Positions 1-54,928 of a DNA stretch of 54,928 bases are shown here, piece after piece. The stretch is taken from positions 1 through 54,928 of the forward strand of contig JAYTXX010000141.1 of assembly GCA_043742725.1 (NCBI GenBank), given 5' to 3'. The stretch comes from Bacteroidota bacterium. GTDB lineage: Bacteria > Bacteroidota > Bacteroidia > 2-12-FULL-35-15. The number at the start of each line of letters is the position of its first letter. The stretch's first letter is position 1. A program made the position numbers and the translations under genes. The notes under the pieces were generated by a model. That model saw only the letters and a program-made list of their open reading frames with translations, had not been told where the DNA came from and searched no databases.

Positions 1-136
1 AAGTTCGGATAATGATACTTTGTTGTACAATTTATATAGTTCACAACAAATTGATGTGGCTTCAAATCAACATTTTCAAAATGGTTGGCATGAGTTGAAA
101 AATTTTAATAACGGATTAATTATTCTTTCAAAATGA
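1..136 (+). CDS. 3' end of an upstream gene truncated by the window edge (hypothetical)
   Basis: Frame from position 2 is open (SSDNDTLLYNLYSS...NGLIILSK) to TGA at 134-136, which overlaps the next ATG (ATGA), typical of translational coupling. Confidence 0.65.
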   Translation, partial: SSDNDTLLYNLYSSQQIDVASNQHFQNGWHELKNFNNGLIILSK

Positions 137-1506
137 TTGTAATTTTTTCCTTAATTATTTCGTTTTGTATTGCTTTTGTTTTGTTATTTTTTCTATTTCA
201 AAAACAATTAGAAAACAATTTCAGATTAATTTTCAATCTTTCTTTTCCAACAAGTATAGGCATTTCATCAGTTTTTTTTATTGTTCTTAATTTATTAAAA
301 GTTAAATTATATTTTATCGTAGGAATAGAATCAATCATTTTATTTTTTTTATTTCTAAAATTTTATAAAACGAAACAAACAATTTCGCTGAAAGAAATTT
401 CTATTACATCGTTATTTCAACAACACATTATTTTTATTTTATTGTTTGTTGTTTACAGTTATTCTTGGTTGATGGATGTTGGAATATTTTATTTCGATAG
501 TATCAAAGAGCCTCACGGTTTGTGGGATGCGTGGTCGTATTGGAATATGAAAGCAAAGTTTATTGCGCGTGCTCCAACTGTGTGGACAAATTGTTTTAGT
601 CAATTTAATGCGGAAGATTTTCATGGCGATTATCCTTTGTTGCAAAGTGCTTTTATTGCTCGCTGTTGGATGTTAATTGGTAACGAAACTGTTTGGATTC
701 CGATTGCTTCGGCATTTGTTTTCACCTTTTGCACAATAGGTTTATTGTCATCTGCGGTAAAATATTTTACTAATAAAACGCAAGGATTGATAGCGGGATT
801 AATATTGCTTTGTACTCCTTTTTATGTTACAATGGGCGACTCACAATATGCAGATGTTACATTGGGATTTTTTTTCTTGGCAACTTTTGTGATGTTGGCA
901 TTTGCAGACAATGTTCAAGAAAATAAAAAATATTTTTTGATTGCTTCAGGCATATTTGCAACAATGGCGGCTTGGAGCAAGAATGAGGGATTGTTGTTTT
1001 TGTTATGTTTAATTGTTGCGCGCGTAGTTGTAAAAATAAAATCACCACGCTTTTTATGGCAAGAGTTAAAATATATTTTTTTAGGAATGCTCCCAATATT
1101 GTTATTGATAATTTACTATAAAATGGCTGTTGCCCCAACGAATGATTTATTAAAATCACACGATGTTTCTGCTATGCACAAAGTAGTAGATTGGGAACGT
1201 TATAAAATAATTGGCGCTTGGTTTTTGGAACGAGTTACAAATTTTGGAGAATGGATTGTAAATCCTTGGTGGATATTTTTAATTGTAATAGTTGTAAATG
1301 GTATTTCAAATAAAAATAATATTGCTTATGGCTTTGTGCTAATTTTATTAATGTTGATTGGTTATTTTTATTCCTATATTATTTCTTATCACGATTTGCA
1401 ATTTCATCTTTCTACTTCTCTCCATCGCTTATTTTTTCAATTATTTCCATCGTTTATTTTTTTATTTTTCCTTCTCTTAAAAACAAATAAAAAAAATTAT
1501 TTATAA
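133..1506 (+). CDS. Multi-pass GT-C fold glycosyltransferase (ArnT/PMT, GT39-like)
   Basis: Many TM helices; loop motifs WDAWSYWNMKAKF, DYPLL, YADV and WSKNEG typical of lipid-linked sugar transferases. Confidence 0.7.
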   Translation: MIVIFSLIISFCIAFVLLFFLFQKQLENNFRLIFNLSFPTSIGISSVFFIVLNLLKVKLYFIVGIESIILFFLFLKFYKTKQTISLKEISITSLFQQHIIFILLFVVYSYSWLMDVGIFYFDSIKEPHGLWDAWSYWNMKAKFIARAPTVWTNCFSQFNAEDFHGDYPLLQSAFIARCWMLIGNETVWIPIASAFVFTFCTIGLLSSAVKYFTNKTQGLIAGLILLCTPFYVTMGDSQYADVTLGFFFLATFVMLAFADNVQENKKYFLIASGIFATMAAWSKNEGLLFLLCLIVARVVVKIKSPRFLWQELKYIFLGMLPILLLIIYYKMAVAPTNDLLKSHDVSAMHKVVDWERYKIIGAWFLERVTNFGEWIVNPWWIFLIVIVVNGISNKNNIAYGFVLILLMLIGYFYSYIISYHDLQFHLSTSLHRLFFQLFPSFIFLFFLLLKTNKKNYL

Positions 1507-3509
1507 ACGATTAATTCTAAATCATCATACAGAGTAGTTGGTTTTGATGGATTCCATAAATAAATTTTCAACTCATCATTTGAAGTTTTAAAAGAAGGGA
1601 GAACGAATTGAAATTCTATTTGTTGCCACTTGCTGGAGGATTTTAAATAATCACTTAAAAAATAATTTTGATAAAAAACGGTTTCTTTGGCGTTGGTAAT
1701 TGCCGCTACCAGTTGCACTTTATCTATGTTTGTGTCGTTCCATATTTTAGCACTAATTAATGCTTTTAAGTTTGTTGTGCTTTTTAATTCGCTTGCTTTA
1801 AAACGAAATGTAGTTCCGTATTCAATAGTAGAATCGAGCATTGCAGCTTGTGGTGGAGAAAAATATTTTTTAGAAAATGTCCAGCCAGAAACAACATGAG
1901 CTGTGTCGGTTATTGGTTCATCGAATGAAATAGTTTGGGAGTACAATGTATTTTCAACAGAAATAGATAAAAACTCTTTTAGTGTTTTTGAATGCATTCT
2001 GCTACTGCGTTTATAAAAAGTTACCCTTCCTGTACTTGCTACTTTTTCCAATAATGAAGTTATAAGCGGATAACTTTTAATAACGTCTGATACTAAATAA
2101 TTGTCTTGAATAGCAACATAATCCCATTTGCACCAAAATAAAGAAGTTGAAATATTTTTTTTAGTTGTTCCTAAAACTGTATAACCTTTTCTATTCATTA
2201 AAATGAGAGAAACATTGGTTGTATATGCATCAATCACTAATATTTTGGCTTCTTTCGAGATTTTATTTCTATCTAAAAAATTTTCAGTTCCAATAAAGTT
2301 TTGCCGTGTAATTTCTGTTCTATCCCAAGGTCCTGTTGAATATCGTTCTGCTTGAATGTTTTTTGAATTTATAAAAAACAAAATACTTATAATTGAAAAA
2401 ATAGAGTTCCAAATAATTTTTTGGAACAGTTTTTCTATTTTAATGTTTTTTAATAATAGTATAAAAAGTAATATTATGGGTACAAAAAATGAATCTAGAA
2501 AATAATAATCGTGTGCGTAATATTGTTTCGCCATTGCTAAAAAATATAGCGATGAACCACAAAATGTAATTAAAAAAAATGACCAATATTTTTGCTTGCC
2601 CCTAGCTTTTTTATACTTTAATAATACTACAATTGTGTAAACTACGCAACTCAATAAAATTAAATAGTGCCACAATGTAAAATAATGAAATCCCCAATGA
2701 TTATACATTTCAGCTACTATTTCTTTTAATTCATCAAAATTTTTAGCAGGCATTAAATAGCTTAAAAACATGTTTCCATACAGCTTTCCTAAATGAACAT
2801 TATAAAGGTAGTACCCAACAAAAATGAACATACTGGTAGAAAATATAACTAATTCTTTGTTGTTTACTTTTTTGTTTTTTAACCACGAAAACAATATCAA
2901 AATAATTGAAGTAAGTAAAAAAATCAAGAAGGGTAAACGAATAAGTGTTGCTAAAAGAAAAAACAAAATAGCGAGTATAAAAAATCGAATTTTATTAGAT
3001 TCATTGTACAACACGAAATAATAAAATCCTATAAAAAAAAACGAAATTGCTGGAATACTTGGAATAAAGCCTATTTGATAATAAGTGTAAACGGGAGAAA
3101 GAAAAACAAATAAGGTAATAAAATATGATTTTGTTTCTGAATTAGTAATTTTTTTTGTTGTGAGAAAAAGAAAAATTAATCCAATTATACTTATTGTGAG
3201 CGTATATATTCTAAAAATAAATGGACTTGTAGTTCCAAAAATCTTCATGAGTAAAGCAACAATAAATTCATTTATTGGAAAATCTACTCGCGTGATGCCT
3301 TCTGTTGTTTGTAGATTAAATGTTTTTGGGTGAAACAAATCAAATCCATTGCTTATAAAATTTAATGCAAGTGCATACCTGTCGCTCTGTGTCCAAGAAT
3401 GTATGAATGCAGGAAATAATACTATTGTTTGCGAATACAGCAATACACTTAAGCAAATCAGAGAAACAATTAATGTGCTTATAGATATGACATTTCTTTT
3501 TTTGTACAT
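1497..3509 (-). CDS. ArnT/GT39-like membrane glycosyltransferase with a soluble C-terminal beta-sandwich-like domain
   Basis: HSWTQSDRYALALNF...DFPINEFIVA first-loop motif, many TM helices, HDYY motif, hydrophilic C-terminus ending YDDLEL. Confidence 0.7.
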   Translation of the reverse strand: MYKKRNVISISTLIVSLICLSVLLYSQTIVLFPAFIHSWTQSDRYALALNFISNGFDLFHPKTFNLQTTEGITRVDFPINEFIVALLMKIFGTTSPFIFRIYTLTISIIGLIFLFLTTKKITNSETKSYFITLFVFLSPVYTYYQIGFIPSIPAISFFFIGFYYFVLYNESNKIRFFILAILFFLLATLIRLPFLIFLLTSIILILFSWLKNKKVNNKELVIFSTSMFIFVGYYLYNVHLGKLYGNMFLSYLMPAKNFDELKEIVAEMYNHWGFHYFTLWHYLILLSCVVYTIVVLLKYKKARGKQKYWSFFLITFCGSSLYFLAMAKQYYAHDYYFLDSFFVPIILLFILLLKNIKIEKLFQKIIWNSIFSIISILFFINSKNIQAERYSTGPWDRTEITRQNFIGTENFLDRNKISKEAKILVIDAYTTNVSLILMNRKGYTVLGTTKKNISTSLFWCKWDYVAIQDNYLVSDVIKSYPLITSLLEKVASTGRVTFYKRSSRMHSKTLKEFLSISVENTLYSQTISFDEPITDTAHVVSGWTFSKKYFSPPQAAMLDSTIEYGTTFRFKASELKSTTNLKALISAKIWNDTNIDKVQLVAAITNAKETVFYQNYFLSDYLKSSSKWQQIEFQFVLPSFKTSNDELKIYLWNPSKPTTLYDDLELIVYK

Positions 3510-3531
3510 TAATTTGAACTAAAAAATAATT

Positions 3532-4521
3532 TTAGGAAAGCAAGTCAGTGAGTAATTTCATCTCAATTGCTGGCGACATTTTTTCGTATAAAATTCTATA
3601 AACAGCATCAGTAATAGGAATTTCAACATTGTATTTTTTATTTATTTCGTGAATACATTGTACTCCATAATATCCTTCAGCCACCATATTCATTTCCATT
3701 TGTGCATATTTTACAGAATATCCTTTTCCAATCATGTTTCCAAACATTCTGTTGCGGCTAAATTGCGAATAAGCTGTAACCAGCAAATCTCCAAGGTATG
3801 CAGAGCTTTTTATATCTCTATCAATTGGATGAACTTTGTCAACAAATCGTTTTATTTCTTGAATAGCATTGGAAATTAATACTGCTTGAAAATTATCGCC
3901 ATAGCCTAATCCGTGACAAATACCACTTGCAATTGCAAAAACATTTTTCAGTACTGCCGAATATTCTGTTCCAAAAATATCATCGGAAACAACTGTTTTA
4001 ATGTAGCGACAATTTAATTGCGATGCTACATAAGTAGCGTTTTCATTGCTTTCAGAAGCAATGGTTAAGTAGGAAAGTTTTTCCATTGCAACTTCTTCTG
4101 CATGGCAAGGACCAGAAATTACACCAATGTTTTCTATCGAAATAGCATATTCAGTATTAAAAAATTCGCCAACTATTAAATTATGTTCAGGCACAATTCC
4201 TTTTATAGCAGAAAATACTTGTTTGTTTTTAAAATCATCAGCTGTTAAACCAGAAAGGGCATCTTTCAAAAAGGCAGAAGGCACAGCCATTATCAATATA
4301 TCAGCATTTGCAATTACAGTTTTCAAATCAACATTCAACACTAATTTATTCGTTTCAAATTCTACTGAAGTTAAATAATTTGGATTGTGTTTAAATTTTT
4401 TGATGTGTTCAATTGTTGTTGCATTGCGTATCCACCAATGTACTTGAGAGGCATTGTTGCAAAGCATTTTTACTATTGCTGTTGCCCAGCTTCCACCTCC
4501 TATAACTGCTATTTTTTTCAT
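3532..4521 (-). CDS. gpsA: NAD(P)H-dependent glycerol-3-phosphate dehydrogenase
   Basis: GGGSWATA Rossmann motif, SGPCHAEE, LKNVFAIASG, GDLLVTAYSQFSRNR, VAEG. Confidence 0.97.
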   Translation of the reverse strand: MKKIAVIGGGSWATAIVKMLCNNASQVHWWIRNATTIEHIKKFKHNPNYLTSVEFETNKLVLNVDLKTVIANADILIMAVPSAFLKDALSGLTADDFKNKQVFSAIKGIVPEHNLIVGEFFNTEYAISIENIGVISGPCHAEEVAMEKLSYLTIASESNENATYVASQLNCRYIKTVVSDDIFGTEYSAVLKNVFAIASGICHGLGYGDNFQAVLISNAIQEIKRFVDKVHPIDRDIKSSAYLGDLLVTAYSQFSRNRMFGNMIGKGYSVKYAQMEMNMVAEGYYGVQCIHEINKKYNVEIPITDAVYRILYEKMSPAIEMKLLTDLLS

Positions 4522-4595
4522 TTAAAATTCCTAATTAATACACATTTACAAATCGCATACTTTTATTTTACTTGATTAAATATAATCTAATTGGT

Positions 4596-4952
4596 TTACT
4601 TTTCTTGTTGTTTTCTCCAAAGCCTTTCTAAAGCCTTATCTCCCTTAATGTAATAGTAATCTAATCCAGCTGGTGCCAACCATTTAATCTCTTTTGTATG
4701 TGTAGTGATTTGAGTATGAGATTTTATTTGAGGTAGATTACTTTGCCCATACCAATGTCCACCAGTAAATACCATAGTATCTGCCATTTCTTTGGTTATT
4801 TCCCTATTGTTTTCCCAATCAAAAGCAACTATATCTGTATTAGGCTTTTGTTTAGGAGGATCAGGTTGAGGTGGTATATCCCTCATTTCATATAGGAGAA
4901 AGGGTACCAATAATATTAATAAAAGTCCCTTATTTTGTTGGAGTACTTTCAT
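4596..4952 (-). CDS. Small hypothetical protein with an N-terminal membrane anchor
   Basis: 118-aa ORF, ATG start, hydrophobic N-terminus then Pro-rich linker; overlaps the upstream ORF by 23 bp. Confidence 0.6.
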   Translation of the reverse strand: MKVLQQNKGLLLILLVPFLLYEMRDIPPQPDPPKQKPNTDIVAFDWENNREITKEMADTMVFTGGHWYGQSNLPQIKSHTQITTHTKEIKWLAPAGLDYYYIKGDKALERLWRKQQEK

Positions 4953-5196
4953 AGATAATTTTATTAAATTGGAATTTAGTAAGGTTTGAATCTACTTTGA
5001 TTGAAGATTTAAAATTGGGTACCATTAAATACATTCCCGGATCATCGGTATTTGCCACTGTGTCTAACTTTACTACATTGGTTCTAGTGATAATGCTGTA
5101 ATGGATTTGGATATCTGCTTTTGGAATGGTATATCCAATATATATTCCAATTGAAAGGGATAGAATGATAATAGATATAAGGATAATTTTTTTCAT
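4930..5196 (-). CDS. Small hypothetical protein with a signal or anchor sequence
   Basis: 88 aa, MKK followed by a hydrophobic helix. Confidence 0.6.
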   Translation of the reverse strand: MKKIILISIIILSLSIGIYIGYTIPKADIQIHYSIITRTNVVKLDTVANTDDPGMYLMVPNFKSSIKVDSNLTKFQFNKIIYESTPTK

Positions 5197-5262
5197 GTTT
5201 CTTGCTTTTATTCCAATTATAAACGGAATTTTAATTCATTTAAAGCCCCTCCATTAGTTGTT

Positions 5263-5679
5263 TTAAAATTCATTTTGGTCAGTTTCCAGGTCTATAAGTT
5301 CCCAGTTGTTTATATCCGCCCAATCTTTACCATTCCATTTCATTTGTATTAGATAATATGTTCTTAATTGTGCTCCAAAAATATTTTGAGCATCTACATA
5401 AGATTTAATGATAAATTGATATGTTTCATTTGAAGCATAAAATCTATAATCAAATGCAGGAAAGTTTGCACTTGCAGGTGCTTTTAAGTTTTTTTCCATA
5501 AAAATTTTTGCAATCACATAAGCTTCTGTTTGCATTTCTTCAGGTTTTGCAGTTTCAACAGTACTTGAATTATTATTATTACATGCTTTGTAGCCAATAA
5601 ATATGATTGTAATTATAATTATTAAAAACCCGAAGCTAATTTGTGGTTTGATATTATTATTTGAAGTTTGTTGCGCCAT
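5263..5679 (-). CDS. Membrane-anchored hypothetical protein (possible lipoprotein)
   Basis: TM helix then YKAC; the pattern LKAPASANFP...SYVDAQNIFGAQLR resembles uncharacterised anchored proteins as I recall them. Confidence 0.75.
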   Translation of the reverse strand: MAQQTSNNNIKPQISFGFLIIIITIIFIGYKACNNNNSSTVETAKPEEMQTEAYVIAKIFMEKNLKAPASANFPAFDYRFYASNETYQFIIKSYVDAQNIFGAQLRTYYLIQMKWNGKDWADINNWELIDLETDQNEF

Positions 5680-5707
5680 TTTAAATTATACAATAAGTAA
5701 TTTATTA

Positions 5708-7426
5708 TTAATTTATCGGATGAAAAACAGGACCTTCTCTCTTCACCATATTTTTTTCGGTTAAAGAGGTTAATATTTTTTGCAATTGATTTTTTGAAAT
5801 ACCTGTTGTTTCACTAATGCTTGCTATTGTTGCTTGATTTTGTTTTGTTACTTCCGCTAAAATTTTTTGTTCATCTTCGGTTAAAATAATTGCAGTCTTT
5901 TTTATTTCTTTTACAACCTCTGGTCGCATTTGCGGAAAAAATAAAACATCTTGTATAGAATGTGAATTAGTCATTATCATTGCTAATCTGTCAATGCCAA
6001 TTCCAATGCCTGATGTAGGAGGCATTCCATATTCTAATGCACGTAAAAAATCATAATCAATAAACATTGCTTCATCATCTCCACGTTCCATCAATTGACT
6101 TTGTTCTTCAAATCGGGCACGTTGGTCAATTGGGTCGTTTAATTCAGAATAAGCATTTGCTAATTCTTTTCCATTTACCATTAACTCAAAACGCTCTACC
6201 AATCCAACTTTGCTACGGTGCTTTTTTGTAAGCGGACTCATTTCAATTGGATAATCTGTAATAAAAGTTGGTTGAATATAATTGCCTTCGCATTTTGCAC
6301 CAAAAATTTCATCAATCAACTTTCCTTTTCCCATGCTTGGTGCAACCTCAATGTGTAGCTGTTTACAAACATCACGTAATTGGTTTTCATCCATTGTGCT
6401 GATATCAATTCCCGTAAAATCTTTTATAGATTCAAACATAGTAACACGTTTGAATGGACGTTTAAAATCAATTACATTTTCGCCAACCTGCACTTTTGTA
6501 GTTCCATGCAAATCCATTGCAATTTTTTCGATTAATTCTTCCGTTACATCCATCATCCAATAATAATCCTTGTAAGCTACATACAGCTCCATTACTGTAA
6601 ATTCAGGATTGTGTGTTCTGTCCATTCCTTCGTTGCGGAAGTTTCGAGAAAATTCATAAACGCCATCAAAACCTCCAACAATTAAGCGTTTTAAATACAA
6701 TTCGTTTGCAATACGCAAATACATTGGAATATCTAAAGTGTTGTGATGTGTAACAAATGGACGAGCCGCTGCTCCTCCCGGAATAGCTTGTAATACAGGC
6801 GTATCAACCTCCAAATATCCCATTGCGTTATAAAAATCACGAATGGTATTCATCATTTTTGTGCGTTTTACAAACGTATCTTTTACTTGTGGATTTACAA
6901 TCAAATCGACATAACGTTGACGATAACGAAACTCAGGGTCGGTAACTTCATCAAATGCGTTTCCTTCTTCATCACGTTTTACTATTGGTAAAGGGCGCAA
7001 TGCCTTACTCAACATTTTAAATGTGGTAGCGTGAATTGAAATTTCGCCAACTTTTGTAATAAACACAAATCCTGTAATGCCAATAATATCGCCTATATCG
7101 GTATGTTTTTTAAACAATACATCAAACAATGTTTTATCTTCATTAGGGCAAATATCATCTCTGCGAATATATACTTGAATACGTCCAGAAGCATCTTGTA
7201 AACTCACAAAACATGCTTTTCCCATATCACGAACACTCATCACACGACCAGCAATGTTGATGTTTTTATATTCATTTTCTTTTTCTATCGAAAAATTGTC
7301 TAAAATGTTTTTTGCTGTTGCATTTATTTCAACTAATGGTGCTGGATAGGCATCAATGCCCATTTTAGTAATATCTTCAAGCTTTTGACGTCTTAATAAT
7401 TCTTGTTCACTATGTTCGGTACTCAT
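5708..7426 (-). CDS. lysS: Lysine--tRNA ligase (class II) with a C-terminal winged-helix-like extension
   Basis: OB-fold N-terminus, RYRQRYVDL, GGAAARPF, FRNEG, HNPEFT, YGMPPTSGIGIGIDRL, FFPQMRP. Confidence 0.98.
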   Translation of the reverse strand: MSTEHSEQELLRRQKLEDITKMGIDAYPAPLVEINATAKNILDNFSIEKENEYKNINIAGRVMSVRDMGKACFVSLQDASGRIQVYIRRDDICPNEDKTLFDVLFKKHTDIGDIIGITGFVFITKVGEISIHATTFKMLSKALRPLPIVKRDEEGNAFDEVTDPEFRYRQRYVDLIVNPQVKDTFVKRTKMMNTIRDFYNAMGYLEVDTPVLQAIPGGAAARPFVTHHNTLDIPMYLRIANELYLKRLIVGGFDGVYEFSRNFRNEGMDRTHNPEFTVMELYVAYKDYYWMMDVTEELIEKIAMDLHGTTKVQVGENVIDFKRPFKRVTMFESIKDFTGIDISTMDENQLRDVCKQLHIEVAPSMGKGKLIDEIFGAKCEGNYIQPTFITDYPIEMSPLTKKHRSKVGLVERFELMVNGKELANAYSELNDPIDQRARFEEQSQLMERGDDEAMFIDYDFLRALEYGMPPTSGIGIGIDRLAMIMTNSHSIQDVLFFPQMRPEVVKEIKKTAIILTEDEQKILAEVTKQNQATIASISETTGISKNQLQKILTSLTEKNMVKREGPVFHPIN

Positions 7427-7448
7427 TTAAAAAGGATTTATTTTTTGG

Positions 7449-7456
7449 CAAATATA
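7449..7456 (-). promoter_or_regulatory. Bacteroidota sigma-A -7 element (TATATTTG) for lysS
   Basis: Matches TAnnTTTG 22 bp upstream of the lysS start. Confidence 0.65.
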
Positions 7457-7556
7457 CAAGCAAAGCGTGAAATATGAATTTAAAAACTTCAATAATATCT
7501 CCACAAAAAATTGTATTTTCACATCCTCATATTATTAAAAATAAAAATATAAAGCG

Positions 7557-8540
7557 ATGAAAACATTGGTAGCAAATTTTTCAAAACAATTACAAGAAGC
7601 CATAAATATTGGAAGCAATGCTAAATTGACTGAATCTAAAAATAAAATTTCAAATGTATTGGTTTGTGGACTTGGTGGTTCGGGAATTGGCGGAAGTATT
7701 GTAAGCGAACTTGTAGTTGCAAACGCAAATGTTCCAATTAATGTTTCAAAAGGATATTTTATTCCAGCTTATGTGAATGAAAATACATTGGTAATTATTT
7801 CTTCGTACTCTGGAAACACTGAAGAAACAGTTAATTGTATGGAATTGGCAATTGCTAAAAATGCAAAAATTGTGAGTGTTACTTCAGGCGGAAAAGTTGC
7901 TGAAATTTCAAAAGAAAAAAACTATGATTGTATTGTTGTTCCTGGAGGAATGCCTCCTCGTTCTTGTTTGGGATATTCATTAACTCAATTATTTTTTATA
8001 CTTGGATTTCATAAAATAATTAATACAAATTACAAAGCAGAGCTTGAAGCATCAGCAAAATTGCTTGAAGTGGAGCAAAAAAATATAATTGCAGAAGCAA
8101 CAATTGTTGCAAAAAAATTGAAAGATAAAATTCCTGTAATTTATGCAACAACCTACAACGAAGGAATTGCAATACGTTTCCGTCAGCAGTTGAACGAAAA
8201 TTCAAAAATACTTTGTTGGCATCACATTATCCCAGAAATGAATCACAACGAATTGGTGGGTTGGACACAAAAAAACGAAAACTTAAGTGTTGTTGTTTTA
8301 CTTGATAAAGATGAATATTCACGCAACTTATCACGAGTTGAAATGAATAAAGAAGTAATAAAAAATTATACTTCAAACATTACTGAAATTTTTTCAAAAG
8401 GAAATTCAGTGATTGAAAAAGCATTTTACTTTGTTCATATTGGCGATTGGATTTCAGTATTGTTGGGCGAAATGAGAGGTGCCGATTTAATGGAAATAAA
8501 TGTGATTAATGCGTTGAAATCAAAACTTGCAAAACTATAA
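7557..8540 (+). CDS. Bifunctional phosphoglucose/phosphomannose isomerase (SIS domains)
   Basis: GLGGSGIGG, SSYSGNTEET, SGGK, PPR, QLNENSK, PEMNHNELVG. Confidence 0.93.
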   Translation: MKTLVANFSKQLQEAINIGSNAKLTESKNKISNVLVCGLGGSGIGGSIVSELVVANANVPINVSKGYFIPAYVNENTLVIISSYSGNTEETVNCMELAIAKNAKIVSVTSGGKVAEISKEKNYDCIVVPGGMPPRSCLGYSLTQLFFILGFHKIINTNYKAELEASAKLLEVEQKNIIAEATIVAKKLKDKIPVIYATTYNEGIAIRFRQQLNENSKILCWHHIIPEMNHNELVGWTQKNENLSVVVLLDKDEYSRNLSRVEMNKEVIKNYTSNITEIFSKGNSVIEKAFYFVHIGDWISVLLGEMRGADLMEINVINALKSKLAKL

Positions 8541-8616
8541 AAATTGAAATTTAGAGAAATGGGAAATTTGAAAGTGGCAGCATTTACTAATTCTCTAAAT
8601 CTACAATTCACGAATT
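8541..8616. repeat. Inverted pair of degenerate 8-nt-period tandem arrays (hairpin)
   Basis: Left AAATTGAA ATTTAGAG AAATGGGA AATTTGAA; right ATTTACTA ATTCTCTA AATCTACA ATTCACGA; perfect 10-bp IR ATTTAGAGAA (8549-8558) / TTCTCTAAAT (8591-8600). Confidence 0.7.
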
Positions 8617-8619
8617 AAA

Positions 8620-9321
8620 ATGCAACAAGTAAAATTTATTGAATTAGGATTGATTGACTACAAGCAAGCTTGGGACTATCAAGAAAAACTATTTGATGAA
8701 ATTGTTGCAACTAAAATTAACAACCGTAAACTTTCTGAAAGCGAACAACAACAAACAACTAATTATTTAATTTTTTGTGAGCATCCTCATGTTTATACAC
8801 TTGGAAATAGTGGAAAAGAGGCGCATTTGCTTGTTAATGAAAATCAACTGAAAGAAAAAAATGTGACCTATTATAAAATAAATAGAGGAGGAGATATTAC
8901 CTATCACGGACCAGGACAAATTGTTGGTTATCCTATTTTAGATTTAGATAATTTTTTTACCGACATTCATAAATATTTGCGTTTTTTAGAAGAAATAGTT
9001 ATTCGCACATTAGCTGAATATGGTATTGAATCGGGCAGAAGCAAAGGAGAAACGGGCGTTTGGTTGGAATCAGAAAATCCATCAAGAGCAAGAAAAATTT
9101 GTGCAATGGGCGTTCGTGCAAGTCGTTGGGTAACTATGCATGGCTTTGCATTGAATGTAAATACCGATTTGAATTATTTTGAAAATATTGTTCCCTGTGG
9201 TATCGCAGATAAGGCTGTAACTTCATTGAACAAAGAACTTGGAAGAAATATAAATGAAGAAGAAGTGAAACAAAAATTGAAAAAACATTTTGAAGATTTA
9301 TTTGAATGTAAAATAGTTTAA
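8620..9321 (+). CDS. lipB: Lipoyl(octanoyl) transferase
   Basis: EHPHVYTLG, RGGDITYHGPGQ, KICAMG, HGFALN, IVPCGI. Confidence 0.97.
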   Translation: MQQVKFIELGLIDYKQAWDYQEKLFDEIVATKINNRKLSESEQQQTTNYLIFCEHPHVYTLGNSGKEAHLLVNENQLKEKNVTYYKINRGGDITYHGPGQIVGYPILDLDNFFTDIHKYLRFLEEIVIRTLAEYGIESGRSKGETGVWLESENPSRARKICAMGVRASRWVTMHGFALNVNTDLNYFENIVPCGIADKAVTSLNKELGRNINEEEVKQKLKKHFEDLFECKIV

Positions 9322-9363
9322 ACCTTTTTCAATTCATATTGTTTTTAAACAGAATTAGTAAAA

Positions 9364-10236
9364 ATGATTGGTAAATATTCCATAAAAGATTTAGAAAAAA
9401 TTTCGGGCATAAAAGCCCATACGTTGCGTATTTGGGAGCAACGCTATGGAATTTTGAAGCCAGAACGAACAGACACAAATATTCGTTGGTATTGCAACAA
9501 TGAGCTCAAAGCACTTTTAAACATTAGCCTTTTAAATAATCACGGATACAAAATTTCTAAAATAGCTTCATTAAACGATAAACAAATTGTTGCAGAAGTG
9601 AACAAAATTGTTGAATCGCAAACTTCAACTTCCGAACAAATTGATGGGCTTATTATTGCAATGGTTGAAATTGATGAGCAGCGATTTGAAAAAATAATTT
9701 CAAACAACATTTTAAGACAAGGGTTTGCTCATACAATTGAAAATGTGGTTTATCCTTTTCTTCATAAAATTGGAATTATGTGGCAAACGGGAAGCGTAAA
9801 TCCAGCACAAGAACATTTTATTTCCAATTTAATTCGCCAGAAATTAATTGTTGCTATTGATGGTCAACTTGTTTCTGAAAATAAAAACACAAAAAAATTT
9901 CTACTCTATTTACCAGACATGGAGTTGCACGAATTGAGTTTGCTATACTTTACTTATTTGTTAAAATCGAAAGGACATCAAGTAATTTATTTAGGTCAAT
10001 CTGTTCCTATATTGGATTTGCAAAAAGTGTATGAAATTCGCAAACCTCACTATATTGTTTCTGTAATTACTCATTCGATGGACAATTTGAGCATATATGT
10101 TAAAAATTTAGCCACATCATTTCCTAAAGCAAAAATCTTATTGTCTGGTTCGCAGGTAATAAAATCATCGAATATCAAGCTTCCTAAAAACGTAAACAAA
10201 TTTTCTACTCCTCACGAATTATTGGATTTAATTTAA
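9364..10236 (+). CDS. MerR-family regulator with a cobalamin-binding domain (CarH/LitR-like photoreceptor)
   Basis: MerR HTH (HTLRIWEQRYG), W-x9-EH (WQTGSVNPAQEH), ELHELS variant of ExHxxG, YLGQSVP. Confidence 0.9.
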   Translation: MIGKYSIKDLEKISGIKAHTLRIWEQRYGILKPERTDTNIRWYCNNELKALLNISLLNNHGYKISKIASLNDKQIVAEVNKIVESQTSTSEQIDGLIIAMVEIDEQRFEKIISNNILRQGFAHTIENVVYPFLHKIGIMWQTGSVNPAQEHFISNLIRQKLIVAIDGQLVSENKNTKKFLLYLPDMELHELSLLYFTYLLKSKGHQVIYLGQSVPILDLQKVYEIRKPHYIVSVITHSMDNLSIYVKNLATSFPKAKILLSGSQVIKSSNIKLPKNVNKFSTPHELLDLI

Positions 10237-10358
10237 TTAAATTCTTCTTGTCGATTGCCTTATAATCCTTTTCAGTATTGGGTTTTTAATAGTTTTTATT
10301 TTGTTTAGACGAGCCTGTTTTTAATTTGTGTTTAAAACAATTGTTTAGCTTTTCCAAA

Positions 10359-10397
10359 AAAAGATTAAACAAAATTATTGTTTTTGTTTAATCTTTT
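10359..10397. promoter_or_regulatory. Perfect 16-bp inverted repeat, putative operator over the sigma-factor promoter
   Basis: AAAAGATTAAACAAAA-ttattgt-TTTTGTTTAATCTTTT. Confidence 0.7.
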
Positions 10398-10407
10398 AGT
10401 ACATTTG
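10378..10407 (+). promoter_or_regulatory. Bacteroidota sigma-A promoter of the ECF sigma gene
   Basis: TTG (10378-10380), 19-bp spacer, TACATTTG (10400-10407). Confidence 0.7.
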
Positions 10408-10445
10408 TTAAACAAAATAAAAAAACAATTTTAAAAACATATACT

Positions 10446-10958
10446 ATGACAGCAATAGAATTTAACCAACAGCTCGTTAATCAAAGGGTTTCATTGAAAA
10501 ACTTTGCTTACAGTTTAACATTAAATAATGAAGAAGCACAAGATTTAGTTCAGGATACTTATTTAAAAGCGATAAAGTATCGCGATAAATTTGCTGATGC
10601 TACAAATTTAAAGGCGTGGCTTTATACTATTATGAAAAATACGTTTATTAATACCTATAGACGTTCTATCAAAACACGCCAAATCATTCAGCAAACAGAT
10701 GATTTAAGTACTGTAAAACCATTGGCAGGAGCAAATAGTCCAAGTGCAGAATCGCAACTTCACGAAAAACAAATTGCAAAAGCAATAGACGGATTGGAGG
10801 AAGACTATCGAATTCCGTTTACAAAATATTTTGATGGTTTTAAATACAAAGAAATTGCAGACGAATTAAATTTGCCTATTGGCACTGTTAAAAGCAGAAT
10901 ATTTTTGGCAAGAAAAAAATTAATGGTTGATTTAAAAGATTTTATTTCTCAAAATTAA
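10446..10958 (+). CDS. ECF-type RNA polymerase sigma-70 factor
   Basis: Region 2 AQDLVQDTYLKA...KAWLYTIMKN; region 4 YKEIADELNLPIGTVKSRIFLAR. Confidence 0.95.
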   Translation: MTAIEFNQQLVNQRVSLKNFAYSLTLNNEEAQDLVQDTYLKAIKYRDKFADATNLKAWLYTIMKNTFINTYRRSIKTRQIIQQTDDLSTVKPLAGANSPSAESQLHEKQIAKAIDGLEEDYRIPFTKYFDGFKYKEIADELNLPIGTVKSRIFLARKKLMVDLKDFISQN

Positions 10959-11069
10959 TGTTTAACAATAAAATAGATTAATTAAACAATAAAAATTACA
11001 AAAACGAAAAAAAATTAAAGTATAAATAATATTTTTTTTGTAGTAGATAATTTTTTAATAAATTCAATT

Positions 11070-12389
11070 GTGTTTAAAAAACAGGAAATAACAATATTTT
11101 GGTTTCGTAGAGATTTGCGTTTGAATGATAATGCAGGACTTTATTATGCGTTGAAAGAAAATAAAAATGTATTACCAATTTTTATTTTTGATACGACTAT
11201 CCTCGAAAAGCTTGAAAATAAAGAAGATAAACGTGTCGATTTTATTTATCAAACATTAGATAAATTAAAAATTCAATTAGAAAAAATTCAATCTTCTTTA
11301 TTGGTTTTGAAAGGAAAACCAATTGATGTTTATAAAAAATTGGTAGATGAGTACGAAGCAAAATGCGTTTATACAAATCACGATTACGAATCCTATGCAA
11401 TAAAACGAGATAAAGAAATTCAAGATTTTTTATTCTCAAAAAATATTTTTTTCAAAACATATAAAGACCAAGTTATATTTGAAAAGAGTGAAGTTGTAAA
11501 AGATGATAATCTGCCATATACTGTATTTACGCCATATATGCGCAAATGGAAAAATAAGTTGAATGATTTTTACCTAAAATCATATCCAACTGAAAAATAT
11601 TTTTTTAACTTTTTAAAAGCAAAATCATTTTATTTTCCAACACTAAAAGAGATAGGTTTTTTGTCAAGTGGACTTAAATTATCTGCTCCATTTTTGGATG
11701 AAAAAATAATTTTTAAATACGACCAATTGCGAAATTTCCCTGCAATAGAAGGCACTTCAAGATTGAGTGTTCATTTACGTTTTGGAACAGTAAGTATTCG
11801 TGAATTGGCAACAAAGGCAAAACAGTTGAACGACCAATGGCTGAATGAATTAATTTGGAGAGAATTTTATATGATGATTATGTTTCACTTTCCGCATGTT
11901 GCAACTGGCGCATTTAAAAAACAATATGAAAAAATTCCTTGGCGAAATAATGAACAGGAGTTTGATGCATGGTGCAAAGGTGAAACTGGCTATCCGATTG
12001 TAGATGCAGGAATGCGAGAATTGAATACAACAGGATTTATGCACAACAGAGTACGAATGATTGTTGCAAGTTTTTTGGTAAAACATTTATTAATTGATTG
12101 GCGTTGGGGCGAAGCTTATTTTGCAGAAAAATTAATAGACTTTGATTTATCTGCAAACAATGGTGGTTGGCAATGGGCTGCAAGTAGCGGTTGTGATGCA
12201 GCGCCTTATTTTAGAGTGTTTAATCCTTATGAACAAACAAAACGATTTGATGAAAAATTACAATATATTCGCAAATGGGTTCCCGAATTTGAAGAACTAA
12301 CCTATCCGCAACCTATTGTTGAACATAGATTTGCGAGAGAACGAGTTTTGGCAACCTATAAAAAAGCATTAAGTGCCGATACTATTTAA
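11070..12389 (+). CDS. phrB: Deoxyribodipyrimidine (CPD) photolyase
   Basis: WFRRDLRLNDN, TSRLSVHLRFG, ELIWREFY, GETGYPIVDAGMREL, MHNRVRM, NNGGWQW, PYFRVFNP. Confidence 0.95.
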   Translation: MFKKQEITIFWFRRDLRLNDNAGLYYALKENKNVLPIFIFDTTILEKLENKEDKRVDFIYQTLDKLKIQLEKIQSSLLVLKGKPIDVYKKLVDEYEAKCVYTNHDYESYAIKRDKEIQDFLFSKNIFFKTYKDQVIFEKSEVVKDDNLPYTVFTPYMRKWKNKLNDFYLKSYPTEKYFFNFLKAKSFYFPTLKEIGFLSSGLKLSAPFLDEKIIFKYDQLRNFPAIEGTSRLSVHLRFGTVSIRELATKAKQLNDQWLNELIWREFYMMIMFHFPHVATGAFKKQYEKIPWRNNEQEFDAWCKGETGYPIVDAGMRELNTTGFMHNRVRMIVASFLVKHLLIDWRWGEAYFAEKLIDFDLSANNGGWQWAASSGCDAAPYFRVFNPYEQTKRFDEKLQYIRKWVPEFEELTYPQPIVEHRFARERVLATYKKALSADTI

Positions 12390-12416
12390 TTTGTTTAATT
12401 GCGTATTTTCGCAATT

Positions 12417-13007
12417 ATGAATTACTACATTATTTACAAGCCTTACAAAATTATTTCTCAATTTACTTCTTCTCATCGCAAGAAAAAATGTTTGGGCGAA
12501 TTGGGTTTTCCTTTTCCAAAAGATGTTTATCCTGTTGGTAGATTAGATGAAAATAGCGAAGGCTTATTGATTTTAACAAACGACAAAAAATTAAATTTCA
12601 AATTACTTAATCCTGCATTTGAACACAAGCGAATTTATTTAGTTCAATTGCAAGGAATAATAACAACCCAAGCCATTCAGCAATTGGAAGAGGGCGTTAC
12701 CATTGCGCTTGATGCTGGACCTTATTTAACAAGACCATGCAAAGCTAAAGTAGTTGCAAAGCCTGAAAAGCTTCCTCCACGCGGACATCCAATAAGTGAG
12801 AGTCTTCCTACATCTTGGATTGAACTTACATTAACAGAAGGGAAATTTCATCAAGTTCGTAAAATGACTGCTGGTGTGGGTTTTCCTTGTTTACGATTAA
12901 TAAGAATTGCTATTGAAGATATTCGATTAGAAACGATGCAACCAGCCGAAGTGCGCGAATTAAAAAGAGATGCAGTGTATAAAAAATTAAATATTACGAT
13001 TGATTAA
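12417..13007 (+). CDS. rluE: RsuA-family pseudouridine synthase without an S4 domain (RluE-like)
   Basis: YKP, YPVGRLDENSEGLLILTND, EGKFHQVRKMTA, CLRLIR; ATG at 12417 preferred over the TTG at 12399. Confidence 0.8.
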   Translation: MNYYIIYKPYKIISQFTSSHRKKKCLGELGFPFPKDVYPVGRLDENSEGLLILTNDKKLNFKLLNPAFEHKRIYLVQLQGIITTQAIQQLEEGVTIALDAGPYLTRPCKAKVVAKPEKLPPRGHPISESLPTSWIELTLTEGKFHQVRKMTAGVGFPCLRLIRIAIEDIRLETMQPAEVRELKRDAVYKKLNITID

Positions 13008-13071
13008 ATTGTATTTTTCGTTAGCAAAAATCAAAAAAATATGTACTTTCGTTTTAGATAAAATAATTTGT

Positions 13072-14412
13072 ATGACCGATTTAGCCACCCAATTTTTCGA
13101 TAAGCGATTACTTCGTGTTTCGTTTGTGGCTATTTTCTTTTCTTTTATTTTCTTTTCTCAAAATAGTTTTGCTCAAGCACCTGGAATGCTTGAATTTGCT
13201 GGAAGAACAGTGAAGGATAACAATGCCTTATCTGGAGCAACGGTTACAGTTTTTCGTGCAGGAACCATTCAGCAAGAGCAAGTAAAAACGGGTAAAAACG
13301 GAAAATTTAGATTTTATTTAGTTTTTGGAACCGATTATAAAATTACATTTTCATACCCAGGTTGTGTGGATATGCACTTGATGGTTTATACCAGTCAATT
13401 GCCAAGAGACAGAGGCGATTTGTTTCCGCTTTATCAAGCCGATATTCCATTTTTTCAAACAGATAATACCACAATAAGAATTGCGAAATACAAAAATCCT
13501 TTTACAAAAATTATATACGATGGAAAAAAATCGTTTAAAGATGACGAAGCTTATTTAGCTGCATTTGTAAAAGATATATTTATAGATGCTGCCGAATTAG
13601 CCAAAATATATGCTGAAAAAGAAGCAAAAGCAAAAGCGGAAAAAGACAAACTAGAAGCAGAAGCAAGAGCCAAACGAGAAGCAGAGTTGAAAGCACAAAA
13701 AGAAGCGGAAGAAAAACTTTTAGCTGAACAAAAAGCGAAAGAAGATGCGCTGAAAGCTTCTGAATTGGCTCGTTTGAAAGAAGATGCAAAGAAAGTTGAG
13801 CCAGAAAAACAAACAATGGAAACGGAAGGAATTCATTTGCAACGTGAAAAACAAAACAAAGTGTTGCTTGCAAAAAAGAACAAAGAAATTAAAACAACTT
13901 ACGAAAATGATTTGCTAAAATTAGTTGCCGAAACAGAACGAACTGCAAAACAAAAAGCATTTAAAGAAGAAATGAAAGAAGCTCGCGGAAATACTGTAAT
14001 AGAACAAATGCGTAGAGAAAGTGATTTAAAAGCAAAGTCGGATATTTTGAGAGCAGAAAGCAAAACCAAGAAAAAGAAAGAGTTAGAAAACAAACAATAT
14101 AAACTAAATGAAATGCGAAAGCTTGTTGAAGCAGCAGCATTTGCAGAACGCTCGGTGCTTATTAATAACCAAAAAACATTGCCCGATGCCAATAATTACA
14201 AACCAAAAGAGTTGCCAAATGTTTCTGTAAGTGTTGATGATGGCTTTGTTAAAACTACTCGCACAACTGTTATTACATTAAATAAAAAATTAGATACCTA
14301 CAAAAAAGTAAGTTATTTCTGGGGAAAAATTTATTGTTATAAAAATAATATTGAAATAGATGAAGCAACCTATAATGTTGAAATTGCTTATTTTTTATCG
14401 TTTAAAAATTAG
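13072..14412 (+). CDS. Secreted hypothetical protein: N-terminal beta-sandwich plus a long Lys/Glu/Ala coiled coil (TolA-like composition)
   Basis: Signal peptide ending SFA-Q; AEKEAKAKAEKDKLEAEARAK region; start moved to ATG 13072, downstream of a TACTTTCG promoter-like box. Confidence 0.75.
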   Translation: MTDLATQFFDKRLLRVSFVAIFFSFIFFSQNSFAQAPGMLEFAGRTVKDNNALSGATVTVFRAGTIQQEQVKTGKNGKFRFYLVFGTDYKITFSYPGCVDMHLMVYTSQLPRDRGDLFPLYQADIPFFQTDNTTIRIAKYKNPFTKIIYDGKKSFKDDEAYLAAFVKDIFIDAAELAKIYAEKEAKAKAEKDKLEAEARAKREAELKAQKEAEEKLLAEQKAKEDALKASELARLKEDAKKVEPEKQTMETEGIHLQREKQNKVLLAKKNKEIKTTYENDLLKLVAETERTAKQKAFKEEMKEARGNTVIEQMRRESDLKAKSDILRAESKTKKKKELENKQYKLNEMRKLVEAAAFAERSVLINNQKTLPDANNYKPKELPNVSVSVDDGFVKTTRTTVITLNKKLDTYKKVSYFWGKIYCYKNNIEIDEATYNVEIAYFLSFKN

Positions 14413-14444
14413 ATATTATAAACAAAATTTGAAATCATTCTCAA

Positions 14445-17400
14445 ATGAAAAAATATAAACTGCTTTTATTTTTGCTCTTGAACGTACTACTCTGTAATCG
14501 TTCAATCACAGCGCAAACAACAAGTTTTCTATACTATGGTGTGGAACAAGGATTGTCGCAATCGCAAGTACAGTGCATTACTCAAGACGATGAAGGAAAT
14601 CTTTGGATTGGTACACTATCTGGATTAAGTAAGTATAATGGTAGAGATTTTAAAATATATTCTAAAAATGATTCTTTAGCCGAAGATTGGGTAACATCTT
14701 TATGTAAAGATAAAAATGGAAATATTTGGTTTGGACATTGGGCAGGCGGAGTATCTATGTACAATCATAAAACGCAGAAAATAGAAAATTTAAAATTAGA
14801 AGAATATACGCGTTTCAAAACAGTTACTTCAATAACTCAAGATGAACAAAATCGTTATTGGATTGCAACGGAAGGTGCTGGTGTTTTTGTGTACGATCCT
14901 GAAAATAAAAAAATGGTTATGCTTACCAAAAAAGATGGATTGGGCAGTGATAATGTTTACAAAATATGCACAGATCAAAAAGGAAATGTGTGGGTGGCAA
15001 CAGATATTGGTATTACCATTTTCGATTCTAATTCATTATCAACACACAGCATATTAAATATTGGCAATGGCTTACATAGCAATAGAATTACCACAATGGC
15101 ATTGGCAAATGAAAATGAAATGTGGATTGGAAGTGCCGATGCTGGAGTGATGATATTGAAAATAAAAGATGATTTTTCGGTAAAAAATCCAACAAAAGCA
15201 ATTGAAAATGGTGGTCAGCGAATTGATTTAAAAGATGGATTGACGGCAAATTTTATTACCTCTATATTGGAAGATAAAACACACAATGTGTGGCTTGGAA
15301 CCATTGGTGGTGGTGCAATAAAAATTACTCCATTTCCTTCAAAAGATAGAACAGAAGCTATTTCTAAAGCTATTATTTATAACTATAACACAAAACAAGG
15401 ATTAAATTATTTTAATGCAAATACATTGTTTCAAGACCGAGAAAACAATATTTGGATTGGAACTGATATTGGTTTAAATGAATATCGTGGCGAACGATTT
15501 CAAATTTATGATGAAGCAGATAGCCTTACTAATAACCTTGTGTGGACAACGCTTGTGGACAGAGATGGAAATTTGTGGTTAGGAACGAATGATGGAATTT
15601 CAAAAATTACGTTTAGTTATTCTGCAATTAATAGAAAGCAAAATCATACGATAAAAAACTACAATACAAAAGATGGATTGAGTAGCAATGTGGTACTTTC
15701 TTCTTTTGAAGATAGAGATGGAAATTTATGGTTTGGTACAGGTTTCAATGGTGTTTGTAAATTTGATAGTAGAAAAAATAAATTTGAAACATACAATAAA
15801 GAGAATGGTTTAGCGGGAAATGTAGTGTTTGCAATAAGCCAAGACAATGCAGGAAACATGTGGTTTGGAACAAAAGAAGGAGCATCAAAATTTAATTCGG
15901 AAACAAAAGAATTTCGTAATTATACTATTGCTGATGGATTGGGAGGAAACAATGTTTATCGTATTTTCAAAGATAGCAAAGGTAATTTATGGTTTGGTGC
16001 ATTGGGTGGAAATTTATCCATGTTCGATGGAAATACATTTAAAAGTTTTACAGAAAAAGATGGAATGTACCACCGTTTTATTTTATGTATAAACGAAGAT
16101 AAACAACACAATTTGTGGTTTGGAGCTTATGGTGGTGGACTTTATAAATACGATGGAAAAACATTTATAAACTATACTGTAAAAGAAGGACTAACAACCG
16201 ATTCGCCATATTCAATTATAGCAGATAATGATAATCATGTTTGGATTGGAAGCAGCAGAGGCATTGATAGATTTGATAGTGAAACAAAAAAATTTATTCA
16301 TTATGGAAAGTCCGATGGATTTCTTGGAGTAGAAACAAATCCAAATGCAGTTTCAATTGATAAAGATGGAAACCTTTGGTACGGAACCATTATGGGTGCT
16401 GTGAGGTACAATCCAAAAGAAGACAAACAAAATAATATTGAACCCAAAACATACATCACAGGATTAAAATTATTTATGAAAGAGGTGCCATTTCCTGATG
16501 ATGCACGTTTTGCTTACAATCAAAATCACTTAACATTTTCATTCATTGGTACTAGCCTTTCAAATCCAGAAAAAGTAAAATATCAATATAAATTAGAAGG
16601 CTTTGATAAAGATTGGTTACCCGAATATACAACCGTGAATGAAGCTGTTTACACAAACTTACCTCCAGGATCTTATACTTTTTTGATAAGAGCTTGTAAC
16701 AGTGATGGAATTTTTAATATTCAACCAGCATCCTATAAATTTTTTATTGCTCCACCATTTTGGCAAACCATACTATTTTATGTTTTAGTATTTGTGTTTG
16801 GTGTTTTTGGAATTTATGTGTTTGATAAATTGCGTACACGAAAATTAAAACAAGCAAAAAAAATATTGGAAGGAAAAGTAGAAGAGCGCACTCAAGAATT
16901 AGCATATAAAAATATTGAACTTGCTGAAAAAAATAAAGATATTACCGATAGTATTCGTTATGCAAAACATATTCAAGAAGCCATATTGCCTCCTGAAACA
17001 GCAATTAGAAAATATTTACCAAACTCTTTTGTGTTTGCCAAACCCAAAGATATTGTAAGTGGAGATTTTTATTGGGTTGATAAAAAAGGAGATACCATTT
17101 TATTTGCTGCAATAGATTGTACTGGACATGGAGTTCCTGGAGCATTTATGAGTATTGTTGGACACGATATTTTAACACAAGTAGTAAGCGAAACATCAAA
17201 TGCATATCCATCTGAAATTTTAGATAAACTCAATAAAGGAGTAAGTGAAACATTAAAGCAAACTTCGGAAGGACACAAACTTCGTGATGGAATGGACATT
17301 GCATTGTGTGCATTGAATTTAAAAACAATGGAATTACAATTTGCTGGAGCCTACAATCCTTTGTACATAGTACGTGGAGGAGAATTTATTGAAGTGAAAG

Positions 17401-17693
17401 GAGATAACATTGCTATAGGAAGCTACACCGATGCGAGTCAAAAAAATTATACAAATCATATTATTAAAATACAAAAAGAGGATACGATTTATGTATTTTC
17501 AGATGGCTATGCCGATCAATTTGGTGGACCCGATGGAAAGAAATTTAAACTCGCACAATTCAAATCAATGATTATGAGTTTGAGTGGCGTTTCAATGACA
17601 CAACAAGAAATTGCCATTGAAAAATCAATTGAAGAATGGCGTGGTCCATTGCAACAGGTAGATGATATTTTAGTAATAGGCGTTAGAGTATAA
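14445..17693 (+). CDS. Membrane sensor phosphatase: periplasmic beta-propeller (Reg_prop) + Y_Y_Y + TM + SpoIIE/PP2C domain
   Basis: Repeated GL-x-x-N-x-V...D-x-x-GNLWxGT blades; YQYKLEGFD...YTNLPPGSYTF; PKDIVSGDFYW, DCTGHGVPGA, DGMD, SDGYADQFGG, DDILVIG. Confidence 0.93.
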   Translation: MKKYKLLLFLLLNVLLCNRSITAQTTSFLYYGVEQGLSQSQVQCITQDDEGNLWIGTLSGLSKYNGRDFKIYSKNDSLAEDWVTSLCKDKNGNIWFGHWAGGVSMYNHKTQKIENLKLEEYTRFKTVTSITQDEQNRYWIATEGAGVFVYDPENKKMVMLTKKDGLGSDNVYKICTDQKGNVWVATDIGITIFDSNSLSTHSILNIGNGLHSNRITTMALANENEMWIGSADAGVMILKIKDDFSVKNPTKAIENGGQRIDLKDGLTANFITSILEDKTHNVWLGTIGGGAIKITPFPSKDRTEAISKAIIYNYNTKQGLNYFNANTLFQDRENNIWIGTDIGLNEYRGERFQIYDEADSLTNNLVWTTLVDRDGNLWLGTNDGISKITFSYSAINRKQNHTIKNYNTKDGLSSNVVLSSFEDRDGNLWFGTGFNGVCKFDSRKNKFETYNKENGLAGNVVFAISQDNAGNMWFGTKEGASKFNSETKEFRNYTIADGLGGNNVYRIFKDSKGNLWFGALGGNLSMFDGNTFKSFTEKDGMYHRFILCINEDKQHNLWFGAYGGGLYKYDGKTFINYTVKEGLTTDSPYSIIADNDNHVWIGSSRGIDRFDSETKKFIHYGKSDGFLGVETNPNAVSIDKDGNLWYGTIMGAVRYNPKEDKQNNIEPKTYITGLKLFMKEVPFPDDARFAYNQNHLTFSFIGTSLSNPEKVKYQYKLEGFDKDWLPEYTTVNEAVYTNLPPGSYTFLIRACNSDGIFNIQPASYKFFIAPPFWQTILFYVLVFVFGVFGIYVFDKLRTRKLKQAKKILEGKVEERTQELAYKNIELAEKNKDITDSIRYAKHIQEAILPPETAIRKYLPNSFVFAKPKDIVSGDFYWVDKKGDTILFAAIDCTGHGVPGAFMSIVGHDILTQVVSETSNAYPSEILDKLNKGVSETLKQTSEGHKLRDGMDIALCALNLKTMELQFAGAYNPLYIVRGGEFIEVKGDNIAIGSYTDASQKNYTNHIIKIQKEDTIYVFSDGYADQFGGPDGKKFKLAQFKSMIMSLSGVSMTQQEIAIEKSIEEWRGPLQQVDDILVIGVRV

Positions 17694-17699
17694 TTTTAT

Positions 17700-18209
17700 A
17701 TGAATTTTATTGATTTAATTTTTTGCATTCCTCTTGTTTGGGGCATTTATAAAGGTTTCACAAAAGGCTTCATAATAGAAATTGCTTCTTTCATTGCATT
17801 TGCTTTAGGTATTTGGGGTGGTATAAAATTTTCCGATTTTATTGCTCATAAATTAACTGAACAATTTGATTGGCATTCAACATATTTGCCAATTATATCT
17901 TTTGTAATCGTTTTTTTAGCAATCATTATTGCTGTTTTTTTTGTTGCAAAACTCGTTCAAAAAATTATAGAAGGTATGGCATTAAGTGCTCTTAATAAAA
18001 TAGCTGGAGCCATTGTTGGGTTTTTAAAATTCGCATTAATTATTAGCGTTTTTATTTTTGTGATTGATGCAATTGAAAAAAGTTATCCGTTAATTTCATT
18101 CAAATCAAAAGAAGAATCATTGCTTTATAAACCAATAGGAAAGATAGCTCCAGCGCTTATTCCAAGTTTGAGTCAAAGCAAAATAAATTCAATAATTCCT
18201 GAAAAGTAA
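17700..18209 (+). CDS. cvpA: CvpA (colicin V production) family membrane protein
   Basis: MNFIDL...GFTKGFIIE, LNKIAGAIVG, ESLLY. Confidence 0.88.
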   Translation: MNFIDLIFCIPLVWGIYKGFTKGFIIEIASFIAFALGIWGGIKFSDFIAHKLTEQFDWHSTYLPIISFVIVFLAIIIAVFFVAKLVQKIIEGMALSALNKIAGAIVGFLKFALIISVFIFVIDAIEKSYPLISFKSKEESLLYKPIGKIAPALIPSLSQSKINSIIPEK

Positions 18210-18229
18210 ATTTGTCTATTTCATTTTTG

Positions 18230-18237
18230 TACATTTG
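18230..18237 (+). promoter_or_regulatory. Bacteroidota -7 element (TACATTTG) just upstream of the Cys-rich leader ORF
   Basis: TAnnTTTG ending 8 bp before ATG 18246. Confidence 0.6.
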
Positions 18238-18245
18238 TAATGTAA

Positions 18246-18644
18246 ATGAAAACAACACAAAAAATAATCTCTCTTTTTTTAGCATTTATTTTTTTGCTTT
18301 CCTCGCTTGGTTTTACTGCCAATAAAATGGTTTGTTTGAAAAGCGGAAAAACAAAGTTGTCGTTGGTTCATTTGAAAGATTGTTGTCCCGAAAAAAAATC
18401 AGTAACTCCACTTTTAAAAAGCGATTGTTGCAATATCAACAATATATATTTTAATTTAAGCGATTTTCAACACGCTGAAAAAAATAATATAGAACAACCT
18501 TCTTCGCAAATTTCGTTTGTAAATCCAACTCAAAAATTTAAAATAAATACTTCAACATTTGTTTTAACACATTCTTCTTTCGTTATTCCGCCAAAGCTTT
18601 CGGGCAGAGAACTACTTTCTTTTATTTCTATTCTTACCATTTGA
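18246..18644 (+). CDS. Cys-rich secreted protein, HYC_CC_PP-like; putative regulatory leader of the TonB-dependent receptor
   Basis: Signal peptide, MVC, DCC twice, C-terminal IPP...ILTI-stop; lies directly upstream of a TBDR. Confidence 0.8.
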   Translation: MKTTQKIISLFLAFIFLLSSLGFTANKMVCLKSGKTKLSLVHLKDCCPEKKSVTPLLKSDCCNINNIYFNLSDFQHAEKNNIEQPSSQISFVNPTQKFKINTSTFVLTHSSFVIPPKLSGRELLSFISILTI

Positions 18645-18716
18645 TTTTTAAAAAATAATTTTTGCTGTTCTGCATGTTTCTGTTTTTCAGAAAAAAAATC
18701 GTTTTAAAAAATCAAA
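18640..18716 (+). promoter_or_regulatory. Intergenic stem-loop pairing the leader stop codon with the TBDR initiation region
   Basis: TTTGATTTTT (18640-18649) pairs with AAAAATCAAA (18707-18716); AAAA/TTTT continues after one mismatch; inner TTTCTG/CAGAAA. Confidence 0.55.
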
Positions 18717-18719
18717 AAA

Positions 18720-20933
18720 ATGTATCGTATAATTTTATTTTTAATTTTCATTGCTCATTCATTAGCAGCTCAACACACTATGGGAAAAGTGTTTGGCATT
18801 AATGATAAAGGAGCAAATGAAGCTTTGCCAGGAGCAAATGTTTATTGGCAAAATACCATGATTGGTAGCACAACAGATGCCAATGGAATGTTTCAAATTC
18901 CCAATCCAGACAGTGTTCCAGCAAAATTAATTGTGAGTTTGGTTGGTTATGTGAGCGATACCTTGCTTGTTAAAGTTAGTAACCAAATGGATTTGAAAAT
19001 AATTTTAAAAAATTCTATTACACTCAAAGAAATAAATGTGGAAGCGAAACAAAACTCAACATTGTACTCTTCGTTCAATCCAATTAATACAGAAATAATA
19101 AGTGGAAAAGAATTATTGAAAGCTGCGTGTTGTAATCTTTCCGAAAGCTTTAGCACCAACGCATCGGTTGATGTTGCTTTTACAGATGCTGTTTCGGGAG
19201 CAAAAAAAATTCAGATGCTTGGTTTAGATGGCGTTTACACACAATTACTTTCTGAAAACATTCCAATAATGAGAGGACTTTCGGCTGGTTATGGAATTAA
19301 TTATATTCCAGGAACTTGGATTGATAATATTTTAGTTACCAAAGGAACAGGTAGTGTTGTTAATGGTTATGAAAGTATTTCTGGACAAATTAATTTGGAA
19401 TTTTTAAAACCACAGGAGCAAAAAAAACGCTTTTTCATTAATATTTATGGTAATGAAAAAGGTAGAGCAGAAGCTAATATTCATTTTGCAAAAAAGCTAA
19501 ATGATAAATGGAGCACTATGCTTTTTGTACACGCAAACGATTTGAGTGTGAAGCAAGATATGAACAAAGATGGTTTTTTAGATATGCCATTAATTCGTCA
19601 GTATAATGTTTTCAATCGTTGGAATTATCACAGTGGTAAGCGTTTGGAAGCACAACTTGGAATAAAAGCGTTGTATGAAACACGTCAAGGTGGACAAACA
19701 AATTTTAATTATTCTTCCGATTACGGAACTACAAAATCGTACGGAATAGGCATTAATACAAAGCAAGTAGAATATTTTTCAAAAACAGGAATTTTATTTC
19801 CAGCCACACCTTACAAAAGTATTGGAATACAAACTTCAGGAAAATGGCAACAACAGGAAATGTATTTTGGTTTGCGAAAATATAAGGGAGAACAAAAAAA
19901 TTTTTATGCAAATGTGATTTATGCAAGTATTATTAATAACACAAATCATAAATATAAAATTGGCGCAAGTTATTTGTGGGACGATTATAATGAAAAATAT
20001 AATGATTCCGCATTTGTAAGAACAGAAAGCGTTCCGGGTGTTTTTGCGGAATACACCTATACATATTTAGAAAAATTTTCGTTGGTGGCAGGAGTGCGAG
20101 AAGATTATCATAATTTATATGGAATGCAATTTACACCTCGTTTGCATTTGCGTTGGAACGCAACAAAATCAACTACTTTAAGAATGTCAGGTGGAAGAGG
20201 ATTTAGAACTTCAAACATTTTTATTGAAAACCAATCGGTGTTCGCAAGTTCAAGAAAAGTAATTGTTCAAGAAAAATTTAAGCCCGAAATAGCTTGGAAT
20301 TATGGCTTTTCAGCGAATCAAAAATTCAAATTATTCGGCAACGAAGCATTTATAAATGTAGATTTTTTTAGAACTGATTTTCAAAATCAAATCATTGTTG
20401 ATTTAGACCAAAATGTAAATAAAGTAGTGTTTTATAATTTGAAAGGTCAATCATATTCCAATAGTCTGCAAGTTGATTTTGGTTTTGAACCGATAAAAGA
20501 ATTTGCCATAAAATTAGCTTACAAATGGTACGATGTAAAAACTACTTATAACTATGAATTGCTTGACAAACCCTATGTTCCAAAGCATCGTGTAATGTTG
20601 AATTTATCGTATTCAACGTACAAAGAAATTTGGAAATTTGATTTCACAATCAATTGGTTAGCCGAAAGTAGAATCCCAAGTACGGTGTTAAGCCCTGTGG
20701 AATATCAACTTTCCACACATTCAAAAAGTTATTTTTTATTACAAGCACAAATCACAAAAAAATTCAGGAAATTTGATTTGTATTTGGGTTGCGAAAATAT
20801 TTTGAATTATACACAATCAAATCCTATTGTTGCATCTGAAAATCCTTTTGGAACTAATTTTGATGCATCAATGATATACGCACCAATTGATGGACGAATA
20901 ACTTATTTAGGAATAAGATTAAGTATTAAATAA
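18720..20933 (+). CDS. TonB-dependent outer-membrane receptor with a Cys-Cys plug motif (probable heavy-metal substrate)
   Basis: Signal peptide, carboxypeptidase-regulatory-like N-domain, ELLKAACCNLSESF, KGTGSVVNGYESISGQIN plug end, barrel strands, terminal GRITYLGIRLSIK. Confidence 0.92.
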   Translation: MYRIILFLIFIAHSLAAQHTMGKVFGINDKGANEALPGANVYWQNTMIGSTTDANGMFQIPNPDSVPAKLIVSLVGYVSDTLLVKVSNQMDLKIILKNSITLKEINVEAKQNSTLYSSFNPINTEIISGKELLKAACCNLSESFSTNASVDVAFTDAVSGAKKIQMLGLDGVYTQLLSENIPIMRGLSAGYGINYIPGTWIDNILVTKGTGSVVNGYESISGQINLEFLKPQEQKKRFFINIYGNEKGRAEANIHFAKKLNDKWSTMLFVHANDLSVKQDMNKDGFLDMPLIRQYNVFNRWNYHSGKRLEAQLGIKALYETRQGGQTNFNYSSDYGTTKSYGIGINTKQVEYFSKTGILFPATPYKSIGIQTSGKWQQQEMYFGLRKYKGEQKNFYANVIYASIINNTNHKYKIGASYLWDDYNEKYNDSAFVRTESVPGVFAEYTYTYLEKFSLVAGVREDYHNLYGMQFTPRLHLRWNATKSTTLRMSGGRGFRTSNIFIENQSVFASSRKVIVQEKFKPEIAWNYGFSANQKFKLFGNEAFINVDFFRTDFQNQIIVDLDQNVNKVVFYNLKGQSYSNSLQVDFGFEPIKEFAIKLAYKWYDVKTTYNYELLDKPYVPKHRVMLNLSYSTYKEIWKFDFTINWLAESRIPSTVLSPVEYQLSTHSKSYFLLQAQITKKFRKFDLYLGCENILNYTQSNPIVASENPFGTNFDASMIYAPIDGRITYLGIRLSIK

Positions 20934-20950
20934 ATTTTAATTTTTAAAAA

Positions 20951-21316
20951 ATGAAAACAGTTAAATCAGCAATATTATTAGGCATTATAGTAATGCTTGT
21001 AATTTTTACAAACAACAAAACAATTGCACAGGAATCGAAATTTGCAGAAGTAAAAATTAAAACTTCATCGGTGTGTAATATGTGTAAAGAAACGATTGAA
21101 AAAGCATTGGCATTTGAAAAAGGTGTGAAAAAATCGGACTTGGAGGTAAAAACAGCAATAGTAACAGTTACTTACAATCCATTAAAAACATCACCTGAAA
21201 AAATTCGCATTGCTATTTCCAATGCAGGTTATGATGCTGATGATGTAAAAGCAAATCCGAAAGCGTATAAAAAATTGGATGAGTGTTGTAAAAAAGAAAA
21301 TCAAATACACGAGTAA
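20951..21316 (+). CDS. Periplasmic heavy-metal-associated (HMA, MerP/CopZ-like) protein
   Basis: Signal peptide, CNMC, IEKAL...GVK, AGY, C-terminal ECC. Confidence 0.88.
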   Translation: MKTVKSAILLGIIVMLVIFTNNKTIAQESKFAEVKIKTSSVCNMCKETIEKALAFEKGVKKSDLEVKTAIVTVTYNPLKTSPEKIRIAISNAGYDADDVKANPKAYKKLDECCKKENQIHE

Positions 21317-21344
21317 AAAATAAATTAATAAAAAAACAAAAACA

Positions 21345-21866
21345 ATGGCATTAATAAAATCGGTAAAAGGTGTTCATCCCAAATTTGGAAAAGATTGTTA
21401 TCTCGCAGAAAATTCAACCATTGTAGGAGATGTAGAAATGGGTGAACAATGCAGTGTTTGGTTTAATGCAGTTGTTCGTGGTGATGTAAATTCCATTAGA
21501 ATGGGAAACAAAGTGAATGTGCAAGATGGAGCAGTAATACATTGTACATACGAAAAAACAAAAACCATAATTGGTAACAATGTTTCTATTGGACACAATG
21601 CGTTGGTTCACGGATGTACTATTCACGATAATGTGTTGATTGGAATGGGTGCAATTGTAATGGATAATTGCGAAATTGGAAGCAATACTATTATTGCCGC
21701 AGGCGCTGTGGTACTGGAAAATACCAAAGTTGAGTCGGGAGTAATTTATGCTGGAGTTCCTGCAAAAAAAGTGAAAGATATTAATCAGGAATTAATACAC
21801 GGAGAAATAAATCGTATTGCAAATAATTATGTGATGTATAGTGGTTGGTTTAAAGAAGAAAAGTAA
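21345..21866 (+). CDS. Gamma carbonic anhydrase family (left-handed beta-helix) protein
   Basis: VWFNAVVRGDVN, NVQDGAVIH, IGHNALVHGC, hexapeptide repeats. Confidence 0.93.
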   Translation: MALIKSVKGVHPKFGKDCYLAENSTIVGDVEMGEQCSVWFNAVVRGDVNSIRMGNKVNVQDGAVIHCTYEKTKTIIGNNVSIGHNALVHGCTIHDNVLIGMGAIVMDNCEIGSNTIIAAGAVVLENTKVESGVIYAGVPAKKVKDINQELIHGEINRIANNYVMYSGWFKEEK

Positions 21867-21870
21867 ATTT

Positions 21871-22848
21871 TTATTTTAAAAAATCTTCTAATTTTATTTT
21901 TTCTGTTTCTTTTGTTTCATAAGGATTTAAAGTAATTTCAAAAGAAGAATAAGAAACACTACTTCCAATTTTTTGTTGATGCATTTGTAAATTTTCTTTT
22001 CCCGAATTTAATTTCAAAAAACCAACTTCATCTTTAAATCCGCCAGTAATAGTATTTGTCAAGTGTTTTTTCGCATCCCAATTATTTCCAAAATAAGCTT
22101 TTAACAAATAAACTCCATCAGGAATGTTATTCATTTTAAAAGTAGTTCCTCTTGTCATGTATTGATTCCGTATAGTTTTATGTGGTTCATTCACTTCTTG
22201 TAAACACACTATCGCTTCGCAATTATTGCTATTATTAATTGTAATTGCATTTTTACTTTTATTGTCATACACTTCTTGCCCAAAAAAATCGGTATAAGGC
22301 GAGTCGAAAATATTTATGCTTGTGTCATCTTCTACTTCTTTAATTAGAGGATCTTCAATTTTTGTAATTCCTTGTTCCGAAATACTTTTTGGGTTTTCAC
22401 TTTTTGTTGAATATGAAATAATAAAGTAAAGTAAAATCATTGCAATGCCAATACTTATCAATATTGGATGTCTTTCGGTTTTTTCGGTTTTTTTATTTTG
22501 TGTGGTTTTGGATTGATAAAAATTTTGTTTTTGTTTTTGTTTTTCTTGTTGTTGTGCATATTGGTATGCATTGCCATTGTAGTTTGTATTTGTGGCGCGT
22601 GTGCGTGTTTGTGTGGTTTGTTGCGAAGAAGAATAGCTAAATTTCAAATCATATTTTTTTCTTTTTTCAGGATTTGAAAGTACAGCATAGGCTTGTTGAA
22701 TTTCTTTAAAAAAATCTTCTGCGGCTTTGTTACCTGGGTTTCTATCGGGATGATATTTTTTTGCAAGCTCACGATAAACCGTTTTTATTTCTGCAAAAGT
22801 TGCAGTGTTTTTAATTCCTAAAACGATATAATAATTTGTGAAAGCCAT
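21871..22848 (-). CDS. Membrane-anchored J-domain protein (class C DnaJ) with a C-terminal exported beta domain
   Basis: YYIVLG...YHPDRN...[21 protein letters not shown]; central TM helix. Confidence 0.9.
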
Positions 22849-22860
22849 TTGTATATAAAC

Positions 22861-22898
22861 AAAAAACCCTGCCCAATTAATTGTTGGCAGGGCTTTTT
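22861..22898 (-). terminator. Intrinsic terminator after the solute-binding protein gene
   Basis: CCCTGCC/GGCAGGG stem flanked by A and T tracts. Confidence 0.7.
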
Positions 22899-22912
22899 AG
22901 TGTTTTAATGTT

Positions 22913-24649
22913 TTATTTTTTTTCTTCAGTGGTTTCTTCTTTCGAAACTAAATTTTTAATATACACTTGTGAATAATCTCTGTAGCGCATCGGGTTAAAG
23001 AAAAAATTGTGCACGTTTGATTTTAACAAACGATAATTTTCTTCGTACCACAAAACAATAATTGGCGAATCGTCCATTAATTTTTGTTCCGCTTGTAAAA
23101 AATAATTATAGCTTTCTTCTTGCGTTTTTGCCGCTTTTCCTGCTTCAAACAAACTATCGTATTCAGCATTTTTGTAACGAGTAGAATTTGGGAATGATGG
23201 CAATGAAATATCATTTGGAACGGTTGCTCCATAAGCTATCCACAAAAAATTTTCTGGACTTGGAAAATCTGCAATCCAAGCAGCACGGAACATTTCGGCA
23301 CGAGCATATTGTTCATCTTCCAATTTTTGTTTTTGCGATACAACTTCAAAATCAAGATTTATATTTAATACTTCCATCAATTGTTTTTGTATTTCAACAA
23401 CCACATTTGTGTTTTTAGTTCCTCCACTATTCAATTCAATTTTTATTTTCGGAAATCCTTTTCCATTTGGGTAACCAGCTTCAGCCAATAATTTTTTTGC
23501 CAATTCAGGATTAAAATCATAGCCTTTTATTTTGCTAATATCGTATCCTTTGAATGATGGTGGGCATAATCCATTTATGCCAGGACCGTATGCTTCGCCT
23601 TTTAAAATATTTTCCACAATTTTATTCTTATCAATTGCATAAGCAAATGCCTGACGAACTTTCAAATTGTTAAATGGTTCTTTTGTTAAATTTAATTCAT
23701 AATACTGGCTACCCATTTCTGGGGAGCGTTCCAAAATATATTTTGGCGTTTTGCTTTGAAAATTACTTATTTCATTTTCTACCAAATCTTTTATTGATTC
23801 TGATGGCAAGCCTGTAACCATTGATAAATTGCCATTTTCAAAATTATCAAGTTCTTCTTTTTTAGATGTAGCGGCATTAATTATAATAGAATCTAAAAAA
23901 GGCAATTGATTGCCCAAAGAATCGGTTCCATAATAGTTGTTGTTTCTTACCAGAATCGCATTGCTTTTATCATTGTTTGGAACAAGTGTAAAAGCACCCG
24001 TTCCTACGCTTAATGATGAACCATATTTTTCGTATGCTTCTTTTGCAATTACACTTGTAGTTGGCAATGCTAACACTGATAAAAACGATGCACTTGGTGC
24101 GGTGAGTTTTATTTGTAAGGTGTAATCGTCAATAATTTTAATTCCTTCAATATTGCCATTTGGTTTGCCTTTACTCGCTTCAAAAAATTTATTTGCCCCT
24201 TCAACTCGGTCTTTAAAAGTTGCTCCAAAGTTCAAATTTTCTTTCATATCTGTACAAAGCAATTCAAATGAATATTTAAAATCTGCTGCCTTTACTTCTC
24301 TTCCTTTTCCTCCCGAAAAACATTCATCATCATGAAAATATACTCCTTTTTTCAAATGAAAAGTATAGGTTGTTCCGTTGGCATCTTCTTCCCATTTTTC
24401 GGCAATACAAGGTATAATGCTCAAATCTTTTGGATTAAATTTAACTAATCCTTCATAAATTTGATTTGCAATATGCCCCGAACTAACATCGGTAATAGAT
24501 GCAGGAAATAATGTTTGGTACAAATCAATTTCGTTAACTCGTAGAGTTCCGCCATAAACACGATCCCCCTTTGCTATTCTTTTTTCAGAATGGGTACATC
24601 CGCCCAATATTAATGCTACGGAGACACTTATAAGGAATACTTTTTTCAT
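22913..24649 (-). CDS. ABC transporter family-5 (OppA/DppA-like) substrate-binding lipoprotein
   Basis: Lipobox LGGC after MKK (start at 24649), IYEGLV, YTFHLKKGVYFHD, VRQAFAYAIDK, AKKLLAEAGY. Confidence 0.92.
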   Translation of the reverse strand: MKKVFLISVSVALILGGCTHSEKRIAKGDRVYGGTLRVNEIDLYQTLFPASITDVSSGHIANQIYEGLVKFNPKDLSIIPCIAEKWEEDANGTTYTFHLKKGVYFHDDECFSGGKGREVKAADFKYSFELLCTDMKENLNFGATFKDRVEGANKFFEASKGKPNGNIEGIKIIDDYTLQIKLTAPSASFLSVLALPTTSVIAKEAYEKYGSSLSVGTGAFTLVPNNDKSNAILVRNNNYYGTDSLGNQLPFLDSIIINAATSKKEELDNFENGNLSMVTGLPSESIKDLVENEISNFQSKTPKYILERSPEMGSQYYELNLTKEPFNNLKVRQAFAYAIDKNKIVENILKGEAYGPGINGLCPPSFKGYDISKIKGYDFNPELAKKLLAEAGYPNGKGFPKIKIELNSGGTKNTNVVVEIQKQLMEVLNINLDFEVVSQKQKLEDEQYARAEMFRAAWIADFPSPENFLWIAYGATVPNDISLPSFPNSTRYKNAEYDSLFEAGKAAKTQEESYNYFLQAEQKLMDDSPIIVLWYEENYRLLKSNVHNFFFNPMRYRDYSQVYIKNLVSKEETTEEKK

Positions 24650-24889
24650 TTGTTTTCGATTTGTTAAACCATGAATATTATACAAGAATAGTTTATCTTT
24701 TACGAAATTGCAAATAAATTTTATTCTTTTAAATAAAGGTGATTATATCATAAATTTTATTTAATTTGCAATGTTTATTAAAAAAAATATAAATTTGTTT
24801 TGAAATTCTCAAATAAGATTTTAATATTGCATTACCAAAATGAGTTACAGTAAAATTAAAATTGTTCTTCTTTTTAAAAAATAGTTGAT

Positions 24890-25693
24890 ATGAAAAAAGT
24901 AATTTTTGCCATCGTTTGTTCACTTGCTTCCACAGCAGGTTTTTCTCTGGGAACTATTGTTCTTGAGGGAAATTATCAAGGAAAAAATCTATATATCCAA
25001 AACCCATTTGGTTCTGGAGGTGTTGGATTTTGTGTAAAGGAAGTTAGAGTTAATGGAAACGTAACATCTGACGAATGGGCTTCAAGTGCCTTTGAAGTTG
25101 ATTTTAGAAACTGCCAACTTAAAGTAGGAGATAAGGTAGAAGTAAAAATTAGTTATAGCAGTGATTGTAAACCAAAAATTCTTAATCCAGAAGTATTAAA
25201 ACCAAAAAGTACATTTGAAGTTGCAACAATGGCAATTGATAAAGATTTAACTTTGAAGTGGTCATCAAAAGGAGAATCAGGAAAACTTACTTACGTTGTT
25301 GAACAATATCGCTGGAGCAAATGGGTAAAAGTAGGTGAAGTGGAAGGTGCTGGAACGGCTGATTTGAACAACTATTCATTTAAAGTAACCCCACATTCAG
25401 GAAAAAATCAATTTCGAGTAAAACAAATTGATTATACTGGTTTGCCTCGCGTATCAAAATCAATTGATTATAGTTCTGCTGTACACGAAATTACTTTTAG
25501 CCCTGCAAAAGTTTCAAAGGAAATTTCTTTTCTGTCTGGTAGTGCAGCTACAGAAACTATGTTTGAAATATATGACCAATATGGAAATATTGTAAAGAAA
25601 GGTTTTGCTTCAACTGTAGATGCATCTAATCTTCCAAAGGGAGCATATTATTTGAATTACGATAATAAAATGGGAGAATTTATTAAAAAATAA
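24890..25693 (+). CDS. Secreted beta-rich hypothetical protein with a type A T9SS-like C-terminal signal
   Basis: Signal peptide; IYDQYGNIV...SNLPKGAYYL...EFIKK. Confidence 0.75.
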   Translation: MKKVIFAIVCSLASTAGFSLGTIVLEGNYQGKNLYIQNPFGSGGVGFCVKEVRVNGNVTSDEWASSAFEVDFRNCQLKVGDKVEVKISYSSDCKPKILNPEVLKPKSTFEVATMAIDKDLTLKWSSKGESGKLTYVVEQYRWSKWVKVGEVEGAGTADLNNYSFKVTPHSGKNQFRVKQIDYTGLPRVSKSIDYSSAVHEITFSPAKVSKEISFLSGSAATETMFEIYDQYGNIVKKGFASTVDASNLPKGAYYLNYDNKMGEFIKK

Positions 25694-25712
25694 TTCTCGA
25701 TAAAATTTATAT

Positions 25713-25750
25713 AAAATAATCCCGATGTAAAAAATCGGGATTATTTTTTT
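25713..25750 (+). terminator. Intrinsic terminator
   Basis: AAAATAATCCCGAT / ATCGGGATTATTTT stem plus T run. Confidence 0.85.
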
Positions 25751-25768
25751 GTAAAAATAGCTTTTGCA

Positions 25769-26170
25769 ATGCTTAAAATAGAACACTTAGGAATAGCAGT
25801 AAAAAATATAGAACAATCGAATGACTTGTTTACAAAGTTATTTGGTAAAGTGCCTTACAAATTAGAAAAGGTAGAAAGTGAAAATGTTTCAACTTCCTTT
25901 TTTATGATTGGCGAAAGCAAAATAGAATTACTTGAAGCAACAAATCCAGATAGTGCGATTGCAAAATTTATTGAAAAAAAAGGAGAAGGAATTCACCACA
26001 TTGCTTTTGAAGTAACAGATATTTATGCTGAAATGAAACGCTTGCAAAGCGAAGGATTTACGCTGCTTTCGGAAGAACCTAAAAAAGGTGCAGATAATAA
26101 ATTGATTTGTTTTATACATCCAAAAACTTCCAATGGTGTGTTGATAGAATTGTGTCAGGAAATAAAATAA
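25769..26170 (+). CDS. mce: Methylmalonyl-CoA epimerase
   Basis: IEHLGIAV, KIELLE, GEGIHHIAF, FIHPK, GVLIELCQ. Confidence 0.93.
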   Translation: MLKIEHLGIAVKNIEQSNDLFTKLFGKVPYKLEKVESENVSTSFFMIGESKIELLEATNPDSAIAKFIEKKGEGIHHIAFEVTDIYAEMKRLQSEGFTLLSEEPKKGADNKLICFIHPKTSNGVLIELCQEIK

Positions 26171-26797
26171 TTAAATCAAATTTAAAATACTTTCTTTTTT
26201 TACATCCAGCCAATAGGTTTGAATGCCCAGCTTTTTAGCCGCGTCTATATGTTGTATGGAGTCATCTATGAAAAGAGTTTCATTGGCATTTAATTTATTT
26301 TCTTGTAAAACCAATTCAAAAATTTCGGCATCGGGTTTTCGCATTTTCACTTTGTATGACAAATACATTTTCTCAAAACAGCTTGATAAATCAGCCATTT
26401 CAAATGTATTTTGTAAATAATGATTAAAAGTATTGATATGAATTTCGTTGGTATTGCTCAATAAAAATGTACGATGTGTTTGTTTTACTTGTTTGAGTAA
26501 ATGGATGCGTTCGATAGGTAAATCAAGTAACATCGAATTCCAAGCATTGTCAATAGTTGTGTTGTTGATGTTATTTGGCAGATAAATTTTGAGTTGTTCT
26601 CTAAACTCATCCGAAGAAATCAATCCTTTTTCGTACAAATCAAACAATTGTTTTTGATTAGCTTGAGAAAACAGCGTTTCAAAATCACGTAATCCTATCT
26701 GCTTAAAAGCATCTACAGCAAGCTGATAATTGATATTGAGAATAACTCCACCCAAATCGAAAATGATATTTTTATAGTTGTTTATGTTAATTGCCAT
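26171..26797 (-). CDS. HAD-superfamily phosphatase (YihX-like)
   Basis: FDLGGV, LLSNTN, RKPD, FIDD; start at 26797 because the longer ORF runs into the promoter and the tRNA. Confidence 0.92.
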   Translation of the reverse strand: MAININNYKNIIFDLGGVILNINYQLAVDAFKQIGLRDFETLFSQANQKQLFDLYEKGLISSDEFREQLKIYLPNNINNTTIDNAWNSMLLDLPIERIHLLKQVKQTHRTFLLSNTNEIHINTFNHYLQNTFEMADLSSCFEKMYLSYKVKMRKPDAEIFELVLQENKLNANETLFIDDSIQHIDAAKKLGIQTYWLDVKKESILNLI

Positions 26798-26831
26798 AAT
26801 AAAAATGCAAATTGTGTTTGTTAATTGGATG

Positions 26832-26847
26832 CAAATATATAATTTCG
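26832..26847. promoter_or_regulatory. Back-to-back divergent -7 elements for the HAD gene (TATATTTG, minus) and the tRNA (TAATTTCG, plus)
   Basis: CAAATATA at 26832-26839 abuts TAATTTCG at 26840-26847. Confidence 0.55.
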
Positions 26848-26875
26848 CAGTCCTTAAATTGCAATAAAATGCAAT

Positions 26876-26949
26876 GGGCCTATAGCTCATTCGGTTAGAG
26901 CACCTGACTCATAATCAGGTGGTGCTTGGTTCGATTCCAAGTGGGCCCA
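26876..26949 (+). tRNA. tRNA with CAT anticodon, most likely tRNA-Ile2 (lysidine-modified); CCA not encoded
   Basis: Acceptor GGGCCTA/TGGGCCC, D arm GCTC/GAGC, anticodon arm CCTGA-CTCATAA-TCAGG, T arm CTTGG-TTCGATT-CCAAG; paired G1-C72 and no GGG/CCC anticodon stem exclude fMet; C4-G69 and C5-G68 fit TilS substrates. Confidence 0.93.
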
Positions 26950-26950
26950 C

Positions 26951-26981
26951 AAAAAAGCCGTCATTTTCTGACGGCTTTTTT
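26951..26981. terminator. Bidirectional intrinsic terminator between the tRNA and sucB
   Basis: AAAAAAGCCGTCA / TGACGGCTTTTTT. Confidence 0.9.
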
Positions 26982-27008
26982 ATGTTCAATTGTTTTCTCT
27001 CAAAATTT

Positions 27009-28238
27009 TTATACTCCTAAAACCACTTCATTGGGGTCTTTTCCTCCGAATAGCATTTTAGTTGGGTTCTCAAGCATCTCTTTAACTTTTACTAAAAAGC
27101 CAACAGATTCTCTTCCATCAATTATTCTGTGGTCGTAAGACAATGCAACATACATCATTGGACGAATTACTACTTGCCCGTTTACAGCCACTGGACGTTC
27201 AACCACATTGTGCATTCCAAGTATTGCACTTTGTGGAGGATTGATGATTGGTGTACTCATCATTGAACCAAACACACCACCATTGGTAATGGTGAATGTT
27301 CCACCTGTCATATCTTCTAATGTAATTTTATTATCACGAGCTTTTAATGCAAGATTTTTTATTTCAATTTCAATTTGAGCTAAACTCATTTGTTCTGCAT
27401 TACGAACTACCGGAACTACCAATCCTTTTGGTGCGCTTACTGCAATTCCAATATCAGCATATTTGTGATATACTATTTCATCTCCATCAATCATTGCATT
27501 TACAGCAGGATAAAGATTCAATGCTTCGGTTACTGCTTTTGTGAAAAAACTCATAAAGCCTAAATTGGTTCCATGAACTTCTTTAAACTTGTCTTTGTAT
27601 TTTGCACGCATTGCATAAATTGCACTCATATCTAGTTCGTTAAAAGTAGTAAGCATTGCTGTTTCGTTTTTAACAGCTACTAATCGTTGTGCTAATTTTT
27701 TTCGCAATGGCGACATTTTACTTCTCTCTGTATCTCTGCTTCCGCCCCATGTTTCAGCTGATGAAGCATCAAATCCTTTTGCTAAAACATTCAACACATC
27801 TGCTTTTGTAATACGTCCATCTTTGCCCGATGCTGTAATTTTTGTTGTAGGAATTTTATTTTCTTCCATCAATTTTTTAGCAGCGGGAGAAGGTGTTCCG
27901 CTTGCATAGTTTTCCATTTTCGCAACTTCTTTTTTCACCTCTACTTTTGCTGTTTCTTTTTTAGCTTCAACAACAACTTTGGCACTTTCAGTTTTTTTAG
28001 CACTTGTATCAATCGAAAAAACTACTTGACCAACTTTTACTGTATCGCCTTCCGATGCTATTAATTTTACAGCACCTGCCTCTTCTGCATTTATAGTTAA
28101 TGTAGCTTTATCAGAATCCACTTCTGCTACTTCCTCATCTTTTTCAACATAGTCGCCATCTTTTTTCAACCAACGAGCAATTACTACTTCTGTAATTGAT
28201 TCGCCTGGGCTTGGTACTTTCATTTCTATTATTGCCAT
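27009..28238 (-). CDS. sucB: 2-oxoglutarate dehydrogenase E2 (dihydrolipoyllysine succinyltransferase)
   Basis: Lipoyl domain GESITE...SDKA, E3-binding [28 protein letters not shown]. Confidence 0.97.
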
Positions 28239-28241
28239 ATC

Positions 28242-28283
28242 TTTAGATTTGAGATGTTAGATTTTTAAAAATCAAAACATCTA
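28242..28283. repeat. Inverted 7-nt-period micro-repeat array at the sucA-sucB junction
   Basis: TTTAGAT TTGAGAT GTTAGAT then the complementary AATCAAA ACATCTA. Confidence 0.55.
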
Positions 28284-31001
28284 TTTAGTTATTTTTTTTT
28301 CAATTACTGCATCCACAATTGCTTGTTGTTGCTGTGTATGCAATTTGCTATATCCTGTTGCTGGACTCGCACTTTCATTTCGTCCTACATATTTTAAATT
28401 CACTTCTTTAAATGCTCTGTGAATATAAGCCCAAGCGCCCATGTTTTCCGATTCTTCTTGTACCCACAAATATTCTTTTGCATTTATATATTTAGTTAAA
28501 ATCTCTTTCAATTGAATTATTGGTAATGGATACAACTGTTCTAAACGAACAATTGCTATTTCGTTGTTTCCTTCTTTTTGTTTTGCTTCTATCAAATCGT
28601 AATAAATTTTACCAGAACAAAATGCAATTTTCTTTACCGATTTTACATCTGCTGTTGCATCATCATAAACTTCTTGAAAGCCATCTGTTGTAAAATCTTT
28701 TAATGAAGAAACGCAAGTTGGATATCGCAATAACTTTTTTGGAGTAAAACAAATCAAAGGTTTACGGAAATCACGTTTCATTTGTCTGCGTAACACATGA
28801 AACTGATTGGCAGGCGTTGTGCAATTTACCACTTGCATATTGTTTTCGGCACATTGCTGCAAGAAACGCTCCATACGAGCACTTGAATGTTCGGGTCCCA
28901 TTCCTTCGTAGCCGTGTGGCAAAAGCATCACCAAGCCATTCATTCTTCTCCATTTGTATTCTGATGAAGTAATGAATTGGTCAATAATAATTTGAGCTCC
29001 ATTAAAGAAATCGCCAAACTGGGCTTCCCATATTGTCAATGCATTTGGCGCTGTTAAAGCATATCCGTATTCAAATCCTAATACTCCATATTCTGAAAGC
29101 AAAGAATTATAGATAGATAGTTTTCCTGTTGCTCCAAAATTATTTAAAGGTGTGTATTCTTCTTCTGAATCTTCAAATTTTATTACTGCATGGCGGTGAG
29201 AAAATGTTCCACGCTCTACATCTTGTCCGCTGAAACGCACATTGTACCCTTCTTGCATCAATGTTGCATAAGCCATTAGTTCTCCCATTGCCCAATCGTA
29301 ATTATCATTGGCAATCATTGCAGCTCTGTCGTCAAATAATTTTTGAGTTTTATTAAAAAACTTTTTGTCTTTTGGTAGTTCAACTGTTTTTTTAACAATA
29401 TCTAAAAACACTTTTTTATCTACAGATGTATTAGGTGATTTATCGAACGCATTTGCATCTGCTAATTTTAATCCACTCCATTGGCTTTTTAAGAAGGAAG
29501 TAATTTTTCCTGTTCCTCTTTTCTTAGCTCTTGCAAGTTCTTCATCTAAATGTTCTTTGAAATTACGCTCCATTTCTTTTGCGTAATCTGCATCTATATC
29601 TCCCTGTGAGATTAATTGCTTTACATAAATATCTTTTGGGTTTGGATGTGCTGCAATTGCTTTGTATAACAATGGTTGTGTGAAACGTGGTTCGTCCCCT
29701 TCGTTATGACCATATTTACGATAACACAATACATCAATAAATACATCTCGGTTGAATTTTTGGCGGAACTCCATTGCCAAATGAACTGTGAAAACCAATG
29801 CTTCTACATCATCTCCATTTACGTGAAATACTGGTGATAGTACAACTTTTGCAACATCGGTGCAATAGGTGCTAGAACGTCCATCTAAATAGTTGGTTGT
29901 AAATCCAACTTGATTATTGATAACAATATGAATGGTTCCTCCTGTTTTGTATCCATCTAAATGGCACATCTGCAATACTTCATAAACAATACCTTGTCCT
30001 GCTAATGCTGCGTCTCCATGAATTAGAATGGGGCAAACTTTATTGAAATTTCCGTTGTGAAAGTTATCAATCTTGGCACGTGAAATTCCTTCTACAACAG
30101 GGTTTATTGCTTCTAAATGTGATGGATTTGGTGCTAAACTAATATGAAATTTATTTGCATTGTTACTAATTCTATCGCTCGAATATCCCATATGATATTT
30201 TACATCTCCATCAAAATCTGCCTCTTCCGAAAGATGCCCTTCAAACTCCGAAAATACATCTTCGTGTTTTTTATTTAGGATATTGGTCAGAATATTTAAT
30301 CGTCCGCGATGAGCCATTCCAATTACAAAATCTTCGATACCCATATCTGAACCTTTTTCGCAAACAGCATCTAATGCTGGAATTGCAGCTTCCGCACCTT
30401 CTAAAGAAAAACGTTTTTGTCCAACAAATTTTGTATGTAAAAAGTGTTCAAATGTTACCGCTTGGTTTAGTTTATCAAGAATGATTAGTTTCTCAACCTT
30501 ACTAAAATTAGGAGTGTTTTTTGTGTTCTCCATTTTTTGTTGTAACCATTCAATTACTTCTGGTGTACGGATGTACATATACTCTGCACCAATTGATTCA
30601 CAATAGGTTTGATGAAGATGAGCAACAATGTCTTTTAGTTTCGCGGTTCCAATTCCAATTTGTGTACCCGCTTGAAATGTTGTTTCTAAATCGACAGTTG
30701 TTAATCCAAAATTTTCAATGTCTAATGTGGGATTGTATTGTCTTCGTTCACGAACGGGATTAGTTTGTGTAAATAAATGACCTCGCGAACGATAACCATT
30801 TATAAGGTTTATAACATTAAATTCTTTTTGAACATTTAATGGAATTTCTCCTTTTTCTTCATAATTTTTTCTGGCAAATTCAAATCCTTCAAAAAATTTT
30901 TGCCAACCAATATCTACCGAACTATTGTCTTTTAAATATTGTTGAAACAAATCTTCAACCGATGAAATATGTGCGTTACTTAAATAGGAATATTTATCCA
31001 T
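28281..31001 (-). CDS. sucA: 2-oxoglutarate dehydrogenase E1
   Basis: GQKRFSLEG, GMAHRGRLN, GDVKYH, NPSHLE, HGDAA, WEAQFGDF, LLPHGYEGMGPEHSSAR. Confidence 0.98.
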   Translation of the reverse strand: MDKYSYLSNAHISSVEDLFQQYLKDNSSVDIGWQKFFEGFEFARKNYEEKGEIPLNVQKEFNVINLINGYRSRGHLFTQTNPVRERRQYNPTLDIENFGLTTVDLETTFQAGTQIGIGTAKLKDIVAHLHQTYCESIGAEYMYIRTPEVIEWLQQKMENTKNTPNFSKVEKLIILDKLNQAVTFEHFLHTKFVGQKRFSLEGAEAAIPALDAVCEKGSDMGIEDFVIGMAHRGRLNILTNILNKKHEDVFSEFEGHLSEEADFDGDVKYHMGYSSDRISNNANKFHISLAPNPSHLEAINPVVEGISRAKIDNFHNGNFNKVCPILIHGDAALAGQGIVYEVLQMCHLDGYKTGGTIHIVINNQVGFTTNYLDGRSSTYCTDVAKVVLSPVFHVNGDDVEALVFTVHLAMEFRQKFNRDVFIDVLCYRKYGHNEGDEPRFTQPLLYKAIAAHPNPKDIYVKQLISQGDIDADYAKEMERNFKEHLDEELARAKKRGTGKITSFLKSQWSGLKLADANAFDKSPNTSVDKKVFLDIVKKTVELPKDKKFFNKTQKLFDDRAAMIANDNYDWAMGELMAYATLMQEGYNVRFSGQDVERGTFSHRHAVIKFEDSEEEYTPLNNFGATGKLSIYNSLLSEYGVLGFEYGYALTAPNALTIWEAQFGDFFNGAQIIIDQFITSSEYKWRRMNGLVMLLPHGYEGMGPEHSSARMERFLQQCAENNMQVVNCTTPANQFHVLRRQMKRDFRKPLICFTPKKLLRYPTCVSSLKDFTTDGFQEVYDDATADVKSVKKIAFCSGKIYYDLIEAKQKEGNNEIAIVRLEQLYPLPIIQLKEILTKYINAKEYLWVQEESENMGAWAYIHRAFKEVNLKYVGRNESASPATGYSKLHTQQQQAIVDAVIEKKITK

Positions 31002-31030
31002 AATGCTTGTTTACTCTGTTTTTGAGGGTG

Positions 31031-31038
31031 CAAAGGTA
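31031..31038 (-). promoter_or_regulatory. Bacteroidota -7 element (TACCTTTG) for sucAB
   Basis: TAnnTTTG 29 bp upstream of the sucA start. Confidence 0.7.
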
Positions 31039-31240
31039 GAACTTTTAATAATGCAAATAAGAAAAATGTATCGAGAACGAGGGAAATGGAACGCAGATTT
31101 TGTAGGATTGCTTTGATAAAAAATCAGACATTCATTCTTCGCTAGTAACAACATCTATTTTGTGAATTTGCATCTGCATATTACAATTAAATCTTATTTT
31201 CACTCTCTGAAAAATAGATTAGCCAAATAAAAAATCAACT

Positions 31241-32116
31241 ATGCAATTACTTTCTCCTAAAAATTTTAAAGATTACGAATTAATAGATGTTGGTGGTTTT
31301 GAAAAACTGGAGCGTTTTGGACAATACATTACTATTCGTCCAGAACCACAAGCTGTTTGGGATAAAACATTGAGTAATGCAGAATGGGAAAAACGTGCAC
31401 ATATAAAATTTATTTCAAAATCGAGTTCATCGGGTGAATGGAAAAAATTGAAACAAATGCCAGAGCAATGGCAAATAAAATATGAAATTAATAATTCGAG
31501 TGCTGCTATAAAATTTCGTTTGGGATTAACTGCTTTTAAGCATGTTGGTATTTTTCCAGAGCAAGCAAGCAATTGGGATTATATTTTTGAAACAATAAAA
31601 TTGATGCAAACACCTCAACCAAAAGTATTGAATTTATTTGCATACACAGGTGGAGCATCGTTGGCTGCTAAAGCTGCTGGTGCTGATGTTACACACGTTG
31701 ATTCTATAAAACAAGTAGTAACGTGGAGTAAAGAAAATATGGATTTATCTAATCTTTCAAACATTCGTTGGGTGGTGGAAGATGCGTTGAAGTTTGTAAA
31801 ACGTGAAGAAAAACGTGGAAATAAATACAACGGAATTATTCTCGACCCTCCAGCATTTGGTCACGGACCAAATGGTGAGAAATGGAAATTGGAAGATAAT
31901 ATCAACGAAATGATGAAAGGTGTTTTAAATCTGTTGGATGATAAAGAACATTTTTTAATTCTGAATGCCTACTCACTTGGTTTTTCATCATTAATTATTG
32001 AAAATTTATTGAAACAAAAAGCAGGAAATAATTTGAATGTTGGAGAATTATTTCTTCAGGCAACTGAAGGAAACAAACTTCCATTGGGCGTTTTTGGAAG
32101 GTTTAAGAATTTTTAA
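31241..32116 (+). CDS. Class I SAM-dependent methyltransferase (RlmI/RlmK-related)
   Basis: KLERFG, HVGIFPEQ, VLNLFAYTGG, ILDPPAFG. Confidence 0.88.
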   Translation: MQLLSPKNFKDYELIDVGGFEKLERFGQYITIRPEPQAVWDKTLSNAEWEKRAHIKFISKSSSSGEWKKLKQMPEQWQIKYEINNSSAAIKFRLGLTAFKHVGIFPEQASNWDYIFETIKLMQTPQPKVLNLFAYTGGASLAAKAAGADVTHVDSIKQVVTWSKENMDLSNLSNIRWVVEDALKFVKREEKRGNKYNGIILDPPAFGHGPNGEKWKLEDNINEMMKGVLNLLDDKEHFLILNAYSLGFSSLIIENLLKQKAGNNLNVGELFLQATEGNKLPLGVFGRFKNF

Positions 32117-32292
32117 TTTTTTTAGGAATATTATTTAATTATTTATACTTTAGCCAAACGAATTAATTTTCCGATATAAAATACATCCCCCTTTAATAGT
32201 GTTGTAATTTTTTATTACGCACCCAACCATATAGATAGGTTTTTCGTATTGTTTACGAGAAGCGTTTTGTAAATCTTTAAAAAGGAATATGT

Positions 32293-35200
32293 ATGAAAAC
32301 AAATTTTACCACTATTCGCAAGACAAAAAGCACACGAAATTTAACGTGTTTGCTCTTGTTTCTTTTTTTCATTACAACTTCTGCAAATCTTTTTGCGCAA
32401 AATTGGCTTGTTACCAATGGTGGGCAATCAACCGATGAGGCTCTTGATATTACTGCGGATGCAACAGGTAATTATTATGTAACTGGATACTTTACAGCTA
32501 CAGCAAAATTTGGAAGCACTACCCTAACATCTTCTGGAAATGGTGATGTTTTTATTGCCAAGTATAATGCAATGGGTGTTGTTCAATGGGCGACAAAAGC
32601 AGGAGGTGTGGGTTCTGACAGAGCATATTCTATAAAAACAGATGATGTAGGAAATGTTTATATAACAGGATTTTATTATGGCACTGCAACATTTGGTACA
32701 ACAACAATTACTTCAGTTTCAAACACACAAGATGTTTTTATTGCTAAATATGATTTTAGTGGAACACTTCTGTGGGTAAGAAGTGTAGGAGGAAGTGCTT
32801 CGGAAACGGGTTATGGAATAACAGCCGACCATGATGGAAATGTAATTGTTACTGGACAATTTAAAGGCTCTGCTACTTTTGGAACAGATGTTCTTACTAG
32901 CATAATAAATCCATCAACAACATTACCTTCATTTGATATTTTTATTGTTAAGTATGATAAGGAGGGTAATTTTTTATGGGTGAAACAAGGAAAAGCTAAG
33001 TACGATGATAGAGGAATGGATTTAGCGGTAGATAAAAAAAATAATATTTTCGTTGTTGGACAATTTTCGGATACCATAACATTTGACTTGGTTCACAATA
33101 ATCCAGTAATGAATTCTGGGTATTTGATGAAGTATGATAAAAATGGTAACGAACAGTGGTTTGTAAAAATGAGTGCATTACAAACTATAGTTTACGGAAT
33201 AGTTGTAGATAATAGTGATAATATAATTATAACAGGAGATTACAAAGGTAATTTGGGAATTTTTACTACACCAATTGTTTATAATACAAGTGCCTATGAC
33301 AACAAAATATTTGTAGCAAAGTTTACAAACAATGGTAATGTATTATGGATTGATAATGATGGAAGTGATAATGAAATAACTTCCAAATGTGTTACATTAG
33401 ATTACGATGGCAATATTTACATCGCAGGATTATTCAAATGTCGTTTTGATGAATATTCAAAAGAATACGGCTCGGGTGTTTTTTATAGCAGTGGTTATCG
33501 CGATGTTTTTGTAACAAAATATTCTCCAACTGGAATTCGACAATGGTTCAAACAGTATGGAAGCAATAAAGATGATTATTGTTCAGGAATAGCAATTCAA
33601 ACTACAGACAAGCCTGTTATTGCAGGAAGTTTCGAGAATGTATTTAATGTTCCTTCATCGCCAACATTTACAACTTATCAAGATAATTTTTTGTATGGTA
33701 GTTATAACAATGTGTATTGTTCTAACCCTAATTATCAAGCTTTTCTTGGCTCTCGATCTAAAGGACAAAAAGATATTTTTATTTCAAGTCCTGTTGATAT
33801 GGCTCAAGCGCCATTTGATTATTTTATTAGAACAGGGATTTTTTGTAATCAAAATTTTATAAAACCATGTATTAATGATTGCAAGGATACTATTGAAGTC
33901 TGTGATCACACAGATATAAAAGCAAATGTATTTGAAATAGATACAAATTCGATAGCAGCTCAATATAATTTTTTATGGAACACAGGAAGTAATACAGCTT
34001 ATCCATATTCATTTCCTAAATTTTCCTATGTGGATAAGAGCGGTTTATATTGGGTAAAATCTGAAAGAGAAGATGGGTGTTTTCAAAATATTGATTCAGT
34101 ACAAATTATAATTCATCAGTATGATACTGTTCCTTCTGGAATAAATGTAACGAAGCCACATGTTATTTTTGTTGATTCTGTTTTGCAAGCAACAGATACA
34201 ATTAAAGTATGCCAAGGAACACCAATTGTTGCTTATGTCATGGATAGTGCTCTTTATCCATTAAACGATGGATTTATTCCGTATAAAAATATAAAATGGA
34301 ACGCAACTCCTAATTTGAGCATAGACCCACGAGTAACAACCTTTGAAATGCCACAAACAGCTATATTGCCTAATTCTACAGGGTTTTACACGTTGTACGA
34401 TACTATAATATCAGCTCCAATAAATTGTACAATAGATACTATAAAATATTATGTAGAGAGATCGTTCTATGTAATTATTCTTCCCAAACCGCCAGTTTTG
34501 TTAAGTATAACAGGACCTAATAATATATGCCCTGGCGATACTGCTACTTTGTATGCAACATCAAATTCTTTTGATTTTACTTGGTACGGAACCTCCATTG
34601 TTCAAAATTTTCATGACTCTATACGTGTGATTGCACCTTTTTCAGTAAGTGATACATATAGTATTTTTGCTTATTTGAAAGATTCGATTACAGGTTGTAT
34701 TAATAGTGCTTCAGCAGATTATCAATTTAACCCAAGACCAGCCCCAGTTGTAACTATTTCTCCTTTGGATGGAATTATATGTCCGAATGATTCAGTTTTA
34801 TTAACTTGTCAATCAGGAATAAATTATTATTGGATTGGTCCAGCAGGTGATAGTATTGGTAATACTCAAAGTATTTATGTTGATGTGTCAGGTTATTATC
34901 ATTGTATTCATACTAATTTTGATGGTTGCATAATGACAACCAATTTTGTCGAAGCAAAAGAATACAATACACCCTATCTTCAAGTTGAACCAGGAAATGT
35001 GATTTGTGCAAATGGTAATGCAATTATTTCTGTACAAGCAAGCAATAGTGCGCTAATTCAATGGCAGTCGCCATTAAGTGGTAGTGCAGTTAGACAAACG
35101 GTAACTAATGCAGGAACATATATCTGTCATATTACGCAATGTGGGATTACAACAATTGACTCCGTTGTGATTACAAAATCAAATACTGTGTCATATATTA

Positions 35201-37545
35201 CAGCAACCGATTCTACTATTTGCCCTGGTGATACTGTTGCACTAATTCCTAATCCGGGAATGGTTGATTATTATTGGTATCCAAATAATGTAAGTGATCA
35301 AATATTATATGTTACCACACCAGGCACATATACTTTGCGAACTACTGACGAAAATGGTTGTTATGGTTTTTCAAAATCTTTTACAATAAACACACTTCCT
35401 CAACCCCTATCTCCTATTATGAATGATACTGTTGTTTGTGCTGGACAAAGTATTACTTTAAGCACTAATTCTTCTGGAATAATAAATTGGTTTGATTCAC
35501 CAACTTCAACAATACCAATACATACAGGAAATATTTTCACAACTCCAATTATTAATACAAACACAATATATTATTTGCAAACGTATGATTCATTATGTAG
35601 CAGCAGAAAAAATGATGTGAACATAAACCTTTCTATTGCATCTTCATTTCCTTCAATTGTTGGAAATACTGTATTGTGTGCTGGTGATTCATTATATTTA
35701 AAAGCCAATGCAATAGGAGTAAATTATAGTTGGAAAGACCCTTTGGGCAATTTATATAATTCCCAAAATATAGAAATTGCAAATATCAACTCATCTTATC
35801 AAGGAATTTTCACATTGCAATATAGTGATGCTTTTTGTTCAAGCTCAATAGATACTTTTAATCTTTTTGTGAATAATATTCCAACACCATATATTTTGCC
35901 CGATTCAAACATTATTGTTTGTGCAGGAGGAAACGCAATATTAAAAATTGATTCTATTTATTCTGCTTATAACTGGTTTCTATTTGGAGAAAACACTCAG
36001 TCAATTACTGTTTCGTCTGGTGGAATTTATTCCGCTACCGTTACAGAAAATGGTTGTTCAGGAATTTCGAATAGTGTAACCGTAACTTATGACAACCCAG
36101 TTAATAATCCAACGGTAAATGGAACAATCGCTTGTGCTGGAACTTCTGCAACATTAAATGCAAGCGGAGATGGAACTTTAATTTGGTTTGACTCAACATT
36201 AACTCAAATAGCAACAGGCAGTGTTTATAATATTCCTAGTATTGACAGCACACAATTATTTTATGTTCAAAGTACAGATAGTGTTGGATGTGTTAGTGCT
36301 TTTGTCCCAGCCATTGTAAATGTTTTGCAAACAGCCTTACCACCCAATATTTATACTAATTCACCAATTTGTGCAGGAGATAATATTAATTTATCTACCG
36401 ATACATTGCCGGGAGCAACTTATTTTTGGACAGGAGTAAATGGTTTTTCATCCTCCAGCTCAACTCCAATAATATCAAACGCAACAACAATAAATTCAGG
36501 AACGTATCAATTGATTGTTTCAATTACAGGATGCTCTACTCCATCAGGAGCAAGTTCTGTAACAGTTTATCCTATACCGAGTATTCCTTCATTGTCGGGA
36601 AATACAATTTATTGCGAAGGAGATAGTTTACTTCTTAAGGTTACAAATCCTCAAGCTAATGTAAATTATTTTTGGTCTTCACCATTAGGAACAATTTATT
36701 CCGATTCAAGCTACTTAAGCTATAACCCAATAATGTTAGCAGATAGTGGACTATATAATTTTACTGTTGTTGTAAATGGATGTTATAATGATACCGCATT
36801 TAATATTGACGTAATACCGAAACCAATTGCTTTAATAAATACTCTTGTTGCCTTTTGTGAAGGCAAAACAATTTTTATGTCCTCTGCAGATAGCATTGTT
36901 GGAAGTTCGTATTATTGGACAGGACCAAATGGTTTTGTTTCAACTAATATTTCCAATGCTATATCCAATTCAAGCGTTTCCAATGCCGGAATTTATACAT
37001 TAGTAACTGCGTTAAATGGATGTAGTAGTGACTCTACACAAGCCAATATTCAAATAATTAAATACCCAATAATTGATTTAGGAAACGATACTTCATTTTG
37101 TAATGGTAGCAATATTACGTTTACTCTGCCAAATACATATTCATATATATGGAATGATGGTTCTTTCGCAAATACATACACTGTGGCTGATTCAGGCATG
37201 GTAAAAGTTATTGCATCTGCTGGTGCAGGGTGTATAACTTCTGATAGTGTATTAGTTGATAATTACGATTGCCTAGCAAATGTTCCTAATATTATTACAC
37301 CAAATGGGGATGGAATAAATGATCGTTTATTTTTTAAGATGGAAGGAATGACAGCCATTGATTGTGAAGTTTTTGATAGATGGGGAAATAAAATTTATCG
37401 TTGGACAGATATAGATGGTTATTGGGATGGGCATCGTTTCAAGGGAGATATGGTTGATGATGGGGTATATTTTTACACTGTTCAAATATGGGATATGTAT
37501 AAAAACATTCAGAAGTACGAAGGGTTTGTACAAGTGCTAAAATAA
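32293..37545 (+). CDS. Large T9SS cargo adhesin: SBBP-type beta-propeller, Cys-containing Ig-like stalk, type B (gliding-motility-associated) CTD
   Basis: Signal peptide; repeated D-x-x-GNxYxTG...DVFIAKY blades; ICxG...WxGP...GxY...GC modules; PNIITPNGDGIND...FDRWG...WDG...DGVYFY. Confidence 0.9.
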   Translation: MKTNFTTIRKTKSTRNLTCLLLFLFFITTSANLFAQNWLVTNGGQSTDEALDITADATGNYYVTGYFTATAKFGSTTLTSSGNGDVFIAKYNAMGVVQWATKAGGVGSDRAYSIKTDDVGNVYITGFYYGTATFGTTTITSVSNTQDVFIAKYDFSGTLLWVRSVGGSASETGYGITADHDGNVIVTGQFKGSATFGTDVLTSIINPSTTLPSFDIFIVKYDKEGNFLWVKQGKAKYDDRGMDLAVDKKNNIFVVGQFSDTITFDLVHNNPVMNSGYLMKYDKNGNEQWFVKMSALQTIVYGIVVDNSDNIIITGDYKGNLGIFTTPIVYNTSAYDNKIFVAKFTNNGNVLWIDNDGSDNEITSKCVTLDYDGNIYIAGLFKCRFDEYSKEYGSGVFYSSGYRDVFVTKYSPTGIRQWFKQYGSNKDDYCSGIAIQTTDKPVIAGSFENVFNVPSSPTFTTYQDNFLYGSYNNVYCSNPNYQAFLGSRSKGQKDIFISSPVDMAQAPFDYFIRTGIFCNQNFIKPCINDCKDTIEVCDHTDIKANVFEIDTNSIAAQYNFLWNTGSNTAYPYSFPKFSYVDKSGLYWVKSEREDGCFQNIDSVQIIIHQYDTVPSGINVTKPHVIFVDSVLQATDTIKVCQGTPIVAYVMDSALYPLNDGFIPYKNIKWNATPNLSIDPRVTTFEMPQTAILPNSTGFYTLYDTIISAPINCTIDTIKYYVERSFYVIILPKPPVLLSITGPNNICPGDTATLYATSNSFDFTWYGTSIVQNFHDSIRVIAPFSVSDTYSIFAYLKDSITGCINSASADYQFNPRPAPVVTISPLDGIICPNDSVLLTCQSGINYYWIGPAGDSIGNTQSIYVDVSGYYHCIHTNFDGCIMTTNFVEAKEYNTPYLQVEPGNVICANGNAIISVQASNSALIQWQSPLSGSAVRQTVTNAGTYICHITQCGITTIDSVVITKSNTVSYITATDSTICPGDTVALIPNPGMVDYYWYPNNVSDQILYVTTPGTYTLRTTDENGCYGFSKSFTINTLPQPLSPIMNDTVVCAGQSITLSTNSSGIINWFDSPTSTIPIHTGNIFTTPIINTNTIYYLQTYDSLCSSRKNDVNINLSIASSFPSIVGNTVLCAGDSLYLKANAIGVNYSWKDPLGNLYNSQNIEIANINSSYQGIFTLQYSDAFCSSSIDTFNLFVNNIPTPYILPDSNIIVCAGGNAILKIDSIYSAYNWFLFGENTQSITVSSGGIYSATVTENGCSGISNSVTVTYDNPVNNPTVNGTIACAGTSATLNASGDGTLIWFDSTLTQIATGSVYNIPSIDSTQLFYVQSTDSVGCVSAFVPAIVNVLQTALPPNIYTNSPICAGDNINLSTDTLPGATYFWTGVNGFSSSSSTPIISNATTINSGTYQLIVSITGCSTPSGASSVTVYPIPSIPSLSGNTIYCEGDSLLLKVTNPQANVNYFWSSPLGTIYSDSSYLSYNPIMLADSGLYNFTVVVNGCYNDTAFNIDVIPKPIALINTLVAFCEGKTIFMSSADSIVGSSYYWTGPNGFVSTNISNAISNSSVSNAGIYTLVTALNGCSSDSTQANIQIIKYPIIDLGNDTSFCNGSNITFTLPNTYSYIWNDGSFANTYTVADSGMVKVIASAGAGCITSDSVLVDNYDCLANVPNIITPNGDGINDRLFFKMEGMTAIDCEVFDRWGNKIYRWTDIDGYWDGHRFKGDMVDDGVYFYTVQIWDMYKNIQKYEGFVQVLK

Positions 37546-37555
37546 ATTTGTCTGT

Positions 37556-38827
37556 TTACTCTTTCAATAATTTTTCTACAAACAAATTGGTTTGTTCCAC
37601 ATATTTTGTGTAGGCATTTCCTGTTGCTGGACCATAATAACCAGTATAAATTTTTCTTACAATTCCTTTTTTATCAATGTAAATCGTAGTTGGAAATGCC
37701 ATTACTTTGTTCAGCATTGGCAATGCTTCCGAAGCTTGGTCGGCACCGGTTTTCATTGTAATTAAAAATTCATAGTTCGCATTAAATTTATTTTTCAAAC
37801 GATTTACATTACTTACTGCTTTTGCAAAATTATCTGTTCGTTCAAATGCCAAACCAATAATTTCTAATCCTTGCGATTTGTATTTTTCATAAAATGGAGC
37901 AAGAAATTTTGTTTCATCCATACAGTTTGGACACCACGAACCCATTAGTTGAACAATTACTACTTTGTTTTTAAATTTTTCATCATTCAGCGAAACAGTT
38001 TTGCCGTCTAAATTTTTAAAACTAAAATCAATTTTTGAAAACCCAGTTTTTAAATAGGTAAGTGAATCGGGATTTCGCAATTCAAATTTTTCGTTGCGAA
38101 TAGCAACCCATTTTTCATGCCAATGCGCACCCGAATAAAATTCTCCATTTACAATGCTATCACCTTTCATTTTTCCCTTAAATAAAAATGCATGAGCACC
38201 ATCAAAACATGAGAGATAAAATTGTTTATGGTCGCAATTTACTAATCCGTATAAATAACGATAATCGCCCGATTCAGTTAAAAAACTTCCTTTAAGATAA
38301 TTTCGTGAGTAGTTTTGAAAAGCACCGATTGCTTTAGAGGAATCTGCTGAACGAGGACTAAAGGTACATTCGTAGTTATATTTTTTTGTTGAGTCTGGTA
38401 AAATAAAATGCTGTTCCGTACAAAAAGAGTCCCAATCACAATCGCAAAACTTTCCTTCAAAAGAGATAATATTTTTATCTTTTCTAGAATGATTTATCCA
38501 AATTCCTTTAATGTAAAACTCATCTACAATTCTACATTTAAATTCAGAATCAAATATTGGCATCTTGATGTAAATAGAGTCTCGTTTCAATGATATTTCG
38601 TCTACCTTTATTCGTTCTTCAGAATTAATGACCTCCAGCAAAATCTTGTTTTTTTCTTTTTTTACCTCAAAAAAAAATGGAAGAGAAGTTGTATCATTGA
38701 GTTTTAAATAACCTTTCCATAGCCCAGTCTGCATTATATCTTTTTGGGCAATAATATTATTTGCAAAAAACAAAAGCGAAGCAACTAACATTGCTCCGCT
38801 TTTGAAAAATGTGTTTTTGTTTATCAT
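37556..38827 (-). CDS. Exported TlpA-family thiol-disulfide oxidoreductase
   Basis: GSWCPNCMDE, AFPTT, FLTESGDYRYL; start at 38827 because the longer ORF translates a repeat element. Confidence 0.9.
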   Translation of the reverse strand: MINKNTFFKSGAMLVASLLFFANNIIAQKDIMQTGLWKGYLKLNDTTSLPFFFEVKKEKNKILLEVINSEERIKVDEISLKRDSIYIKMPIFDSEFKCRIVDEFYIKGIWINHSRKDKNIISFEGKFCDCDWDSFCTEQHFILPDSTKKYNYECTFSPRSADSSKAIGAFQNYSRNYLKGSFLTESGDYRYLYGLVNCDHKQFYLSCFDGAHAFLFKGKMKGDSIVNGEFYSGAHWHEKWVAIRNEKFELRNPDSLTYLKTGFSKIDFSFKNLDGKTVSLNDEKFKNKVVIVQLMGSWCPNCMDETKFLAPFYEKYKSQGLEIIGLAFERTDNFAKAVSNVNRLKNKFNANYEFLITMKTGADQASEALPMLNKVMAFPTTIYIDKKGIVRKIYTGYYGPATGNAYTKYVEQTNLFVEKLLKE

Positions 38828-38856
38828 TGTTTTGTCCTCTAATTTGCTTACGCACT

Positions 38857-38881
38857 GATTCTGAAATAAATTCAGAATGAC
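38857..38881. repeat. REP-like palindrome (minus strand GTCATTCTGAATTTATTTCAGAATC)
   Basis: ATTCTGAA/TTCAGAAT stem with a GTC foot; resembles a dispersed repeat family of Bacteroidota as I recall it. Confidence 0.6.
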
Positions 38882-38900
38882 CCACACACAGCTTAAGCAT

Positions 38901-38945
38901 CTCACCTACAGCCCCTCTCCTTTGGAGAGGGATTAAGGGGTGAGG
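38901..38945. repeat. GC-rich nested REP-like hairpin
   Basis: CTCACC...CCCTCTCC-TTT-GGAGAGGG...GGTGAG. Confidence 0.7.
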
Positions 38946-38948
38946 CTT

Positions 38949-40505
38949 TTAAATAGTAAAATTAATTCCTTGTGCCAATGGCAAACTTGTTCCGTAATTA
39001 ATCGTGTTTGTTTGTCTGCGCATATATGCTTTCCAAGCATCGGAGCCAGATTCACGACCACCACCAGTTTCTTTTTCTCCACCAAATGCTCCACCAATTT
39101 CAGCTCCCGATGTTCCAATATTTACATTTGCAATTCCACAATCGGAACCTGCTTGTGATAAAAACAATTCCATTTCGCGCATATTGTTTGTGAAAATAGA
39201 TGATGACAGTCCTTGCGGAACGCCATTTTGCATTGCTATTGCTTCTTCAATTGTTTTGTATTTCATCACATAAAGTATGGGCGCAAATGTTTCTTCTTGT
39301 ACAATGTGATATTCATTTTTTGCTTCAATCACACAAGGTTTTACATAGCAACCGCTTTCGTATCCATCGCCAGATAAAATGCCACCTTCAACAATTATTT
39401 TTGCTCCTTCTTGTTTTGCTTTTTCAATTGCATTCAAATAATCTTGTGTTGCATTTTTGTCAATCAATGGTCCAACGTGATTTGTAGCATCCAAAGGATT
39501 TCCAATTTTTAATTGTGAATAGGCTTGTTTTATAACTGCAATTGTTTTGTCATAAATACTTTCGTGAATAATTAATCTTCTGGTTGAAGTACAACGCTGA
39601 CCAGCAGTTCCAACAGCACCAAAAACAGCACCAACCAAAACCATTGATAAATCAGCGTGTTCAGAAACAATGATTGCATTATTTCCGCCCAATTCTAAAA
39701 TAGTATTTCCGAATCGTTCAGCAACTGTTTTTGAAACGTGTCGTCCAATGCGTGTAGAACCAGTGAAAGAAACCAACGGAATACGCTTGTCGTTATTTAT
39801 CAAATCGCCCGATTCGTTACCAATTACAAGGCAACTTACTCCTTCGGGAACATTATTTTTTTTCAATACATCAGCAATTATATTTTGACAAGCAATTGCA
39901 CACAATGGTGTTTTTGAACTTGGTTTCCAAATACACACATCGCCACAAACCCAAGCTAAAGCTGCGTTCCAGCTCCATACTGCAACTGGAAAATTAAAAG
40001 CAGAAATAATTCCGACAACTCCAAATGGATGCCATTGCTCGTACATACGGTGCATTGGGCGTTCGCTGTGCATTGTCAATCCATATAATTGGCGCGAAAG
40101 TCCAACTGCAAAATCGCAAATGTCAATCATTTCTTGTACTTCTCCCAAACCTTCTTGCAATGATTTTCCCATTTCATAAGAAACTAATTTTCCTAATGGT
40201 TCTTTGTGTTTGCGAATTTCATCTCCTATTTGACGAACAATTTCGCCACGTTTAGGAGCAGGCATCAATCGCCATGTTTTAAATGCTTCTTCGGCAGTTG
40301 CCATCACATTTTTATAATCTTCGGCAGTAGCAGCATTAATGCTACCAATCAAATGTCCATCAACTGGAGAAAAAGAATCTATTTTTTTTCCTTTTGTATT
40401 AATATGTTTTAATCCAGTGCTTGCACCATAATTGTTTTCTTTTATTCCTAATTGTTTCAACACTTGTTCAATTCCAAAAGTGTTTGCAGTTAATATTTCC
40501 GACAT
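38949..40505 (-). CDS. pcd: ALDH7-family aldehyde dehydrogenase (L-piperideine-6-carboxylate / aminoadipate-semialdehyde dehydrogenase)
   Basis: GEVQEMIDICDFAVGLSRQL, ISAFNFPVAVW, LELGGNN, TAGQRCT, GAEIGGAFGGEKETGGGRESGSD. Confidence 0.9.
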   Translation of the reverse strand: MSEILTANTFGIEQVLKQLGIKENNYGASTGLKHINTKGKKIDSFSPVDGHLIGSINAATAEDYKNVMATAEEAFKTWRLMPAPKRGEIVRQIGDEIRKHKEPLGKLVSYEMGKSLQEGLGEVQEMIDICDFAVGLSRQLYGLTMHSERPMHRMYEQWHPFGVVGIISAFNFPVAVWSWNAALAWVCGDVCIWKPSSKTPLCAIACQNIIADVLKKNNVPEGVSCLVIGNESGDLINNDKRIPLVSFTGSTRIGRHVSKTVAERFGNTILELGGNNAIIVSEHADLSMVLVGAVFGAVGTAGQRCTSTRRLIIHESIYDKTIAVIKQAYSQLKIGNPLDATNHVGPLIDKNATQDYLNAIEKAKQEGAKIIVEGGILSGDGYESGCYVKPCVIEAKNEYHIVQEETFAPILYVMKYKTIEEAIAMQNGVPQGLSSSIFTNNMREMELFLSQAGSDCGIANVNIGTSGAEIGGAFGGEKETGGGRESGSDAWKAYMRRQTNTINYGTSLPLAQGINFTI

Positions 40506-40534
40506 AGTATTTGTTTTTAAAATTATTGGGACAG

Positions 40535-40542
40535 CAAATTTA
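40535..40542 (-). promoter_or_regulatory. Bacteroidota -7 element (TAAATTTG) for pcd
   Basis: TAnnTTTG 29 bp upstream of the start codon. Confidence 0.6.
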
Positions 40543-40600
40543 GTGAAAAAACAGCCATTGACTTATTTATTCCAATTTGTTTTTTGCAAAAATTGAAAAA

Positions 40601-41392
40601 TTATTTTTTTTCGGTAGGAGGATTTATGATTGCCGAAAATTTTGTTGCAATTGTGTTTGCAATAGCTGAAAAGCATTGTGCAACAATTTTCTTTGGATTA
40701 TTTTCCTTTGAATTAAAACGTGCATTGGCAACTCCTGCTGTAATGAGTTTTGATGTTTTGTCAATAATTGTGTAATGCACCGCTACTTCTCTTTGATAGG
40801 TATCATTTGCCATGTCATACGATTCCATCACAGTATTCATATCCAATTCATTGACGAAAATAAAATAATCGCATTTATATTTTTTATTCAAGTAAGGAAC
40901 CAATTCGGGATTGGTAATTTTAATGTTTGTAAATTTTTTATCATTATTTACTTCCACTGCAAGTTGCCCGTTTTTAATTCCACTTTGTTTTTTATTTTCA
41001 ACCGTTGGTGCAGTTGGCTTGTCCAACAAATCAAATGATAAACTTGTAGATTTATAAATGTATTCGAGGTCTTGTGAGGTTTTTGACGAATCAATATAAA
41101 AAGTAACAATTGGTGAAAGAATACTTTGCAGTTTTAATTTTAATTGAATATCCAATTGATGACGAAAATATTCTGAAAGTTGTTTGAAATTCCATTTGCT
41201 TTCAATGTATATTTTGTCGCCAATATTTCCCATATACATTTTTGGTTCGTAAGGAATAGTCATCATTTTTCCTTCTATTTCTTTTTTATTCAAATTGCTC
41301 GAGTTGGTATTAATAACGCCATCTTGCGCAAATGAAATGGTAGAAATAAAAATGAAAATAAAAGCGAAAAAATATTTTTGATAAAGTTTCAT
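40601..41392 (-). CDS. Secreted hypothetical protein
   Basis: 263-aa ORF with a signal peptide (SFA-Q), 6 bp downstream of rseP. Confidence 0.8.
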   Translation of the reverse strand: MKLYQKYFFAFIFIFISTISFAQDGVINTNSSNLNKKEIEGKMMTIPYEPKMYMGNIGDKIYIESKWNFKQLSEYFRHQLDIQLKLKLQSILSPIVTFYIDSSKTSQDLEYIYKSTSLSFDLLDKPTAPTVENKKQSGIKNGQLAVEVNNDKKFTNIKITNPELVPYLNKKYKCDYFIFVNELDMNTVMESYDMANDTYQREVAVHYTIIDKTSKLITAGVANARFNSKENNPKKIVAQCFSAIANTIATKFSAIINPPTEKK

Positions 41393-41398
41393 GAAAAA

Positions 41399-42718
41399 TT
41401 ATTTACTAAATAATCTAACAACATCGTTTCCGTTTGAATACAACAAAAGTGCCAACAACAAAGCCATTCCAGCATATTGTGCATATTCCATAAATTTTTC
41501 GTTTGGTTTGCGTCCTGTAATTACTTCGTATAAAAGAAACATTACGTGTCCGCCATCCAACGCAGGTATTGGCAAAATATTCATGATAGCAAGTACAATA
41601 CTCAAAAATGCTGTGAACGACCAAAAGCGTTCCCAATCCCAAGTTGTGCCGTATGCTTTTCCGATGGACATAAATCCACCAATTTCTTTGTGTGCATCTT
41701 TTACTGTAAATATAACTTTCATTTGTTTGATGTATCCATCAAACGTGTCGTAAGCTTTGTGCATTCCAGCAGGAAAAGCAGAAATAAAATCATATTTTTT
41801 TACAGCCGTTTCGAAAAAATTACCAATATTTTTTGTGAAAAAACCAAGTGTTCCTGTTTCGGAAACCATTGCTTTTGAAACAATGGTATCGTTATTTCTT
41901 AAAACAGAAATAGTAACTTCTAAATTTTTATTGTTCTTTAAATATTTTGTAACATCACTAAAAAAGGGAGTAGCAGCATTGTTGATTGCAATTATTTTAT
42001 CACCTTTCAAAAGTCCTGCTTTTGCTGCAGCCATTGTGTTTACTACAGAATCAACTATACACGGATAGCGAGGTTCAACAAGTGTGTATTTGTTTTTAAT
42101 CATTTCACTCAAATCATCTTCTGTGATTTGAAATTCCATTTTTGTTCCAGCACGTTCTACTTGTACACTTTGTGCTTTGTTAATAAGAATTTCATAAGGA
42201 ACTTTTGCAATATTTTCTACTTTTTGATTATCAACAGAAAGAATTTTATCGCCATCGCGCAATCCAATTTGGTAGGCAAGTGTATCAACTGCAACTCCGT
42301 ATTTTAAATTTTGTGTTGGTAAATATTCTTCGCCCCAAGCAAACAATACCATTGCATAAATTAAAATTCCTAAAATTACATTTACAGTAACTCCGCCAAT
42401 CATAATAATTAAGCGTTGCCATGCTGGTTTTGAACGAAATTCCCATTCTTGTGGTGGCAATTTCATTTGTTCTTTATCCATTGATTCGTCAATCATTCCA
42501 GCAATTTTTACATAACCGCCAAGTGGTAACCAACCAATTCCATATTCGGTTTCGCCTCTTTTAAATTTAAAAAGCGAAAACCATGGATCAAAAAATAAAT
42601 AGAATTTTTCTACTTTGGTTTTAAATAATTTTGCAGGAATAAAATGTCCCAATTCGTGTAGTACTACAAGTATTGAAAGGCTTAATATAAATTGAAGTGC
42701 TTGTGTTAGTGCGTTCAT
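41399..42718 (-). CDS. rseP: RIP metalloprotease RseP (M50, two PDZ domains)
   Basis: HELGH, PLGGYVKIAG, NILPIPALDGGH; ATG 42718 preferred over TTG 42739. Confidence 0.96.
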   Translation of the reverse strand: MNALTQALQFILSLSILVVLHELGHFIPAKLFKTKVEKFYLFFDPWFSLFKFKRGETEYGIGWLPLGGYVKIAGMIDESMDKEQMKLPPQEWEFRSKPAWQRLIIMIGGVTVNVILGILIYAMVLFAWGEEYLPTQNLKYGVAVDTLAYQIGLRDGDKILSVDNQKVENIAKVPYEILINKAQSVQVERAGTKMEFQITEDDLSEMIKNKYTLVEPRYPCIVDSVVNTMAAAKAGLLKGDKIIAINNAATPFFSDVTKYLKNNKNLEVTISVLRNNDTIVSKAMVSETGTLGFFTKNIGNFFETAVKKYDFISAFPAGMHKAYDTFDGYIKQMKVIFTVKDAHKEIGGFMSIGKAYGTTWDWERFWSFTAFLSIVLAIMNILPIPALDGGHVMFLLYEVITGRKPNEKFMEYAQYAGMALLLALLLYSNGNDVVRLFSK

Positions 42719-42720
42719 AA

Positions 42721-42772
42721 AAATTAATTCGTTAGTCAATTTGTTTAGTTGTCATTGGCAAATTTTCAAATT
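42721..42772. repeat. Degenerate 8-nt-period micro-repeats at the dxr-rseP junction
   Basis: Minus strand reads AATTTGAA AATTTGCC AATGAC then AACTAAAC AAATTGAC TAACGAAT; overlaps the dxr stop codon. Confidence 0.45.
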
Positions 42773-43920
42773 AGTCCGTTGGCAAATTTTCTGGTTTCTT
42801 TATCCGTCATCACATAATCATCATAACTTGGCTTAGCAATAAAATCAATAGTTTGCAAACATTTTTCTACTACATTACTCATTTGCAAAAATCCTATTTT
42901 ATCTTTTAAAAATGCTTCCACAGCAATTTCGTTTGCAGCATTTAAAACACAAGCTGCGTTTCCACCTTTGTTCATTGCTTCGTAAGCGAGTGCAAGATTA
43001 CGAAATGTTTTTGTATCGGCTTGTTCAAATGTGAGTTGAGGATAATTCATAAAATTAAAACGTGGAAAATCTGATTTCATTCTTTTCGGAAATCCGAGCG
43101 CATATTGTATGGGCAATTTCATATCGGGCAAACCCATCTGTGCTTTCATGCTTCCATCAGTAAACTGAACTAATGAATGAACAATGCTTTGCGGATGAAC
43201 AATTACGTCAATTTGTTCAGGCTTTAAATTGAACAGCCATTTTGCTTCAATTACTTCAAGTCCTTTGTTCATCAACGATGCAGAGTCGATGGTAATTTTT
43301 GCTCCCATTTCCCAGTTTGGATGTTTGAGTGCTTGTTCTTTTTTAACACTTGATAAAAATGTTTTGTCTTTTCCTCTGAAAGGTCCGCCAGAAGCAGTTA
43401 AATAAATTTTTTCAATCGTATTTTCCCACTCTCCTGCAAGACATTGAAAAATAGCAGAATGTTCAGAATCGACAGGGTAAAGATTTACTCCATTTTGTTT
43501 TGCAAGTTGTGTAACCAAATCGCCCGCAACCACAAGTGTTTCTTTGTTTGCTAATGCAATTTGTTTTCCTGCTTTAATTGCAGAAATAGTTGATTCCAAT
43601 CCTGCATAACCAACAATAGCAGCCAATACAGTATCTATACTTTCCATTTGAACTATTTCTGCAATTGCTTTATTTCCAGCAAACACTTTTATATCGTGCT
43701 TTTGCAAAGCATCTTTCACATACTGATATTTTTTTTCATCCGCAATTACAACTGTATTGGGATTGAATTCGATGGCTTGTTTGATAAGTAAATCGGCATT
43801 TCCATTCCCAGTAAGCACTTCTACTTGAAACGAATCCTTATTTGCTCGAACAACATCAAGCGCCTGTGTTCCAATAGAACCAGTACTTCCAAGTATTGCT
43901 ATGTTTTTTTTCTCAATCAC
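42766..43920 (-). CDS. dxr: 1-deoxy-D-xylulose-5-phosphate reductoisomerase
   Basis: LGSTGSIG, LANKE, PVDSEH, TASGGPF, HPNWEMGAKITIDSA, NAANE. Confidence 0.98.
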   Translation of the reverse strand: MIEKKNIAILGSTGSIGTQALDVVRANKDSFQVEVLTGNGNADLLIKQAIEFNPNTVVIADEKKYQYVKDALQKHDIKVFAGNKAIAEIVQMESIDTVLAAIVGYAGLESTISAIKAGKQIALANKETLVVAGDLVTQLAKQNGVNLYPVDSEHSAIFQCLAGEWENTIEKIYLTASGGPFRGKDKTFLSSVKKEQALKHPNWEMGAKITIDSASLMNKGLEVIEAKWLFNLKPEQIDVIVHPQSIVHSLVQFTDGSMKAQMGLPDMKLPIQYALGFPKRMKSDFPRFNFMNYPQLTFEQADTKTFRNLALAYEAMNKGGNAACVLNAANEIAVEAFLKDKIGFLQMSNVVEKCLQTIDFIAKPSYDDYVMTDKETRKFANGLI

Positions 43921-43930
43921 TTTATAATTT

Positions 43931-44800
43931 CTAAAATATCATATAATCTTGTGGATTCATTGCACTTCCATTGTACCACAATTCAAAATGCAAGTGTGGT
44001 CCAGTAGTTTGTTCGCCTGTATTTCCAATAATTGCAATGGGTTCACCCGCTTTTACATAGTCGCCAATTTTTTTTAGTAAAACAGAATTATGTTTGTAAA
44101 CCGATATTAAATTGTTTGAATGTTGCACCGTTATTGTGTATCCTGTTTCGGAAGACCATGTTGCTAAAATCACCGTTCCATCTAATGTAGATTTTATTGC
44201 TTCATTTTCTGGACCAACTACATCAACTCCAAAATGTTGTTCTGTTGTTTTAAATTGACTGGAAACAATTCCTTTTAATGGTGTGAAAAACGAAAAATTG
44301 CTAATTCCATTTTTATTACTTTCTGTTCCATAAGCCAAACTGTACTGGTCTTGCGATTCAATGTTTTTTCTCAATTGTGTTTCGTTTCGAGAAGCATTTA
44401 ATTTCAAGTTGGTGGTTTCTGTTTTTTTATCAGGACGATTTTCAGAGCTATCCGTTTTTACATTTCCACTCAACACATTTCCAATGTTTTCCAAATACGC
44501 ATTTCGTTCAATTAACGCTTGTTCCAGCGAGTCGCTTTTAAGTGTAAGACGAATTAAATTTCTTCTCACACCAACATCTGCATAACCAGGAATGTATTCA
44601 CGAAGTGGTGTAAATGCAATGAGAGAAGTTACAAGCATTGTCATCACAATGGTTATAGAACCAATTAAAATAACCAATCCAAGTGGCGTTAATCGTAATG
44701 AAAGTTTTTCTTCAAAACTATCATCATTCATAACTACCAATCGGTAGCGATTATTTAAACGGTCTAAAAATTTTCTTTTTTTATTTTCTTTTTCACTCAT
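43931..44800 (-). CDS. Membrane-anchored M23 family metallopeptidase
   Basis: HFGVD and GPHLHFE motifs; N-terminal TM helix. Confidence 0.93.
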   Translation of the reverse strand: MSEKENKKRKFLDRLNNRYRLVVMNDDSFEEKLSLRLTPLGLVILIGSITIVMTMLVTSLIAFTPLREYIPGYADVGVRRNLIRLTLKSDSLEQALIERNAYLENIGNVLSGNVKTDSSENRPDKKTETTNLKLNASRNETQLRKNIESQDQYSLAYGTESNKNGISNFSFFTPLKGIVSSQFKTTEQHFGVDVVGPENEAIKSTLDGTVILATWSSETGYTITVQHSNNLISVYKHNSVLLKKIGDYVKAGEPIAIIGNTGEQTTGPHLHFELWYNGSAMNPQDYMIF

Positions 44801-44993
44801 TTAGGGCGCAAATATCGGAATTATTTTGGGTTTTGGGTGCAGTGTTGTCAGAGTTATTACATATAAATTTAAAGGATTAGAAACATAAAAAATTTTAGTA
44901 TAATTTTTTTGTGTTGTTCCAAAATAACGATATATTTATACTCGAATTTTTAAAATAAAAAATCAAAATAATAATTAAGTAAAAACAAACCGC

Positions 44994-45380
44994 ATGAAAA
45001 AAATAATGATTTTAGGTTTTTTTGCCATTACTTTTCAATATAGTATAGTGGCACAGACATCTTCGAGAGAAAAGAATGATGTAACATTTTCTATTACTCA
45101 AAAAGGTAATGTTGTAGATTTAAATCCATACATAAGCGCTATTGAGAAAGCAAATTTCAGTTGCTATCATTTCGAAAATAATAGAAGAAAATTAGTATTC
45201 GATAATGGATTAGTAGTTGAACTTTTTTCAGCAAAAGAAATGATTGGAAAAAATACAGGTTTTGATTTGTCATGTTTAACAAACGAAACCCAAATGTCAA
45301 AAGAAAAACCAAAATATCATCTTGATCCGTCTGGTATTATTGTTGAAATTCATGGAGAAGATCAAATGAGAAAGTACTAA
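44994..45380 (+). CDS. Small secreted hypothetical protein upstream of the adhesin
   Basis: Signal peptide (IVA-Q), two Cys. Confidence 0.75.
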   Translation: MKKIMILGFFAITFQYSIVAQTSSREKNDVTFSITQKGNVVDLNPYISAIEKANFSCYHFENNRRKLVFDNGLVVELFSAKEMIGKNTGFDLSCLTNETQMSKEKPKYHLDPSGIIVEIHGEDQMRKY

Positions 45381-45423
45381 TCAAATTAAACAAAAAAATC
45401 AACCCTTTTAAATATTTCAACCA

Positions 45424-48400
45424 ATGAAAAAACAAATACTATTTTTAATTTTTTCCGTTTTAACAATTTCCGTTTTTGCTCAACCTGCGAATGATAATTG
45501 TTCTGGAGCACAAAGTTTAGGATTATTAGCAGCTCCAGGACCTTGTGGAAGCGGTGTTCAGAGTGGTGCAAAAACTACTATTTCTGGTACAAATGTGAAT
45601 GCTACGCCTGAAAGCCCTTATGTAACATTAACAGGTTGTTCTATGGCATCTCCTGCAAATAGTGTGTGGTATAGTTTTACAGTACCAGCAACTGGTTCGG
45701 GAGTAAACATTGCCATCACTGGAGCTACATTTTCAAATCCTAACATTGCTCTTTGGTCAGGCACTTGTGGTGCGCTTTCTGGCGTTGGTTGTATTGTTGG
45801 AAGTGCTGGTGCAGCAACACTTAACATTGGTGCAGGTATGATTTCAACAACAACTTACTATATTCAAGTGAGCGGAAATACAGGCGAATCGGGGACATTT
45901 ACAATGGCTGTAAACTCATTTCACGATTGTTCAAATTGTTTAGGTGCAGCACATTTTACATCAATATCCCCATCGCCAACTAACGGAACCTATCTTCCTG
46001 GGCAAACAGTATCTTTTTGTTTCCATGTGGATAGTTGGACCAATGTTAATACAAATTGGCTACACGGAATTCAACTTACTTTTGGTAATGGTTGGGATTT
46101 GACTACTTTAACAACAACTGCACCATCGCCAGCTTACAATTGCACAAAATGCAATTGGAGTTATTATCCATCAGGGATAACAAGTAGTGCTACAGGAACA
46201 ACTTGGCCTGCGGGTTTTTATTTCGATGGAAATGCTGCAAAAGGAGCGCCAAGTCAGGATGCAAATCCAGGAAACAATTTTGGAGACCCATTAGGTGGAG
46301 GAACAACGGGTGCGACTGTAACTACAACTTCAACACAGTGGCTTTTTTGTTGGACAATTAAAGTAAAAACAGGATGTAACCCAGGAATGAGTTTGGCAAT
46401 GACAGTGAATACTTCTGGTGATGGAGAAAGTGGTGCTTGGACAAGTGCTGGTTGTAATGGAGATGAGCCTATATCGTTCAACGCAATAATTGCGTGTTGT
46501 CCTCCAACAGCAACAAGTACATCAACTTGTACTGGCTTGTCAACGGGAACTGCTACTGCGAACCCAGTTGGTAGTGCTGGACCTTACACATACCAATGGA
46601 CTCCAACAGGACAAACAACACAAACCGCAACAGGTTTGGCAGCAGGGACATATACAGTTACTGTAATAGATAAAAATTTATGTGTATCATCAACTACAGT
46701 AACCGTTGCAGCTGTTCCAGGACCAACACTTACAGTTAATACACCTACTGTTTGCGCAGGAACAAGTGCAACATTAACAGCATCTGGTGCTACAAGTTAT
46801 GTTTGGTCAACAGGTTCTTCTACTTCAAGTACAACAGTTACTCCCTCAACAACAACAACCTATACATTAACGGGAACTTCTGGTTGCGTAGCAACAAAAA
46901 CAACAACAGTTACAGTTAATCCTTTGCCGGTGCTCAATTTAGCTTCAGCATCAATTTGCAGTGGACAAAGTACAACATTAACAGTAAGTGGAGCGAGTAG
47001 TTATACTTGGTCAGGAGGAAGTACCGGCTCTACCTTAAGTGTAACTCCAGTATCAAATACCACTTATACAGTAACAGGCACAACAGGCAGTTGCACATCA
47101 ACAGCAACGGCATCAGTAACAATAGGCTCCTCAATGACAATCAGTGTCAATTCGCCAAGCATATGTCCAGGAGATAACATATCATTAACGGCAAGTGGCG
47201 CAACAGACTATTTATGGTCAAGCACGGAGACAACCACAACTATAAATGTATCCCCAATGACAACAACGAGCTATACAGTAACAGGGTCGACTTCAGGATG
47301 TTCAGGATCAGCAATAAGTACAGTAACAGTAGGTTCTATCCCAACGATGAGCGTTAATTCCTCAACAATATGTTCGGGAAGCAGCACAAGTATAACAGCA
47401 AGTGGGGCAACAGATTACTTGTGGAGTACAGGAGAAACAACAGCAACAATAAGCATTAATCCTTCTAGTACATCAACTTATACAGTAACAGGAACCTCAT
47501 CTACAGGCTGTACAAGCACAACAACAGCAGAAGTATTGGTAAATACATTACCTAATATAACAGGAACAGCAACGATAGTAGATGATAATTGCGGAACAGG
47601 AGTAGGAAGTATAACAGGATTGAGCTCAACAGGCACACCAACATTAACATATACGTGGTCAAATTCAACACCAACGATAGTAAGCACATCAACAACAACA
47701 GGCGATTTAACTAATCAAACAGCAGGAGACTATACTCTAGTAGTAACAAGCAGTTCAAACACCTGTTTTGCCACAGCAGGACCTTATACAATAGGAAATA
47801 CAGGAGGTCCACCAGCACCAACAGCTACATCACCATCACCATATTGTCAAGGAGATGTAATAGCAGACTTAACAGCAAGTGGCACAGGAGGTACATTAAC
47901 CTGGTATTCAGATGTAAGCTTAACAACAGTAGTAGGAACAGGAAGCCCATTTGCTTCAGGAGTATCTAATGCAGGAGCAAGTGTAACCACCTTTTATGTA
48001 ACAGAAACAACAGGTTGCCAAGGTCCAGCCACAGCAGTAATGATAACTGTAAATGCAACACCAATAGCATCTGTAAGTCCAAATTTATCTACAGTTGATT
48101 GTTCAACACCAAGCTCAACATTAACAGGAGTAGGAGGTAATACATACAGTTGGAGTACAACAGACAATACAACAAGCATAACAGTAACCCCGACCGTTTC
48201 GACTACCTATACATTAACAGCAACCTCAAGTGCAGGCTGTTCAGCAACAGCCACAGCAGGAGTTGCGGTAGATTTAGCGCCACCAGCGTTAACAGTAACC
48301 CCAACAGGAACAATTGACTGTGCTAATCCGAGTGCTATATTAACAGCTACAGGAGGCAACAATTACCTTTGGAGCAATACCAATACGAATGCAACAATAA

Positions 48401-49017
48401 ATGTAACAACAGCAGGAGTATATACAGTAACAGCGACAGGAACAAACGGTTGTACAGCCACAGCAAGTTCAACAGTAAGTTCAACAGCAGGTCCGGTAGC
48501 ATCCTTTACTGCAAATCCATTGTCTGGAACACCACCCTTGACAGTAACCTTCACCAATACAAGTAGCAATGCAAGCACCTATTTATGGACATTTGGTGAT
48601 GGCAATACAACAACTACATCAACAACAACAACTCCTGTAACGAATATTTATACAGCAACAGGAAGTTATCAAGTAATAATGATAGCATCGCAAGGCAGTT
48701 GTACAGACACAGCAAGTGTAACGATTTTGGTATATGATAATTCATATATTTTTGTGCCGAATGTGTTTACACCAAATGGAGATAATACAAATGATTTATT
48801 TACATTAACATCAAAAGGATTATCGACATTAGATGCAGAAATATATGACCGTTGGGGCTTGATGTTATATGAATGGCATACCATTAATGGTGGTTGGAAT
48901 GGTGTTACTACAAGCGGAAGTAAATCGGTAGATGGTACTTATTTTTACATTATTAAAGCAAAAGGAGCAGACGGAAAAGAGTATGTTGAAAAAGGACCAT
49001 TCTCTTTGTTTCGATAG
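45424..49017 (+). CDS. T9SS cargo adhesin with Thr/Ser-rich Ig-like repeats, a SprB-like repeat, a PKD domain and a type B CTD
   Basis: AQPANDNC N-terminus; TGLAAGTYTVTV; PLTVTFTNTS...WTFGDG (PKD); VPNVFTPNGDNTND...YDRWG...WNG...DGTYFY. Confidence 0.9.
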   Translation: MKKQILFLIFSVLTISVFAQPANDNCSGAQSLGLLAAPGPCGSGVQSGAKTTISGTNVNATPESPYVTLTGCSMASPANSVWYSFTVPATGSGVNIAITGATFSNPNIALWSGTCGALSGVGCIVGSAGAATLNIGAGMISTTTYYIQVSGNTGESGTFTMAVNSFHDCSNCLGAAHFTSISPSPTNGTYLPGQTVSFCFHVDSWTNVNTNWLHGIQLTFGNGWDLTTLTTTAPSPAYNCTKCNWSYYPSGITSSATGTTWPAGFYFDGNAAKGAPSQDANPGNNFGDPLGGGTTGATVTTTSTQWLFCWTIKVKTGCNPGMSLAMTVNTSGDGESGAWTSAGCNGDEPISFNAIIACCPPTATSTSTCTGLSTGTATANPVGSAGPYTYQWTPTGQTTQTATGLAAGTYTVTVIDKNLCVSSTTVTVAAVPGPTLTVNTPTVCAGTSATLTASGATSYVWSTGSSTSSTTVTPSTTTTYTLTGTSGCVATKTTTVTVNPLPVLNLASASICSGQSTTLTVSGASSYTWSGGSTGSTLSVTPVSNTTYTVTGTTGSCTSTATASVTIGSSMTISVNSPSICPGDNISLTASGATDYLWSSTETTTTINVSPMTTTSYTVTGSTSGCSGSAISTVTVGSIPTMSVNSSTICSGSSTSITASGATDYLWSTGETTATISINPSSTSTYTVTGTSSTGCTSTTTAEVLVNTLPNITGTATIVDDNCGTGVGSITGLSSTGTPTLTYTWSNSTPTIVSTSTTTGDLTNQTAGDYTLVVTSSSNTCFATAGPYTIGNTGGPPAPTATSPSPYCQGDVIADLTASGTGGTLTWYSDVSLTTVVGTGSPFASGVSNAGASVTTFYVTETTGCQGPATAVMITVNATPIASVSPNLSTVDCSTPSSTLTGVGGNTYSWSTTDNTTSITVTPTVSTTYTLTATSSAGCSATATAGVAVDLAPPALTVTPTGTIDCANPSAILTATGGNNYLWSNTNTNATINVTTAGVYTVTATGTNGCTATASSTVSSTAGPVASFTANPLSGTPPLTVTFTNTSSNASTYLWTFGDGNTTTTSTTTTPVTNIYTATGSYQVIMIASQGSCTDTASVTILVYDNSYIFVPNVFTPNGDNTNDLFTLTSKGLSTLDAEIYDRWGLMLYEWHTINGGWNGVTTSGSKSVDGTYFYIIKAKGADGKEYVEKGPFSLFR
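46720..47550 (+). repeat. Four tandem Ig-like repeats of about 68-70 aa inside the adhesin (approximate boundaries)
   Basis: Recurring (I/V)CxG...TxSGAxxYxWS...P..T..YT(V/L)TG...C unit. Confidence 0.75.
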
Positions 49018-49036
49018 ATAGAGAAGAATATTAAAA

Positions 49037-49074
49037 CAAAAAATCCCAACGTGTTTTCCTGTTGGGATTTTTTG
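49037..49074. terminator. Bidirectional intrinsic terminator
   Basis: CAAAAAATCCCAAC / GTTGGGATTTTTTG between convergent genes. Confidence 0.88.
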
Positions 49075-49093
49075 ATTTAAAATTCAAATTTAA

Positions 49094-49411
49094 TTATTCG
49101 TTAATTAATATTAACGCTTCATTCAACTCTGCTAATGTTTTTCTGTTGTTTTGTTTTTTAGCAATCTCAATTCCTTTTTGATAGGTTGCAATTGCTTTTT
49201 CTAATTCGTTTCGTTCTTCGTAATATTTTCCTAATTGATAATAAGCGGCTAAATAATTTTCATCAAGCTGTAATACCTTTTCGATTAATTCAGTTGCTTG
49301 TAAGAAATTATTTTCTTTTGCAAACTCCAATGCCAATGCATAATTCAAGAACGAATCAGTTGGTTCGCTTTTTAGCATTTCTTGAATTTGTTGAAAACGA
49401 GAGAGCGTCAT
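49094..49411 (-). CDS. Small tetratricopeptide-repeat protein
   Basis: FLNYALALE, YLAAYYQLGKYYE...AIATYQKGI. Confidence 0.88.
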   Translation of the reverse strand: MTLSRFQQIQEMLKSEPTDSFLNYALALEFAKENNFLQATELIEKVLQLDENYLAAYYQLGKYYEERNELEKAIATYQKGIEIAKKQNNRKTLAELNEALILINE

Positions 49412-49425
49412 TTGTTTAATGTAAA

Positions 49426-50448
49426 CTATAATGCAGCTTGAAATTGTTTTAAAAAACGAACATCGTTTTCAAAAAATAAACGCAAATCTTTTACTTGATA
49501 TTTTAGCATTGTAACGCGCTCTATACCCATTCCAAAAGCAAAACCACTATATTGTTTGCTATCTATTTTGCAATTATCAAGCACCGCAGGATCAACCATT
49601 CCACAACCTAAAATTTCTACCCAACCAGCACCTTTGCAAATGTTACAACCTTCGCCTTTGCAGAAAGGACAAGAGATATCCATCTCTGCACTTATTTCTG
49701 TAAATGGAAAAAATGATGGTCGCAAACGAATTTTTGTTTCTTCGCCAAACATTTCTTTTGAAAAATATAAGAGTGTTTGTTTTAAATCGGCAAACGAAAC
49801 TTTTTTATCAATATACAATCCTTCTACTTGATGAAACTGACAATGCGCACGTGCAGAAATTGCTTCGTTGCGATACACTCGCCCTGGAGAAATAGTGCGA
49901 ATAGGTGGTGGTTTGCTGTTTTCCATTATGCGAACTTGAACAGAAGAAGTTTGTGTACGCAAAACCGTATCAGGATTTTCGCTTACATAAAAAGTATCTT
50001 GCATATCGCGTGCTGGATGATCGGCTGGTGTATTTAGTGCTGTAAAATTATGCCAATCATCTTCAATTTCTGGTCCTTCAGAAACAGTAAATCCTATGCG
50101 CGAAAAAATATCTACAATTTGATTTCTAACAATTGATAACGGATGACGAGAGCCAATGGCAATAGTTTCAGAAGGTAATGTTAAATCAATGTTTTGATTT
50201 GTAGTTGTTCCTTCTTCAAATTTTTCTTTCAGTTCATTTACTTTTTCTTGTGCTTTGTTTTTTAATTCATTTAATTTTTGGCCAATTTCTTTGCGCAATT
50301 CGGGAGCAACAGTTTTAAATTCATCAAACAACTCGGTTACTTTTCCTTTTTTGCTTAATAGCTTTATTCTAAATTCTTCAACTTGTTCTTTGCTTTGTCC
50401 AGCAAAGGATTCAATCTCTTTTAATAAATCTTCTATTTTACTTTTCAT
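49426..50448 (-). CDS. pheS: Phenylalanine--tRNA ligase alpha subunit
   Basis: HPARDMQDTF, LRTQTS, FHQVEGL, RPSFFPFTE, GFAFGMGIER. Confidence 0.98.
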   Translation of the reverse strand: MKSKIEDLLKEIESFAGQSKEQVEEFRIKLLSKKGKVTELFDEFKTVAPELRKEIGQKLNELKNKAQEKVNELKEKFEEGTTTNQNIDLTLPSETIAIGSRHPLSIVRNQIVDIFSRIGFTVSEGPEIEDDWHNFTALNTPADHPARDMQDTFYVSENPDTVLRTQTSSVQVRIMENSKPPPIRTISPGRVYRNEAISARAHCQFHQVEGLYIDKKVSFADLKQTLLYFSKEMFGEETKIRLRPSFFPFTEISAEMDISCPFCKGEGCNICKGAGWVEILGCGMVDPAVLDNCKIDSKQYSGFAFGMGIERVTMLKYQVKDLRLFFENDVRFLKQFQAAL

Positions 50449-50476
50449 TATGTGTTTACAAATTTTTTTTGCGAAG

Positions 50477-51322
50477 TTAAGGAATTATTGAGATGCTAAT
50501 TATTCTAATGTCTTTCTCTGGGCGAGCATTACCATCTACTTTTTGTTTTGCAATATCTTCTATCACTTCAAAACCATCATACACTTCGCCAAACACTGTA
50601 TAGCTTCCATCTAAATGAGGAGTTCCGCCAGTAGTTGTATAAGCTTTCACTTGTTCATCGCTGAATTGATATGACGTTACGTTTGGCAATTCTTTTTCTA
50701 CTTGTTTATTAATAATATCATTTACATATTTCATACTATCGGTTACTTCATTTTTTGCAAATGATTTATATTTTTCGAGCCAATTTTTATTTTCTGTACG
50801 ATTGATAATTTCATTAAACAATTTCATTTTTGTAATTCGTTTCGCTTGAATTTTTAATAGCGAATCAGTATAAACACGACCTTGAACAATATAAAATTGT
50901 GAACCAGAAGAAGCTTGTGTTGGATTATCTAAATCGCTTTCGCGCGCAGCTGCAATTACTCCTTTTTTATGAAATAAATTTTGATTGAACTCTGCTGGAA
51001 CAGTATATTTTGGACCGCCTTCTCCAAGCATTGTCCCATATTGTGCACGTTTTGAGTCAGGATCTCCTGCTTGTATCATAAAGCTTTGAATCACTCTATG
51101 AAAAAGTAAACTATCGTAATAATGTTCTTTGATTAATTTCAAAAAATTATCACGATGTAAAGGCGTTTCATTATATAATTTTATTTTAATAACTCCATAA
51201 TCCGTTACAATCATTACTTTTATTTGTTCATAACTCCCATTTTCATTGATTTTGAATGATGTTAGAAATAAAAAAGCAGAAATTAAAATTGAAAAAATGA
51301 TTGATTTTTTTTTGTACCTCAT
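50477..51322 (-). CDS. Exported cyclophilin-type peptidyl-prolyl isomerase with a helical insertion
   Basis: FHRVIQSFMIQAGDP, SGSQFYIV, TPHLDGSYTVFGEV. Confidence 0.94.
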   Translation of the reverse strand: MRYKKKSIIFSILISAFLFLTSFKINENGSYEQIKVMIVTDYGVIKIKLYNETPLHRDNFLKLIKEHYYDSLLFHRVIQSFMIQAGDPDSKRAQYGTMLGEGGPKYTVPAEFNQNLFHKKGVIAAARESDLDNPTQASSGSQFYIVQGRVYTDSLLKIQAKRITKMKLFNEIINRTENKNWLEKYKSFAKNEVTDSMKYVNDIINKQVEKELPNVTSYQFSDEQVKAYTTTGGTPHLDGSYTVFGEVYDGFEVIEDIAKQKVDGNARPEKDIRIISISIIP

Positions 51323-51409
51323 AATATTTATTAAATTTGTTCATTGTAAAGATAATTAACTGTTGTAATAAAAGGTTTAAAAACAGTTTTTAAGTTAAAT
51401 ACATTTTAT

Positions 51410-51772
51410 ATGAAACTATTTACTTCAAAATTTTTTCCTCTTCTGTGTTTTGCGTTGTTAATTTTTTCAATGGTGAACACATCTTCTTGTAAAAAAGATG
51501 ATACTTGCCATGGAAAAGTTACAGTGAATGATAGTTTAGGAAACTTGGTAAGTGGTGCCAGTGTTCATTTGGATGCTCAAGGTTACAAAGGCTCAAGTGA
51601 TGCTACTTATGATGGAGTAACTGACGGTACGGGTGTTGCTGATTTTAGCATAAAATTACCAGCAGTATTTGATGTAACTGTTAAAAGCACAAGTCCTGCG
51701 GCTTCAGGAAAAGGACTTTTGAGAGTAGATGAACCGGGAAAGAGCGCATCAGTAACCGTTGTTATAAAATAA
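51410..51772 (+). CDS. Small lipoprotein (single beta-sandwich)
   Basis: Signal ending TSSC followed by KKDD; TAAATTTG box at 51332-51339 upstream. Confidence 0.8.
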   Translation: MKLFTSKFFPLLCFALLIFSMVNTSSCKKDDTCHGKVTVNDSLGNLVSGASVHLDAQGYKGSSDATYDGVTDGTGVADFSIKLPAVFDVTVKSTSPAASGKGLLRVDEPGKSASVTVVIK

Positions 51773-52108
51773 TCATTCTATAGTTTTAAAATAATCAATG
51801 ATGGCTTGTTTCATAAGCAATTGTTGTTGCGATGGTTTTAGTGGTGGTAGTTTTTCATTTACTTCCCAATGTGGCCAACCATCTTTATCCAATCCTTCGT
51901 ATTTGTAATATCCATAAGGAGTTAGTAATGTACAAATAGCGATGTGCATCACATCTAACTTTTCATTTTTAGAAAGTTTTATTTTTCCTTTACCTAATTC
52001 TTGTACGCCAATTAAAAACAAGATTGCTTGCAAATCAATATCATCTCCAAATTGCGTTGCTAATTTTTTTGATACCAGCTCAAAGTTTTTTTCTAATTCC
52101 AAATCCAT
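51773..52108 (-). CDS. Conserved hypothetical protein
   Basis: ILFLIGVQELG...MHIAIC...DGWPHW; TACCTTTG box at 52113-52120 just upstream. Confidence 0.8.
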   Translation of the reverse strand: MDLELEKNFELVSKKLATQFGDDIDLQAILFLIGVQELGKGKIKLSKNEKLDVMHIAICTLLTPYGYYKYEGLDKDGWPHWEVNEKLPPLKPSQQQLLMKQAIIDYFKTIE

Positions 52109-52151
52109 TGCTCAAAGGTAAACAAAGATGTTTTTTAAAAGCGATTAAAAA

Positions 52152-52193
52152 TAAAAAAGCCTTTAGAAAAAATTTTTTCTAAAGGCTTTTTTA
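52152..52193. terminator. Perfect 42-bp palindrome, probably the terminator of the DUF4175-ATPase unit
   Basis: TAAAAAAGCCTTTAGAAAAAA-TTTTTTCTAAAGGCTTTTTTA. Confidence 0.8.
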
Positions 52194-52208
52194 AAAAACA
52201 GTTAGTCG

Positions 52209-52619
52209 TTAATTTACTTTAAAATCAAGGCAAACCTTACTGCCATTATCTTCAAAAGTTACTTTGTCAGCAAGGTTACGCATTAAAAAAACGCCTCTTC
52301 CGTTTGGTTTTTCTATGTTTTCAGGATTTGTTGGGTCTGGTAAATTGTCATAATTAAAACCATTGCCTTCATCTTTTACAATAAACGAAACATGGTCATC
52401 GAATGATTTAAAAGCAATGTCAATTGATTTGCTTGGATTAGCATTATTACCGTGATAAATAGCATTATTTACAGCTTCTGTAAGTGCAACTAATATATTG
52501 CCGTAATAATCTTCGTTGATGTTAAACAAATCGCAAACATCTTCAATCATGCGTTCTACCAAAATAATGTTTTCAGCTTTCGATAAAATGCGAATTTTTT
52601 GATTTTCTGCAAGTACCAT
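52209..52619 (-). CDS. RsbW/SpoIIAB-like anti-sigma factor kinase (HATPase_c)
   Basis: EAVNNAIYHGN (N box), DEGNGF (G1), GRGVFLM (G2). Confidence 0.9.
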   Translation of the reverse strand: MVLAENQKIRILSKAENIILVERMIEDVCDLFNINEDYYGNILVALTEAVNNAIYHGNNANPSKSIDIAFKSFDDHVSFIVKDEGNGFNYDNLPDPTNPENIEKPNGRGVFLMRNLADKVTFEDNGSKVCLDFKVN

Positions 52620-52620
52620 T

Positions 52621-54928
52621 TTAATTTTCTATATTATTGAAGTATTGATTTACTTTCGCTTTATAAAAAGGATTTAATGAAGGCGAAACTGTTTTCAATA
52701 ATTCTGTTTCTTTCAATTTCAACTTGTTATACTCCAAAAATTGATTAGGGTTACTTAAATTTTCATTTTTTGCTTCATTCGATTGTCTTTTTTCATCCAT
52801 TTCGCGTTCTTTTTCTGCTTTTTCCGATTCCAAAAGGCGTGTTAAAATTTCTTCTTGACGCTTCAAAGTCTCAGTATTTAGTAGCTTATTCACCAAATCG
52901 GTTTCTGTTTCTTCCATTTTATCAGCAAGTTTTCCAATACTTCCTCCGCCTTTTCCATCTTTATTTAATTGGTCGCTCATTTTTTGTAATTCTTTACGAA
53001 TTGCTTCTTGTTCAGCCGCCAATTTTGCCAATTCTTGGCTCATTCCACTTGTTCCTAATCCTTGTTTATTGCCAGGCTTATTTCCATTTTTTTCTAATCC
53101 TTCTTTTAGTTTTTGAATTTGTTTATTCAATTGTTCTTGCATTTGGCGCAAGTTTGCCATCGATTGTTTTTTGCCTTTGCCTCCAGGTTTGGTGCAACTT
53201 CCGCTTCCTGGTTTGCTTTCTCTTGCTTTGCTTTGCATTTGTTGCAAAGATTCATTTAAAATTAATGCAAGATTATTTATAGAAGTCATTGCAAATTGTT
53301 GGCGACTTTTTGCTTCCTCCTTGTGATTTCTTCCATCGAACGAAACTGTTTGCGCCTCTTTCATTTCATCACCAGCTTTTTCCATATTCATATTTATGGC
53401 GCTAATTTCTTTATTAACAATAGATTTTATTTGCGGTACACGTTTACTCAATGCCAACAAACTATCTTCAATCATTTTGGAATCATCTTGTAGTTTTTTT
53501 TGTTTTTGATTTAATTTATAAAATTGTGGATCATTTGTTTTTGCTTTTGAAAGTTCATCCATCAATGCTTCTTGTCCGAACGAAAGCTGAACCAAATTTT
53601 CCAATAAATCACGCAGTTTATTAATGTCTTCTCCCTCTTTTTCTTGTTCCTCTTTTTGTTGAGCCTGCGCCATTTGCTGACTCATTTGTTCCATTTTTTT
53701 TGCTGCACTTTTTTGCGATTTCGAAGCATTTTTTTTCTCGCTTTTATTCAATTGCTCCGAACTATTTTGCATATCATTTTTTATATCCTCTTGCTTTTGC
53801 TCACTGTTTTCAAGGTTCTTCGGTTGTTCCAACTCACTGTTCTTTTTCTCCAACTCTTTCATGTCTTGTTTCAATTCATCAAATTTTTTATTCAATTCAT
53901 CTTGTTTTGTTTTTTGTTCTTTCGCAGCTGTTTTTTTGTCTTCGCTTTGTTTGGCAAGCTCATCCTGCTTTTTAGCCAACTCGTTTAGTTTATCAATATT
54001 CTCTTGCAATTTTTGTTCAACTTCCATTTGCTTAAAAATTTCCAAATTTCTGTCGAGCTCTTTCATAATGTCTTTATTGTCCAACTTCATTTTTTCCAAT
54101 GCTTCTTGCACTTTGTTTTTATCCATTTTCTCCAACAATTTTTGCAACTCATTGTATTTTTCTTTCATTTCAGGAGTCATCACTTTGTCAAACAATTCTT
54201 CTAATTGCTTTTGTTTTTCAAGCATTTGCTCGTTTGGTTGCTTGTATTCATTTTGTTCTTGATTGTTTTGTTCATTTTGATTTTTTATGTTTTCAACTTT
54301 GTTTTGCAATTGTTTTTGTTTGTCGAGCAAATCTTGAAGTTTCTTTTTTTCTTCCCAACTTAATTCTTTTTTCTCGGCAACTTTTCGTTCCAAATCACTT
54401 ACAGCTTTTTGAATTTCTTTAGCACGACTAATACTTTCCTGCAAATCATTTTTTATTTTATCGTTGTTTTTATCTGTTTTTTCAGCCAATTCCGAAAGTG
54501 TTGGTGCTTTAAAACTCATTTTTTGCGAGCGTGTAGATTTGCTTCCAAACACACCATCATTATCAAACACTTCAAAATAATATTCAATCTCATCGCCAGC
54601 ATTCAAGCCCAATTCCGTCATATCCCAAAAATGAAAAAATGAGTTTTGTGTAGCATTTGTATTTATAACCAATGCTTTTGAAGTAATACTTTCTTTTTTT
54701 GATTTATCAGTTGTGGTAGAATCATTATCAACTATAAAACGATAATTGAAAATGAGTTTATTAAAACCATAATCATCTTTTATTTCGCCACGAAAAAGTA
54801 TTTTTTTTGTAGAGGTTGAATCTTTTTTCTCTGCTACATTTATTTGCGGATAGGCATCCGGAATCACATTGATATTATAGGTTACAGAGTCTTTGCTTTT
54901 TAAAAATCGATTAGCTGTTGCAACCGAA
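52621..54928 (-). CDS. DUF4175-like large coiled-coil protein, 5' end outside the window
   Basis: Frame stays open beyond 54867 to the window edge; DDYGF, EYYFEVFDND, long Q/K/E coiled coil, RQEEILTRLL, final PFYKAKVNQYF. Confidence 0.8.
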   Translation of the reverse strand, partial: SVATANRFLKSKDSVTYNINVIPDAYPQINVAEKKDSTSTKKILFRGEIKDDYGFNKLIFNYRFIVDNDSTTTDKSKKESITSKALVINTNATQNSFFHFWDMTELGLNAGDEIEYYFEVFDNDGVFGSKSTRSQKMSFKAPTLSELAEKTDKNNDKIKNDLQESISRAKEIQKAVSDLERKVAEKKELSWEEKKKLQDLLDKQKQLQNKVENIKNQNEQNNQEQNEYKQPNEQMLEKQKQLEELFDKVMTPEMKEKYNELQKLLEKMDKNKVQEALEKMKLDNKDIMKELDRNLEIFKQMEVEQKLQENIDKLNELAKKQDELAKQSEDKKTAAKEQKTKQDELNKKFDELKQDMKELEKKNSELEQPKNLENSEQKQEDIKNDMQNSSEQLNKSEKKNASKSQKSAAKKMEQMSQQMAQAQQKEEQEKEGEDINKLRDLLENLVQLSFGQEALMDELSKAKTNDPQFYKLNQKQKKLQDDSKMIEDSLLALSKRVPQIKSIVNKEISAINMNMEKAGDEMKEAQTVSFDGRNHKEEAKSRQQFAMTSINNLALILNESLQQMQSKARESKPGSGSCTKPGGKGKKQSMANLRQMQEQLNKQIQKLKEGLEKNGNKPGNKQGLGTSGMSQELAKLAAEQEAIRKELQKMSDQLNKDGKGGGSIGKLADKMEETETDLVNKLLNTETLKRQEEILTRLLESEKAEKEREMDEKRQSNEAKNENLSNPNQFLEYNKLKLKETELLKTVSPSLNPFYKAKVNQYFNNIEN

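Follow-up and report, generated by a model that had tools for sequence, protein, structure and literature searches.

Bacteroidota do without Shine-Dalgarno (SD) sequences, and little is known about how the translation of individual genes is controlled in this phylum. The locus described here raises the question of whether a short cysteine-rich leader gene gates the translation of the TonB-dependent receptor (TBDR) gene that follows it, by means of an RNA helix between the stop codon of the former and the start region of the latter. It lies in a 54,928-nt stretch of DNA from a Bacteroidota bacterium (GCA_043742725.1, contig JAYTXX010000141.1), the whole of which we refer to as the window, and all features given below are on its forward strand. 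The original prediction for this locus had proposed a 132-aa ORF, a TBDR with an AACCN plug, a gene for a heavy-metal-associated (HMA) protein and a stop-to-start stem, and our analysis recovered all of them where they had been placed.

Gene content of the locus

The leader gene (18246..18644, with its TGA stop at 18642-18644) was predicted to encode an HYC_CC_PP-like protein, and this assignment held in both family resources: the protein matched NCBIfam NF047658 with an E-value of 4e-5 and 24.1 bits (23.1 bits in the genome search), and was placed in DUF8199 by precomputed Pfam and Atlas annotations. Specifically, PF26622 (DUF8199) was annotated in the window protein itself and in 56/58 homologues, and the nearest Atlas clusters were 94-100% DUF8199. 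The NF047658 match covered residues 5-92 only and did not reach the cut-off of 28 bits. We took HYC, CC and PP, in this order and downstream of an N-terminal hydrophobic segment, as the defining motifs from the family name and the canonical members, not from a curated description. The leader contains CC (twice) and PP, with MVC replacing HYC; M28 and C30 of MVC are invariant within its subfamily. Judged by these matches, the leader is a divergent sister subfamily of NF047658 HYC_CC_PP. Membership of DUF2946 was also considered and was rejected, with 0/29 subfamily members matching in Pfam at E up to 10. The same genome encodes two canonical HYC_CC_PP paralogues that score above the cut-off and flank a multicopper oxidase (contig C200), and the family was found in 82/301 sampled Bacteroidota genomes.

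The second gene (18720..20933, 737 aa) is separated from the leader by a 75-nt spacer. Pfam identified the plug (PF07715, 29.4 bits) and beta-barrel (PF00593, 95.3 bits) domains that characterize a TBDR, together with an N-terminal CarboxypepD_reg-like domain (PF13715). The receptor shared 69-77% identity across 24 homologues and had no close solved relative, with only the CirA barrel matching (E 1e-9). Its plug carries KAACCNLSESF (C137-138 at 19128-19133), which belongs to the invariant motif ELLKAACCN[LI]SESF. The third gene (20951..21316) encodes a 121-aa, putatively exported HMA protein with a signal-like N-terminus, a PF00403 domain (40.9 bits) with its CxxC as CNMC (C42-45; 21074-21085), and DECCKKENQIHE; its PDB relatives are Cu, Hg and Zn HMA domains. 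The cysteine pairs highlighted by the original prediction proved to be conserved in the TBDR plug (30/30 loci) and in the third gene, where CxxC and a C-terminal CC co-occur in 26/27 complete loci. The HMA protein had been described as ending in ECC. The CC is indeed present, as CCKK (21284-21289), and is located 9-10 residues before the end, not at the terminus.

A gene for a gamma-carbonic-anhydrase-like hexapeptide protein (21345..21866) starts 28 nt past the HMA gene. It scored 162.8 bits against NF050158 (cut-off 250) and was identified as Hexapep by Pfam. A Hexapep gene of 172-177 aa follows the HMA gene in 8/10 sampled loci, and is thus a conserved neighbour, possibly co-transcribed with it. 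The locus is most likely an operon for a thiophilic metal, with copper as the favoured candidate.

With regard to transcription, a Bacteroidota-type promoter -7 box, TACATTTG (TAnnTTTG; 18230..18237), ends 8 nt upstream of the leader ATG. The corresponding element of F. johnsoniae extends from T-12 to G-5, with the transcription start 4-5 nt downstream (PMC6847099). The predicted start in the window is at ~18242-18243, giving a 5' UTR of ~3-4 nt, and a promoter of the operon at this position would leave almost no 5' leader on the transcript. The box had been noted in the window from the outset, and its spacing to the leader ATG was kept across homologous loci: a TAnnTTTG box started at -40..-8 in 21/26 loci (mostly at -16/-17), and the remaining 5/26 had one-mismatch boxes at the same position.

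Conserved features of the leader protein

The leader has a basic and then hydrophobic N-terminus (MKTTQKIISLFLAFIFLLSSLGF), followed by KMVC (C30), DCC (C46-47), DCC (C61-62), IPP (P115-116; 18588..18593) and a C-terminal ..SFISILTI-stop. It is predicted to be an exported or membrane-anchored Cys-rich protein. C30, C46, C47, C61, C62 and I132 were invariant in the homologue alignment. Residues 1-70, including these five Cys, are strongly conserved, and residues 70-112 showed no sequence conservation. The C-terminal 20 residues are kept despite many synonymous codons; for instance, G-13 and L-9 (counted from the C-terminus) are each present in 31/31 sequences, encoded by 4 and 5 different codons, respectively. 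AlphaFold2 (AF2) modelled only the helix of residues 2-20 with confidence and gave no confident globular fold for the leader (pLDDT 52.7, pTM 0.22).

The distance from the last CC to the C-terminus is nearly fixed, at 69-71 residues in 52/54 homologues, 68-73 in 25/25 canonical HYC_CC_PP members and 69-78 in 20/20 lower-scoring members; the intervening sequence is not conserved. We note that a folded mature protein might alternatively account for this spacing of ~70 residues; between CC and PP, canonical members contain a hydrophobic stretch. The last Pro lies 15 residues from the C-terminus in 45/54 homologues and 16 in 5/54; most homologues have PPP (LPPP), and the window leader has PP only, 16 codons before its stop.

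A helix between the leader stop and the receptor start

In the window, two 24-nt arms (18640..18663 and 18693..18716) are 83% complementary and almost pure A/T. The 5' arm begins at the second base of the terminal Ile codon and runs through the TGA and 19 nt beyond, and the 3' arm covers the A-rich sequence at -27 to -4 relative to the TBDR ATG, where translation of the receptor is initiated. They enclose a small internal hairpin (UUUCUG-loop-CAGAAA; 18677..18692). The minimum free energy (MFE) fold of the whole region was marginal (-14.7 kcal/mol, z -1.92, equalled by 6/200 shuffles). Pairing between the arms amounted to -8.3 kcal/mol and ranked about 25th of 416 same-strand junctions in the same genome; when the 3' arm was shuffled 300 times with its composition preserved, this value was equalled in only 0.7% of cases. 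The TBDR initiation region was within the 4.2% most paired of 400 gene starts in the genome, with an unpaired probability of 0.265 vs. a genome median of 0.496. The spacer interior had a fold z-score of -1.24, and the spacer contained no terminator-like hairpin.

The original prediction had proposed, as its own test, that a stem over the stop codon and the TBDR initiation region should be conserved and co-varying in homologues. We ran this test on 44 related loci, reduced to 31 non-redundant ones, and found such a stem. In nearly all MFE folds (30 loci), the spacer was closed by base pairs between the stop region and the region before the AUG. Cognate arms paired with a mean of -9.62 kcal/mol vs. 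-5.63 kcal/mol for non-cognate combinations across the 31 loci (0/20000 permutations as low); composition-preserving shuffles averaged -4.48 kcal/mol, and 25/31 loci beat 95% of their own shuffles. The arm sequences differ between loci and the pairing is retained. In a fixed-register test, a 14-bp helix on a naive MAFFT alignment was compared with slid registers and 500 shuffles: 70.7% of cells were paired vs. 38.8-46.5% in slid registers, the covariation score was 0.155 vs. 0.054-0.090, and these pairing and covariation values were reached in 0/500 shuffles, with 9/14 pairs changed on both sides. We accept the stem as real decisively because its arms co-vary in homologous loci.

The position of the helix is also similar between loci. 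One or more bases of the stop codon are part of it in 27/31 non-redundant loci; on the other side, the end of its 3' arm is no more than 10 nt from the AUG in 31/31 loci, and the arm extends to the AUG in 20/31. The helix is kept despite large spacer insertions (279 nt in L026, 266 nt in L060 and 229 nt in L063), and also where a cytochrome-c-like gene replaces the downstream gene (L041, L042). Homologue spacers carry 1-3 non-conserved hairpins, and their interiors were more folded than shuffles (mean z -2.41; z < -2 in 30/53). Upstream of TBDR or RND pump genes, the cognate arms of 21 canonical HYC_CC_PP loci likewise averaged -11.09 vs. -4.99 kcal/mol (0/20000 permutations as low). Nonetheless, the helix is not a family-wide rule in HYC_CC_PP: only 4/16 lower-scoring loci reached -7 kcal/mol, and it was found in 0/2 of the genome's own paralogues (-2.6 kcal/mol).

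Not every method detected the element. The RNAalifold check that had also been suggested predicted 0 pairs on the MAFFT alignment, and the window's own element was missed at E <= 1 by a covariance model built from the same alignment. The covariance-model alignment was no better than the naive one (71.4% paired; covariation 0.133, reached in 7/500 shuffles). From the arm and fixed-register comparisons, we consider the anatomy, conservation and covariation of the stop-to-start helix to be established.

A proposed translational gate and its alternatives

The reading that we favour, with evenly balanced confidence, is a translational-coupling gate of the CutF type that would also sense metal, so that the TBDR is probably made only when the leader has been translated to its end. 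The last codon of the leader, its stop and the next ~20 nt would pair with the TBDR initiation region across the folded 75-nt spacer, and a terminating leader ribosome would unwind the 5' arm, leading to efficient translation of the TBDR and probably of the HMA protein as well. Efficient TBDR translation would be tied to the leader ribosome because Bacteroidota ribosomes ignore SD sequences and need an unstructured start; in F. johnsoniae, initiation is tuned by structure and not by SD sequences (PMC6847099). The leader would probably set how often, or for how long, ribosomes occupy its stop codon. Its Cys pairs would be in the periplasm while the C-terminal peptide (PP...GRxLLSFISIxxI) was still inside the ribosome, and, as in CutF, arrest or release would change once these pairs bound metal. 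From this arrangement we infer the coupling and the sensing of metal, and likewise which metal is sensed and with what sign.

In our folding model, the unpaired probability of the TBDR start was 0.37 on the free transcript and 0.54 with a ribosome on the stop codon; the gain in accessibility exceeded 0.15 in only 17/31 loci. A ribosome on the PP motif gave 0.36, which bears out the expectation that PP is too far away to melt the stem: the stem stayed closed with the ribosome placed at PP and opened with it placed at the stop. With 12-16 codons between the PP and the stop, the helix here cannot be opened by a PP stall in the style of CutF. The same leader-helix design precedes both importers (TBDR) and exporters (RND pumps), and a single uniform regulatory sign is therefore hard to reconcile with it.

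A more elaborate joint reading, which we regard as tentative and rather unlikely, adds to this gate that the helix also sets the TBDR start beside the terminating ribosome, that the C-terminus of the leader causes arrest and that the ~70 residues serve as a ruler from the Cys pairs. The terminating ribosome or its small subunit could then cross the folded spacer of 60-120 nt and reinitiate. Such helix-guided reinitiation would be comparable, in bacteria, to ribosome shunting. Arrest at termination would be brought about by the conserved C-terminal peptide, and the ruler would place the last Cys pair where the translocon opens into the periplasm exactly as the ribosome meets the stop codon, so that periplasmic metal would be read at the moment of termination.

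The evidence could also be explained by constitutive coupling only, with the leader as a stable, Cys-rich, metal-binding uptake subunit, anchored in the membrane or periplasmic, kept in fixed ratio to the TBDR and with no nascent-chain sensing. All of the helix evidence fits this explanation equally well, and the conserved N-terminal 70 residues with their five Cys are as in a working protein; the hydrophobic CC-to-PP stretch of canonical members could be a structural element and the fixed CC-to-end length a fold constraint. We nevertheless think it somewhat unlikely, given that AF2 found no confident fold past the N-terminal helix, that residues 70-112 are unconserved in sequence yet fixed in length, that the design matches the demonstrated sensor leaders CutF and CruR, and that ordinary coupling mostly involves overlapping or adjacent stop and start codons (PMC10666635), not a folded spacer of 60-120 nt.

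An improbable alternative is that the spacer controls transcript continuation, by Rho-dependent or intrinsic termination, or acts as an RNase site or stabiliser, and not on translation initiation. Terminator-like hairpins were present in 13/53 spacers, but 40/53, the window included, lacked them. Rho loads poorly onto a tightly folded spacer, and a terminator or Rho site would not need the conserved pairing between stop codon and start region. The precedent is CruR, a DUF2946 leader that precedes a TBDR and uses Rho-dependent termination in a long intergenic region (PMC9426467), with a spacer quoted as 162 nt in PMC9973294; the original prediction was imprecise in citing CruR as a controller of translation. 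That A-runs and T-runs complement each other by chance alone in a genome of 32% G+C, without any function, might be suspected from the A/T composition of the window arms, the whole-fold z of only -1.92 and the roughly 25/416 junctions of the genome that pair as well. This reading is contradicted by the permutation, shuffle, slid-register and canonical-locus results and is extremely improbable: cognate arms co-vary in two independent locus sets, each with 0/20000 permutations as low, composition-matched shuffles and slid registers pair far worse, and the helix survives spacer insertions.

If functional, the co-varying stop-to-start helix would give a role to the widespread, unnamed family DUF8199/HYC_CC_PP, as a simple and testable gate ahead of metal importers and efflux pumps. 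It would also extend nascent-chain sensing of periplasmic metal, in the style of CutF and CruR, to another phylum and with a different geometry, and the fixed 70-residue spacing offers a concrete handle on co-translational sensing.

Comparison with known systems

The arrangement appears to be a Bacteroidota counterpart of leader peptides known to sense copper. As with CutF of Rhodobacter capsulatus (cutFOG; PMC9973294, 10.1101/2025.02.05.636593), the first gene of a metal operon encodes a small, putatively exported protein that has a Cys metal motif and, towards its C-terminus, a proline motif, and the start region of the second gene is masked by an intergenic stem, which the leader ribosome opens in CutF and would open here. 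CutF-like proteins with TonB-like and RND neighbours have been catalogued in Bacteroidota (PMC9973294). Under the CutF-like rule set of Ozturk et al. 2023, the leader has the expected size (132 aa), a basic-then-hydrophobic N-terminus with the AF2 helix at residues 2-20 and a TBDR gene 75 nt downstream on the same strand; it narrowly misses the proline motif filter of 15 C-terminal residues, with 16 residues after its last Pro. As in the CutF switch, the stem sequesters the downstream initiation region within reach of the finishing ribosome. Unlike CutF, the leader belongs with DUF8199/HYC_CC_PP, its Cys occur as CC pairs and not as CxxxC, and 12-16 codons separate its PP from the stop, a distance at which a PP stall cannot melt the helix. 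The helix here joins the stop codon to the start region, often including the AUG, across a folded spacer of 60-120 nt, no SD sequence is involved, and what follows the leader is a TBDR gene of the importer type and not an oxidase gene. Because the leader has no match to DUF2946, the family of CutF and CruR, its likeness to both is, on present sequence comparisons, one of design and not of demonstrated homology.

CruR (Bp2923) of Bordetella pertussis is likewise an upstream ORF with a Cys motif, followed by a long intergenic spacer and a TonB-dependent transporter as the second operon gene (PMC9426467). This transporter, CrtA/BfrG, is a copper importer (PMC12914433). CruR differs in belonging to DUF2946 and in having CXXC and, at its C-terminus, the arrest motif RAPP, and the homologues reported for it are from Proteobacteria and a few other phyla, Bacteroidota not being among those named.

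A fixed spacing from the exported part to the arrest point is expected in mechanisms of the SecM, VemP and MifM class. In these systems, an exported nascent chain stalls the ribosome to unfold an intergenic stem-loop (PMC9973294), as would be the case here. They sense translocation activity and not metal, have unrelated arrest motifs and regulate Sec or YidC components. TnaC is arrested at its stop codon, senses cytoplasmic tryptophan and controls the access of Rho. In a similar way, the conserved C-terminal peptide of our leader (positions 1-20 from the end, with the last residue invariant) might hold the ribosome at the stop; TnaC is named in the discussion of 10.1101/2025.02.05.636593. Finally, in classical coupling by termination-reinitiation (PMC6728339, PMC10666635), downstream translation likewise needs the upstream ribosome to finish, as we propose for the TBDR. 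The known classical cases have overlapping or very close stop and start codons, whereas at this locus and its homologues a helix juxtaposes a stop and a start that are 60-120 nt apart.

Genes of the locus and their promoter

Three genes transcribed in the same direction occupy positions 18230-21316 of the window. The first is a 132-aa leader (18246-18644, forward strand, from reading of the ORF); the second encodes a 737-aa TonB-dependent receptor (TBDR; 18720-20933, forward strand), in which Pfam identified a CarboxypepD_reg-like domain, a plug and a barrel; and the third encodes a 121-aa HMA protein (PF00403) with a signal-like N-terminus (20951-21316, forward strand). The leader has a basic and then hydrophobic N-terminus, the motifs KMVC, DCC (twice) and IPP, and a C-terminal ..GRELLSFISILTI. 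It scored 24.1 bits against NCBIfam HYC_CC_PP, under the 28-bit cut-off, and had no match in the local Pfam copy, which lacks the PF26622 model; its assignment to PF26622 (DUF8199) comes from precomputed annotation and the protein Atlas. No paper naming HYC_CC_PP or DUF8199 was found in the literature searched. The details listed in the original prediction were all correct, except that the CC pair of the HMA protein is not terminal but sits 9-10 residues ahead of the C-terminus.

We found 58 relatives of the leader (39-100% identity) and retrieved 29 genome and 19 metagenome loci, with 14 of the latter covering the stop codon as well as the start of the next gene. The order leader-TBDR-HMA is kept among homologous loci, 30/30 TBDRs carry the plug motif ELLKAACCN[LI]SESF, and the third gene carries CxxC and a C-terminal CC in 26 of the 27 complete loci. 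The spacer between leader and TBDR is mostly 69-119 nt long.

Two flanking genes recur as well. A gamma-carbonic-anhydrase-like hexapeptide protein of 172-177 aa is encoded 3' of the HMA gene in 8/10 sampled loci (L002, L006, L009, L012, L017, L024, L027 and L028) and in the window (21345-21866, 28 nt downstream of the HMA gene). A divergent gene for a PLP enzyme of Cys/Met metabolism lies upstream in 8/10 loci and is absent there in the window. These recurrent neighbours could reflect shared genome ancestry or a functional link (e.g., the uptake system could supply a metal-dependent enzyme). In the window, a CvpA gene (17700-18209) lies between the leader promoter and the gene for a 1082-aa protein (14445-17693) that appears to have repeats of beta-propeller/Y_Y_Y-like type, a single membrane segment and, at its C-terminus, a PP2C/SpoIIE-like part.

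Most loci have a TAnnTTTG box beginning at -16 or -17 of the leader ATG. It was found within -40 to -8 in 21/26 loci, and the other five have one-mismatch boxes at the same position. In F. johnsoniae, the -7 element covers -12 to -5, and 87% of predicted leaders are longer than 10 nt (PMC6847099). The position of the box, combined with the F. johnsoniae spacing, would therefore put the mRNA start ~3-4 nt before the AUG, and the leader mRNA is predicted to be nearly leaderless. The scan for sigma-70 promoters and terminators was uninformative (19 sites vs. 20.8 expected).

A helix between the leader stop codon and the receptor start

In the window, two arms at 18640-18663 and 18693-18716 are 83% complementary and make up the outermost helix when the region is folded at minimum energy. 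The leader TGA lies inside the 5' arm, and the 3' arm spans -27 to -4 of the TBDR ATG. The fold of the whole region is marginal when taken alone (z -1.92; 6 of 200 shuffles were as stable), but it is strengthened by comparisons with shuffled arms, other junctions and other gene starts. Specifically, the arm-to-arm duplex reaches -8.3 kcal/mol, which was equalled by only 0.7% of composition-preserving shuffles. Among the 416 same-strand junctions with gaps of 50-150 nt in this genome (32% G+C), the duplex is in the top 25 (background mean -3.66). The unpaired probability of the TBDR initiation region is 0.265, compared with a median of 0.496 over 400 gene starts of this genome, only 4.2% of which are as low. 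Rfam returned no match at E <= 1 for 18100-18900. Several of the best-paired stop-to-start junctions in the background set (contigs C67, C177, C164, C27 and C63) share a G+C-rich repeat, CCCTTAATCCCTTCTCCAAA pairing with GAGAGGGGC, that looks like a dispersed palindromic intergenic repeat.

The same helix closes the spacer in nearly all of 30 minimum-energy folds from homologous loci. Its 5' side comprises the final leader codon, the stop codon and the bases just after it (often CAUUUGAUUU), and its 3' side the bases preceding and including the TBDR AUG (AAAUCAAAUG). At least one base of the stop codon is within the helix in 27/31 loci, and the 3' arm reaches the AUG in 20/31 and ends no more than 10 nt from it in all 31. 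Arm sequences vary by lineage while their complementarity stays, as in UGAUCUGU/ACAGAUCA, UUGUCUUUUU/AAAAAGACAA, UAGCA/UGCUA and UUUAUUGAU/AUCAAUAAA. The helix encloses one to three hairpins whose sequences are not conserved. Spacer interiors are more stable than their shuffles (mean z -2.41; z < -2 in 30/53). Intrinsic termination was rejected as a general feature of the spacers, with a terminator-like hairpin in only 13 of 53.

Some loci depart strongly from the usual arrangement and keep the helix. It is retained in L026 despite a 279-nt spacer with an inserted, strongly folded element, and in two loci of the wider family, L060 and L063, with spacers of 266 and 229 nt. In the metagenome loci L041 (1690 onward) and L042 (811 onward), a cytochrome-c-like gene (CxxCH) stands in place of the TBDR, and the stop-to-start pairing persists at -8.9 and -6.0 kcal/mol, respectively. 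The helix thus survives both spacer insertions and replacement of the TBDR, and therefore travels with the leader gene rather than with the receptor. The inserts in L026 (4406-4684), L060 and L063 are 200 nt long and very stable, with whole-region minimum free energies of -77 to -99 kcal/mol; L060 and L063 have common flanks and a different inserted core.

Co-variation of the two arms

The original prediction had proposed a stem over the leader stop and TBDR start, to be sought as a covarying stem in homologues. To compare arms without an alignment, we used 31 non-redundant loci of 44 (spacer similarity < 0.80). Cognate 24-nt arms paired at a mean of -9.62 kcal/mol vs. -5.63 for arms from different loci, and none of 20000 permutations reached the cognate mean. 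Controls with a shuffled or reversed 3' arm gave -4.48 and -4.20 kcal/mol, and 25/31 loci beat 95% of their own shuffles. In a fixed-register test of a 14-pair helix in a naive MAFFT alignment of 30 spacers (L026 excluded for its length), 70.7% of cells were paired, vs. 38.8-46.5% after sliding the partner 1-3 columns, and the covariation score was 0.155 vs. 0.054-0.090. Both sides had changed in 9 of the 14 pairs, and none of 500 shuffles matched the observed pairing, doubly changed cells or covariation score; pair and pair-type counts stood out less (91 and 20 of 500 shuffles).

The permutation, shuffle and slid-register tests agree with the proposed stem. Two outcomes spoke against it. From the MAFFT-aligned set of 30 spacers, RNAalifold predicted zero pairs: with an interior that does not align, a consensus fold is unable to close the loop. 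When the same alignment was turned into a covariance model, the model recovered 26 of its 30 training sequences but, at E <= 1, neither the window element nor any canonical locus of the wider family; its alignment gave no better pair counts. We attribute these failures to an interior that cannot be aligned and to shifts in the helix register, and both still count as weaknesses.

The pattern in the wider HYC_CC_PP family

Matches to NF047658, the HYC_CC_PP model, occur in 82 of 301 sampled Bacteroidota genomes. We considered the best 30 (canonical) loci, of which 25 passed the ORF filter (L061, L064, L066, L067 and L078 were dropped), and left L060, L063 and L076, with spacers > 200 nt, out of the energy tests. 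Canonical spacers are mostly 59-120 nt, and the genes that follow encode signal-peptide proteins of TBDR size or RND pumps (N-terminus MLNKSIKFLIENKLV...). Among 21 non-redundant canonical loci, cognate arms averaged -11.09 vs. -4.99 kcal/mol, a value as low as which was met in 0/20000 permutations, and 18/21 outdid 95% of their own shuffles.

The helix pattern is not universal across the family. Only 4/16 lower-scoring members reached -7 kcal/mol, with a crude choice of downstream start codon. Two canonical paralogues in the genome of the window (137 and 131 aa; minus strand of C200, 2546-2959 and 7095-7490) neighbour a multicopper oxidase gene, and their stop and start arms fail to pair (-2.6 kcal/mol each). 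These paralogues bracket a cluster encoding the 761-aa multicopper oxidase, a beta-propeller protein and a 171-aa secreted protein.

Constraints on the leader protein

Invariant or nearly invariant positions of the leader comprise the five cysteines C30, C46, C47, C61 and C62, its final Ile and a large share of residues 1-70 and 113-132; the stretch 70-112 lacks conservation. AF2 with an alignment gave no confident fold (pLDDT 52.7, pTM 0.22). The C-terminal residues are preserved through many synonymous codons, so that selection there acts on the peptide and not on the RNA helix alone; the helix begins four bases before the stop. The terminal Ile codon itself co-varies with the base before the AUG (AUU-A, AUC-G; pair 9-185).

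The C-terminus also follows the last CC at a nearly constant distance: 69-71 residues in 52/54 subfamily members, 68-73 in 25/25 canonical members (mean 70.2, sd 1.1), and 69-78 in all 20 lower-scoring members (69-72 in 16). In full-length canonical members, by contrast, the last CC sits anywhere between positions 59 and 69 counted from the N-terminus.

A candidate translational-coupling gate

Bacteroidota ribosomes initiate without SD pairing, and structure near the start tunes their initiation (PMC6847099). A TBDR start caught up in a helix with the leader stop codon would be poorly used until a ribosome arrives there. Our simple folding model supports this: blocking the stop-codon footprint raised the mean unpaired probability of -18 to +5 from 0.37 to 0.54, with a rise > 0.15 in only 17/31 loci. 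Based on structure-tuned initiation and this model, we read the helix as a translational-coupling gate.

Stalling at the PP motif was considered as the stem opener and ruled out by distance. The motif (PP in the window, PPP in most relatives) lies 12-16 residues from the leader end, and blocking its footprint left the stem closed in the model (0.36), in agreement with the caveat of the original prediction that PP is too far away to melt the stem. Since the helix is beyond the reach of a PP stall, the nascent chain, if it acts on the proposed gate, would control ribosome passage past PP to the stop codon or hold ribosomes at termination.

We infer that the leader senses metal from its exported Cys motifs, conserved C-terminal peptide, fixed CC spacing and metal-related neighbours, and from the examples of CutF (Rhodobacter capsulatus) and CruR (Bordetella pertussis), exported leader proteins that respond to copper. 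The occurrence of the same design before importers and efflux pumps speaks for a response whose sign changes from one subfamily to another, as section 11 of PMC9973294 notes for CutF and CruR.

Comparison with known systems

The locus follows the CutF design. Bacteroidota members with TonB-like and RND neighbours are among the CutF-like proteins counted in PMC9973294 (sections 10-12), and in the portions of that paper drawn on here only the intergenic regions' lengths were analysed. Compared with the described cases, the leader family here is not DUF2946, its metal motif consists of CC pairs, and PP sits well short of the stop codon. The helix joins the stop to the start over a folded spacer with no SD sequence involved, the promoter is predicted to leave almost no 5' leader, and the last CC is fixed ~70 residues from the C-terminus.
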